This document shows positions 1 to 64,000 of a stretch of DNA of 64,000 nucleotides, piece by piece. The stretch lies in NCBI RefSeq assembly GCF_044704955.1, contig NC_091988.1, positions 52,638,001 to 52,702,000 on the forward strand, in the 5' to 3' direction. The position numbers and the translations under genes are program-made. Within the stretch, counting starts at the first letter, position 1. Each line of letters starts with the position of its first letter. The notes beneath the pieces are model-generated. The model saw only the letters and a list, made by a program, of their open reading frames with translations. It ran no database searches and was not told the origin of the DNA. Source of the stretch: Pristiophorus japonicus. Taxonomy: Eukaryota.

Positions 1-444
1 TTGTTTCCAAGGTGTTTGGATACACACTTGATGGACCCAGCAAACCTACTTTGAATGGTCTATTTTTCAAATAGGGATTTCATAATATGGCTCAAATAGA
101 AACATCACTTCCATTAATCTAAGAATTCAAATAAAGCAAATTAAAAGAAAAAAAGTCTTGTCTGATCAAAGCTCTAAAGCACAAAGTCCAAGCACCTATT
201 ACGTGTCGCTAATCTATCAATAATGTCACTACCTAGCACTGCATTGGGCATTTAGAAACTCAAGTCCAATTAACTGGTCTTCACTTGTTGAATTGCGGGA
301 CTGGCTAACTGTGGTAAAACATCTGTCATTGTGTTCTATCAAGTGATCTAAGGCACGTTCTTTTGAAAAAACTCAGAAATTTGGAGGTAAGTTGTCTTGA
401 CATCACCCACCCCAGCGACACCACCATTTCCCCTCCCATCAAAG

Positions 445-955
445 ATCATCATCATAGGCAGTGCCTCGAAATCGAGGAAGATTTGCTTCCACTCTAAAAA
501 TGAGTTCTTAGGTGACTAAACAGTCCAATACGGGAATTACAGTCTCTGTCACAGGTGGGACAGACAGTCGTTGAAGGAAAGGGTGGGTGGGACTGGTTTG
601 TTGCACGCTCCTTCCGCTGCCTGCTCTGGTTTTCTGCATGCTCTCGGTGACGAGACTCGAGGTGTTCAGCGCCCTCCCAGATGCACTTCCTTCACTTAGG
701 GCGGTCTTTGGCCAGGGACTCCCAAGTGTCGGTGAGGATGTTGCATTTTATCAAGGAGGCTTTGAGGGTGTCCTTGAAACATTTCCTCTGCCCACCTGGG
801 GCTCGCTTGCCGTGTAGGAGTTCCGAGTAGAGCGCTTGCTTTGAGAGTCCTGTGTCAGGCATGCGAGCAATGTAGCCCGCCCAAAAAGAGCTGGTCGAGT
901 GTGGGCAGTGCTTTGATGCTGGGGATTTTGGCCTGATCGAGGACGCTAACGTTGG
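445..955 (-). mobile_element. RTE-clade LINE 3' fragment
   Basis: WAGYIARMPD...KDTLKASL ORF with an (ATC)n tail at the left end. Confidence 0.88.
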
Positions 956-1217
956 AACACAATAGCCAGCAGCCAAATGAGAAATGAATACTCAACTATA
1001 GATATGATGGAAGCAGAGTTTAGGTGTGTGCTAAATAGGGCAAACCATTTAATTTTAGATTAGAGTGAACTAAAGATTGACTTTAGATTAGCTGCATCTT
1101 TAAAAACATTTATTTTTCTTTGTAGCAGAAGAGTAGTCAATGTGTGAAACTCTTCCAATGCAGCCACATTTCAATAGGAATCATATTGTAGTTGGTTTCC
1201 CTTAGTGATTCAGAAAT

Positions 1218-1605
1218 TACTCAGAACTCCTACACAGCAAACAAGCCCCAGGTGGGCAGAGGAAACATTTCAACGACACCCTCAAAGCTTCCTTGATAAA
1301 GTGCAACATCCCCACCGGCACCTGGGAATCCCTGGCCCACGACCGCCCAAAGTGGAGGAAGAGCATCCAGGAGGGCGCTGAGCACCTCGAGTCCCATCGC
1401 CGAGAGCACGTAGAAATCAAGTGCAGACAGCGGAAGGAGCATGCGGCAAATCAGGCTGTCCACTCACCCTTTCCTTCAACCACTGTCTGCCCCACCTGTG
1501 ACAGAGACTGTAATGCCTGCACTGGACTGTACAGCCACCTGAGAACTCATTTTGAGAGTGGAAGCAAGTCTTCCTCGATTCCGAGGGACTGTCGATGATG
1601 ATGAT
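1218..1605 (+). mobile_element. RTE-clade LINE 3' fragment
   Basis: C-terminal zinc finger CPTCDRDC...HLRTH and (GAT)n tail. Confidence 0.88.
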
Positions 1606-2369
1606 TCCTGTCATAAAATTACTTTGTTGCCTAAATTAGTCCCTTTGTGAGATAGCAATTTGTACACTGGGAGAAGCTGACAAAATTCATTATCTTTAAT
1701 GTCTGGAGCATCAAGTTATTCCTATCAAGATGCCAAAAGCAAAAAGACCAGCATGATCATGAACCCACTGTTCACCTCTTACCTACTGCACATTAGAAGG
1801 GACTTGCATCTTAATTGCCAGACCATTGGGAAGAATATTTTTGATCTTCAAATGAGCCTGCTTCAACTATAAAGAAAATACAAGCATACAACTGGCAGGA
1901 GTCCTGGTGTCCCTAGTCCTCGCTTAGTGAAGCTTATTCCATGCAAGGTAGCCAGAAGGGAATTCGTGGGGTAATTTCCCATGCAACATTTCAAAAGAGA
2001 ACATTAACAGATACCAACAAGAAACCTGCTAAGAAGTCAGACCGCCTATTAATTTGGGACAGTTTATGTATTGTGGAAGTCAAGTATTGTACTGCTAGTC
2101 TATTTCTGTGTTCTGCCTCTGTAATTAGGTTACTTGTAAATAAATCTGACTTAGGTTTAACCAAAATGCAACATTCAGACATACGATATTTCACACCCTT
2201 TGGAGTAGGCAGGGGAGCGCTGTGGGCAGCCCATGTGCTCGCACTATCCCATTCACACAGTAGGTAGCAACCTCGGCAACCTTTTCAGCCCTGAGTTGAG
2301 CTTCTTACCCCATATCCTCTCTATCACATAGACTGCCTACTTCCAGCTCTGTCTGCTTCCACCCCTACC

Positions 2370-2945
2370 CCAGTCCATCTGTTGCTGAAACCCTCATCCA
2401 CGCCCTGGTCACCTCCAGACTCAATTATTCCAATGCTGCTCTGGCCAGCCTCCCACCCTCCAAACATTTCAGTTCATCCAAAATGCTGTTGCTGGAATCC
2501 TATCTCACACAGAGTCCTGCTCATCCTATCCTCACTGACCTACTTGGCTTTCAGTCCTCCAATCCCTCAAATTTAGGATTCCTGTCTTCGTGTTTAAACC
2601 CATCAATGGTCTATTCCCTCCCTATCTCTGTAGCCTCCTCCAGTCCTAGAAGCCCCACAAACTCTCCATTCTTGAGCATTCCTCCTTCCATTCATCCCTC
2701 CATTGACAGTTGTACCATCAACCACCCAGGACCCATGCACTCAAATTCCCTCCCTAATCCTGGCCACCTCACAACTTTCTTTTCCTCTTTTAAGACCTTT
2801 CTTAAAACCCGCCTCTTTGACCAAGCTTTTGTTAACAGCTCTCTTTTAGCCTGCTGTCCATATTTTTCCCCTTACATCTCCGTGAAGCACTGTGGTATTT
2901 ATCTATGTTAAAGGAACAATTTGAAGGCAAGTTGTAGTTGCTGCT
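2370..2945 (+). mobile_element. L2-clade LINE 3' fragment
   Basis: Degenerate L2 ORF2 end (FKTFLKTRLF) and tail ...aagttgtagttg. Confidence 0.7.
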
Positions 2946-3145
2946 GCAGCTTAGAGTGAATAAGAAATCAGTTTTCTTATGGAACCCAACTTTTGTTGTT
3001 GTCACTGGAACACCTTCACCTGAAAATTCGTTAGATTAAATAAAATGTCACTAGGCCATTTTTTTGAAGCAGTGCTGCACATTCTCATTCCACCCTAACC
3101 CGGTCACCTGTATCTGGGATTCATAACTCAGCTCTTTCACATTAC

Positions 3146-3331
3146 CTGAGAAGTTCCTGTTTCTTTGCTCGATTGTGTGTGCTGAGGGCTTTCAGCTCTG
3201 CCTGACGCTTGCGCAGTTCTGTCAGAACCTCATCCTCGGAGTCTTCAGTAGGACGGTCCTCAGAATCTAGCAGACCCTGAGCAATTAGTTCTTCCTTAAT
3301 TCGTGCTTCGAGAGACTTTGTGTGAGGAACG
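3146..3331 (-). CDS. TADA3: TADA3 coding exon 7 (VPHTKSLEARIKEEL...DEVLTELRKRQAEL...LLR); the final exon was not found and probably lies left of the window
   Basis: AG/GT boundaries, 186 bp, ADA3 C-terminal conserved region. Confidence 0.94.
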
Positions 3332-4028
3332 CTGCAACCGATACATTGAATATTTTAAATAAAATGCATTACAGAGCAGCCGGCTGACCATCAGGACCAG
3401 TGAACAATATTTAGAATGGACACCACAGTAACTGCACAGCTAGAAGAGACCAGATCCAAGAAAGTGGACAACCCGATTAGTGCAAAGTTCAGGAGCACTA
3501 CTTCTGCTAAAGAGCCTACATACAATATTTATTATATAACTATATAAAATTCCTTTTTTTTCAGCTGCAAGGTCTGTTGACCATCCAACCTTCATGGTTA
3601 CTGAGCAGACCAAGGGCTAAATGCAGTTGGAAAAAAAAAAAAGAGGAATGGATTCAGTGACACTTTTCCCTTCACACTTCTATGCAGGCGAATGAAACAT
3701 GTCAAGTCCTGGATCTTCTCAGGCTGCAAACAGGTAGAGTGATCTTTATTCCAAGCTGTTCAGCAAGTCACAGTAATGCCAGCTATATGTGATTAGATTC
3801 CTATTATGAATAAAACCCAATACCCTGTAATAGTTTCATACAACGATATATAATCTGATTGGTAGATTCTTCATGTAATAGAGAAACATTCTTCTCTCAT
3901 TGTCCCAACCTGTTGTGTTGTCTCCCAGGGCATCACACACTAAGAATGCAAAGGAAGTTAGCATCTGCAGTTATTCTGAAATCTCTCTCATCGATAGTTA
4001 GTGCAACTCGATGGTCCAGAGAGCTCAC

Positions 4029-4138
4029 CTGAATGCCTTATTCTGACTTCGAGGGGAGGTGCTTGCTCCATCAGTTCCAACGTCTTTCCCAGTCATCTCT
4101 GGTATGGGAGAGTCTTCCATGGGTGAAATAATGTTCTC
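4029..4138 (-). CDS. TADA3: TADA3 coding exon 6 (ENIISPMEDSPIP...QNKAF)
   Basis: AG/GT boundaries, 110 bp, in frame with neighbours. Confidence 0.93.
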
Positions 4139-4444
4139 CTGGAAAGGGGGGGGGGAAATTGAAACGCTCAGCAATGAAAGAGATACCAGGCATTAAATTA
4201 GACCTTAATGAAGGCAGAAGTCCTTTGACACTAGGGAAAAAATATAGGAAAAAAAACTTCATCTTGTGCAAGGTTTTGAAGAATCACTAATTCAGAATAT
4301 GATGTGTGGCACAGGCAGTGCAGGGATCAATTTTTTTTCTTTATAAATTATCAGGGTGTTGGGGCTGTCTTGTTTCCTCAATGACCAGGCTGGTTAAAGC
4401 ATCAGTAGCAGACCAAGAAGGTCCTAGGCTTAAACCAACCTAAT

Positions 4445-5190
4445 ACAAAAGCAAAATACTGTGGATGCTGGAATCTGGAATAAAAACAGAAAATGCTGGA
4501 AATCTCAGCAGCTCAGGCAGCATCTGTGGAGAGGAAGCAGAATTAACGTTTAGGTCAATGACCCTTCGTCAGAACTGGAGTGTTCAGAAAGAACGGATTC
4601 TTAACAAGCACTGAAAGGGAGGGGGACGAAAGAACAAAAGGGAAAGTTTGTGATAGGTTGGAAGACAGGAGAGATGAGAGAGACAAAAGGAATAATGGCC
4701 CAAATTCAAATGGTAATGCCAAGAATTAGAAAAACATTAATCAAAATACGGAGCGAATGGCGGGATAATGACCAACTGCCATTAGAGACAAGGAGAAAAA
4801 AAGAAACAAGCTCTGCGGGGAGGGGGAGGGAGAAAGGGAGCCAAAGATTGGCAGCGGTTGCGCTCTGAAACTGTTGAACTCGATGTTGAGTCCAGAAGGC
4901 TGTAAAATGCCTAAACGAAAGATGAGGTGCTGTTCCTCGAGCTTACGTTGAGCTTTGTAGGAACAGTGTAGGAGACCGAGGACAGAAAGGTCAGAGTGGG
5001 AATGGAGTGGAGAATTAAAGTGACAGGCGACCGGAAGCGCAGGGTCACACTTGTGGACTGAATGGAGGTGCTCCGCAAAGCGGTCACCCAATCTCCCCAA
5101 TGTAGAGGAGACCACATCATGAGCAGTGAATGCAGTATACTAAATTGAAAGAAGTACAAGTAAATCGCTGTTTCACCTAGAAGGAGTATT
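4445..5190 (-). mobile_element. Penelope-like element fragment (GIY-YIG C-terminus and terminal-repeat region)
   Basis: RLGDRFAEH...PVACHFN...EEQHLIFRLG...PSGLN peptide. Hammerhead-like core on the minus strand near 4545-4575. Confidence 0.8.
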
Positions 5191-5652
5191 TGGGAAGGGA
5201 GGTGGTGAAAGGGCAGGTGTTGCACCTCCTGCTCTTGACTAATGTCTCTAGAGGGCAGAATTGAGGAGCGCAGACATCTCGGGGGTTTGTGGGGCTGGAG
5301 GAGATTACAGAGATAGGGAAGCATGAGGCCATGGAGGGATTTGAAAATAAGGATGAGAATTTTGAAATCGAAGCGTTGCTTAGCCGGAGCCAATGTAGGT
5401 CAGCGAGCACAGGGGTGATGAGTAAGCGGGACTTGGTGCCAGTTAGGACACGGGCAGCCGAGTTTTGGATCATCTCTAGTTTACAAAGTTCAAGCTCAAT
5501 CCCTGGTCACCGGATCTGATATTGGCCAGGATGGACCTTTGACCTGTGGTACATGTTCACTGAACCTCTGTGAACATTCTTTTCTTCAAAATTAAAGATT
5601 TTGCAGATTTTAAATCAATTAGTATTCTGTGAAATTAGGTTTCCAGTCTCAC

Positions 5653-5750
5653 CTCCACCAAAGCCTGGAGCAATCGCTGTGTGAGGGGCCCAAAGGGAGA
5701 GCCATCTTCAGGCTGATCGTGCTGCTCTTTCTTCAGCAACGCATCCACGT
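5653..5750 (-). CDS. TADA3: TADA3 coding exon 5 (DVDALLKK...GPLTQRLLQALVE)
   Basis: AG/GT boundaries, 98 bp, conserved LTQRLLQALVE motif. Confidence 0.94.
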
Positions 5751-5824
5751 CTAATACAAAAACAATACAAAAAATAAATTCTCAGTTGCAACAAAAATTG
5801 CATTTAAAAAGTATCTTTAATAAG

Positions 5825-6288
5825 AAAAGAAAGACTTGCATTTACATAGCACCTTTCACAACCATTGGATGTCTCAAAGACTTTGCAGCAAATTAAGTAC
5901 TTTTGGAGTGTAGTCACTCTTGTAATGTGGGAAACGCGGCAGCCAATTTGCCCACAGCAAGTTCTCACAAACAGCAATGTGATAATGACCAGATAATCGG
6001 TCTTTGTTATGTTGATTGAGGGATAAATATTGTCCAGAGCACCGGGGATAACTTCCCTGCTCTTTTTCGAAATAGTGTCACAGGATCTTTTATGTCCACC
6101 TGAGAGAGCAGACGGGGCTTCAGTTTAACGTCTCATCCGAAAGACGGCACCTCCGACAGTGCACCGCTCCCTCAGCACGGCACTCGAGTGTCAGCCTAGA
6201 TTATTGTGTTCAAGTCCCTGGAGTGGGACTTGAACTCACAACCGTCTGACTCAGAGGTGAGTGTACTATCTACTGACCACTGGTTGAC
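5825..6288 (-). mobile_element. Full-length tRNA-headed Deu-domain SINE (SacSINE1-like)
   Basis: tRNA-like head with A/B boxes, Deu-like core (GGATGAGACGTTAAAC...GGTGGAC.TAAAAGATCC) and L2-like tail. Confidence 0.85.
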
Positions 6289-7380
6289 CATGTCAAGAAA
6301 TGACCCTCAGCCTTTCACAAAAGATGTATAAAGTAACGGATGCCGAGCCGACAAGAGAGAGGTTGACCAAAACTTTGGTCGAAGAGACCAGGTTTGAGAA
6401 GGCTTTTAAAATGGTGCAGTGAGAGGTAGGGAAGGAGATCCAGAGAGAGGCTCCACCAGCAAAAGGGGCGAAAGAAGGTGGGTGTATACGAGTCCAGAGC
6501 CAATCGAAATGCTCGATCAAGATTCGACACAGGGATGGAGAAAGGTGCAAAGAAAACATATGATGAGAGCTTGGAGGGATTTATAGATGCAGACGATGAT
6601 TTTAACTATTTGTCGCGGTATGGGGAACCAGTGCAGAGAAACAAGGATGGGAGTGATGGGTGAATAAGACACGTTGCAGGACAGGATATGAGCGGCACAG
6701 TTTTAGACAGGTTACAGTGAAGTCAGCATTGCTAAGGTAGTATCGGCTTTTTTTTTTCCTTATTGGGAAAAGAGGGAAAAATAGAAAGAAGGGTAGCAAG
6801 ATTTGAGGGTGCACAGGTCAAAAGGGGAGGCTGGTTGCCAGTAATTGTGATGGTAATGATGCCGATCCCTGCTCAGCTAATAGCAGCCGGCTAGATACAG
6901 ATCAGATACATCAAGCAGATCTTTTCCAGTTGGTAGACCTAGCAAAAGAACCAAAGGTGACACAAGAAAAACATTTTTACGCAGCGAGTGGTTAGGATCT
7001 GGAATGCACTGCCTGAAGGGGTGGTGGAGCAGACTCAATCACAGCTTTCAAAAGGGAGTTGGTTAAGTACCTGAAAGAAATACATTTTCAGGGCTACGGG
7101 GAAAGGGTAGGGGGAATGGGACTAGCTGAGAGTTGGCACGGGCTCGACGGGCCGAATAGCCTTCTTCCATGCTGTAACCATTCTATGATTCTATGACAAG
7201 GCAGCTTTCCAGGAGGCCTTTTTAAAAACACAACATTAAATGAAGATATGTATTCTCAAGAAGGAGTTCAATAAACAGAGAATGGAAAAGGACTGCACAA
7301 ACATGCTATCATTATTCGAGAAACAAAACGCACACTGTGGCTTCACTCGACTGCAGAGCACATCACTAAGGCCAGCTCAC

Positions 7381-7522
7381 CTTTAGAGTCAAGCTCAGTT
7401 AAAGCTCCAAGCATGCCTTTCTTCTTCTCTGCAGCAGCCATAGCACGGGCACCTTCCTTCTGCTCCTCCAGAAGGTCCTCCTGCGCCCAGCGCTGAGAGT
7501 AATGTTTCCCCAGTGGAGGGAT
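7381..7522 (-). CDS. TADA3: TADA3 coding exon 4 (IPPLGKHYSQRWAQEDL...ELDSK)
   Basis: AG/GT boundaries, 142 bp, conserved IPPLGKHY motif. Confidence 0.95.
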
Positions 7523-8619
7523 CTGTGCAGAAAGGAATGCAACAGAAAATGATTGAGATAAAAAATGGAGAATTATTAAGTGTTGCTGACTAGCACTCCT
7601 ACAGAACTGTGCTATTCTTCCTCAGCCAATGACATTCGCCTGTTGATCAGTCATTAGTGTACAATCTGCCATTCACAAGCTCACACCCCTGAATATGCAT
7701 GTGTGTTCAGCTGTACTGTTTCACTCTTCCTGCTTTTCCAATGAACATGTTCGGCCGTCCCATTTTCTCTCTTCCTATTGTAAAACCTAATTCCAAAAGA
7801 AGTATAATCAACAGAGTTGTATTGTGCCACCAAGGAGGCCAGATATGGGTTTGTGCTCATAATTTCCCCATAATGAAAACATCAGTCTACCGTGATATCA
7901 TGGGGTACTGCTGAATAACTGTTCACTCGGGGGTGGGGGGTGGGGGAGAACTTCCCTCTCCAACCCACTCTTGCCCATTTTTCAGCTCATAGAGCATGGC
8001 TTCAACAAGGTCTGTCAGCAGGATTCCAGCCTACACTCCCGGGTGGAAGCGGTGGTAAAGCCCCTTAAAACATGATTTTATTTTGTGTTGATGCTTATTT
8101 AAAATGGTGAGGGCTGATAATTGGGGGCACTGTAAAGCTAAGGATGACAAGCCACAGCGTTAATGGATGCTAATTCAGTTTGCTTATTGTCGGGCTGGTT
8201 CCCAAATCAGCAAACAATTAATGGAAGAAAAGTTCTGTAGAAGGATGTTTAGCGATAATGGTTTGTAATAATTTTTTAATCCAACAATGGGGACTTGATG
8301 GTAACACCCTGTACGATAGAGGTGTCCATTATATTTGAACCACCCCAAATCCTCCTTTGGAGTGCTTGATAGTGTTACTAGTCCTCTGCCCAGTAGGGTT
8401 ATCCCTCACATGGACAAGTATAGGCGCAAGCACAGACACACGTTTACTATACTCCTTCATGCCATATTTTAGGTCCTTCCTTGTCCTTCCCTCAAATGAA
8501 GCCTAGCACCTCCAACATGCTTACAAAAGCCTCCTAAAGGCCTTCCTCTTCAATGTGCTTTTGTCTCACAACCTTCTCTTCCCTGTCTCTCTCCTGCTCA
8601 ATCCATACTAGTCATTTAC

Positions 8620-8725
8620 CTTATAATACTCCGCTTCATCTTCAGGGGGTTTCAGCAGGTCCTCGAGGACACGGATCTCCTCGTTGGTGATATCAGCACA
8701 GTACGGTTCCACTGATGCCCAAAAC
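8620..8725 (-). CDS. TADA3: TADA3 coding exon 3 (FWASVEPYCADIT...EAEYYK)
   Basis: AG/GT boundaries, 106 bp, conserved FWASVEPYC motif. Confidence 0.95.
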
Positions 8726-9755
8726 CTGCAGTACAAGATGGTCAATGACTTAGAATTGAATATTAAGGGAATCAAGGGATATGAGGACAGCACAGGAAAG
8801 TGGAGTTAAGGTAGAAGATCAGCCATGATCGTATTGAATGGCAGAGTTGGCTCGGGGGGTCGATTGGTCTACTCCTGCTCCTAATTCTTATGTTCTTATG
8901 TAATTCACTGCTGGCATCCAGTAAGTGTAAAGTTGTCGTCAACTCAAACACTGGGAGGCATCGCAAGGTCTTTAGATTGTAAACAGAGATAGATTATTTT
9001 AACCTCTATTTTAAATCATTGATAGTCATATTGAATAGTGCGTGTAGTTTTGTCACTCTCCAATACATCTATGTTCTCTTGATAAGAGGTTTCAAAGAAC
9101 AGTGACAAGGACAATTTCAGGAGTTTTAAAAGTGTGAGCAGAACCTCACAGAACTGAGCTCATTTCCATTCAGATAAAACAGACTAAGGGAACGGAATCC
9201 ACGTCTTTAAAATGGTTATGACCTGAACAATGCAGCCGCAAATCATTTAACTGAAAATATGATTGCAGAACTGCAAGATTTCAGTATAACATTTGTTTGT
9301 CCAGGCACAGATTATTAAATACTCCATGGACATTGTGTTTCTACTCCTGCTAGTTGGATCTAACAACTAAATTGTGCAACTAGATCAGCACGGGATTGAT
9401 GGGCCAAATGGCCGCCTTCCGTGCCGTAACCATTTTATGAATGCAATGTTGTATGCAATCTTTAGGCCATCAATCCCAGCACCTCAGGGGGAGGTTGGAA
9501 GCAATTTCAGACATTTACTTCTTGCAATTTTTCCTTGTGCTTACTCACCTCCCTCAGGAGATGAAATAATTTGGGCAGAGAGACAGCAGAAATACTACAC
9601 AATCTGAAGGAAGAAGCAGTGTGGCTGTGGTAAACAGTGTTTACTCCTGCGACATGTTCCAAAAGAGAGTTAAAGACATCAGGCATTTCCTAAGCTGCAG
9701 TCCCTGACAGAGATACAGAACCGAACACGTGCTTATAGGTGCTGTGGGATCCTAC

Positions 9756-10006
9756 CTGTTCGGGGCATCATTCTTTGGAATTCTGGGAACATCCAAGGGA
9801 TCATCTGTAAACTCATACTCCTGTATTTTAGGCTGTAGGTTTTTTGATTTGGGGCGTCCAGGACCGGGTCCAGTTCCATGACTGCCCTTTCCATCGATTT
9901 TCTGCTTCTTGGGTTTTCCATGTTTCTGTGGAGTTCCGCGCTCATGCTCCTTCCCAAATTTTAACAGCCTCTTATCTCCCTTTTTATCCTGCCAGTCCGT
10001 GAGGAT
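9756..10006 (-). CDS. TADA3: TADA3 coding exon 2 (ILTDWQDKKG...PKNDAPNR)
   Basis: AG/GT boundaries, 251 bp, frame-compatible with neighbouring exons, TADA3-like peptide. Confidence 0.95.
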
Positions 10007-10412
10007 CTGAAATCAACAGGTTAAATGCTCTTGAAAGAAATAAAAAATAACAGCAGCTTTTCAACTTGGCGACTTGGGTCAAAGGCATTCCCACTTTTGG
10101 TTACCTCAGTCAGAGATCACAAGTGTGTGGGCACCAGAACGGTCACTGTGGTGCACTTGGGGATACGTTTCTGAAACTGACCACAGGCCACAGGTCAAAG
10201 CCGTGATTCTAAATGGTTCCAATGACTGCATTTTGAAAGTGCAGGGGGCAGAGAGGTTAACACTAGCGCCCTATCTAGAGGATAAACAACCCTGTTGTGC
10301 CCACTTCCCAAAAATGTTAAATGTTTGGCTTTACCATATAAAACCATAAGGCAGATAGGAATAAGAGAAGGGATCTGCCTCCTTAGCTTGCCCTACTGCT
10401 TGGGTCTATGAT

Positions 10413-11312
10413 TCATCATCATCATAGGCAGTCCCTCAGAATCGAGGAAGACTTGCTTCCACTCCTGAAGTGAGTTCTTTGGTGGCTGAACAGTCCAATA
10501 TGAGAGCCACAGACTCTGTCACAGGTGGGGCAGAAAGTCGCTGAGGGAAGGGGTGGGTGGGACTGGTTTGCCACACGCTCCTTCTGCTGCCTTCGCTTGA
10601 CCTGTTCACGCTCTCGCCGTTGAAACTCGAAGAGCTCAACACTCTCCCGGATGCACTTTCTCCACTTAGGGCGGTCTTTGGCCAGGGATTCCCAGGTGTC
10701 AGTGGTGATGTCGCACTTTATCAGGGAGGCTTTGAGGGTGTCCTTGTAATGTTTCCGTTGCCCACCTTTGGCTTGTTTGCCATGAAGGAGCTCCGCACTG
10801 AGCACTTGCTTTGGGAGTCTCGTGCCTGGCATGCTAACTATGTGGCCTGCCCAGCGAAGCTGATTGAGTGTGGTCAGTGCTTTAATACCGGGGATGTTAG
10901 CCTGGATGAAGACACTGATGTTAGTGCGCCTGCCCTCCCAGGGGATTTGCAGTGATATATCTCCGGCGACTTGAGGTGTCTTCTGTACATCGCCCATGCC
11001 TCTGAGCCATACAGGAGGGCGGGTATTACTACAGCCCTGTAAATCATGAGCTTGGTGGTAGATTTGAGGGCCTGGTCTTTGAACACTCTTTTCCTCAGGT
11101 GGCCGAAGGCTGCACTGGCGCACTGGAGGCGATGTTGAATCTCCGCATCAATGTCTGCTTTTGTTGATAAGAGGCTCCCGAGGTATGGGAAGTGGTCCAC
11201 GTTGTCGAGGGCAACGCCCTGGATCTTGATGACTGGGGGGGGGCAGTGCTGTGCGGCGAGGACAGGCTGGTCGAGGATCTTTGTCTTACGGATGTTTAGC
11301 GTAAGGCCTGCT
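10413..11312 (-). mobile_element. RTE-clade LINE 3' fragment
   Basis: VDHFPYLGS, LLYGSEAW and LRWAGH motifs, zinc finger, (GAT)n tail. Confidence 0.9.
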
Positions 11313-11684
11313 CAGACTACATGCATATCAATCCATAATTACTCCATGTTTTGTTTCAAATCTTGAAAAAGCCAATGGAAATGTGTCACAGCTAACAGGA
11401 CCCTCGTGTTTAGACAATGGGAAGGCATACAAGGCATGTGATGGAGGAATAGAACTGGGGCCAGGATAGCAGAACCTTACTGGGGCATTGCATGACCATT
11501 TTACTAAATTCATGAAACACCCATTTTAATGAATTTTGTGCTTTTCTCCTGGAAGCTGCATGAAATTAATCAAATAGTCAAGTCACTGTTTTACTGACAG
11601 ATTTTTCATGCATTATTGATAATCTATCAGAACAACTCTGGTCAGACAGCACACAATTCAGCGCAGCCAAACTGGTTGCGATGA

Positions 11685-13127
11685 GAGATTGTGTAGAACT
11701 GGCCTATGCTCCCTGGCGTTTAGAAGAATGAGAGGTGATCTCATTGAAACGTACAAGATTCTGAAGGGGATTGACAGGGTAGATGCGGGGAGGTTGTCTC
11801 CCCTGGCTGGAGTGTCTAGAACTAGGGGGCACAGTCTCAGGATAAGGGGTAGGCCATTTAAGACAGAGATGAGGAGGAATTTCTTCATTCAGGGGGTTGT
11901 GAATCTTTGGAATTCTCTACCCCAGAGGGCTGTGGGTGCCGAGTTTCTGAGTATATTCAAAGCTGAGTTAGATAAGATTTTTGGAGTCTAGGGGAATCAA
12001 GAGATATGGCGATCTGGAGGGAAAGTGGAGTTGAGCTCGAAGATCAGACAGGAAGCAAAGAGTAGGAGTAAATGGGTACTTTTCAGAATGGCAGGCGGTG
12101 ACTAGTGGGGTACCGCAAGTTTCTGTGCTGGGGCCCCAGCTGTTTACATTGTACATTAATGATTTGGACGAGGGGATTAAATGTAGTATCTCCAAATTTG
12201 CGGATGACACTAAGTTGGGTGGCAGTGTGAGCTGTGAGGAGGATGCTATGAGGCTGCAGAGCGACTTGGTTAGGTGAGTGGGCAAATGCATGGCAGATGA
12301 AGTATAATGTGGATAAATGTGAGGTTATTCACTTTGGTGGTAAAAACAGAGAGACAGACTATTATCTGAATGGTGACAGATTAGGAAAAGGGGAGGTGCA
12401 ACGAGACCTGGGTCTCATGGTACATCAGTCATTGAAGGTTGGCATGCAGGTACAGCAGGCGGTTAAGAAAGCAAATGGCATGTTGGCCTTCATAGCGAGG
12501 GGATTTGAGTACAGGGGCAGGGGGGTGTTGCTACAGTTGTATAGGGCCTTGGTGAGGCCACACTTGGAGTATTGTGTACAGTTTTGGTCTCCTAACCTGA
12601 GGAAGGACATTCTTGCTATTGAGGGAGTGCAACGAAGGTTCACCAGACTGATTCCCGGGATGGCGGGACTGACAAATCAAGAAAGACTGGATCAACTGGG
12701 CTTGTATTCATTGGAGTTCAGAAGAATGAGAGGGGACCTCATAGAAACGTTTAAAATTCTGATGGGTTTAGACAGGTTAGATGCAGGAAGAATGTTCCCA
12801 ATGTTGGGGAAGTCCAGAACCAGGGGTCACAGTCTAAGGATAAGGGGTAAGCCATTTAGGACCGAGATGAGGAGAAACTTCTTCACCCAGAGAGAGGTGA
12901 ACCTGTGGAATTCTCTACCACAGAAAGTTGTTGAGGCCAATTCACTAAATATATTCAAAAAGAAGTTAGATGTTGTCCTTACTACTCGGGGGATCAAGGG
13001 GTATGGCGAGAAAGCAGGAATGGGGACTGAAGTTGCATGTTCAGCCATGAACTCATTGAATGGCGGTGCAGGCTAAAGGGCCGAATGGCCTACTCCTGCT
13101 CCTATTTCTTATGTTCTTATGTTCTAG
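11685..13127 (+). mobile_element. Two adjacent 5'-truncated CR1 LINE fragments in a TADA3 intron
   Basis: RT C-terminal ORFs 11689-11991 and 12297-13076 (RPHLEYCVQFWSP, RRMRGDLIE). Tail ttctatgttcttatgttct. Confidence 0.93.
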
Positions 13128-13146
13128 GTTATTGCACCATTCCTAC

Positions 13147-13353
13147 CTGTGTCTCTGCCTCTAGGATACGCAGCCGCCGACTCGCTGAGGACAGCAGTGT
13201 CTCCAGCTCCAGCTGTAATGTGTCCAGCTCCTCAATTCCAATCCCATCATCCTCGGAGCGCGAGAGCACAGCAGCATAGCGAGGACACATCTTCACATGG
13301 TCTACTGGCTTGAAGTCGTGGAATTGCAGTGGACAGTCTTTTAGTTCACTCAT
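13147..13353 (-). CDS. TADA3: TADA3 first coding exon (MSELKDCPLQ...AETQ)
   Basis: Translation matches the vertebrate TADA3/ADA3 N-terminus. ATG at 13353, GT donor at 13146-13145, AG acceptor just outside 13376. 207 bp, phase 0. Confidence 0.96.
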
Positions 13354-15034
13354 CTTGAACCCGTGGAACGTTTTGTCTAAAATTTGCCAAGGAAAACCAA
13401 ACTGACTCAAATTAAATACAGTATTTCTGACTAATAAATCATCACACAGCAGATGAAAGGCTGGTTATATATATGCAAGAAATTAAAGCCACCGTGAAAG
13501 ACTCTTCAGTCTACCACTGGGCTGATGGCTTGCAAACAGATTGAAAATGCAGCAATTGAAATGAGCTCTTCGATATCATCCAGAAAGACCGGCGGGTCAA
13601 CAAGTATTCCTCAGCTGAAGTTTCAAGGCCATGATCTTGCTAAGTGATAGCAACATTAACATGAAGTGCCATTTAAAAATCCATCCAAAGCAGCAACAAT
13701 GTTTTTGTTTATTGCAGTAAAATCATCTATTTGCGGAGTAGTTTATCGCTTAGATCAAGTGGGCTTTCTTGTCAATAAGTCACTAGAAATTATAAGTACC
13801 AAGCCAGTTTACCAGCTTCCTTCACTGACTTGAGACCTGCTAGCTCTAAGGTGCCTATTACATCAGATCACCAGCGGCTGCAGGTTCTCCTGCCTTTTGT
13901 TTGTAGGCCAACCATTCCACTACTAAACCTTTGAGATCTTCAACATAATGCATAATACACTGAAACAATTATTTCCATTTTTGTTTGTCAGTGAATTTTT
14001 GTGCTCATCAAGGTAAAGGATGGGGAATGGAGCACTTTCTTATTGCAGGCATGCAGTATCAGCCTCATATACACAGATCAGATTTGGTCTGTTGCAGATC
14101 AAAGCTCCCTTTACTCCAACATTGCGCCCTAGTTCCAATTTATATACAGACCTTGTGACCTCTAAGCAACGTGTGCAATTTTATAGCAATTTAGGGGTCA
14201 TTTTGTGCTTCTGCCACTAAGAACGGGATTGGGACTGGTCAACTCATTTCACACAGTATCCTTACAATAGACTTTAGACAGGACTGGATTAAGACAGGTG
14301 AAAGGACAGTGTGTTAACCCACTCCACTACTTAAAAGTACTCACTATTTAAAAATTACCAGAACAAATTCAAGTCTGGAACTCTCATCAAACCAAAAGCA
14401 GGATCATCAAAAACATAATGGTAACAGCTCAGATTAAAACTGAAAACAAATTGCAAGCACAAGGAAAATCAGTAAATAATTCAGAAATAAAAACCGATTT
14501 AAAAAAAATCAGCAATGATGAGGCTACTGGACAAGAATTGTGAAGTGAAATGAAAGTTACAAATATCATTCATTATTCATCTTCCTTAAACCCATCCCAG
14601 ATTTCTCAGTTGTTATTGACAGGAACAATAAACCATTGGCCCTGCCCCATTATTTATCCAACTTACAAATAAGTAACCAAGTCACCATCAGAATACCTGA
14701 TTAGTTGATGCAGACACAAGATCAATTGTGTCAAAAGCCCAATTTACAATTGCAGCTCCCAATGCACCCTTTGCTGGTGCAGGGACCAGTAACACTGCTA
14801 GAACAGCACTGCTCTCCTTGTTTGAACCATTAGGTTTGAACATCTGAAATAAAGCCCTTTTTTAATCCAAATGCCCAGTGACAGTGGCACAAGACACCTC
14901 TGATTTCGAAATGCAGTGCATTGAGGAGGAGGAGGAGCAGCAGCTATAGGTTACAGTGGGTAGTCAGGGAGACAGCCAGTTGTTGCTAGGAGCCGCGCTC
15001 CCTCACATTTTCACCAGCACTTTGTTACATTTAC

Positions 15035-15350
15035 CTGAGCACAGGCTCCATCAGCAGCTTTACCACTGCCAGAGGCGGAGGGAAGGGGGGTGCCCGGCGT
15101 ACAGTCACGCACTCTGCTCGCACACAGCCATCCAGTAACCGTTTCACTCTCACTCGTTGATTATACCACATTGTTTCCCAAAGCAACCCAACACCAGAGA
15201 GAGGGCATCCTCCGGAACAGCCAACATTCAGCCATCGGGTACCCAATTCCCCCCCTCTCACTCCGGCCGGGTGGTAGAGCCCAGAATGAACGCGCGTCCT
15301 TTTCCGGCGCTTCGGACGAGCTCAAAATCGGTCGCAGAGGAGGGACGCCG
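15035..15350 (-). other. TADA3: Probable non-coding exon 1 of TADA3
   Basis: Minus-strand donor CAG|GTAAAT at 15035 inside the CpG-rich region. The 5' end is a guess. Confidence 0.5.
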
Positions 15351-16020
15351 ATAAAGAAATTGGCGCTTGAAAGTCTGCCGTAATTTTGGAACCCTAACGT
15401 ATTTGGTCAAAACTGTTAAAATGTAATATTTCCTTTGTATCGGAACATATAAATAACATTAAAATAGAAAATAATGTATGTTACAAGTACAACCTGCAAA
15501 TGTTCAGCCCATTTCATTGTGAGCATAGTACATTCCAGCCAGGGGGAGAGAGGAATGTTCAGAAAGGGAGAAATCTCAGAAAAACACATCGAAGGTAGGT
15601 CATTATACAGTTCGTTTTATAATACTACATCTTCACAGCGTAGAAATTGAACTACAACAATGAAAACGCAGTGAAATATTACTTCCGTGTATCTGTCCCC
15701 TCCTTCCTGGAGGGTGGAATGGTACATCCCACCAATGAGTTGGGAAGGGGAGAGGCTGACTGCGCGTGCGTACGAAACATTTCCGCCTTCCGGGGAGACA
15801 AGATGGTAACAAGTGGGGCTGGGGGGGAAAGGGCTGAGGGGTTGTGAGTCGGGGAGTTAGTGTGAGGATGGCAGGGCCGAGCATCCCACGACAGGGGATC
15901 TTGGGCGCCGTGTGAGGGTGTAGGTGGGGGTCAGGGTCAGCCGGGAGTAACGGGCCCGAGCGAGAGCAGGGCCCCACCCGTCACCCGAGGGCAGAGAGAG
16001 ATCCACACCCAACGCTTCCT
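15080..16020. promoter_or_regulatory. CpG-rich bidirectional promoter of TADA3/ARPC4
   Basis: Local CpG enrichment between divergent genes. ETS-like CTTCCG and TTCCGG sites, NRF1-like TGCGCGTGCG near 15761, YY1-like AAGATGG overlapping the ARPC4 ATG. Confidence 0.8.
15803..15805 (+). CDS. ARPC4: ARPC4 exon 1, ATG-only coding portion
   Basis: AAG ATG|GTAAC. An ATG-only first coding exon is the known ARPC4 structure. Confidence 0.85.
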
Positions 16021-16656
16021 GTCTGAGGCTGTCAACGGGCCAGGGCTGAAACTATTGGGATCTGGAATGCATCGGTCTCTGCTTCAGTATCTGATGCTCT
16101 ATTCCCCTGCATTACTTCAGCAGAGCCATGGATCCATGTCCTCTGCCGTCCCTGAGGCCTCTTCAGTAGTGATGGGATGTGGGTTGTGGGACTGTCTCTG
16201 GTTTTTAAATAGCTGGCACAGTTAATGCAACCGAACCTAATCCCTAATTGCGTCCTGTGATTCTTGCCTGATATATTGTGATTGGGGGCGAGGAACCCTA
16301 TTCCTTTTGCTGATTTAAGGATATCACTTTGCGATGATGCGCTTTGTCGTGGTGTTTGTGCTTTAATATCTGGCACTGTTAACTAATCTCGAGACCAAGT
16401 TTGTATTTTCTGTTTGAGAAGCTGCAATGGGGATAATACTTTGGCTTAATGCTCAGTTGATAGCTTACAATTCGTTTTCAGTTATTACTGTATTCACAGA
16501 ATAGAAAGAATATTAGGGTTGCAGTTGGCAAAACATTTTTATTAATGTTGAATTCTAGCAAATTGACTCTTGTGTCTTAAGTTCTTGGTGTAAAGTCACT
16601 TTGATGCCTGAGTGTCAGATAAGCTTCTACGTGAACCGTACACATGGATTTTATGG

Positions 16657-17510
16657 GTATAGTAGCGTAATGGTTACATTACGGGTATAGTAACCCAGAG
16701 GCCAGGACAAAAAAAATCCAGGGTATGTTCAAATCCCACCATGGTAGTTTGGGAATTTGAATTCAGTTTTAAAAAAAAAGTGTCTGGAAATAAATCTGGT
16801 ACTGGTAAAAGTGACATAACAACAACTTGTATTTATATCGTGACTTTACATAGTAAAACATCCCTAGGATGCTTCACAGGAGTGTTATAAGACAAAAAAA
16901 TTGACAGACACATAAGGAGAAATTAAGGCAGGTGGTTAAAAGCTTGGTCAAAGAAGTAGGTTTTAAGGAGCGTTTTAAAAGAGAAGTTGAGAAGTGGAGA
17001 GGTTTAGGCAAGGGATTCCAGGGCTTAGGGCCTAGGGAACAGAAGGCACAGCCACCAATGGTTGAGCGATTATAATCAGGGGTGCTTAAGAGGGCAGATA
17101 TCTTGGTGGGGGAGGTGTTGTGGGGCTGAAGGAAATTAAAGAGATGGGAAGGGGTGAGGCCATGGAGGTATTTGAAAACAAGGATGACAGTTTTGAAATC
17201 AAGGTGTTGCTTAACCGGGAGCCAATGTAGGTCAGCGAGCACAGGAGTGATGGATGACCTGAAGTTTACATAGAGTAGAATGTGGGAGGCAAGTCAGGAA
17301 TACGTTGGAATAGTCAAGTCTAGAGGAGTGGGTTGGAATTGTAAAGTCTAAAAGTCATTAAAAAACACAATTGGTTTACTAATGTCTTTTGGGGAAGGAA
17401 ATCTTCCGTCCTTACCCTTATGTGACTCCAATTCTACGCCAATGTGGTTGACTCTTAACTGCCCTCAGATGGCCTTGGGGTGGGCAATAATCGCCCACGT
17501 CCCAAGAAGG
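16657..17510 (+). mobile_element. tRNA-derived SINE of a second family, split by a minus-strand L2 fragment (about 16820-17330)
   Basis: TAGCGTAATGG A box and GTTCAAATCC B box. The body resumes near 17335 and resembles 39120-39330. The insert encodes an L2-type LHWLPV peptide. Confidence 0.6.
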
Positions 17511-18163
17511 AAACAAAATTATCGTTTAATGTATCAAAGCTAGCATTATAAGGGAACAAACTATATACGGTCCAGAGGTGGTATTAGGGTATAGTGTAGT
17601 CAAGGTTTTAAGGTTTTCTCCCACAGTGTCCTGCGTGTACAACTATATGCGCATTGTTTGTCTTGCTGATCACTGAAAGGTGTTTTGTGACAAATGGGTT
17701 TAATGTCCCGGTGTGGCATCGTTTGCATTCTGGATATCTGCACCTAGTTTTCAAGTAGGCTCTTGTCCTTTCACCTTGTTATTGATCACCTATGAACAAA
17801 TCTTTCCACCATTATTCATTGTTAAAGTGCTCTAACTAGATGCTTTATCAATTCCTTTTAGTTTCTATACTGTCCAGTCACTTGTCTTGTTTGGTTTATC
17901 TATTTTCGTCTTAACTCACTGCCTACCTGCCCATTAGCTAGAGGGAGGGGGTGAAATGATCAAGGCTACTGAATTGAGAGCTGTCACATTAATGATACTA
18001 CACGTCTGCCAACAAGAAATGCATTCTGTGTAGTGAAATAGATTTTAACATCAGATTATAATTGGGTATTTCCAACATAGACACAGTCTCTTAGAGGTGT
18101 AATCGCTCCAAAAGATTTTCTAAGCTTTATTATTTTGACTTTGTTTTTCTCTCCTTTCAAAAG

Positions 18164-18279
18164 GCGACCCTCCGTCCGTACCTGAATGCAGTGCGTGCCA
18201 CGCTTCAAGCAGCACTGTGCCTGGAAAACTTCTCGTCGCAGGTGGTGGAGCGTCACAATAAACCAGAGGTGGAAGTGAG
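18164..18279 (+). CDS. ARPC4: ARPC4 exon 2 ([39 protein letters not shown])
   Basis: Polypyrimidine tract plus AAG acceptor, GT donor. Peptide nearly identical to the Arp2/3 p20 subunit. Confidence 0.96.
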
Positions 18280-19107
18280 GTAGGAGACATTTGGTTTGTA
18301 AATATGGAAGATTGCTTTTCAGTTTTCTCAGATGAAGCACCTGTCTGGGGGGGGAAAAGCAATCTGCAGTGCGATTGTCTATTTTTAATGATAAATATGA
18401 GTAAAGTTTCTTTGAATTTTGTCTGTTTGAGCTGGTAAGTACTGCAAAAAGATGGATTTGAACAATAATGGAGTCAAGGGTTATGGGGAGCGGGCAGGGA
18501 TGTGGAGTTGCAGCCAAGATCAAATCAACCATGATTGAATAGCGGAGCAGGCTCGAGGGGCCAGATGGCCTATCCTGCTCCTATTTCTTATGTTCTAAAA
18601 GCTGTGTATCCCTGCGATATGACGTTGAGATGATTGACAGCAATGTATTTAACCAAGTATCCAGCTCGAGCGTGCTGTGGCAAAGGACTAGAAGCCGATT
18701 ATCTGCATGCACCTTTTGAGAATAGTATGTGTGGGGATTTTTTAGTGAAATTTTGATACTATGGTACCTTCTGGCAGGAATGGTGGTGCCTGTTGTATTT
18801 CCACTGAGTGGTACAGCACTGATCTACCTCATCACAGCTGTACTGTGGGGTAATTTCTGAGGCACATCCCTTTGATGAGAGATCGGAAATTAAGTGGAAA
18901 GCTGAGTCTTGCAAACTGCTTTGTTGAAAGCTTGGGAATGCTGCAGACAGAGATCTGGGAACAGATTACTTGCATGCACCCTTTGAAAAGATTTTTTCGC
19001 ATCAACACCCTCAAAAAACAAACGGGTACAAATAATTGGTGGAGAGCCTAGGATGCATTCTGATTACTGGATCGTAATGGACAACTTTTTTTCTTGGCCA
19101 ATAACAG

Positions 19108-19219
19108 GAGCAGTAAAGAGCTGCTGTTGCAGCCTTTGATCATCAGCAGGAATGAGAAGGAGAAGGTCCTCATTGAAGGCTCAATAAACTCTGTACGAGT
19201 CAGCATTGCAATCAAACAG
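19108..19219 (+). CDS. ARPC4: ARPC4 exon 3 (SSKELLLQP...[13 protein letters not shown])
   Basis: CAG/GT boundaries, 112 bp. Confidence 0.96.
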
Positions 19220-19504
19220 GTCGGTATCTAGTCTGACTTTGTTTGTACATACTTGTCATTAGTAAGGCCTGGGTGTTGTGTTAGGTTATGACACTTTCCA
19301 TTCACCTCGGAGCAGGGTTCCAAACCAGCTGAGATGGAGTGGGTGAGGATTAACAGGGGCAAGTGGAAATTAAATCTTTCTTGCTCCCGCAGGCAAATAG
19401 TCAACCAGACTCTAATGACGATGTTCGATTTGATGTCCTGGAGATTTTTATCTGGTTTCCTTTAGGGTTGGGGAGAAATTTCTGTGTTTTCTCTTGGAAA
19501 TATT

Positions 19505-20384
19505 GGGCCCAATTATCTGCGCCGTTTTTTTGGGGGAGTAAATTAAAATCTCTAAGTTTCCCCAAAGTTTCTGCACTAGCGTAATTCACTTAGGTAGGAT
19601 TCTTTTAGGCTACGATTTCTTTTTACCTCATTGAGGGCGTAACCTGCCACCCGTGCCAATTCTGGCCATTTAAGCAAGTTTGGCCAGCTCTGATTTACTC
19701 CAATTTTTCTTAAGACGGCGTATGTGACCGCTCTGGAAAAACCTTCTGGGCAGTTAACAAAATTAGCAGAGGTAAGAGAATCAGCGCAGAAGATCCAGTT
19801 CCATGGCTGGGAGAGGAGAGGAGAGGAGAGGAGAGGAGAGGAGAGGAGAGGAGAGGAGAGGAGAGGAGAGGAGAGGAGAGGAAGGCCTTTTGGCCAGGGT
19901 TAGGAGCGGCACAGGGAGGAGGGAGGCCTTTTGGCCAGGGTTAGGAGCGTCACTGGGAGGAGGGAGGCCTTTTGGCCAGGGTTAGGAGCGTCACTGGGAG
20001 GAAGGAAGCCTTTTGGCCAGGGTTAGGATCAGCACTAGGGTGGGGGGGGGGGGGGGGAATAGACTTTTGTCATAAACTGTTTAATAATTTCATGCTGGCA
20101 AGCTGCTGCAATGTGCTTGTGCAGGTTGCTGTGAGCTGGCCAGAATGTCTTGTATGTTTCACTTTCCAGCCTCAGCCCACAGTGTGTCCCTCGTTACTCT
20201 GCAACCCGATCTTTTTGGCGCCGATCTTAGACTCCACCCCAAAACTAAAGGACAGGCTACGTGGTGCCAAAATCAACAATTCAAACAGGGAAAGGTGGAT
20301 TTTTTTTTGCCATAGTTGGGCCCCCAAAAAACAGGCATTACTCTTCAAGTATGCCAAAAAATGACTTTGGGGAAAATTGAGCCC
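19505..20384. mobile_element. PIF/Harbinger-type non-autonomous element
   Basis: Imperfect TIRs GGGCCCAATT.../...AATTGAGCCC and 3-bp TSD ATT. Confidence 0.75.
19810..20040. repeat. (GAGAG)n microsatellite followed by four copies of a ~42-bp tandem repeat
   Basis: Seen directly. Core unit ggccttttggccagggttaggagcg. Confidence 0.92.
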
Positions 20385-21464
20385 ATTAGCTGTGACTTTT
20401 CCTCGTTCAGATTGAAAAGCAGGTTCCTTGATGATCCAAATGTTATGCTGGAAGCAATAGGCACCATGTTTCTTTCTTCTCATTCCACACTACTCTTAAA
20501 TGTTTGGAATTCCTCTATGTTCTCCCCCCCCCCCCCCCCCCCACGAAACTCTCCTTTCACTTTTATTTCACCTTGACAAGCCATAATCACCTGTGCTGAG
20601 GAGGAGGATGAAACTGCTCCAGGCCGCTGTCAATGCCACTGTTCAGTCACACAACATCAAATCTTACATTTTTCAGTCCTGACCCCAGTCATGTCCATAC
20701 AACAATGCATGATCTCATCTAAACAAAAAGAAAAAAACTGCAAATGCCAACATTCTGAAGCAAAAATAGATAATGGTGGAAATACCTGCTGGGTCACTCG
20801 GCCACTACAAAGGAAAAAGACGGATTAACAATTTGAATATAACTCTCTAGCAGAATGTTGATTAAAGTTTAAGCCTGAAATGTTAACCCGTCTCATATCT
20901 TTACAGAGGCTGACCGACTTGCTGTGTATTTCTAGTATTTTTTGATTTAATTCCATGACCACATCAGTCCTGATACTTAGCCGTATAACCTCTGATGGGA
21001 AGTAGCAGCTCAGCGATGATTCTCTCTCTGATCTCCCCTATTCCTCGTACTCGGGCATCCCTATGTAGCAACATGGCAGATGTTAGAAACTCAGTATGGT
21101 TTTGGCTGGGGTTGAACCTGCATCTTCACTCTAGCGCTACACGTTGGTGCTCCAGCTGCTTATTAATTTTACTGATGCTTCCATTTTGAGCAGCAGTCAA
21201 TATTTGTATAAAAAAAAGTGAATGTTCGTATTTTCTTTGCCACATTTTAACTCAACAGATTTTGATTGTTTGGGTAGTTCTTCCCTTTTTAAACCCCCCC
21301 AAAATAGCTTTCAATGGCATATTGGCAATTCTGCATGTGCTACTCGTGTGTTTTCAGCAGCCCTCAAAAGTATTCATGTTTTAAAGGCATCCCTGTAACT
21401 CCATTCATCAGCTGTAGCCTGGTTAGAGTTTGCACCTGTTAAAGTTCCATCTTGTTAATTTCAG

Positions 21465-21560
21465 GCGGATGAGATTGAAAAGATCCTGTGTCATAAATTC
21501 ATGAGGTTTATGATGATGCGAGCAGAGAATTTCTTCATCCTCCGGAGAAAAGCTGTTGAG
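21465..21560 (+). CDS. ARPC4: ARPC4 exon 4 ([32 protein letters not shown])
   Basis: CAG/GT boundaries, 96 bp. Confidence 0.97.
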
Positions 21561-22579
21561 GTAATGGCACTGCCCAGAACTTGCACTTCAGTTAAAGTAT
21601 TAACTTTCTTTTCGGTAGTACGTGTCGGCTAAACAGAGTGTTAAGGTCCTGAGTCCAGTTGGAGTTTGTTGACCTGCAGATTCTCTGTGTTTGTTTTTTC
21701 CCCAACTGTTCTCACTTCCTCCTTCCTTGAAGGCAGTGACTTTATTCTGTGTACGTTTCAGGAGGTGGGAATGTTGGATGCAGTGTAGCATGTACTGTGC
21801 TGCTGTACCCATGGTCAAAAACTAGAAGTTTATCCAGAACATTACGTGAGCACTGTGCATCCCATCACTAACAGGTCCTCTTTCTCCTACCCCTGTCCTA
21901 TACTACAAAAATTGATTTCCTTTTATTGACGGCTTTCCAGGAGCCCCTGGTGATGTGCTAGACTTTCTATGTGAGGGAGTGGGAAGGCATGCATCAATAG
22001 CATTCTGTATCCCATGGTCTACATGAGATTTGAGCATCATTCCGGGCCTAGCCCATGTCCTACCACTCGATGGTACACTATGAAAGCTTATCAGTGAGAT
22101 TTCAACTGTAGACACTGCAGCTTTAAGGATTGCAGTGTCTCAGTGGGATTTTAGAATGTTGTCTTTATGTACTCCACATTTGCAAGTGATAAATACTGAA
22201 GATTAGTTTGCCTTTTTTTTTAGCATGTAGAGTGAAGTTTTTCTTATTGAAAGGGACTGGGTTACGCAGTGTGTTGGCATGCCAATTTAAAAAAATTTAT
22301 TTATGGGATGAAGTCTCCTCTTGAGCACAAACTTCACCAGACTTTTACAAGGAAGTGTGATTAATGCCAGAAATGTATCTGATAGGAACTTCCCAGAACT
22401 CCGCTCAGATTTAGTGTTCAGATTGTATGAAAATACACTTGGGGAAGTAACAGTCATTCATATTGGTTTGAAATTAGGTATGTTTCTTGTCCTCTTTGAA
22501 TTGCTGGAGATAATTGAACATATTAGTGACTGTCATAAATGAGGCTCACCATTGCCTGCTTGGTTTCCTCTCTTGGCAG

Positions 22580-22750
22580 GGCTATGACATCAGTTTCCTG
22601 ATCACCAACTTCCACACTGAACAAATGTACAAACACAAACTGGTTGACTTTGTCATCCACTTCATGGAGGAGATTGACAAGGAAGTCAGTGAAATGAAGC
22701 TGTCATTAAACGCCAGAGCTCGCATCGTCGCAGAGGAGTTCCTCAAAAAT
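22580..22750 (+). CDS. ARPC4: ARPC4 exon 5 ([12 protein letters not shown]...AEEFLKN)
   Basis: CAG/GTAAG boundaries, 171 bp. Confidence 0.97.
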
Positions 22751-23448
22751 GTAAGTCTTTCCTCGCTTTCACAAAAATCAGGAAGTTAGTAATACAGTGG
22801 TCAGCTGCTCACGATGAATGTGTGTTGCTCAACTTATCGAAGAGCTTGCAAATTGCACCCCAAGCAATGTTCCCTATAGGCTGAACTATGTTCATTACGC
22901 GGTCCCTTTAAATTTCTGCGCACCCGCGGTATTTCCAATGTTAATAGCTTGAGTAGCCTGCTCGGGACCTTCCAGATTACTGCACGAACGCAGCGTAGAG
23001 GGAATATTGACATCAAGTACTTTACCGTGTGAAGTTGCTGGGTCTGTCGGCATTGCATAAATTATCTCGGTTCACTATTTTCTGTGCCAGCTTTATTTCA
23101 CTGTCAGTGATTTTTGCTTCTCGGTAGATGAGTTCCTCAAATGTGTTTGACTTCTCCTTTAGATGGGGCGGGTTCTTAAGCTTCACTGCTTTTATGTAGT
23201 GGAGTGACTGTTAAAAGGGAAGTGTCCTGAAATAGCCCACTGACTCTTCCCCTGTTTTCTTTTATTTGTTTTCTGGATGTGGACTTCACTGGCAAGGCTG
23301 CATTTATTGCCTATCTTCAGTTACACTGAGAAGATGGTGATGGACCTTATTGTGCCACTGCAGTCCTTGGGATGATGGTGCTCCCACAACAATGTTAGGT
23401 CGGGAATTCCAGGATATTGACCCAGCGATGTTGAATGAATGACAGTAT

Positions 23449-24282
23449 GGGCCAAAATTTCCCCAGGAGTTGCCCCACTTTTTTTGGAGCAAGTAGTTTT
23501 TTTGGAGTAACTTAAAAATCGCAAATTTCCCTATTTAACTACTTGACCAACATCCTGCCATTTCTTTTTGCACTGGCTTCCAGATCTTGCGGTATTCACC
23601 CCTGCGGAGTATTCTTCTGCAACTAGGTTTCATCGTCTTCTCATTTCTTTGGGTGGAACTTTTGTGGGACCACTCTTACTGATATCCAGCTCCTGCCATC
23701 TGTCCTCAATGACAGTGACTAGTTTCTCCACTTCTTCATGCAAGAAGTTCTTCGTTCTTGTTGCATGCTCTTGCGTCATTGGTGTATCGGATTCACACTC
23801 GGGTAATGTTGAAAAAACACAGTTCTCACCTTGCATGCACCTATGCAGCACTCCTTCCACTCCCTCAGCCACCCAAAAATCAATATTAACACCTTACCTT
23901 CCAATATGGTCCACTGCCAATGCTGCTGATGCACTGAGGACACTCTTCCTTTAAATGGTGGATTGCCAAGGTTCCTGGCCCATTGCGCATGCGCACAAGC
24001 TTCAACGCGCATTGTGCATGCGCGCACACACAAACGGACATGCGTCCCCCTGCCAGCACTCAGTCACGCTGGGCCCAAGACCCGCCCCCCTTGCTGGCTG
24101 CGCTGAGCAAGCGCGACCCAAGCTCTGCCCCCCCGCAGGTTTCGCAGCGCCACACCACGGGACCACAGTGATCCAGGAGCGGGAAAATTATCCCGGTAAG
24201 TTTTTGGCGCGTTTTCTCCACCATGAAATCGGCGCTTCACGTCTAACTACGTCGCTCTAAGCGGTTGGGGAAATTTGGGCTC
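23449..24282 (-). mobile_element. PIF/Harbinger deletion derivative with a Myb/SANT-like ORF remnant
   Basis: TIRs GGGCCAAAATTTCCCC / GGGGAAATTTGGGCTC and TSD TAT. Minus-strand peptide RTKNFLHEEVEKLV...RSGSQCKKKWQD. Confidence 0.8.
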
Positions 24283-24289
24283 TATATGT

Positions 24290-24870
24290 CGAATAAAAAC
24301 TAGCCGACGGGTACAAAAAAATAATTGAAAAGGTTAATGTTAACTTTCATCTCAAGGGGGCTGGAACACAAAGGGATGGAAGTAATTCTGCAGTTGTATA
24401 AAGCTCTAGTTAGACCGTTTCTGAAGTACTGTGTTCAGTTCTGGGCACCGCACCTCAGGAAGGATATATTGGCCTTGCAGGAAGTGCAGCTCAGATTCAC
24501 AGAATGATACCGGGCTAAAAGGGTTCAATTATGAGGAAAGGTTGCATAGACTTGGCTTGTATTCCCTCGAGTACAGAGGATTAAGGGGTGATATAATTGA
24601 GGTGTGTAAGATGATTGAAGGATTTGATAGGGTAGATAGAGAGAAACTATTTCCTCTGGTGGGAGTCTAGAACAAGGGAGAATAACCTTAAAATTAAAGC
24701 TAGGCCATTCAGAGGTTATGTCAGGAAGCACTTCTTCACAAGAGTAGTGGAAATCTGGAACTCAAAAAGCTGGATGTTAGATCAACTGAAAATTTCAAAA
24801 CTGAGATACAGATCTGAGAATTAGATAGCAGAACAGCCTTGAATGGTCTACTCTTGTTCCTATGTCCAAG
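24290..24870 (+). mobile_element. Degenerate CR1 3' fragment
   Basis: LYKALVRP...YCVQFWAP and RGDIIEV motifs. Confidence 0.85.
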
Positions 24871-26548
24871 CTAGGGTGGTGTGTGACTTGAAGATGATGG
24901 TGTTCTCATGACGTTGCTGCTATTGTCTTTCTCGCTGATCAAAGCAAAGTTTGGTGAATTGTTGCAGTGCATCCTGTAGATAGTCCATATTGCAGCCACA
25001 GCGCACCAGTGGTGAAGGGGATGGATATAGTGGTCAGGACTAATTCAGCAAACTGCTTTGCTTTGTCTTGGATGGTGTTGAGCTTCTTGATTGGTATTGA
25101 CAAATTCAGCCAAGTGGTGAGTATTTCATTATTCTCCTGACTTTGTAGCTGGCAGAGAGGCATGGATGAGGCAGGTGAGCCACCTCTTGCAGAGTACCCA
25201 GCCTCTGCCCTGCTCTTGTAGCCATGGTGTTAATATGGCTGGTCCAGTTAACCTTCTCATCAATGGTGTTAAGTAGCTGAGTAAGGCTAGAATGAACTGT
25301 GTGACTAATGATGTCACTCACTTAAGAACTGCATATACATCTTTGGTATGGATGTACAGGGTAGTTTAGAGATGGGGAAAGGGGGAGAAAGTGAATTTTA
25401 TACAGTTTAAAATTAATATCAAGGTATAAAACTGAGGTATAGTATAAATAGCATAACCAACAAATGGTGTCACAAGAAGCAAGTGTGACAAACAGGAAGT
25501 GCATGTTAGACACAAGACTTTTACTATTAGCAGATCTCCCAATGCATTGCTCATAAGTTGTAGAATATCTTGCTTCTCTGTTATCTGTGTTTCCCAGTGC
25601 ATGTATTTTTTTTTTCTTCTATTTCTGTTGTCTCTGATTTTTCCTTTCGCGTCACTGAATTTGTCATGCTTGTATTGCTGTCATGTTGTTTTCTTTCTCT
25701 TCATTTGTGTTATCTTCAGTTTTTCTTTTTGAGGTGACGGATGGAAGATATAGTAGCTAGAGGGAGGGATCCAGATAGGGCTGCGAGGATATTTTGGGTT
25801 GAGGGACGGATGTGGCCAGGGCTTTTGATAGCAGCAGGATGCAACGAGAAGCGAGTTTTGGTCTAACCAGCTTTGTCCCAGCTTGCTCCACCAGTCGCAC
25901 ACCCTCTTCACCCTGTCACCTCCTGTTCTACATACAAAATCCTCCTCAACCCCATCTCCATTTTCAGCAGTGCTGGTGTATATTGTTTCTTCTTTGCATC
26001 TCATCACTTTGTGCTCTCCCGTCCACTGCTGTGTATTCCCTGATTCACATCTTACTGTGGTGCTCCCCTTGCTCCATCTCTCGCCAGTTCCCCTCCACCT
26101 CTTACTCCATTCCTCTCTAGCTGTCATTTTCTGCTGCCCTTTTCCATCCCTATCATCCTCTCTGCCTTCCCTCATCCTTTCCCTCAATCCCTTGGTTCCT
26201 CTCTCATTCTTTTGTCCCTCCGTCTCCCTCGTTCCTTCCCCCTTGGCCTCCCCCCCCCCCCCCCCATAGTCTTCGTTTTTTTTTCTCTCCATACATTGAA
26301 GTCTCCATTCCCATGCTTCATTTGTTGCCCCTTCCTTCTTCCCTATTGGCTTCCCGCTTTGTCTTCTCGGTTTACTGCATGCTTGCTCCGCGCTGACAGC
26401 TCCTTATGTAGTCAAATTTCTTTGAAGGGGGAGAGGTACTCCAGGATATAGAATGCCAGGAGTTTGTGGGTTCCACCTGTAGCGAATTCCTGTTCTCAGC
26501 TGTACCTCTCTAGAGGAAAAAACAGTTACCTTTTTCCCCCTTCTATGT

Positions 26549-26690
26549 GTCAGTCGTGGCTCAGTTGGTAGCACTCTCGCTCTAAGAAGGTTGTGGGTTG
26601 CTCCAGAGACTTGAGCACAAAAATCTAGGCTGAAACTCCAGTGCAGTGCTGAGGGAGTGCTGCAATGTCGAAGGTGCTGTCTTTTTTTTT
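26549..26690 (+). mobile_element. SacSINE1-like 5' fragment
   Basis: GTCAGTCGTGGCTCAGTTGGTAGCACTCTCG head. Confidence 0.75.
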
Positions 26691-27030
26691 CTGGCACAGG
26701 CATGATGGGCTGAATGGCCTCCTTCTGGGCTGTAAATTTTTCAGATTTTCATGGCAGGCTAAAGAGTGGTATTTGCAGAGTCTTGGTTTGCACATCAACT
26801 GCATGTAGTTTGGGACCCTCTACCTGACTTGAAATATTAAGTTTCGTTGTTTTCATGATCTAGAGGTATAAGAGAGTTCCCTTAATGAGTAGAAAATTTA
26901 TTATAAACCAGGTGTGTGGCAAATAAAAGTGGCAGTACCTGATACTGAAAGTACTTTCCCACCAAGCATTCTTCCCCTGTAACTAAAAGCATGCTGAATG
27001 TGATAACAATCTTTATTTTTATTTTTGCAG

Positions 27031-27036
27031 TTCTGA
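27031..27036 (+). CDS. ARPC4: ARPC4 last exon (Phe, stop); total protein 167 aa
   Basis: Strong acceptor ttttttgcag|TTC TGA, giving the known ...KNF* end. Confidence 0.88.
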   Translation, partial: F

Positions 27037-27332
27037 TACTGGATACATTTGCCGTCGGCTGTCGAGACCAAGATTATGAGGAACTATGTGAAACTGCACT
27101 GCTGGAACGAAGCTTGGGGCGGGGGTGGGTGTAATCGTCTGCTGAAAGGGGGCTCATACAATAACCTGACCAGCCTGCTGGAAGGGGTTGTACAATAACC
27201 CAACCAGACTGCTGGCTTTAGTATTATCGGATCATTTTTCAATTGATACTGTATTTACAGCAGCATAATACCTGCTGTCATTAGTTCTTTCGCAAATCGA
27301 AGGGACCGAGTTAATGGATTTGTATTTTGAAA

Positions 27333-27338
27333 AATAAA
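27333..27338 (+). terminator. Probable ARPC4 polyadenylation signal
   Basis: AATAAA about 300 nt after the stop codon, followed by a GT-rich downstream stretch. Confidence 0.65.
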
Positions 27339-27507
27339 AACTTTCATTCGTAGTTTGTGTCACAGCCTCTCTGACTTTACTCCTTCTTAATCCACATGTT
27401 TAAAGGACAGTCCACTTTTAATTTTGAGGCAGTAAATGGATGCAATAAAATCTGTCAATAATGACTAGATTTCCTGTCGATACCAGGAAGAGGTCTCTAC
27501 TGGTGAA

Positions 27508-27690
27508 ACAAAAAGCAGAATACTGTAGATGCTGGGAATCTGCAATAAAAAATGCTGGAAACACTCAGCAGGTCAGGCAGCATCTGTGGAGAGGAACTGA
27601 TGAAAGGTCATCGATCTGAAACACCCTACCTTCCTCTCCACAGACACAGAGACTGCCTGACCAGCTAACGGTTTCTGGCATGTTTGGTCT
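27508..27690. mobile_element. Palindromic Penelope-terminal-repeat-like element with a hammerhead core
   Basis: Left arm matches 4445-4535. CTGATGA-stem-GAAAC at 27597-27622. Inverted right arm. Confidence 0.6.
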
Positions 27691-29645
27691 CTACTGGTGC
27701 TTGCCTTGTTCTGTCACAAATTATAATCCTGTATGAAACAATTGAGTCTCTTTAATAATTCATCATTTTGTATATTCACCCACATTAGTCAATTAGGCAT
27801 TTAGCCCACATTCTTTGTTTGAGTTGTTTTTATTCCATCACTAGTTTCTGAATGAGTATTTAATCAAAGTAAAATAGATCATATTGTAACTATATTTGGG
27901 ATCACGTTATGGATTTTATTATACTGTGAGGGGATGGAGATTTTGTTGCTACTGTGATTTTTTTTTATGGCAGCAGCTGACAGATGATCACTAGCTTGGG
28001 TTTCACTGTAATTGTGAAAAGGCGTCACAAAGTTATACTGGTCCAGAACCCTCTGGCAGTGAATGGTCAGGTTCCCATCTATACCACTGCTCTTTACATT
28101 GGTCAACAGGGTGCTTTTTAAAACACAAATGTACTGGGGCAGCACATTGAGGTACGATGCAGGCTCTCGCGTGTACTTGGTGAGTTCCCACTTTCAACTA
28201 AGCTGTTAAAAATACATTGAATGGGAATAATTAAACCTAGGGATGTTAATCTTATTGCTGTTATTGCCACTAATATGTATTGCCTTATGCTTCTCAATAT
28301 TAAAAACCTTTTGCAGTTCATCTGCCCAGTTGTCATCTCCTGTAGATTGTTTTGAGTTTTATCTCTGCTCTTGGTTTTCCATAGAACTTTATATCATCAG
28401 CAAACTTAGTCGAGTTTTGATAGCTTCAAGATAATTGTATTTGATAATACTCCTGTGAATCGCCTTGGGACGTTTCGCTATGTTAAAGGTGCTATATAAA
28501 TACAAGTTGTTATAAATTGTGAACAGCAAAGGACCCAGCATTGATCCCTGGAATACCTTGCTGCCCACTGTTGGCTGGGTACAATTTTGTTTTTTACTGT
28601 TGCACTATATTTCCTGTTATTTAGCCAATTCAATTATCCATTTAAAAAAAGAATTTTAAGAACTTTCATTTTGACACGGGGCTCTTTTGAGTCACCTTCA
28701 CTCCCATTATTATGTGCTTGTATTGCTTCATTTTATAATAGTCTCCAGAGTTGTTCAGTTTAAATGTAAAGTCTGACTATGTTGTTGAACTTTCTTTTAA
28801 AATTGGAACAGTAACTTATTTTGATTCTTGTGCTAATTCTGAAATTAATGAGCCGTGAAACATTTCAGTCGCACCTTCCTTTGGTTTCCTTTACAGAGTA
28901 ACTATTTGTACTCTCTATATGTGCCTCCTGACTCTGCTGCTCCCACCACCCCGAGCAAAATCTGTACTACCGATTTTCTGCGCATGCGTCCTCGTGACAC
29001 CTGGAATGGGAAGTGGGGCTCTGAACACGTTAATTCTCGAGCCTCCGACCGAGCCACCCGCAGTGCCGCAAACCGCCGGGTCCCGAGCTTCCAACTAGGC
29101 CCCGGGGGAAGGAGAGAGAGAGAGTGAGCCGGTGGGAGGGGGGAGGGGGGGGGGGGGGGGGAGGAGGGAGGGAGAAGAGAGAGCAAGCGAACCTTGGGGG
29201 GAGATCGGAGAGGAGAGAGACAGACTGGGGAGATCGGAGGGGAGAGAGGGAGCTCACGGAAGATGAATCATGTTCTTCCAAACCCCCTTACACCCACACC
29301 CGATTTCTCGGAAAGCTCGGTGCATGTGTTACAAGGAACATGGTTGGAGTGGATGAAATCCAGAACTCATGACACACTCGCTATTCACTTCATACCCAAT
29401 AAACCTGTTAACAATCCACACACAATGTCCCATCTATGGGGGAGAAAAAGGTCTTGTGCTGGGGTAAGGGACTTCGGCTGGGGGAGGCAGCACTTGCGCT
29501 GGGGTAAGGGATTCGGCTGGGGGAGGGATGCACTTGGCTGGGGGATGTCAAAATGGATCATGTTACAACTTGCAAAGTTAAGCTGGGCGGTTCCATTTAC
29601 ACATTCCAGAGAAACTTCAGGGTGTGGCTTATCCTTCAAGGGGAC

Positions 29646-29894
29646 TGTCATGTATCTTACATTATTATATATAACTGTATCCCAACATGCTATACATGAC
29701 TGTAATAAGATATGACCTGTAACCATCAGCATACCTTACCACCGGGGGTGCACTTGCAAGAGACAGGTATATAAGCATAGGTCTCAGGCAAGTGCAGCAT
29801 TCCAGAGCTGTGAAATAAAAGGTGCAGGTCCAGAGTGACCTTGACTTCACTACATGCCTCGTGTGAATCTGTACTGAGGGGACAGGACTTTACA
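29646..29894 (+). repeat. 5' LTR (249 bp)
   Basis: Differs from the 3' LTR by 3 substitutions and a 1-bp indel by eye. Contains TATATAA and AATAAA. Confidence 0.97.
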
Positions 29895-29929
29895 GTGGCG
29901 ACGGGTTACGGGATTACAGAATCCACAGA

Positions 29930-30901
29930 ATGGCGAACAACGGATCAGATGAAAAGTACAATGCGGGAGACAATTGGGAGGACTTTATAGAAAGGCTCCA
30001 GCAAAGCTTTGTAACCAAAGACTGGTTAGGCGACGATACGGCAGACAAGAGAAGAGCCCATCTCTTGACCAGTTGTGGCTCGAAAACATACACTTTAATG
30101 AAGGATCTGTTGGCACCTAAGAAAACAGCAAGCAAGTCGTTTGAAGAATTGAGCGCACTGGTAAGAGACTACCTGAAGCCAGCGAACAGCCTACACATGG
30201 CCAGACACAGGTTCTACAACTACAGACGCTGTGTGGGCCAGAGCATACCCGACTTCGTGGCGGAACTTCGGAGGTTGGCTAGTTTATGTGAGTTCTCCGA
30301 TGAACTGAGGAGAGAAATGCTGAGAGACTTTTTCATTGAAGGAATAGGCCACGCAGGCATATTCCGAAAGCTCATAGAGAAGAAGAACCTGACCTTAGAG
30401 GCAGCAGCACTGGTTGCACAGACATTCTTGGTAGGGGAAGAAGAAATGAGGTTGATTTACAATGCAGGTACAACAACTAACGAAATAATGGAACAAGGAG
30501 TTCACAGCATTAGAAAAGCTGCTACCCCCACACACAGACAAAACCGGCAGAACAGGCTTTTGACAGCAAGCAGTGGCAACAGAAGCCATCAAGGGCCACA
30601 GGAACGGCCGTTCACACCTTATCAACTCACAATGCGAGCAATCAACTACAAACTGAGAGAAGCTCAAGAGAGATCAGCCAGACGCAGCTCATTCTTTGCA
30701 AGCAGTCTGTGCTGGAGGTGTGGGGGTGGGCACTCGTCAAGAGAATGTCGATTTCAGCAGGCTGTTCGCAGGAACTGTGAATATACAGGGCATTTGGCCC
30801 GCATGTGCAAAAAAACGGCAGCTCGGCTGGTATACGAATCGGATGGGTCGGAAAGCGGACCAGAAGACGGTGGGGACAGTACCCGGGACACCGATATATA
30901 G
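29930..30901 (+). CDS. Gypsy Gag with CCHC zinc knuckle(s)
   Basis: 323-aa ORF containing CWRCGGGHSSREC and a degenerate second knuckle (RRNCEYTGHLARMC). Confidence 0.88.
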   Translation: MANNGSDEKYNAGDNWEDFIERLQQSFVTKDWLGDDTADKRRAHLLTSCGSKTYTLMKDLLAPKKTASKSFEELSALVRDYLKPANSLHMARHRFYNYRRCVGQSIPDFVAELRRLASLCEFSDELRREMLRDFFIEGIGHAGIFRKLIEKKNLTLEAAALVAQTFLVGEEEMRLIYNAGTTTNEIMEQGVHSIRKAATPTHRQNRQNRLLTASSGNRSHQGPQERPFTPYQLTMRAINYKLREAQERSARRSSFFASSLCWRCGGGHSSRECRFQQAVRRNCEYTGHLARMCKKTAARLVYESDGSESGPEDGGDSTRDTDI

Positions 30902-33900
30902 CGGGTCAACACGATCAATGGCCGCTGCTCCTACGACAGGATGCCTCCTATAATGATGAGGGTCCTACTCAACGGGATATCTGTCAACATGGAGCTGAAT
31001 ACAGGAGCGAGTCAATCTCTCATGGGCACTCAACAATTTGAACAGCTGTGGCTGCATAAAAGAGACAGACCAAAACTCACAAGGGTCGACACCAAACTAA
31101 GGACCTATACCAAAGAAATCGTACCAGTCCTCGGCAGCGTCATGCTCTCTGTCACACACAAAGGGACAGTGAAGCGACTTTCCCTGTGGATTGTCCCCGG
31201 AGACCCCCCAGCACTGCTGGGGAGAAGCTGGCTGGCAAAACTAAACTGGAAATGGGATGATGTCCATGCCATGTCATTAGAGGAACGGACCTCCTGCTCA
31301 ACAGTTATAAAGCGATTTGAACATCTCTTTCAGCCAGGTGTGGGCATTTTCAAAGGGACCAAAGTCAAAATCTACATCACACAGGATGCTAGACCGGTCC
31401 ATCACAAGTCCAGAGGTGTACCCTATGTGATGAGGGAAAAGATTGAACACGAACTAGACAGGCTTCTGCGGAAAGGCATTATATCACCTGTGGAATTTAG
31501 CGACTGGGCAAGTCCCATCGTCCCAGTCATGAAGCCTGATGGATCCGTACGAATCTGTGGGGACTACAAATCTACCATAAACAGAGTCTCCCTACAGGAC
31601 CAGTACCCGCTGCCCAGAGCGGAGGACTTATTTGCCACATTGGCTGGAGGTAAACTTTTCTCAAAATTAGACCTCACATCTGCGTATATGACGCAAGAAT
31701 TGACCGAGGAATCCAAGCTACTCACCACCATCAACACACATCGAGCCTTTTCATGTACAATCGATGCCCATTCGGCATCAGGTCGGCAGCTGCCATATTC
31801 CAGTGCAACATGGAGAGTGTGCTCTAGTCCATCCCGGGGACGGTTGTATTTCAAGATGACATACTTATCACGGGCAGGGACACCGACTCCCATCTCCGTA
31901 ATTTGGAGGAAGTACTAAAGCGGTTGGATCGGGTAGGCCTACGAGTCAAGAAATCCAAGTGCCTGTTTCTCGCACCCGAGGTTGAATTTTTGGGCAGAAG
32001 GATTGCCGCTGATGGAATCCGCCCAACTGAGTTCAAAACAGAAGCAATTTGCCTGGCACCCAGGCCCCGGAATGTCTCAGAACTGCGCGCCTTTCTCGGG
32101 CTACTCAATTACTTTGGGAACTTTATGCAGAACTTAAGCACGCTGCTGGAGCCTCTCCATGTGCTACTCAGGAAGGGGTGCGATTGGTTTTGGGGGAACG
32201 CCCAGGAACGCGCCTTCAATAAGGCACGCAACCTTCTGTGTTCCAACAGTGTTTTGACTATTTTTGATCCAGGTAAAAAGCTAGTTCTCACATGCGATGC
32301 ATCAGCGTATGGGGTCGGGTGCGTTTTGCAACATGTCAATAGTGCGGGCAAATTACAACCCATAGCTTATGCCTCCAGGTCACTTTCGCGGGCGGAGCGC
32401 GGGTACGGAATGGTAGAGAAGGAGGTGCTCGCGTGCGTGTACGGTGTCAAAAAGATGCACCAATACCTTTTTCGAGGCCAAGTTCGCGTTGGAAACCGAT
32501 TATAAGTTTTTTATATTTTTCCTATTTAAGAGCAAGGCAATAAACGCCAACGCCTCGGCGCGAATTCAACGGTGGGCACTCATGCTGGCGTCTTACGACT
32601 ATACCATAAGGCAGACAACTGTGCCGACGCGCTCAGCAAGCTACCCCTGGCGACCACGGAAGGGTCTGACGAACAGGACTGTGAGATAGTCATGGCAATC
32701 AATGCCTTTGAGTCCACAGGTTTGCCGATGACGGCTCGCCAAATCAGAGCCTGGACGGCCAGTGATCCCACGTTATCCTTAGTAAAAAGATGTGTCCTAA
32801 CCGGTGACTGGGCAGAGGCTCGCGATGCCTGCCCCGAGGAATTAAAACTCTTTCACAGGCGCATGCATAAGCTATCACTACAAGCAGACTGCCTGATGTG
32901 GGGCAGCTGAGTAGTTATGCCTCTGCGAGGCAGAGAGGCATTTGTCCGGGAGCTCCACCGCGAGCACCCGGGGATTGTTCTCATGAAGGCCAGAGCCAGA
33001 TCCCACATCTGGTGACCTGGTATTGACGCGGATTTGGAGTTCTGCGTCCGAAGGTGCACCATTTGTGCCCAACTCAGCAATGCCCCAGGGAGGCTCCACT
33101 GAGCCCCGAGCCCTGGCCTACCAAACCGTGGTCGCGGGTGCACGTAGACTATGCGGGCCCATTCATGGGCAAAATGTTCCTCGTAGTTGTAGATGCATTT
33201 TCAAAGTGGATCGAATGCACCATTTTAAACGCGAGCACAACCTCCACCACTGTGGAGAGCCTCGCAACCATGTTTGCAACGCACGGAATCCCTGACATAT
33301 TAGTCAGTGACAATGGTCCGTGCTTCACCAGCGCAGAATTCCAAGACTTTATAATTGACCACGGCATAAATCACGTCAAGATGGCACCGTTCAAGCCGGC
33401 CTTCAACGGCCAGGCGGAGAGAGCAATGCAAATCATTAAACAAGGCATGCTTAAAATCCAATGTACCACGCTGCAGGGTCGCCTGTCGCGACTGCTGTTG
33501 GCATACAGATCTCGTCCGCACTCACTGACTGGGATCCCCCCATGCAACTGTTGATGAAAAGGACTTTAAAAACAAGGCTCTCATTAATCCTCCCAGACAT
33601 GCACGAAATCGTTGAGGCAAAGCGCCGTAAGCTGACTAAGTACCATGACAGAAATTCGAGGGGGAGATGGAATGAGATAGGGGACAAAGTGTTTGTACTA
33701 AACTATGGCAGGGGTCCCAAATGGCTTGTAGGGACAGTAACGGGCAAGGAAGGAAACAGGCTACTGGTAGTACAAATGGACAATGGCAAAAGCTGCGGAG
33801 GCATGTAGACCAAGTCAAAAGCAGATTTACCAACAGCACTGCGGAACCAGAGGCAGACTACAATGTGGAACTCGCACCACACCTGGTGGACAGACAGAGG

Positions 33901-34080
33901 GAACAACCTGAGGAAGGGGCAATCCCAACAGACAGCCCAGGCGAGTCAACAACAATCACACCAATCGAAACCGACAGCCCAGGCGAGATACCAGCAACCA
34001 CACCCAACAGACACCAAGGCAAACAACTGAACCACAACTCAGACGCTCCACACGAGAGCGTAGACCACCTGAGAGACTGA
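30902..34080 (+). pseudogene. Gypsy pol (PR, RT, RNase H, integrase) with frameshifts and stops
   Basis: Protease motif reads LNTGAS (catalytic D changed to N). RT motifs WASPIV, FSKLDL and FQDD. RNase H motif CDASAYGVG. Integrase motifs HPG...CTIC, RVHVDYAGPF and SDNG. Split over several frames, TGA stops near 32908 and 33014. Confidence 0.92.
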
Positions 34081-34115
34081 ACTTATAAAGACAATAAGAC
34101 CTTGGGGGAGGGTGA

Positions 34116-34363
34116 TGTCATGTATCTTACATTATTATATATAACTGTATCCCAACATGCTATACATGACTGTAATAAGATATGACCTGTAACCACCAGC
34201 ATACCTTACCACCGGGGGTGCATTTGCAAGAGACAGGTATATAAGCACAGGTCTCAGGCAAGTGCACATTCCAGAGCTGTGAAATAAAAGGTGCAGGTCC
34301 AGAGTGACCTTGACTTCACTACATGCCTCGTGTGAATCTGTACTGAGGGGACAGGACTTTACA
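34116..34363 (+). repeat. 3' LTR (248 bp)
   Basis: Direct repeat of 29646-29894, followed by TSD GGGAC. Confidence 0.97.
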
Positions 34364-36637
34364 GGGACCAATCAGCAACGGGTCTTGTGATAATGGAGAG
34401 CCAATCAGAGAAATGGCTTCCATTCAGTTAGTACAAATAGTTGCATCCTTTAAGCAGTATTTATGTAGCATTTAGTCTTATCTAATGAATATTTAAGTAC
34501 TCCAATCTTTGACCGATAATAAATAATGGTAGGTAATAGCATTGTCATGGTAGGTAAGATAATGTGGAAGGCCTAAACTGAGAAAGATGAAATGAGGCAA
34601 AACTACAAGTGGAACTGAATGGAAGATGAGGAGCAAACAGTTGTAGTAATTACTGGCAGGGAGAATGCAGTATTGTGGCATCTATGGCAAATTACAATAT
34701 CAAATCTAATGACTATGATTACTTCTGCACAGAAATTCCATATTAAATGAATGTCACATGCTTATTTAATATTAAAATTTGCAATCTATGCTGAGTCAAG
34801 TGATCCTAAGCCAGAGCAGCTACATAGCCACTACAATTGGCCTCAATGTTTCTATGTCAGGAAGGATGAAATTAACTAGAGTTTGCACTACTCATCCAGT
34901 GACCCCTGTTGTAAGTATGAGCACACGCGTGTGGGAACAGAAGTGGGTTCAGTTCTCATGGCACCAATGGTTGAATTGCCTACTGACACTGGTCCAAGCT
35001 CACAGATGCAAAATGGCCACTTGGGTGTGGTACTGGAAAGCTCCTGATACTTAGCAAGAAGGCAGTGCCTTTAGAAGAGGCTGATTTTTCTCTCTCCTTA
35101 ACTCAAGGGCACTGAGACTAATTGTAGCAACTCTTATCTACCCATCCTGCCTAAAATCAGCTGGGTTGGAAAGTAGAAAATTATAGTCTGAGTCAGTAAC
35201 ACACAGTGTATTTAGTAATAGGCTAGTGGAGGAGTTTGATGCTTTGCAAAATTGGAATAAATTGACAAGAAAAAAGTATATTAAATCATCCAATAACTCT
35301 GAACATCATGCTTATACATGTGGGTTAAAGCATCATTCCTAAAATCTGAGCTCATGATCGAAATTGGCACTCCAGTGCACTCGTGAGAGTGCTGCATTGT
35401 CCCCAGCTATCTGTGTCAATGGTTCAGGTACATATTAAAGATCTCATTGCATTTTAGTAAAGAGGGTGCAATCCAGTGCCTTGTCAAAATTCCTTGCTCA
35501 AGCAATACCACCAAAAACTGATTAATTGCATTGATGTTTCAGGGATCTTGACGTGGAAAATAGCTGCAGCCCAGTTAATTACTAAACAAAACAATTTATT
35601 GGATGAGCCATGTTTTAATATGTTTGAGAGAAGTTATAAGGTAGAGCAATCTTTCTTTAATGATGGAATCATACAGCACAGAAGGAGGCTATTCGGCCCA
35701 TTGTGCCTGTGCCGGCTCTTCGAAAGAGCTATCCAATTTGTCCCACTCCCCTGCTCAGAGTCTTGCAAATTTCCCTTTTTCATGCATTTATCCAATTCCC
35801 CTTTCAAAGATACAATTGCATTTGCTTCCACCACCTTTTCAGATAGTGCATTCCAGATCATAATACCTCGCTGCATCAAATACATTCTCCCAATTTCCTC
35901 CCTGGATTTATCTTTACATTTGGTTACAATGCTGAGTGACAATATGCTATATTACACCAATCAGTTATCCGTGGACTACATGCAGATGCACACAGACGCA
36001 GGAAGGTATCTATGTAATTTGCATTGTTTCCCTGTTTAATAACAGGGTTATGGATCTCAATTTTTTAATTTGTTTGCGGGAATCTAGCCAGTGAATAGCA
36101 GCACTGGCCAACCTACTCACCTTGCTTTGTGTCACCATCCTTGTTTGCTGTCACTACTGTATCCTGGCAATAGCGAAACCAATAATATTTCACTGTTTTA
36201 TTATGTAGGCCAGTTGCATCCACAGTGTATCCCTGTTTGTGGATATTTGCCTTATGTGATGGCCATAATCATAATACAAGGCTATGTATACAGTTCCCAT
36301 GAAGAGTCCACACCTCAAACATTCACTTGTCCTCTTCACAGATGGTGACTGACCTACTGCATGTGTTTCCAGAATTTTCTATTTTTGTTTCAGATTCCAG
36401 CATCTGCACATTTTTTACTTTTTTGTTTGTAAGAATAATATTGCCTTGGCTGGAATTGGAGAAGGAGGGAGCAGATACTGCAATTGTGAGATCTGTTTGC
36501 TATGAACTTGCCAGTTATTTATGAATGAATCATCATTCCATTTAAAATGCGAGTTATAATTTAATGTAAGTGAGGTTTATATGCATAAATGGTGGTTGCC
36601 AGAGGTGGCAACACGATAAATCTGTGAGGTGTTAAGA

Positions 36638-36800
36638 TAGGGTGACCATACATCCCCGTTTTCTGGGGACAGTCCCCAGATGAGGTACTGTGTCCCTGGG
36701 CAACAATGCCCCCGAATAGACTAGAGCCATATTCAATGGAATATATACATATCATACTATTGTATATTATCACAGTTCCAGGTGAATTGACTGAACAGTG

Positions 36801-36832
<32 letters not shown>

Positions 36833-37701
36833 CTCTTCAATAGTGTGAGTCACATCTGTAATAATTATATACACATTTGTTTTGCATTTGTAATGCATAT
36901 CTTCTCTCAGAGAATTGTGAACCTGTGGAATTCTCTACCACAGAAAATTGTTGAGGTCAGTTCGTTAGATATATTCAAAAGGGAGTTTAATGTGGCCCTT
37001 ATGGCTAAATGGATCAAGGGGTATGGAAAGAAAGCAGGAATGGGGTACTGAAGTTGCATGATCAGCCATGATCATATTGAATGGTGGTGCGGGCTCGAAG
37101 GGCCGAATGGCCTACTCCTGCACCTATTTTCTATCTTTCTATGTGCAACTTATCGTCAGCCAATGGCTCAGTTGGTAGCACCCTCGCCTCTGAGTCAGAG
37201 GTTGTGGGTTCAAGGCCTACTCTAAAGATTTGAGCACAAGAATCTAGACTGACACTCCTACGCAGTACTGAGGGAGTGCTGCACTGTTGACTTTTGGCTG
37301 AAGCCCTTTCTGCCCTCTCAGGTGGACGTAAAAGATCCTGTGGCACTATTTTGAAGAAGAGCGTGAAAGTTATCCCCGGTGTCCTGGCCAATATTTATCC
37401 CTCGATCAATGTAACAAAAAAAAACATTACCTGGTCATTATCACATTGCTGTTTGTGAGAGCTGCCGCATTTCCCAGATTACAACAGTGACTACACTTCA
37501 AAAAGTTCTTTATTGGCTATAACGCGCTTTGAGACGTCCGGTGGTCATAAAAGGTGCGATATAAATGCAAGTATTTTAACTGTTTAAAAATATAGGCTGC
37601 TAAAAAAAATTGCTGCGCTGAGCAACCTACAATTTCCGTCCAAGCTACTTTGCTGTGCTCCCACCCTTCTTTCGGTTGAGAAAATGTGGTTAGTCACCCT
37701 A
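36638..37701. mobile_element. Non-autonomous hAT element (Blackjack-like) containing a nested CR1 3' piece and a SINE
   Basis: TIR TAGGGTGAC/GTCACCCTA and exact 8-bp TSD TGTTAAGA (36630-36637 and 37702-37709). Confidence 0.85.
37153..37575 (+). mobile_element. SacSINE1-like Deu-domain SINE nested in the hAT element
   Basis: Head TGGCTCAGTTGGTAGC...GGTTCAAG, same core and tail as 5825-6288. Confidence 0.85.
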
Positions 37702-37899
37702 TGTTAAGAGCTTGCATTGTTGGTTGTGTACAATTAGATTCTTAAAAACTTATTGTGCAAAAAAAACATTATTTGCATTCTATAGGTCATCAAATAAAAA
37801 TGTGAAAAAGAAAGGTTAAAGGTAAACATACGTACGCAGTTGACGTAAACAATGAATTGGAGAATGAGTGACAATGATCCCCAGGTATTTCTCACAGGC

Positions 37900-38106
37900 T
37901 GAGGCCCGAACAAAGATGGCGGCTGACGTCGTGCAACGGTTCCCCTGGCAACCGTAAACAGACGGCTTCTGCGTCTGCGTAGTGCAGGGGGGAAACTGCA
38001 GCACCGCGAGAGAAGCCCGAGCAACTGCACTGAATCACAAGCAGAAGGTTTCTGACTGAGAGAAGGGACCAGTCAGCGCGACATTGACAGCACATATCGT
38101 CAGGAA
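37900..38106 (+). promoter_or_regulatory. Probable promoter and non-coding first exon of TTLL3
   Basis: Small CpG-rich patch with YY1 motif AAGATGGCGGC (37913-37923), CRE-like TGACGTC, RFX X-box GTTCCCCTGGCAAC (37939-37952), and donor GAA|GTGAGT at 38106. Confidence 0.6.
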
Positions 38107-38461
38107 GTGAGTACCATCGAGGAGAAGGGAAGGGAAGGGGAGAAACACACACATCATAGGCGGCCCCTCATATTTGAGAGACAATAATAGTCTGCTGTGT
38201 GGGAGAGCTTGCATAAATAAACCACCCACTAAGTGTGTTTGAGAGAGAGAAACATCAGTTGCACTCAGTTAATGCTTATCAAAAAGGGTCAGTAACAATT
38301 ACAAGTGCGTTTAGGCATTTCACATAGTTATATGATGGTGGCATTAGTGGGCAATGCTGCAAATTCCCAGTTACATTACCTTAACTTAAGTGTAGTGATG
38401 ATTTAAGAACCCTGGTGTTAGCTAACATTATTCACATTTACCACTTTAACGACTGAAAATA

Positions 38462-38880
38462 AGGCTTTCCCACATTACAACAGTGACTACACTCCGAAAG
38501 TACTTCATTGGCTGTAAAGCGCTTTGAGACGTCCGGTGTTTTTTTTAACTTGACCAATGTTCCTAATACTAATCTGCCTTTCTGATGAGACTTTAAACTG
38601 AGGCCCCATCTGCCCTCTTAGGTGGACGTAAAAGATCCCATGGCACTATTTCGAAGAAGAGCAGGGGAGTTATCAGTGGTGTCCTGGCCAATATTTATCA
38701 CTCAATCAACATAACAAAAACAGATTATCTGGTCATTATCACATTGTTGTTAGTGGGACTTTGCCAGGTGCATTTCCTATATTACAACGGTGACTACACA
38801 TTAAAAAGTACTTCATTGGCTGTAATGTGGTTTTGGGCGTTTGGTGGTCGTGAAAAGCACTATATAAATGCAAGTATTTT
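38462..38880 (+). mobile_element. SacSINE1-like fragments
   Basis: Deu core and tail similar to the other copies. Confidence 0.8.
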
Positions 38881-39607
38881 TACTAATTAATGTGATATTG
38901 TATGTTGGTGGAAGTAAACAGCAGAAAGTCAAAGGGTAAAGATAAGCATATTTTCAGAGGCTATACAGTTTATTCTGGTCAGACAATCCCTCAAATGTAA
39001 AAATGCCCTTTTATACAAAAATCTTTTCTTCCAATGCCAAAAATACAAAAAATGGCTTGGGCCATAATTTGCACATAATAAATGCTTCCAAAATTCAATC
39101 TATTGCATAAGAGAAAGAAAGAAAATGCTGGTACCAGTAAAAGTGACTTGAAGCTGTCGGATTATTGTAAAAACCCAATTGGTTTACTAATGTCCTCACA
39201 AATGGAACTCTGCTGTCCTTTCCTGGTCTGGCCTATCCAGTCCCCCACCAACGTGGTAGGCCTTTTGAAGTGTCCTAGCAAGCCGCTCAGTTTCAATAAA
39301 TGCCAATCCCACACTCCCTAAGTTGGAACAAAATGCACGTGTGATGTTTATTTTCTTTAATTTGGGGAAATTAAATTTCATCTCCGCACAATTAAAATTG
39401 TAAATTTAATTAAATGGGTTATTTATCCTAATAAGAAACTCCAACATGAACCATGGCTTTGAAAGAAAAGCATCATTTATTATATACCAGACAAATACAG
39501 GTTGAGAGTTAAACAATATCTACAGGTCACACACAATTTAGAAATACTTTAATAACAAAAAAAGAACAGGCAACCTTCTGACTCCAAAATGCATACACTT
39601 GTTAAGA

Positions 39608-40050
39608 CAACAATAACGTATATTTATATAGCACCTTTAACATAGTAAAAAGCTCCAAGGCACTTCACAGGAGTGTTATAAAACAACATTTGACATTGAG
39701 CCACATAAGGAGGTATTAGATCAGATGAAGTAGGTTTTTAAGGAGCTTCTTAAAGGAGGAAAGAGAAGTAGAGAGGTTTAGGGTGGGAATTCCAGAGCAT
39801 AGGGCCTTGTTAACTGAAGGCATGGCCACCAATGGTTGAGCGATTAAAATCAGGAATGCTCAAGAGGCCAGAATTAAGGATTGGAGGAGATTACGGAGAC
39901 AGGGAGGGGCGAGGCCATGGAGGTATTTTTGAAAACAAGAATGAGAATTTTAAAATCAAGATATTGCTCAACTGGGAACCAATGTAGGTCAGCGAGTACA
40001 AGGGTAATTGTTAGGACACGGTCAGCAGAGTTTTGGATGACCTCAAGTTA
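39608..40050 (-). mobile_element. L2-clade LINE 3' fragment
   Basis: Similar to 16820-17330 and 41150-41810. Confidence 0.75.
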
Positions 40051-41149
40051 GAGAAAATGGCCTACATTATACTAACTCCTTAAAAGAAAATTTTGTATAC
40101 TTGAGATTGGCTCAAACTTTGAAGTTTATCGAGGCTTTGTAGACGTCTCAATGCCCATGGGTAGTTTCCTGGCACATGTTTTCAGGATCAGGATCATGTT
40201 TTCTGTCCAGTAGTTGAGGGGTCAAGAGCGAGGGACAATAGATACAGGAGTATATGATCTAAAGATAGGTAAATTGGTATATGCATTGCTTTAAAGGGAA
40301 CATTAAGCTATGATTTGCATATAATATTAGGTGAACGTGTTACAATTTCTGCAGTGTTATGTCACATGTGAGCCTCTTTTATCCTGTGGGTGTATTTAAT
40401 ATATTGACAGTGAGGATGGCTTGGAATTTACCAGTTGCAACAGGAAAATGATTTCCTCCACATTGCAATTGTACATGCATCCATTTCTAGGATGTGAATT
40501 CAGAGTAATTTGCCCATACTACAACACAATATGGTAAAGAAAATGATCGTATTCATGCATGATACTATGCATGCTAATATTGTAATTGTATCAGAATTTA
40601 AAAAGATGACTTGAGCTGTATTGGTTAGGATCTGGCCCAAGTATGACTTCAGCACTTGTGGACTGTGCAATGTAATTAATTGAAATACAGTCTAACACTG
40701 GTAATTCAAAGTTGTTTTTTCACTAGGAATAACATTATCCAATAATTTAAATTAAGAGGCATAAATAATACTTCAAACTGGCAATTTAGTTACAAATGTT
40801 TAAATTATCAGGCAATTTGAATTAAGTAACTTTAAATTAAAAGTAGATTCTATGTAGTATGATTTGCGTTCATTGAATTTTCTCCCAAACAATTAGCTCA
40901 ATTAGTGTCGTTCGTCCACTAGTGAAACATACAATAGAATTTGTAAACTTGTATTAATGCTGTTAAAAGTTACCTTAATGTCTAGACTGTCATTTTCCAC
41001 GTGGTAATAATTGTATGTAGTCTGCACAAGGTGGGAAATGGCAATGGGATAATGAAAGACTGAGATTGAAAGACAGGGAAAGAGAATGAAAACACAATTT
41101 AAAAATAAGACAAAGACTGAAAATAATAGACAACAGCAATAATAGAAAA

Positions 41150-41810
41150 AAAAAACTTTTATTTATACAATGCCTTTAACGTAGTAAAACATCCCAAGGT
41201 GCTTCACAGCAGTGTTGCAAGGCAAATCAGATAAATTTGACACCGAGCCACAAAAGAAGAAATTAAGGCAGATGACTAAAAGCTTGGTCAAAGAGGTAGG
41301 TTTTAAGGAGCATCTTAAAGGAGGAAAGAAAGTTCGAGAGGCAGAGAGGTTTAGGGAGAGAATTCCAGAACTTAGGACCCAAACAGTTGAAGGCAGTTAT
41401 AATGAGAGATGTTCAAGAGGGTAGAATTTGAGAGGCACAGACATCTTGTGGGGTTGTGAGGCTGAAAAAGATTACAGAGATAGGAAGGGGCAAGTCCATG
41501 GAGGAATTTGTAAACGAGGATGAGAATTTTGAAATTGAGGCATTGGTTAACCGGGAGCCAATGTAGGTCAGAAAGCACAGGGGTGATGGGTGATCGTGAC
41601 TTGGTGCGAGTTAGGACACGGGCTGCTGAGTTTTGGATGACCTCAGGTTTACGTAGTGTAGAATGTGGGAGTCCAGCCAGGAGTTAGTTGGAGTAGTCAA
41701 GTCTAGAGGTAACAAAGGCATGAATGAGGGTTTCAGCAGCAGAAGAGCTGAGGGAGGGGTGGAGACGGGCAATGTTACGGTGGTGGAAAAGGGCAGTTTT
41801 TGTTATGAGG
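41150..41810 (-). mobile_element. L2-clade LINE 3' fragment
   Basis: LSDLHWLPV...FKILILVYKFLHGLAPSYL peptide. Confidence 0.8.
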
Positions 41811-42559
41811 TAAGAAAGAGCGAAACTAAAAACCGAGAGATAATTTAAAAAACAGCAATGTCCCGAAGATTCATCTTCAATTCCTTAAACTCCAAGACAA
41901 TCCCGGAGGGTTTACAACCTTCGTGTAACATATGGTGTAACAGTATAGGAAACATTGTAACACGATATCACACAAGATTACTAGAGACATCAAAACTGAC
42001 ACGTTCAATCCCTGTTAGTCAAACAGTACCTGCAGACAAACCTTCTCCTGGATTCAACACACAAGATGAAACTGATTGAGGATCTGTTGAGATCAATGAT
42101 TGAGGGGCATATCTTCTAGTCAACATTTGTACCAGTTACCCTATGAATAAACATTCTGGGCCATTTCTGAACACAGGTAATGTTTCTTTCTTTTCATGAT
42201 ATTGACTTTGGTGTTTCCTTTTTTTTGTTCCTTCTGGGAGGGGACAGACTAGCTCAGCCACAGACTAACATACCTAGACCACCACCCATTGGCTAGCAGG
42301 GAACTCATGTTTAGTCAGTCAGCGAGTCAGTGTGGATAATGATTTCCCATTTAAGACATTCCACCAATGTGAACTGCACTTTCTATTAACACAACAAAGA
42401 ATTGATGGCACTGCAGCTGACAGACTGGAGTGACAAACCGGCATCAATGGGACTGAGGAAACTCACCCTGGCTGTATCAGTTATGTGCCTCATTTCCAGT
42501 TTTTATTTTAGTTTAAATTTCCCAGCAATATTCAGTTTTTATTTCATTTTTCATTTTAT

Positions 42560-43000
42560 GAAGAAAGGTTGAGCAGCTTGGGCCTATACTCATTGGAATT
42601 TAGAAGAATGAGAGGTGATCGTATTGAAACGTATAAGATTCTGAGGGGGCTTGACGGGGTAGATGCAGAGAGGATGTTTCCCCTCATGAGGGAATCTAGG
42701 GGACATGGTTTCAGAATAAGGGGTCACCCATTTAAAACAGAGATGAGGAGGAATTTCTTCTCTCAGAGGGTTATGAATCTTTGGAATTCTCTACCCCAGA
42801 GAGAGCTGTCGAGGCTGGGTCATTGAACATAATTAAGGTGGTGATAAAAATATTTTTGAATGATAAGGGAGTCCAGGGTGATGGGGAACAGGCAGGAAAG
42901 TGGAGTTGAGGTCAAGATCAGATCAGCCATGATCTTATTGAGCAGGCTCGAGGGGCCAAATGGCCTACTCCTGCTCCTCTTTCTTATGTTCTTATGTTCT
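42560..43000 (+). mobile_element. CR1 3' fragment
   Basis: LGLYSLEFRRMRGD ORF and ttcttatgttcttatgttc tail. Confidence 0.9.
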
Positions 43001-44765
43001 TTTTAAAAATTACACCCAAATGAAAACTAAGAGGAATATTCAATATCACAAAACATTTTTCTCACTTTTATTCCTTTTTAAAATTAGTTTATTTTTTAAA
43101 TGCTTCTTTCTAATTCTACTTAAATGATATAATCTTTTTTATATTTTTTAGCTAGTATACCACAGAGAAGATGAAAGAAAATGCTGCAGCCATATTGGAC
43201 ACTATCAGCATGTGCAGTTGAAAGAGACACACACAACCAAATCTCTTGAGAATCAAAAAAGTGAGATTTTTTTTGAAATTATGCATGTTGGCAAATTTAG
43301 TAGTTCTCAGGATTAAATCAATAAAATCTGACTGTAGCTAAATCCAGAGATTTTTAATTTATCTGTATAAAAGATATATATTTAAAAACTGAAAATAATG
43401 AGCCTAATGTGTCTGGCAGGTTGCAGTGATGGGTCTCCAGGGGCCCTGGGAGGGAAGTCTAATTTTCTTGAAACTCAAAACATCTAACCTTTTGATCTTT
43501 CATATCATAGAGGGATTATAGGTCACTCAGCCTATTATGTACTTTTAAGGATGTTCCATGATTGACAGTAATTTCACTCCACACTCAGCACTGCGCACCT
43601 CCAATTCTGGCCTCTTGCGCAACCCCAATTTTCATCGTTCCACCATTGACGGCCGTGCCTTCAGCTGCCAAGGCCGTAAGCTCTAGAATTCTCTCCCTAA
43701 ACCTCTCCAGCTCTCTCTTCTTTCAAGATGCTCCTTCAAACCTATCTCTTTGGCGAAACTTTTGTTCTCCTGTCTGAATATCTGTGTGTGTGACTCGGTG
43801 TCAAATTTTGTCTGGTAATGCTCCTGTGAGGTGCCTTGATGCATTTTACTATGTTAAAGGCACCAAAGAAATACAAGTAGATTACATCAGGTTGTTGCTC
43901 CTAGATCAACGGTGAGTACGATGTCTGTTTAACAGTGTGAAGTCTCAGAGTAAAAGAGGAGTAGTGACATTAACGGGCATATCTCCATCACTTTCCGGTA
44001 GAGTTGTGGTTGCCAGCATGAGCTATGTTTACAGAACATGAGCTATGCTTATAAGAACATAAGAATTAGGAACAGGAGTAGGCCATCTAGCCCCTCGAGC
44101 CTGCTCCGCCATTCAATAAGATCATGGCTGATCTGGTCGTGGACTCAGCTCCACTTACCCGCCCTCTCCCCGTAACCCTTAATTCCCTTATTGCTTAAAA
44201 ATCTATCTATCTATCTTTGACTTGAAAACATTCAATGAGCCAGCCTCAACTGCTTCCTTGGGCAGAGAATTCCACAGATTCACAACCCTCCGGGAGAAGA
44301 AATTCTTTCTCAACTCGGTTTTAAATTGGCTCCTCCATATTTTGAGGCTGTGCCCCCTAGTTCTAGTCTCCCCCACCAATGGAAACAACCTCTCTGCCTC
44401 TATCTTGTCTATCCCTTTCATGATTTTAAATGTTTCTATAAGATCACCCCTCATCCTTCTGAACTCCAAGGAGTAAAGACCCAGTCTACTCAATCTATCA
44501 TCATAAGTTAACCCCCTCATTTCTCGAATTAGCCTAGTGAATCGTCTCTGTACCCCTTCCAAAGCTAGTATATCCTTCCTTAAGTAAGGTGACCAAAACT
44601 GCACGCAGTACTCCAGGTGCGGCCTTACCAATACCTTATACAGTTGCAGCAACACCTCCCTGCTTTTGTACTCCATCCCTTTCGCAATGAAGGCCAACAT
44701 TCCATTTGCCTTCCTGATTACCTGCTGCACCTGCAAACTAATCTTTTGGGATTCATGCACAAGGA

Positions 44766-44836
44766 GCCGGGCGCGGTGGCGCGCGCCTGTTATCCGGCGA
44801 CTCGGAGGCTGAGGCTATCGGATTACTCAAAAGAGT
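44766..44836 (+). mobile_element. 71-bp 7SL RNA (Alu-domain)-derived insert with a Tx1-shared tail; candidate SINE1 or 7SL/Tx1 chimera
   Basis: Begins GCCGGGCGCGGTGGCGCGCGCCTGT...GGAGGCTGAGGCT, matching the 7SL 5' end from nucleotide 1. Ends ACTCAAAAGAGT. Flanked by the 14-bp direct repeat TTCATGCACAAGGA. Confidence 0.85.
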
Positions 44837-44850
44837 TTCATGCACAAGGA

Positions 44851-45499
44851 CCTGCAATTTCTGCGGTCTGGAAGAGTCTGTGTTCCATGTTTTTATGGAA
44901 TGCACAAGGTTGCAGCCCCTGTTTTATTATTTGAAGGGGCTGCTCCTGAAATTCTGGCTGCACTTCAGTCCCACTCTCCTGATCTTTGGGCACCCTGTGC
45001 GGAGGGGAGCGGGTAGGTCCGAAGGCCTCCTCGTAGGACTGCTCCTGGGCACGGCCAAGGGTGCCATCAGCCGGTCCAGGCAGCGGGCGGTCGAGGGGGT
45101 CGTTCAACCTGACTGCCTGCCTCTCTTCCGCTCTTACATCCGGTCCAGGGTGTCCTTGGAGATGGAGCACGCGGTGTCCACCGGTATGCTCGCGGCCTTC
45201 CGCGAGAGGTGGGCACCGGAGGGACTGGAGTGCATCATCACGCCCGGCAACCAAATTTTAATTTGATTTTACGTTTTAAAGTTTAATTTGTTTTAATTGC
45301 CGGTGCTTTTAGTGTCCCCCTCTCCTTTTATAGGGGGCACTGGAAAAAGGAAAATTTGATTTTAGTGCCCAAAAAAAAACCCACAAAAAAACCCCCAAAA
45401 AAAACAAAAAAAAAGGGCCTTGTAAATGTCTTGTGTGTGTCATCCAGGTCGGGTGGCACGGATACATGTTTTATGTTTTGCAGGTTAACTCAAAAGAGT
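44851..45499 (+). mobile_element. 5'-truncated Tx1-clade LINE (ORF2 C-terminal zinc finger and 3' UTR)
   Basis: Open frame CNFCGLEESVFHVFMEC...LLLGTAKGAI...FRERW, typical of the L1/Tx1 ORF2 C-terminus, stop at 45266. A-rich UTR ends in ACTCAAAAGAGT. Flanked by TTCATGCACAAGGA(CC) repeats. Confidence 0.85.
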
Positions 45500-48400
45500 T
45501 TCATGCACAAGGACCCCCAGGTCCCTCTGCACCACAGCATGTTGTAATTTCTCCCCATTCAAATAATATTCCCTTTTACTGTTTTTTTTCCCAAGGTGGA
45601 TGACCTCACATTTTCCGACATTGTATTCCATCTGCCAAACCTTAGCCCATTCGCTTAACCTATCCAAATCTCCTTGTAGTCTCTCTGAGTCCTCTACACA
45701 ACCCGCTTTCCCACTAATCTTAGTCTCATCTGAAAATTTTGTTACACTACACTCTGTCCCCTCCTCTAGGTCATCTATGTATATTGTAAACAGTTGTGGT
45801 CCCAGCACTGATCCCTGTGGCACACCACTAACCACTGATTTCCAACCGGAAAAGGACCCATTTATCCCGACTCTCTGCTTTCTGTTCGCCAGCCAATTCT
45901 CTATCCATGCTAATACATTTCCACTGACTCCGCGTACCTTTATCTTCTGCAGTAACCTTTTGTGTGGCACCTTATCGAATGCCTTTTGGAAATCTAAATA
46001 CACCACATCCATCGGTACACCTCTATCCACCATGCTCGTTATATCCTCAAAGAATTCCAGTAAGTTAGTTAAACATGATTTCCCTTTCATGAATCCATGC
46101 TGCGTCTGCTTGATTGCACTATTCCTATCCAGATGTCCCACTATTTCTTCCTTAATGATAGTTTCAAGCATTTTCCCCACTACAGATGTTAAACTAACCG
46201 GCCTATAGTTACCTGCCTTTTGCCTGCCCCCTCTTTTAAACAGAGGCGTTACATTAGCTGCTCTCCAATCCGCTAGTACCTCCCCAGAGTCCAGAGAATT
46301 TTGGTAGATTATAACGAATGCATCTGCTATAACTTCCGCCATCTCTTTTAATACCCTGGGATACATTTCATCAGGACCAGGGGACTTGTCTACCTTCAAT
46401 CCCGTTAGTCTGTCCAGCACTACCTCCCTAGTGATAGTGATCATCTCAAGGTCTTCCCTTCCCACATTCCTATGACCAGCAATTTTTGGCATGGTTTTTG
46501 TGTCTTCCACTGTGAAGACGGAAGCAAAATAATTGTTTAAGGTCTCAGCCATTTCCACATTTCCCATTATTAAATCCCCCTTTTCATCTTCTGAGGGACC
46601 AACATTTACTTTAGTCACTCTTTTCCGTTTTATACATCTGTAAAAGCTTTTACTATCTGTTTTTGTTTTGCGCAAGTTTACCTTCGTAATCTATCTTCCC
46701 TTTCTTTATTGCTTTTTTAGTCATTTTTTGCTGTTGCTTAAAATCTTCCCAATCCTCTAGTTTCCCACTAACCTTGGCTACCTTATACACATTGGTCTTT
46801 GATTTGATACTTTCTTTTATTTCCTTGCTTATCCACGGCTGGTTATCTCTTCTCTTGCCGCCCTTCTTTTTCACTGGAATATATTTTTGTTGCGCATTAT
46901 GAAAGAGCTCCTTAAAAGTCCTCCACTGTTCCTCAATTGTGCCACCGTTTAGTCCTTGTTTCCAGTCTACTTTAGCCAACTCTGCCCTCATCCCACTGTA
47001 GTCCCCTTTGTTTAAGGATAGTACTCTCGTTTCTGACACAACTTCCTCATCCTCAATCTGTATTACAAATTCAACCATATTGTGATCACTCATTCCGAGA
47101 GGATCTTTTACGAGGAGATCGTTTATTTTTCCTGTCTCGTTACACAGGACCAGATCCAAAATGGCTTGCTCCCTTGTAGGCTCTGTTACATACTGTTCTA
47201 AGAAACAATCCCGTATGCATTCTATGAATTCCTCCTCCAGGCTACCCCCTGCGATTTGATTTGACCAATCGATATGTAGGTTAAAATCCCCCATAACTAC
47301 TGCCGTTCCTTTTTCACATGCCTCCATTATTCCCTTGATTATTGCCCGCCCCACCATGAAGTTATTATTTGGGGGCCTATAAACTACGCCGACCAGTGAC
47401 TTTTTCCCCTTACTATCTCTAATCTCCACCCACAATGATTCAACATTTTGTTCATTGGAGCCAATATCATCCCTCACAACTGCCCTGATATCATCCCTTA
47501 TTAACAGAGCTACCCCACCTCCCTTCCCTTCCTGCCTATCTTTCCGAATCGTCAGATACCCCTGTACGTTTAATTCCCAGTCCTGGCCACCTTGCAACCA
47601 TGTCTCTGTAATGGCCACCAAATCATACCCATTTGTAATGATTTGTGCCGTCAACTCATTTACTTTATTTCTAATGCTGCGTGCATTTAGGTATAGTGTT
47701 TTCATCCTCGTTTTTAAACCATGATTTTTAGTTTTTACCCCTCCTGCAGCCCTTTTATATTCAGTGGCCCTTTTTGTTTCTTGCCTTTGGTTTCTCTGCC
47801 CTCCACTTTTACTCATCTCTTTTCTGTCTTTTGTTTTTGTCTCCTTTTTGTTTCCCTCTGTCTCCCTGTATTGGTTCCCATCCCCCTGCCATATTAGTTT
47901 AACTCCTCACCAACAGCACTAGCAAATACTCCCCCTAGGACATTGGTTCCGTTCCTGCCCAAGTGCAGACCGTCCGGTTTGTACTGGTCCCACCTCCCCT
48001 AGAACCAGTTCCAATGCCCCACGAATTTGAATCCCTCCTTGCTGCACCACTGCTCAAGCCACGTATTCATCTGTGCTATCCTGCGATTCCTACTCTGACT
48101 AGCACGTGGCACTGGTAGCAATCCCGAGATTACTACTTTTGAGGTCCTACTTTTTAATTTAACTCCTAGCTCCTTAAATTCGTCTCGTAGGACCTTATCC
48201 CTTTTTTTTTACCTATGTCGTTGGTACCAATGTGCACCACGACAACTGGCTGTTCTCCCTCCCGTTTCCAGCTATAATCCAGCTCCTTCGCAGTCAAGGG
48301 GCGTTATCACTTCAAGCCGACAGCACCACCTCATTTCAGAAACACTCACAGTTTAACACAGAAACACAGAAACACAGAAATTTACAGCGCAGAAGGAGGC

Positions 48401-49775
48401 CATTTCAGCCCATCGTGTCTGCGCCGGCCGACAAAGAGCCGTACAACCCTTCGTCAGAAACAGAAACAGACAGAGCAAAGCTTTTGGATGTTAATCACAA
48501 TTCTCTGATGGTTGTAAAGGACTCTGATGTTGCGATTCTCCTGTAATCACATGCAGCTTGTGGTGACGGTGTGTGAAATAGATTGGGCTGAAATTCTTGT
48601 TCAAACAGCAAATGTGTGATGAGTTTTAAATGCAGGTTCATGCACACCATGAGTTCAGCAGAAAGACTGCTTTCAGAATATATGGCAGGCGTTGACAGAT
48701 TATAAAGCAGAAAGATAGCACAAACCCAAACTCAAACCCATAGACTGAAGAGGCTGTCACATGAGAATATAGTTCTCACTATTGCTTAGTAAACCTCCAT
48801 TGGGGGCAAACAAAGAACAGAGCATGGCCCCTCGATACCACATACTCCTCTTGGTAGCTTTTCAAAATGTGGGTCAAAAGTTTAGTACTGTTACTATAGC
48901 TGCACTTTTTAAGTTGTTTCTTTTTACATCTTTGAGTAAACGTTCCTTTATGTTTAAATTGGGGCCCTGAAAATGTAGGGTTCAGATGGATATCTGAGAT
49001 GGTGGACCACTGAGCGTTGCTTTTCCCATTTCAACACAGCCCTCCACCCCGCCCTCATTCCACCTCAAGGACAATTTGCAGGTGAGGCAGGCACCTGATG
49101 GTACCTCTCAGGTCCAACAAAAATGCAGCTTTCTGATGCTATGGCGGCCACAGAGGTGTCCTATTTTATATAAAAGAGTGGTAGGCCACAGAACTACCAC
49201 AAGAAGCTGGAGAGGAGGAAACAATTAAAGTGTACCCATTCCAGCACTCCTTATGCTGTCCTGTCCTAGGCCATAACAACAGGCCTGCAGTTGTACTGCT
49301 CCCAGCACTCTGCCAGTTCCACTCCCGAGCTGACAGGAAATTCCCTGGTCTGAGCTCAGTACATCCTTATTGGCACAGCTGCAGTCAGGAACTCGCAGCA
49401 TGAGTCAGAATCCTGCATCCAACCGTCTCACAATTCCTCATTTTAAAAATCTTCTTTAAAAAAAAAAATTCAGAACTCTAGATGAAGGGCCAAGGCTCCA
49501 AGTGTAGAGGACCACTAAGCTTGCAAAGAGCAGGAGATAAGGTAAAGTAAATTAAAAAGTAATGATTAGGTAATGTCATGGTTAAAGATTGTAGGCAGAA
49601 CAGAAGACTAAAAGAAGTGAGGAGTTCCAAAATGTTTAGGTCTTGGAATCAAAGAGTTTGTTTTTAATTTGTTCTCAGATGTGAGCTATGTTGGCAGACT
49701 GCATTTATTGGCCTAGTTGCCCTGGGATCACGGTGGTGGGACTTCTCTTTGAAACACTGCAGTCCATGTGGTGAT

Positions 49776-50120
49776 AACATAAGAACATAAGAGTTAGGAG
49801 CAGGAGAAGGCTATTCATCCCCTCGAGCCTGCTCCACCATTCAATGATATCATGGCTGATGTTATACCTCAACTCCATTTTCCTGCTCTATCCCCATATA
49901 CCTTGATTCCCTTAATATCCAAAAATCTGTCAATCTCTGTCTTGAATATACTCAAGGACTGAGCCTCCACAGCCCTCTGGGGTAGAGAATTCCAGAGATT
50001 CACCACCCTCTGAGTGAAGACGTTTCTCCTCATCTCAGTCCTAAATGGCCGACTCCTTATTCTGAGACTGTGACCCTGGTTCTAGACTCCTCAGCCAGAG
50101 GAAACATTCTCCCTGCACCA
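49776..50120 (-). mobile_element. CR1 3' fragment
   Basis: Reverse-complement CR1 tail (aacataagaacataag) and CR1 UTR. Confidence 0.85.
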
Positions 50121-50171
50121 ACCTGTGATGGTGCTCTCACAATGGTGTTATCTAGGGAATTCCAAGATATA

Positions 50172-51415
50172 GGGCCCAAGTTTCCACAAGAAAAAAAACG
50201 GGCGCCCCTCCGAGCTGGGCGCCCGTTTTTCACGCCTAAAACGGCGCCTAATAAAATCCTCGGTATTCTCCACCGACTTACAGGTCCTGTGGCACTCGGC
50301 GCAGCCGGCACGAGCTGTGGAGCCAGGTCCCTGCGCTGAAAACAGTGCCGGGACCTCTGCACATGCGCGCTACAGTCGGCACGCAAGTGCAATGGCTCCA
50401 GGCGCCAAACTGTGTGGGAGGGGCCTGAAGCACGCAGCCCCTAGCCCTGGCCGAATGGCCTCACTGGGGCTGCGTGAATGAGGCTCCTCCCACGGTCAGC
50501 TCCTGCTCCCCGCCCGACCAGACCCGACACTCGCTCCTCTCCGCCGACCGGACCCTACTCGACACCCGCTCCCCCCCCCCCCCAACACCCGAGACCCGCT
50601 CCCACCCCCCCCCCGACCCGACACCCGCTCTCACCCCCCCGACCCGACACCCGAGACCCGCTCCCCTCCACCCCGACCGAGACCCGAGACCCGCACTCCA
50701 CCCCCCCCCACCGCCCCAAGACCCGCTCCCCGCCCCGACCCGAGGCCCGCTCCCCCCCCCCCGACCCGCTCCCCGCCCTGACCCGACACCCGCTCCCCCC
50801 ACCTCCCCGCCCTGACCCGACACCCGCTTCCCCCCCGCTCCTGTTCCCCGACCCCCCCCCCCCCCCGCTCTCTTCCCTCCCTCTCTCTCCCTCTCCCTCT
50901 CCCTCCCTCTCTTGCTCAGCGGCACGAATAGCTGCAGAATTCTCCCTGGCTGAAGCACTTTCACACAGGTAGGAAGATGGTTTATTTAATCTTTTCTTGG
51001 CTTATAAATGTTTATTCAGGTTGGATTTATTTGTATAATATTTGTAGAAGTATAAATAAGGATTTATTGTCGAATTTAATGAGTTCCCTTCCCCCCCACC
51101 TCGTTCTGGACGCCTAATTTGTAACCTGCGCCTGATTTTTTAATGTGTAGAATAGGTTTTTTCAGTTCTACAAAAATCTTCACTGGCGCCATTCTACTTT
51201 AGTTTGGAGTACATTTTCACTGTGGAAACTTTCAAATCAGGCGTCAGTGGCCGGACACGCCCCCTTTTAAAGAAAAAATTCTGTTCTAAACTAGAACTGT
51301 TTACCTAACTAGAACTGCAGAAAAAAAAATGTGGAGAATTGCGATTTCTAAAATAGTCCGTTCTCCACCAGTTGCTCCTAAAAATCAGGCGCGAATCATG
51401 TGGAAACTTGGGCCC
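50172..51415. mobile_element. PIF/Harbinger-type MITE with a GC-rich internal repeat array
   Basis: Perfect 17-bp TIR GGGCCCAAGTTTCCACA, flanks ATA/ATT, CpG-rich interior, degenerate (acccg/ctccc) repeats at 50505-50900. Confidence 0.85.
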
Positions 51416-52379
51416 ATTGATCCAGTGACAATGACGGAATAGTAAGATAGGCCCAAGTCAGGATGGTGTGGGATGGGGAGGGGCACAAGGGCCATTGAAA
51501 TAACTTTGGTGAATTGCTGCAGTCTCAGTTAGTCATAGGCGGTCCCTCAAAACGAGGATGACTTGCTTCCACGCCAAAAAAGGATAAGTTCACAGGTGTT
51601 TTAATGAAGGACCTGAACTACATCCTCAAGGGTGGAAGATGCCTGTGCATGGATTTTTTTAAAGTGTGGTGGCCTGTAAATCGTACATGCTGCAGCCACA
51701 GTGTGCTGTTGATGGAGGAGGTGGAGATTGAATTCCAGTGGCAGTTAGAGTAGGGGGTTTAATGAGTCTTGAATTCATTACTGGAAGGAAGAGGGACATG
51801 TATAATAATAATTTAGAAGCAATTGAAAAAAAAACAAATAGAGCATTGTGTCATATATACAGGAGTAAAATACAACTCTATAGAGACTGTGGTGGGGTTT
51901 TATAATGTGCTGGTGCACTGCATTCTAATTCTAGTCACCATATCAAAACCTTAATGGGGAAAATGTTATGAATTATTGCTTCCGATGCAAAACTTTGCCT
52001 GACAGGAAGACGCATCGGGAAAGTGGTGTGCCAAAGGCTGGAATTTTACCAACGCTGAAAGGGCGGATTTGGAGGCGGGTCAGCTGTCAAAATGGAAATG
52101 ATTGACAGTTGGTCGGGAGCCCGCTGTCAACCCACCTCCACACTAGTCTCCCAGGGGTCGGGTCTCAGCATTGAACAGACCCGCCACCAAGCGGCAGGGG
52201 GGGAAATTTACATCATTAAGAGCTAGTTAAAAGCCAATTAAAGACAATTTTACCCTCTACTTAAGAACATAAGAAATAGGAGTAGGAATAGGCCATTTGG
52301 CCTTTTGAGCCTGCTCTACCATTCAGTAAGATCATGGCTGATCTTCTACCTCAACTCCACTTTCCTGCACTATCTATAA

Positions 52380-53940
52380 ACATAGTAAGAGAGGAAGTAG
52401 TAAGGGGTTTAGCATCCTCGAAAGTAGATAAATCGCCAGGTCCTGGTGGAAATATATCCGAGGCTATTAAAAGAAGCAAGGGAGGAAATTGCGGACGCTC
52501 TGACTATCATTTCCCAATCCTTGGAGAACTGGTAACGTTATACCATTGTTTAAAAAGGGAGGAAGGGATAACCCAAGCAATTACAGGCCAGTTAGTTTAA
52601 CCTCAGTGGTGGGCAAATTACTGGAATCAATTCTGAGGAACAGTATAAACCTTAATTTAGAAAGACACAGATTGATCAAGGACAGTCAGCATGGATTTGT
52701 TAAGAGAAGGTCATGTCTGACGAACTTGATTGAGTTCTTTGAGGACATAACAAGGAGGGTCGATGAGGGCAGTGCCTTTGATGTAGTTTGCATGGATTTT
52801 AGCAAGGCTTTTAACAAAGTCCCACATGGCAGACTGATCAAAAAAGTAAAAGCCACTGGATCCAAGGGAGAGTGGCAAATTGGATCCAAAATTGGCTCAG
52901 TGGCAGGAAGCAAAGGGTAATGGTTGAGGGGAGCTTTTGCGACTGGAAGACTGTTTCCAGTGAGGTTCCACAGGGCTCAGTACTCGGTCCCTTACTTTTT
53001 GTAGTATATATTAATGATTTAGACTTAAATGTAGGGGGCATGATAAAGAAATTTGCAGATGTTACAAACATTGACCGTGTGGTTGACAGTGAGGAAGAAT
53101 GCTCTAGATTGCAGGAAGATATCGATGAACTGGTTAGTTGGGCAGAAAAGTGGCAAATGAAATTCAATCCGGAAAAGTGTGAGGTAATGCATTTGGGGAG
53201 GGCTAACCAGGCAAGGGAATACACAATAAATGGGAGGATACTGAGAGATGTGGAGGAACAGAGGGACCTTGGCGTACATGTCCATAGATCCTTATAGGTC
53301 GATAAGGTAGTAATGCTTTCCTTTATTGGCCGAGGCATAGAATACAAGAGCAGACAAGTTATGCTAGAATTGTATACAACACCAGTTAGCCCACAGCTTG
53401 TGCAGTTCTGGTCACCATATTACAGGAAGGATGTGATTGCACTAGAAAGGGTGCAGTGGAGATTTACGAGGATGTTGCCAGGACTGGAAAACTTTAGCTA
53501 TGAGGAAAGATTGCATAGGCTGGGGTTGTTATCCTTGGAACAGAGGAGGCTGAGGGGAGATTTAATTGAGGTGTATAAAATTAGGAGGAGCCAAGATAGA
53601 ATGGATAGGAAGGACCTATTTTCCTGAAAAGAGGAGTCAATAACCAGGGGGCATAGATTTAAAGTAGTTGGTAGAAGGATTAGAGGGGAGATGAGGAAAA
53701 ATGTCTTCACCCAGAGGGTGGTGGGGTCTGGAACTCACTGCCTGAAAGGGTGGGAGAGCCAGAAACCCTAATCACATTTTTAAAGTACGTGGATGTGCAC
53801 TTAAAGAGCCGTAATCTAGAGGGCTACGGACCTAATGCTGGAAGGTGGGATTAGGCTGGGTAGCTCTTTTTCGACTGGCACGGACATGATGGGCCGAATG
53901 GCCTCCTTCTGTGTCGTAATTTTTCTACGATTCTGTGTTT
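52380..53940 (+). mobile_element. CR1 LINE fragment (RT to 3' end), frameshifted
   Basis: [23 protein letters not shown] and FAD motifs in ORFs 52546-53627. Confidence 0.92.
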
Positions 53941-55900
53941 CTATACTTTTTTTGGTGATATTATAAGTGCCAATTTACCACTTGGCCTATTTTTGGCGTA
54001 GTTGTAGAGGCACGTCTGATTTTTTAGTGGCCGACTCCGACTGCGCCAAAAAGAAAAGTTCCAGGTTTCGCCGGAATAAACGTTCATTTTGGAGCAGCGC
54101 AGATTGTCCTTAAGCTCTGTGGGTGGAGCTTAAGGTCTGAGCCGAAAAACAGGTTGCCAGGGTAACGAGGGACACATTGAAGTGAAACTAAAAAACTGTC
54201 CATATTTACTTTAGGATGGCGCAGAAACTTTGGCGAAACTTGCAGATTTTAGTCTGCTCCAAAAAAAATAGCGTAGGCCAAAAAAACAGCACAGAATGGT
54301 AGCGAAAATTCAGCCCTAAGCCTCTTCCTTTGATCTAATGCTATCTTTAACTTCTCTTGTTAGCCACGGTTGGAAAACCTTTCCTGTGGGGTTTTTGTGC
54401 CTTAAAGGAATGTATATTTGTTGTAAATGATGTATTAATTCTTTAAATGCTAGCCATTGCTTGTCTACCATCATACATTTTAATGTAGTTTCCTAATCTA
54501 CTTTAACCAACTCACCCCTCATACCTACGTAGTTTGTATTGTTTAGATATAAGACCCTAGTTTCAGATTTAACTAAATCACTTTCAAACTTAATGTAAAA
54601 TTCTATCTTATAATGGTCACTCTTCCCTAAAGGCCCCTTTACTACAAGGTTATTAATTAACTATTTCTCATTGCATAATACCAGATCTAAAATAGCCTGT
54701 TCCCTAGTTTGTTTCTCAACATACTGATCTAGTATTACCAGTTTTCCAGATTTTTGACGAGGATCACAGCGCTCGGGGATAATGGCAAGTAAGTAGGTCG
54801 GGTTTTCAGTGAGTATGCATTCTTCTGAATAGTTGAAAGCTGCAAAAGTGGTATAAAAGCCACCATTTCACAGCGGTTCACTTTCCAATCTTAGAAGATG
54901 GAGCCTTCAGGATTTGGAATATACTTTTGAGCTTTATGCAGGTTGGAAGTGTTTGCCGTATTTTCTATTCACTGTGACTTCCTTGGAGCAACTTCTCTCT
55001 CCATTGACAGGTCACTTCTGTCATCTCAACTTCAGCTGCCATCTATTCCATCAGCATCGGTGCCCTTGAAAAAATCTCACCTTGGTCCTCAGAATCCCAC
55101 CATGATCAGCCTCAACCACCAACATCACCAGGCACACCAGCAGCACCAACAACAACACCAACCTCCTCCACAATCACCTGATGCTGCACAGGGCATAGCC
55201 TCATCATGGCCAGATTTACTTCATTTGACACTATACACCCTGGCTGTACCAGGTAATGCACCAGGTTGTCACCACCCCACACCAGCACCATAAAGCATTC
55301 CTGCAGTGCCCAAGCCATTCCTTTCACACTCATCACCATTGTGGGGGTACTGTTATGTCTCATCATTCACTGCAACTTATAAAGCCACTTCCAAAGGTGC
55401 ACACAAATCTGTCCAAGAAGGCAAAGTGTTGAAAATAAAGATTTCAATGTTTGATAAAACATTAACAGAAACTTTACATGAACATTGGCTAAAAGACCCA
55501 AATGCTTACCCTTGTGTGTTGTTAGTTGACGAGAATGAAAGTGAGTGTGAGGGGTGCCTAGTGAGATTGGGAAGTGATAATGTAGAGAGAGAGGGATGGG
55601 TGGAGGTGCAAAGTAAGTTGGTGTGAGTAAGGATGTGCAGGAGTAGGGTAGGGAAGGCAGAGTGATGGGGATGTGATGAGTGGCACAGCAGGATGAGGTT
55701 GAGTGTGGCTTTGCAGTAAAGTTTTGTGTTCTACGGAGATCATTGAAAGGTTTGTGCCACTGCAATCAGGTCCTCCTGACGACATCCCTGCTTATGCTCT
55801 CCTGTGCAATGTGCAAACAGACTACATTGGTCTCCTGGGAAGGTCTGTTCTGCCCATTAAAAGGGAAGAGAATCTCTCTACGTGCTGTGACTCCCTCCTT

Positions 55901-58220
55901 TAGAAATATAGAAAATAGGTGCAGGAGTAGGCCATTCGGCCCTTCGAGTCTGTACCACCATTCAATAAGATCATGGCTGATCATTCATTTCAGTACCCCT
56001 TTCCTGCTTTCTCTCCATACCCCTTGATCCCTTTAGCCGTAAGGGCCATATCTAACTCCTTCTTGAATATATCTAACGAACTGGCGTCAAGAACTCTCTG
56101 CGATAGAGAATTCCACAGGTTAACAACTCTCTGAATGAAGAAGTTTCTCCTCATCTCGGTCCTAAATGGCTTACCCCTTATCCTTAGACTGTGACTCCTG
56201 GTTCTGGACTTCCCCAACATCGGAAACATTCTTCCTGCATCTAACCTGTCCAGTCCCATCAGAATTTTATATGTTTATATGAGATCCCCTCTCATTCTTC
56301 TAAACTCCAGTGAATACAGGCCCAGTCGATCCAGTCTCTCCTCATGTGTCTGTCCTGCCATCCCAGGAATCAGTCTGATGAACCTTCGCTGCACTCTCTC
56401 AATAGCAAGAACGTCCTTCCTCAGATTAGGAGACCAAAACTGAACACAATATTCTAGGTGAGACCTCACCAAGGCCTTGTACACCTGCAGTAAGACCTCC
56501 CTGCTCCTATACTCTCATCCCCTAGCTATGAAGGCCAACATACCATTTGCCTTCTTCACCGCCTGCTGCACCTGCATGCCAACTTTCAATGACTGATGTA
56601 CCATGACACCCAGATCTCATTGCATCTCCCCTTTTCCTAATCTGTCACCATTCAGATAATATTCTGCCTTCCTGTTTTTGCCACCAAAGTGGGTAACCTC
56701 ACATTTATCCACATTATACTGCATCTGCATGCATTTGCCCACTCACCTAACCTGTGCAAGTCACCTTGCAGCCTCTTAGCATCCTCCTCACAGCCCACAC
56801 CGCCATCCAGCTTCGTGTCATCTGCAAACTTGGAGATATTACACTCAATTCCTTCATCTAAATCATTGATGTATATTGTAAATAGCTGGGGTCCCAGCAC
56901 TGAGCCCTGCGGCACATCACTAGTCACTGCCTGCCATTCTGAAAAGGACCCGTTTATCCCGACTCTCTGCTTCCCGTCTGCCAACCAGTTCTCTATCCAT
57001 GTCAATACATTAACCCCAATACCATGTGCTTTAATTTTTCACACCAATCTCTTGTGTGGGACCTTGTCAAAAGCCTTTTGAAAGTCCAAATACACCACAT
57101 CCACTGGTTCTCCCTTGTCCACTCTACTAGTTACATCCTCAAAAAATTCTAGAAGATTTGTCAAGCATGATTTCCCTTTCATAAAACCATGCTGACTTGG
57201 ACTGATCCTGTCACTGCTTTCCAAATGCGCGGCTATTTCATCTTTAATAATTGATTCCAACAACTTCCTCATTACCGATGTCCGGCTAACTGGTCTATAA
57301 TTCCCCGTTTTCTCTCTCCCTCCTTTTTTAAAAAGTGGTGTTACATTAGCTACCCTCCAGTCCATAGGAATTGATCCAGAGTCGATAGACTGTTGGAAAA
57401 TGATCATCAATGCATCCACTATTTCGAGAGCCACTTCCTTAAGTACTTCCTTAAGCAGCCTATCAGGCCCTAGGAATTTATCGGCCTTCAATCCCATCAA
57501 TTTCCCTAACACAATTTCCTGACTAATAAGGATTTCCTTCAGTTGCTCCCTCTCGCTAGACCCTCAGTCCCCTAGTATTTCCGGAAGGTTATTTGTGTCT
57601 TCCTTCATGAAGACAGAACCAAAGTATTTGTTCAATTGGTCTGCCATTTCTTTGTTCCCCATTATAAATTCACCTGATTCTGACTGCAAGGGACCACATT
57701 TGTCTTCACTAATCTTTTTCTCTTCACATATCTATAGAAGCTTTTGCAGTCAGTTTTTATGTTCCCGGCAAGCTTCCTCTCATACTCTATTTCCCCCCTC
57801 CTAATTAAACCCTTTGTCCTCCTCTGCTGAATTCTAAATTTCTCCCAGTCCTCAGGCTTGCTGCTTTTTCTGGCCAATTTATGTGCCTCTTCCTTGGATT
57901 TAACACTATCCCTAAATTCCCTTGTTAGCCACGGTTGAGCCACCTTCCCCGTTTTAATTTTACTTCAGAGATGTACAATTGTTGAAGTTCATCCATGTGA
58001 TCTTTAAATGTCTGCCATTGTCTATCCACCGTCAATCCTTTACCTATCATTCGCCAGTCTATTCTAGCCAATTCACATCTCCAACCATCGAAGTTACCTT
58101 TCCTTAAGTTCAGGACCCTCGCCTCTGAATTAACTGTGTCACTCTCCATCTTAATAAAGAATTCTACCATATTATGGTCACTCTTCCCCAAGGAGCCTCG
58201 CACAACAAGATTGCTAATTA
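55901..58220 (-). mobile_element. 5'-truncated CR1 LINE inserted in a Harbinger Myb/SANT remnant
   Basis: RT ORFs 57039-57512, 56652-57005, 56275-56484 and 55990-56259. Confidence 0.92.
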
Positions 58221-60504
58221 GTATATGGAGGGAGACATGGGAGAGCATGGGTGCAGTCCTGCACCTATGTGCAGTATTTGTCAGTGTTTGCAGCACCTTA
58301 ATGCTGTAGAATGCTGATAGCACAACTGTCAAAATCAATTTGGCCATGGTCCCTTTAAAGAAGCCGGCTGATGGCCCATCATCAAATGACATCATCAGAC
58401 TCACTTCCTTTTAATTGGCTGGGAACCTTGCTGGGCAGGCTTAACAAGCCCCATCATTGCAAAATTACTTGGAGAGAGCAGGCTGCAGCCAGGAGCAGAC
58501 CGGAACCTTGCCAAAGACCCTGGCCACCCCCAACTCGCGCAGTTTGCCGAAATCGCGGCTAATGTCTGAGTTGATTGCAGGGATGGATGGAGCACATGAC
58601 GTTGCATCCTCAGGAGAATTATCTTCCTCCAAGGTGTCTTCCTGTTTAGGAGCCTCCTGCTGCGGAGAAGGACCTAGAAGAAAACAAAAAGAGACAAAAA
58701 TGATGCATTGTCTTGTCCTACAGAAATAAGGAGAGAGTTAGTGAGTGCGTTTTGAAATATTAAGTGTAGATTTATGGGGTTTATGCATTGAGTGGTGGGG
58801 AAGAAGCAAGATGGAATGAGAATGGGAAGATAATGAATGTAAAGCCAAGTGTGTGAAATGAGGAAGAAGTGCTGGGAGAAGTTGGTGGTTGTGCAGGTTT
58901 TCACCATTTATCATAGTGCATTGGCTTTGTGGTATGCAATGATGAGGAGCAGATTGATTCAACACTGCAGCACCATATGGAGTATTAACAGTGAATCTTT
59001 TGAAAAATTTGGAAATGGTTTACTTACTGTGTTGAGATGTAATTCATTACATATTTTTTTAAATGTTGCATTTCAGATTGCTGGTAAATGTGTCCATTTC
59101 CTTTCTTGCAATTTTTTCTGCTTCACCTGTGAACTGTGTTTTTATTTGTTCTCACAGCACTTTATCACAGTTGTGAAGTAGTTTAGTTCATTCAACTTAT
59201 TTATAGTAAACTCTGCAGGATGTCAGCAAACCACAGGTAAAACTGGAACTTAATCTCCTGTCAAACATGGATATTACGAGCTTCTTACTTCCCTCCCTCA
59301 TCTCAGCAACCTGAAACTAGTCTGAGCCAGATTGTCTTAACAAGTCGTAACATTCTCTTCCTCTCTCACAATGAGTCTTGTGAAACACTAATAAGAAGGG
59401 ACATTTGTGCTATGGCTGCACCAAATAAGTAAGTCAAGATCTGTAAGAATTAACAGCATGAATTTAAAGAAAGCAATAGTTTCCCATCTCATTAAACAAT
59501 TATTAATTCAGCTAACAATCTTAATCTACAAGAAAGATCCCTCCGATGTGGTCCAGCAACCCAGTCTCTGAGACAGCAGTCTATTCTAGCAGGAAGGAAG
59601 TGACAATGTACTTACACCAACTAAGTACCTCCCTTGGCTATCAACACTCTCTTGAGGAATAAAAAGAACTAACTTATAGAACTCTCTCTTCAGATCGCGG
59701 CATGGGATCTTTACATCTACTTGAGCCATTGGAACAGAACCTGGATTAACCTCTAAACCAAAAGACAGTACCTCAGAAAATGCAACCCTCCCTCAGTAAT
59801 ACACAGAAGCATCATCCTAGGTAATGTACTCCGATCCTGGAGTGGAGCTTGAACTCCAGACCTTCTGACTCAGAAATGAGAGCGCTACCAACGGACTCAA
59901 GCTGACTCTTGCAGTTGACTTTTCAGCCTGATAATCCAGAAAGTTTACTGTCTAAATGATCAAGAGACTTCAATTATCCTGGGTACAGAGTCTCAAGGAG
60001 CTCAGCCAAATTAGGGGACCTGAGCCAAACAAGCCAGTTTCTCAGATTGGACCTAACTACACAGAAGAGTGGAGTGGCCACCTTGGACTTTGTTTAAACA
60101 AGTATATTTATGAGGAGGAGATGGGGAAAGGGGGGTTCCTGTTGAAGAAAAATGAAAACCTGAGGTTTATAAGGACAGTCTGGAACTGGAGCTCAGCACT
60201 GTTGGAATAATTATGTTAGTGGGGTGGGTACATGCATAAATGTTAAATCGATTTGCAGATATGGTCATTGAATTGATTGAATTAGTATCTGGCTGATTAC
60301 CTAAGTCTTTTAATATGTGGAGCTGGAACTTTACAGTCTTTAGTCAGATCTATTAAGAAAAACAATTACACTCAAGAAGCCTTTAGTTACCATCAGTTTT
60401 TGGGCAGAACTATTCCCATAGCACACAATTTTTTATACTATCTAACTGCTAACCATTAGGGGCAGTTATAACTGTGACTAACAGTTATGTTACTCTTATA
60501 ACAG

Positions 60505-60565
60505 AACAAAAATACCTGCAGGATCAAAGACACGATGGCTGGTGGCACCTGTCCCAAGGACGATG
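60505..60565 (+). CDS. Candidate upstream TTLL3 exon, with ATG in good Kozak context at 60535
   Basis: Acceptor ataacag| and donor G|GTAAG. The open frame ends in phase 1, matching the 63585 exon. No homology recognised. Confidence 0.45.
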
Positions 60566-60725
60566 GTAAGATGCAAAGCATTGTGGAACTACTGCAATGC
60601 AGATACAGCTACTCTATTTATTAAAACATCACTTTTTTTCTTTGGAGAAGAGAAAAAATGACTCGCTTTGTTGCCGATTCTACCATCAGCCCATCAAATG
60701 TCTCCAGGAAGCTATTGCAAAGGAC

Positions 60726-61541
60726 AGTGGACCATTTCCCATACCTCAGGAGCCTCTTATCAACTAAAGCAGACATTGATGAGGAGATCCAACACCGCCT
60801 CCAGCACGCCAGTGCAGCCTTCGGCCACCTGAGGAAAAGAATGTTTGAAGACCAGGCCTTCAAATCTACTACCAAGTTCATGGTCTATAGGGCTGTAGTA
60901 ATACCCGCACTCCTGTATGGCTCAGAGACATGGACCATGTACAGTAGACACCTCAAGTCGCTGGAAATATATCACCAACGATATCTCCGCAAGATGCTAC
61001 AAATCCCCTGGGAGGACAGGCTCACCAACATCAGCATCCTCATCCAGGCTAACATCCCCAGCATTGAAGCACTGACCACACTCAATCAGCTCCGCCGGGC
61101 AGGCCACATTGTTCACATGCCAGACGGGAGACTCTCAAAGCAAGTGCTCGCTGCAGAGCTCCTTCACAGCAAACGAGCCAAAGATGGGCAGCAGAAACTT
61201 TACAAGGACACCCTCAAAGCCTCCCTGATAAAGTGCGACATCCCCACTGACACCAGGGAGTCCCTGGCCAAAGACCGCTCTAAGTGGAGGAAGTGCATCT
61301 GGGAGGGCGCTGAGCACTTCGAGTCTCAACGTCGAGAGCGTGCAGAAATCAAGCGCAGGCAGCGGAAAGAGCATGTGGCAAACCATTCCCACCCTTCCCT
61401 TCCCTCAACGACTATCTGTCCCACCTGTGACAGAGTCTGTGGCTCCCTGTATTGGACTGTTCAGCCACAAAAGAACTCACTTCAGGAGTAGAAGCAAGTC
61501 TTCCTCGATTCTGAGGGACTGCCTATGATGATGATGATGAT
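60726..61541 (+). mobile_element. RTE-clade LINE 3' fragment
   Basis: ORF 60658-61491 with LLYGSETW. (GAT)n tail near 61527-61541. Confidence 0.9.
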
Positions 61542-62499
61542 GGAAAGGACAGTAGTGGCAGTGCTGTGCAGACTTCAAATTAAACCATTAAAAAAAAGTA
61601 GTAAAATCGATAACCATATCACTATTTTGTCAAGCTGATGTTTCTTCAGCTGACTGATCTAGAATAGGGCTATGTGCTTAATTGCTGCAGGTTTTAAGCC
61701 GGGGAAAATGGTTGCTTGTAATGTATTGGATTCAGTGTGATTGCTTGCATTATACTCGACACCATACAGAACTGTGCTTCCATCTGGACCCATTTCATAC
61801 TGCCTGCAATTGTGATGGGAGAGCAAATTTAAGAGACCAACTAGATGCAACCCATTTCTTCCTGAATGTAATTACAGAACAATGACAAATGCAAAGGATG
61901 CAGTTCAGTCCTAGCTACTGCTCAGCATTTGGTGCAGTTAGAGCAAAGACACAAAGAGCACTCACCTCACCCCCTCCACTCAGTTCTTGAACCAGAATAC
62001 ATGAAAAGCAACATGGTTACCCCCATCATACACTAATTGCATCAGCATGCACGCTGCATCTGATGGGAAACAGGGTATTGGATGAGTTAAAACAGTCCTT
62101 TCAGACTAGTGAGCCAGAGTAAAATGCAGCTCTCAAATCGAATGGATAAAAGTCTCCTACCAAGGATAATTTTAGAAGTGGCACAGATCAAAGGGTCAGA
62201 GGAATGATGATTTCCTTCCCTCCGCCCGATTTAGATTTCGCAGAACTGAGAATCCATAGTGTACCCATGTTTTAATTAGATTTTCTCTTTTGTTGACCCA
62301 GTTTCTGAGAACCAGGATGAATCAGTTCAGAGAATGGAGGGAATCAGATTGAAACAGAATTGCAAATCCCAGTATACTGAAGCCAAAGGGACAAACAAGT
62401 CATGTGGTGAGAAAAAGATAGAGCTCCAGTATTGCTGTAGCCGTGTCATCTGCATTATGCATCTATAGCTGATACTATGCATCTAATTCTTAGTTTGTA

Positions 62500-63070
62500 C
62501 ATCTGTGAGTCACACACTACCTGCACACCTATGTCACCTATAACTCACAATGGGTTTATGACATTCACATTTGTATCTTTAACTCTCACACTATGCCTGT
62601 CTTTCACATTGCACACCTGCCACTCACACTACTTATAACTCGCAACAAATCTCTGCCACTCGCATCTGTAACTCCTACATTGTACAAACAACTTTCACAA
62701 GATACACTTATATTGCTTACACTATAATTGTAACTCACTGATCCTGTGTGGTTCAGACATGCTCACACTTTCTCTTACTTTGTATGCCTGTAACTGAGAC
62801 TGTACGTGTAACTCTCATAATGCATTGTGTTGATTTCACATGGTACACCTATGTTAGTCTTTTGCAGTACCTGTAACTATCGTTCTCATACTGTATGCCT
62901 ATATCATTTTCACACTACACACCTTCTCACTGTGTCCTTCTCACACTTTTTTGTATTATTCCCACACTGTACACTTGCATTCCTACACTATACACTCTTG
63001 CATAATTCTCATACTGTACACCTCATTGTACATTTGTTACACCCACATGTACCTGTGTCATTCATACTGG
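62500..63070. repeat. Degenerate CA/CT-rich low-complexity array
   Basis: Recurring cacactgtacacct / ctgtaactc-like words. Confidence 0.5.
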
Positions 63071-63584
63071 ATCAGTTTTGCCTATTAGATTTATATTTCT
63101 TAACTGAAGGATCTGCCACTGTTATCTAGTAACCTTATTTGTGCAGGATATCTTCCCTATCATCCTCACCTAGAAGCAGTGGTTCAGTGTCTGCATTTAT
63201 TGCAGGTGGTGGTTTATGCCTGGGCTAGAAATATCTTGCTTTAAAATGGATTTGTAAGATCTTTTAAATCCAAAGACATGTGATATTTTCTAAACTTGCA
63301 CTAATTACTCTGTTTCTTAAATGGCAAATAACCATCACAATTCAATCAGACTTTAGGCATTCTTTATACCTCAGAGTTGTATTATATCACTCTTTGAAAC
63401 TCAGGGTGCTATAGCTCTGAGTTGTTAAAATTTACTGACATTTTACAGTGCATGTGAAAATTACTTGTGATTTGTCACTCCTAAACACAGAGATGATCAT
63501 GTAACTAGTTTGTACGACTTGCCAGCGCATTTAGACCCAATGCAAGTTGATGTGTGACTTAAGACATTTTTTTAACTTCCACAG

Positions 63585-63694
63585 GGTCTCTGGTTACAAG
63601 AGATGTCAAATTCCACAGGCATCATATTTTTGTGTCAGAGGTAAACCTCGATCGGCTGAAAAACTGCAAATGCCTTGTGGAAAAAGCTGTTAAG
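63585..63694 (+). CDS. TTLL3: TTLL3-like (tubulin monoglycylase) exon ...NLDRLKNCKCLVEKAVK
   Basis: ttccacag|...AAG|gt boundaries. Peptide resembles the TTLL3/TTLL8 N-terminal NRLRNAKIYVERAVK segment. Position downstream of ARPC4 matches human synteny. Confidence 0.75.
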
Positions 63695-64000
63695 GTAAAA
63701 AAAAAGCTTGGCAGCGTTTTAAAACTGCCATTTTGTTCAGAGCTGAATATTCAACAGGTCAATAGGGAAAATCGGGGTCAAAACACCTTCAGTCTGCATT
63801 TCTTCAAGGGCACATTTATATTAAAACTTCAGTTTTCATGCTGGGATTCTAAAATTGTAGGGTAAATCCAGAATCATGTTCCGACCTAACTCTGGACAGA
63901 AGTGGTGTTAGACTCCTTGTCTCGCATTACTTGAGTTTGACGGGTCCGTTGCATCTACTGGACACTTTTAAAACATGCCTGTAGTTCATTTAAATGGTTA

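Follow-up and report, generated by a model that had tools for sequence, protein, structure and literature searches.

The 64-kb window, that is, the whole stretch of DNA analysed here, carries on its minus strand a CR1-type LINE whose ORF2 is interrupted by two inserts at one site. The portion of the host ORF2 that precedes the target, with the endonuclease, the reverse transcriptase (RT) and a frame break, lies at 45514..47705, as assigned from translation, homologs and a tree, and the 3′ part (ORF2 C-terminus, 3′ UTR and short-repeat tail) was located by translation at 44051..44751, with the CR1 3′ end ~715 nt from the target. In translation, ...DLGVLVHE runs into the repeat TTCATGCACAAGGA, of which a scan of the window found three exact plus-strand copies, at 44752..44765, 44837..44850 and 45500..45513, the CR1 continuing beyond the third; the sole other match in the window has 2 mismatches, and shuffled sequence gave 0.81 matches on average at up to 2 mismatches. 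The string ACTCAAAAGAGT stands immediately 5′ of copies 2 and 3, at 44825-44836 and 45488-45499. On the plus strand, insert 1 (71 bp) consists of nt 1-59 of 7SL RNA (44766..44824), identical at 59/59 positions to the 7SL genes L078 and L079 (Rfam, 251 bits) and free of private mutations, followed by the 12-nt Tx1 terminal hairpin (44825..44836); it matches Metazoa_SRP in Rfam with E 4.8e-10, at a score under the gathering cut-off. Insert 2 (649 bp) is a 5′-truncated Tx1-type LINE, the plus strand of which encodes an ORF2 C-terminus (44851..45266, from translation and alignment to a full-length copy) and continues into a 3′ UTR without poly(A) (45267..45499), with stem-loop 1 at 45438-45458 and the terminal hairpin at 45488-45499. 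It aligns at 96.3% identity with positions 6540-7184 of a full-length Tx1-type copy in the genome, and its 5′ junction shows a 2-nt CC microhomology with the target. One site in the window was thus hit twice, in separate events: once by a truncated Tx1 and once by a 7SL capture. The initial annotation had described the triple 14-mer bracketing two inserts, both antisense to the CR1 and each ending in the same 12-mer just before the repeat, and this layout was confirmed with exact coordinates.

The 3′ part of the host CR1 shares 92-97% identity and a common endpoint with the flanks at seven other occupied loci, and its 3′ end consists of 8-nt tandem repeats rather than poly(A), as seen in the flank end shared by the window and six other loci. 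The host RT is 38-75% identical to the 120 homologs listed, none of which is labelled CR1; those with names come mainly from birds, and also from turtle, frog and ray. It groups with four homologs with support 100/100 in a tree of 23 rows that holds no CR1-labelled reference, and the bird LINEs that match it are taken by us to be CR1 elements. A shared flank or 5′ transduction was considered for the left flank of the variant CR1 and rejected, the flanks being independent CR1 copies that are 93-95% alike.

The Tx1-type LINE is 7.2 kb at full length, with intact copies in the genome that contain ORFs of 702 and 1306 codons from stop to stop, i.e. an ORF1 product of ~700 aa, for which no Pfam match was found, and an ORF2 product of ~1300 aa with an APE endonuclease and an RT. 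ORF2 matches PF03372 (Exo_endo_phos, E 5.7e-10) and PF00078 (RVT_1, E 8.5e-38), and in addition zf-RVT with E 8.1e-5, under the cut-off of that Pfam family. Over its length it is identical to ORF2 of Xenopus Tx1L at 643/1297 aa (50%), rising to 62% in the RT region, and Tx1L is the best curated name among the 120 ORF2 homologs listed. In the RT tree, whose 23 rows include neither an L1 outgroup nor a CR1-labelled reference, the element falls inside an 18-row group together with Tx1L (support 100/100), its closest sister being a ray protein (83/82). Stem-loop 1 of the 3′ UTR covaries, its stem pair 4 being A-T in 62/115 tails and C-G in 52/115. Judged from its sequence, the Tx1-type LINE is young and recently active, and the identity to Tx1L and the intact ORFs uphold the earlier reading of insert 2 as the 3′ end of a Tx1-like ORF2.

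Insertion takes place at one codon of the CR1 ORF2, antisense, with a fixed 3′ junction and usually a 14-bp duplication; a 14-nt duplication run was present at 37/60 left junctions. When copies were selected on the tail alone, 482/591 tails were followed by the start of the target, in line with the proposal in the initial annotation that a Tx1 family specifically parasitises a CR1 LINE. Among the first 100 tails listed, 88 stood at the target or at a version of it with one base changed, one at a homologous, CR1-like site (judged by eye), one in the L068 array and 10 elsewhere. Random placement of other Tx1 copies, which the annotation had named as grounds for giving up this idea, is not what most tails show, but ~10% of them lie off target, and because of that fraction the specificity is strong but not absolute. 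The tail joined to the target was found 5,442 times in the genome and the reversed control 0 times, so the association is not due to chance. Genome-wide, the 5.9-Gb assembly holds 15,664 Tx1-target junctions, and 6,450 exact target sites are occupied versus 25,161 empty, i.e. 20% are filled. The inserts span 12 nt to 7.2 kb, 5′ truncation is frequent, and among short inserts the bare 12-mer tail is met most often (60 of 100 rows listed, counted by hand); several of the locus sets are the first 30 of each search. Parts of the stretch were matched by 14 sequencing runs in six studies, with no RNA run among the matches listed, and in the four of these 14 that were compared, all of them contigs, CR1 and Tx1 parts occur in the coded organisms B-D, with no junction among the matches listed. 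A metagenome scan gave 0 matches.

A sister Tx1 subfamily inserts at the identical codon of a second CR1 family, with 1,243 junctions. The tail of the first subfamily was found there at 0/30 junctions examined and 0 times genome-wide; a search for the first subfamily with the predicted one-base-longer junction in the second CR1 family gave 0 matches, which is uninformative. Tails like those of the second subfamily occur at 77 of ~145 one-base-shifted junctions versus 782/15,664 normal ones. This enrichment fits a shifted nick equally well, and the register-shift argument is weakened because an intermediate subfamily exists, as detected in the genome-wide tail counts.

Unique captures of pre-tRNA, U1 or 7SL are numerous at the target, insert 1 among them, and its reading as a member of a SINE family is not supported. 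Small-RNA-like heads make up 21 of 100 rows listed for the 84-114-nt class (by eye), and the 20 such captures that were retrieved are all different, 14 matching Rfam tRNA and 13 being called by ARAGORN. Most captures are pre-tRNAs that retain their leader and trailer, the tail fused to them being usually ~9-15 nt, and a U1 capture was also found (E 1.7e-8). The suggestion that Tx1 machinery placed the 7SL piece holds, the tail and the duplication being the same as for Tx1 inserts.

Such a layout also argues that neither the triple repeat nor the 7SL junction is an artefact of assembly. No record spanning the stretch is among the matches listed, nor, among those listed for contigs from other sequence records, does any span the 7SL junction; against this, the order of duplication, head, short tail and duplication recurs in 20 other unique captures and in thousands of junctions, and the 7SL piece begins exactly at nt 1, making an artefact extremely improbable. 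Equally improbable is that the CR1 link mostly reflects hitchhiking, in which segmental duplication or retrotransposition of the CR1 would have spread a few Tx1-in-CR1 composites. This does hold for L001-L004, which are 98.8-99.9% identical over 3 kb and have a 33-nt insert in common, and some of our counts include duplicates. For most copies it is ruled out by the diversity of 5′ junctions, since 28 loci display many distinct truncation points and just 3/492 between-locus pairs are identical; the CR1 copies around the inserts share 92-98% identity while their outer flanks differ, and the wide range of insert lengths and the strikes on a second CR1 family at the same codon speak against it as well. 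Another possibility is that insert 1 belongs to a very young or low-copy 7SL SINE family moved in trans by Tx1, as the initial annotation had supposed. Its 7SL head, Tx1 tail and Tx1-like duplication would fit, in crocodilians Tx1-Mar mobilises SINEU, with a Mariner element as the destination (in the accessible part of PMC4494074), and a 7SL SINE exists in hagfish (likewise from part of PMC7245038). However, a 7SL head directly follows the target at one junction in the 5.9-Gb genome; an exact 7SL 25-mer occurs three times, in the two real 7SL genes and in the window, and a 21-mer allowing up to 2 mismatches finds 10 places, seven of them near matches. The head is an unmutated copy of a 7SL gene with its 7SL content limited to nt 1-59, insert 1 shares the last 12 nt of the Tx1 tail and is devoid of the conserved, covarying stem-loop 1, and many unique tRNA and U1 captures have the same layout. 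We rejected the SINE family on the single junction, the three exact heads and the lack of private mutations, and regard it as very unlikely. Of the three-level system envisaged earlier, Tx1 on CR1 stands and the SINE layer is not supported, the concept itself being already known from crocodilians.

At the target, Tx1 units form head-to-tail arrays. Those used to compare full-length neighbours and single units were picked by hand from clustered matches; the loci behind the count of truncated pairs were the first 30 of each search. Adjacent truncated units have an identical 5′ breakpoint in 17/21 pairs (7/9 arrays), as against 3/492 pairs between loci; a single array supplies eight of the 17, and the L008 pair, with a duplicated CR1 flank and no tail join, was left out (18/22 with it). 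Full-length neighbours have a common 5′ end of at least 200 nt in 10/18 pairs versus 0/339 between loci, a common 3′ but not 5′ end in 2/18, and neither over 200 nt in 6/18. In L071, one variant duplication and one breakpoint persist across nine junctions with six tail types. Since neighbours share a 5′ breakpoint yet carry different 3′ tails, the sequences suggest that new cDNAs may be completed on a resident copy. Rather than by such completion, arrays could expand through unequal crossing-over or slippage during replication, with tails later swapped by ordinary gene conversion from dispersed copies, a less likely but possible course that would compete with this step alone and leave the targeting real. 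The A5-A7 units are plain duplicates with 0-3 differences, units E1/E3 alternate with E2/E4, two pairs are shared at the 3′ end, and duplicated truncated R2 copies in stick insects were put down to unequal recombination in the portion of PMC4370867 available. Yet most same-breakpoint pairs have 9-51 differences in the 3′ UTR versus 0-6 in the coding part; the differences concentrate at, and extend to, the 3′ end, and tails differ to within ~10 nt of it, leaving little homology for conversion. In the L068 array, moreover, one of the units is truncated at a point of its own and shows a fresh 14-nt duplication of a non-CR1 junction. Because of the A5-A7 duplicates and the 2/18 and 6/18 pairs, DNA-level duplication, recombination or assembly expansion must have a share as well.

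Taken together, it is highly probable that the Tx1-type LINE uses the CR1-type LINE as its landing site, by a putative route of three steps. The endonuclease would nick the bottom strand and the RT prime there, probably helped by 3-5 nt of read-through target bases on the RNA 3′ end; short inserts of the form tail+TTC(A)+tail make up 10 of 100 listed (one with a base change, hand count), and 9/10 off-target copies open with TTC. The RT would then, quite likely, often stall past the 12-nt terminal hairpin and either stop or jump to a pre-tRNA, U1 or 7SL RNA, yielding unique chimeras like insert 1, although RNA ligation ahead of reverse transcription could replace the jump. At an occupied site the new cDNA would often be finished, as seems probable, by pairing with the downstream resident copy, and the new unit would inherit its neighbour's 5′ end and anything in between.

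Elements with similar habits are known. Tx1 targets include DNA transposons, LTR elements, snRNA genes, satellites and microsatellites, and Tx1L of Xenopus laevis (YTX2_XENLA), which shares 50% of ORF2 over 1297 aa with the shark element, inserts into another transposon, Tx1D, according to the accessible text of PMC4494074; the target of Tx1L is a non-autonomous DNA transposon, whereas that of the shark element is a LINE coding region. Crocodilian Tx1-Mar, Tx1-8_Crp, Tx1-4_AMi and Tx1-9_AMi also favour transposons (Mariner, LTR retrotransposons, Harbinger), and crocodilian Tx1 likewise show tandem insertions sandwiching the duplication, small-RNA heads by template switch and a three-level system of SINEU on Tx1-Mar on Mariner-N4_AMi (Kojima 2015, PMC4494074). 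Those families differ in being old (85-91% identity to consensus) with poly(A) tails, the available part of that paper names no LINE or CR1 target, and its SINEU are true multi-copy families, unlike the unique shark captures. R1 of Drosophila resembles the shark element in its 14-bp duplication, fixed 3′ junction and 5′ microhomology, and its tandem arrays, split by the duplication, arise as further elements enter at the 5′ copy (Stage and Eickbush 2009, PMC2718515); it belongs to another clade with an rDNA target (28S), and shared 5′ breakpoints with mixed tails are unreported in the part of that study at hand. For R1Bm and SART1Bm, annealing of a short target-like stretch at the 3′ end of the RNA to the nicked strand has been proposed, and such a stretch makes insertion more accurate; RNA-target pairing is experimental there, as far as the accessible part of PMC7265360 goes, and deduced from junctions in the shark element. 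Mammalian snRNA-L1 chimeric retrocopies likewise carry a small RNA fused 5′ of a fragment from the LINE 3′ end, both inside a single duplication (PMC4494074 and PMC4476161, in part), whereas the shark captures are mostly pre-tRNAs with a tail of ~9-15 nt at one repeated site. Our literature search, with Repbase, Dfam and subscription journals outside its scope, found no Tx1 that targets CR1 or any LINE; the supplementary target figures S3-S6 of PMC4494074 may bear on novelty.

With about even chances in our estimation, this may be a vertebrate LINE lineage that has become a specialist of a rival LINE's coding sequence, in which subfamilies track the same codon across CR1 families and about one-fifth of young targets are interrupted, earlier insertions serve as repair templates that turn truncated cDNAs into full-length units while arrays grow, and the same RT brings whole pre-tRNA genes and other small RNAs to the site at a high rate, as a nursery of SINE-birth intermediates. 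With young copies that are still intact, a natural pair of target variants and >15,000 junctions, three questions can be put to the test: how the choice of target is divided between an APE-type endonuclease and the 3′ end of the RNA, by what steps the 5′ junction and the second strand are finished, and in what way small RNAs gain LINE tails at SINE birth. As a vertebrate element that inserts precisely, lacks poly(A) and makes a 14-bp duplication, it is a candidate tool for site-specific gene delivery, too. If one LINE is aimed at a coding site within another, this would represent a new target class and a direct interaction of element against element in a 5.9-Gb genome.

The arrangement reported in the initial annotation is present in the window: the 14-mer occurs three times (44752-44765, 44837-44850 and 45500-45513), bracketing insert 1 (44766-44836) and insert 2 (44851-45499), both of which end in the 12-nt tail. 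Insert 1 matches the SRP RNA model (E 4.8e-10), and insert 2 translates on the plus strand into an ORF2 C-terminus followed by a 3′ UTR, with the host ORF on the minus strand. The genome search that the annotation had proposed (5.9 Gb; the window lies on G000:C12) gave 5,442 occurrences of the tail followed by the target against 0 for the control, and a shorter tail motif gave 15,664 junctions. Matches spaced 7.2 kb apart correspond to full-length copies lying head to tail within one CR1 site, and several full-length copies carry two ORFs without interruption, about 702 and 1306 codons long. ORF2 contains endonuclease and RT domains; it shares 50% identity with its Xenopus Tx1L counterpart over 1297 residues. 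In a 23-row RT tree built without an L1 outgroup, the element groups with Tx1L, its sister being a ray protein (83/82) that is also the closest named relative of its RT (75% identity). The element lacks poly(A); a stem-loop in its 3′ UTR includes one pair that varies in a compensatory manner, A-T in 62 and C-G in 52 of 115 tails (the copies are related and the counts not independent). In the first subfamily, the type found at the window's CR1 site, the stem of the terminal hairpin runs on into the first target bases.

Targeting of one LINE by another is well supported. As the initial annotation had supposed, a Tx1-type LINE is aimed at the CR1 site: 482 of 591 copies selected by tail alone continue directly into the exact target start. 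The first 100 of these 591 rows comprise 82 exact targets, 6 one-base variants, 1 CR1-like homologous site (by eye), 1 copy in the array at locus L068 and 10 elsewhere, one of these inside Tx1 sequence. Exact-match counts, which include some duplicated loci, gave 25,161 empty sites and 6,450 occupied right junctions, or an occupancy of about 20%. Of 60 left junctions, 37 have a target run of 14 nt, and in the remainder the run measures 9-18 nt. About 715 nt separate the site from the 3′ end of CR1, and the 3′ portion is the part that truncated LINE copies retain. The host is probably of CR1 type, to judge from its repeat tail and the similarity of its RT to LINE proteins of bird, turtle, frog and ray, reference proteins that bear no CR1 label. 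The window holds a second, older CR1-like 3′ fragment (42560-42995, plus strand) with a TTCTTATG-type tail (by eye). The left flanks of arrays C, D, O, P and Q and of L195, which are independent occupied loci, carry the same CR1 variant, in which a stop codon falls right at the target codon. Four loci, L001-L004 (G000:C1, 0.2-3.2 Mb), are 98.8-99.9% identical over 3 kb, with the same CR1 and the same 33-nt Tx1 stub, and are a larger repeat or segmental duplication. Extended duplications of about 30 nt at L053 and L151, and a 117-nt repeat with CR1 left flank at L008, suggest that the second cut is variable.

A second subfamily, about 80% identical to the first at the 5′ end and about 90% over whole copies, lies at the homologous codon of another CR1 family (LVHR/S vs LVHE/S, by hand reading), with 1,243 junctions. 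First-subfamily tails were found there at 0 of 30 loci and 0 times genome-wide. The endonuclease domains (22 vs 5 copies) differ at a few fixed or near-fixed positions, ORF2 residues about 21, 64-67, 74 and 159 numbered from the first Met, which are candidates for the difference in target. Full-length copies in the second CR1 family (L101-L120) have a shorter duplication, about 8 nt long, whose end shows microhomology to the 5′ end of the element itself.

The RNA 3′ end probably carries a few target bases that pair at the nick and help to prime the RT; similar RNA-target pairing has been proposed for R1Bm and SART1Bm (PMC7265360). Ten among 100 short inserts listed have a tail-TTC(A)-tail layout, as expected if the RT restarts at an RNA end bearing a few target bases, and TTC begins the flank in 9 of 10 off-target copies. 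Some second-subfamily-like tails occur in the first target, frequently with the register shifted by one base. Endonuclease preference alone could account for both the off-target and the register data. The reciprocal test, a search for a shifted first-subfamily tail in the second CR1 family, gave no matches. As to the 14 bp itself, variant duplications pass whole through arrays (L071, L023), so it derives from DNA, the RNA adding only a few bases. At L184, off-target short tails lie within a TTCTATGA-type repeat resembling the end of another LINE or SINE.

Among adjacent truncated units in head-to-tail arrays, 17 of 21 pairs (7 of 9 arrays) begin at an identical base, compared with 3 of 492 between-locus pairs, and still the 3′ UTRs of such units differ. 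Array F contains four repeats of a 15-nt mini-unit plus 5′ part, every repeat having a new tail, and in arrays P, Q and R short units recur together with each full-length unit. In hand-picked arrays, at least 200 nt of 5′ end, and as much as about 5 kb, is common to 10 of 18 pairs of full-length neighbors; between loci the count is 0 of 339. At a non-CR1 junction, L068 has eight units that share a single breakpoint and carry seven types of tail among them; since a ninth unit, with its own truncation point, has a 14-nt duplication of that junction, array junctions serve as fresh insertion sites. The simplest reading is that a new cDNA, primed at an upstream duplication, anneals to the homologous copy resident downstream of it and is completed on that copy. 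Evidence against a single mechanism for all arrays comes from the same 18 pairs: two are duplicated throughout, two have only the 3′ end in common, and six have neither end in common.

Insert 1 had been taken for a 7SL-headed SINE, a reading that is not supported. The target-then-7SL-head junction occurs once in the genome, and the exact head three times, once in the window and once in each of two complete 7SL genes (251 bits), whose first 59 nt it reproduces without change. All 42 matched inserts of 57-87 nt are plain truncated tails (40), insert 1 or a U1 3′ half. The latter (L121, G000:C28:5204400-5206200) joins the U1 snRNA 3′ half and a few downstream bases to the 12-nt tail within a 14-bp duplication. 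In the next size class, 21 among 100 matches listed of 140 have small-RNA-like heads (by eye). Twenty captures were fetched, all different, most with a leader and trailer and with about 9-15 nt of tail; Rfam called 14 as tRNA, ARAGORN 13, and either program 15. Because no short insert is commoner than the bare 12-nt tail (60 among 100 matches listed of 170, hand count) and many small-RNA heads are unique, the RT probably pauses at the terminal hairpin and sometimes carries on along another RNA. One CR1-site insertion (L142, G000:C1:450638994-450642013) holds a complete tRNA-Lys(TTT) gene, a spacer, a second tRNA, a trailer and a short tail, and appears from its structure to be a retrocopy of a two-tRNA transcript; the second tRNA, to which ARAGORN gave no name, is presumably an intron-containing Arg. 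By eye, we take L006, L163, L164, L195 and L204-L207 to have further tRNA-like or tRNA-SINE-like heads, which Rfam or ARAGORN, where run, did not confirm.

Kojima told SINE families from independent chimeras by the test used here, and described tandem copies around the duplication, as well as LTR and Harbinger elements that house Tx1 families (PMC4494074). Of the three-level system put forward initially, Tx1 on CR1 stands and the SINE level falls, and the idea itself is already known from SINEU on Tx1-Mar on Mariner (PMC4494074). R1 arrays with a 14-bp spacer resemble those described here, whereas common breakpoints with mixed tails are not among the array features reported in the accessible text on R1 (PMC2718515). 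No Tx1 aimed at CR1 or another LINE was found in the literature covered, with Repbase, Dfam and most subscription papers outside its scope, and an earlier description of a LINE-targeting Tx1 is possible. The interest lies in the class of target, the split between two targets, the proposed array mechanism and the frequent capture of small RNAs.
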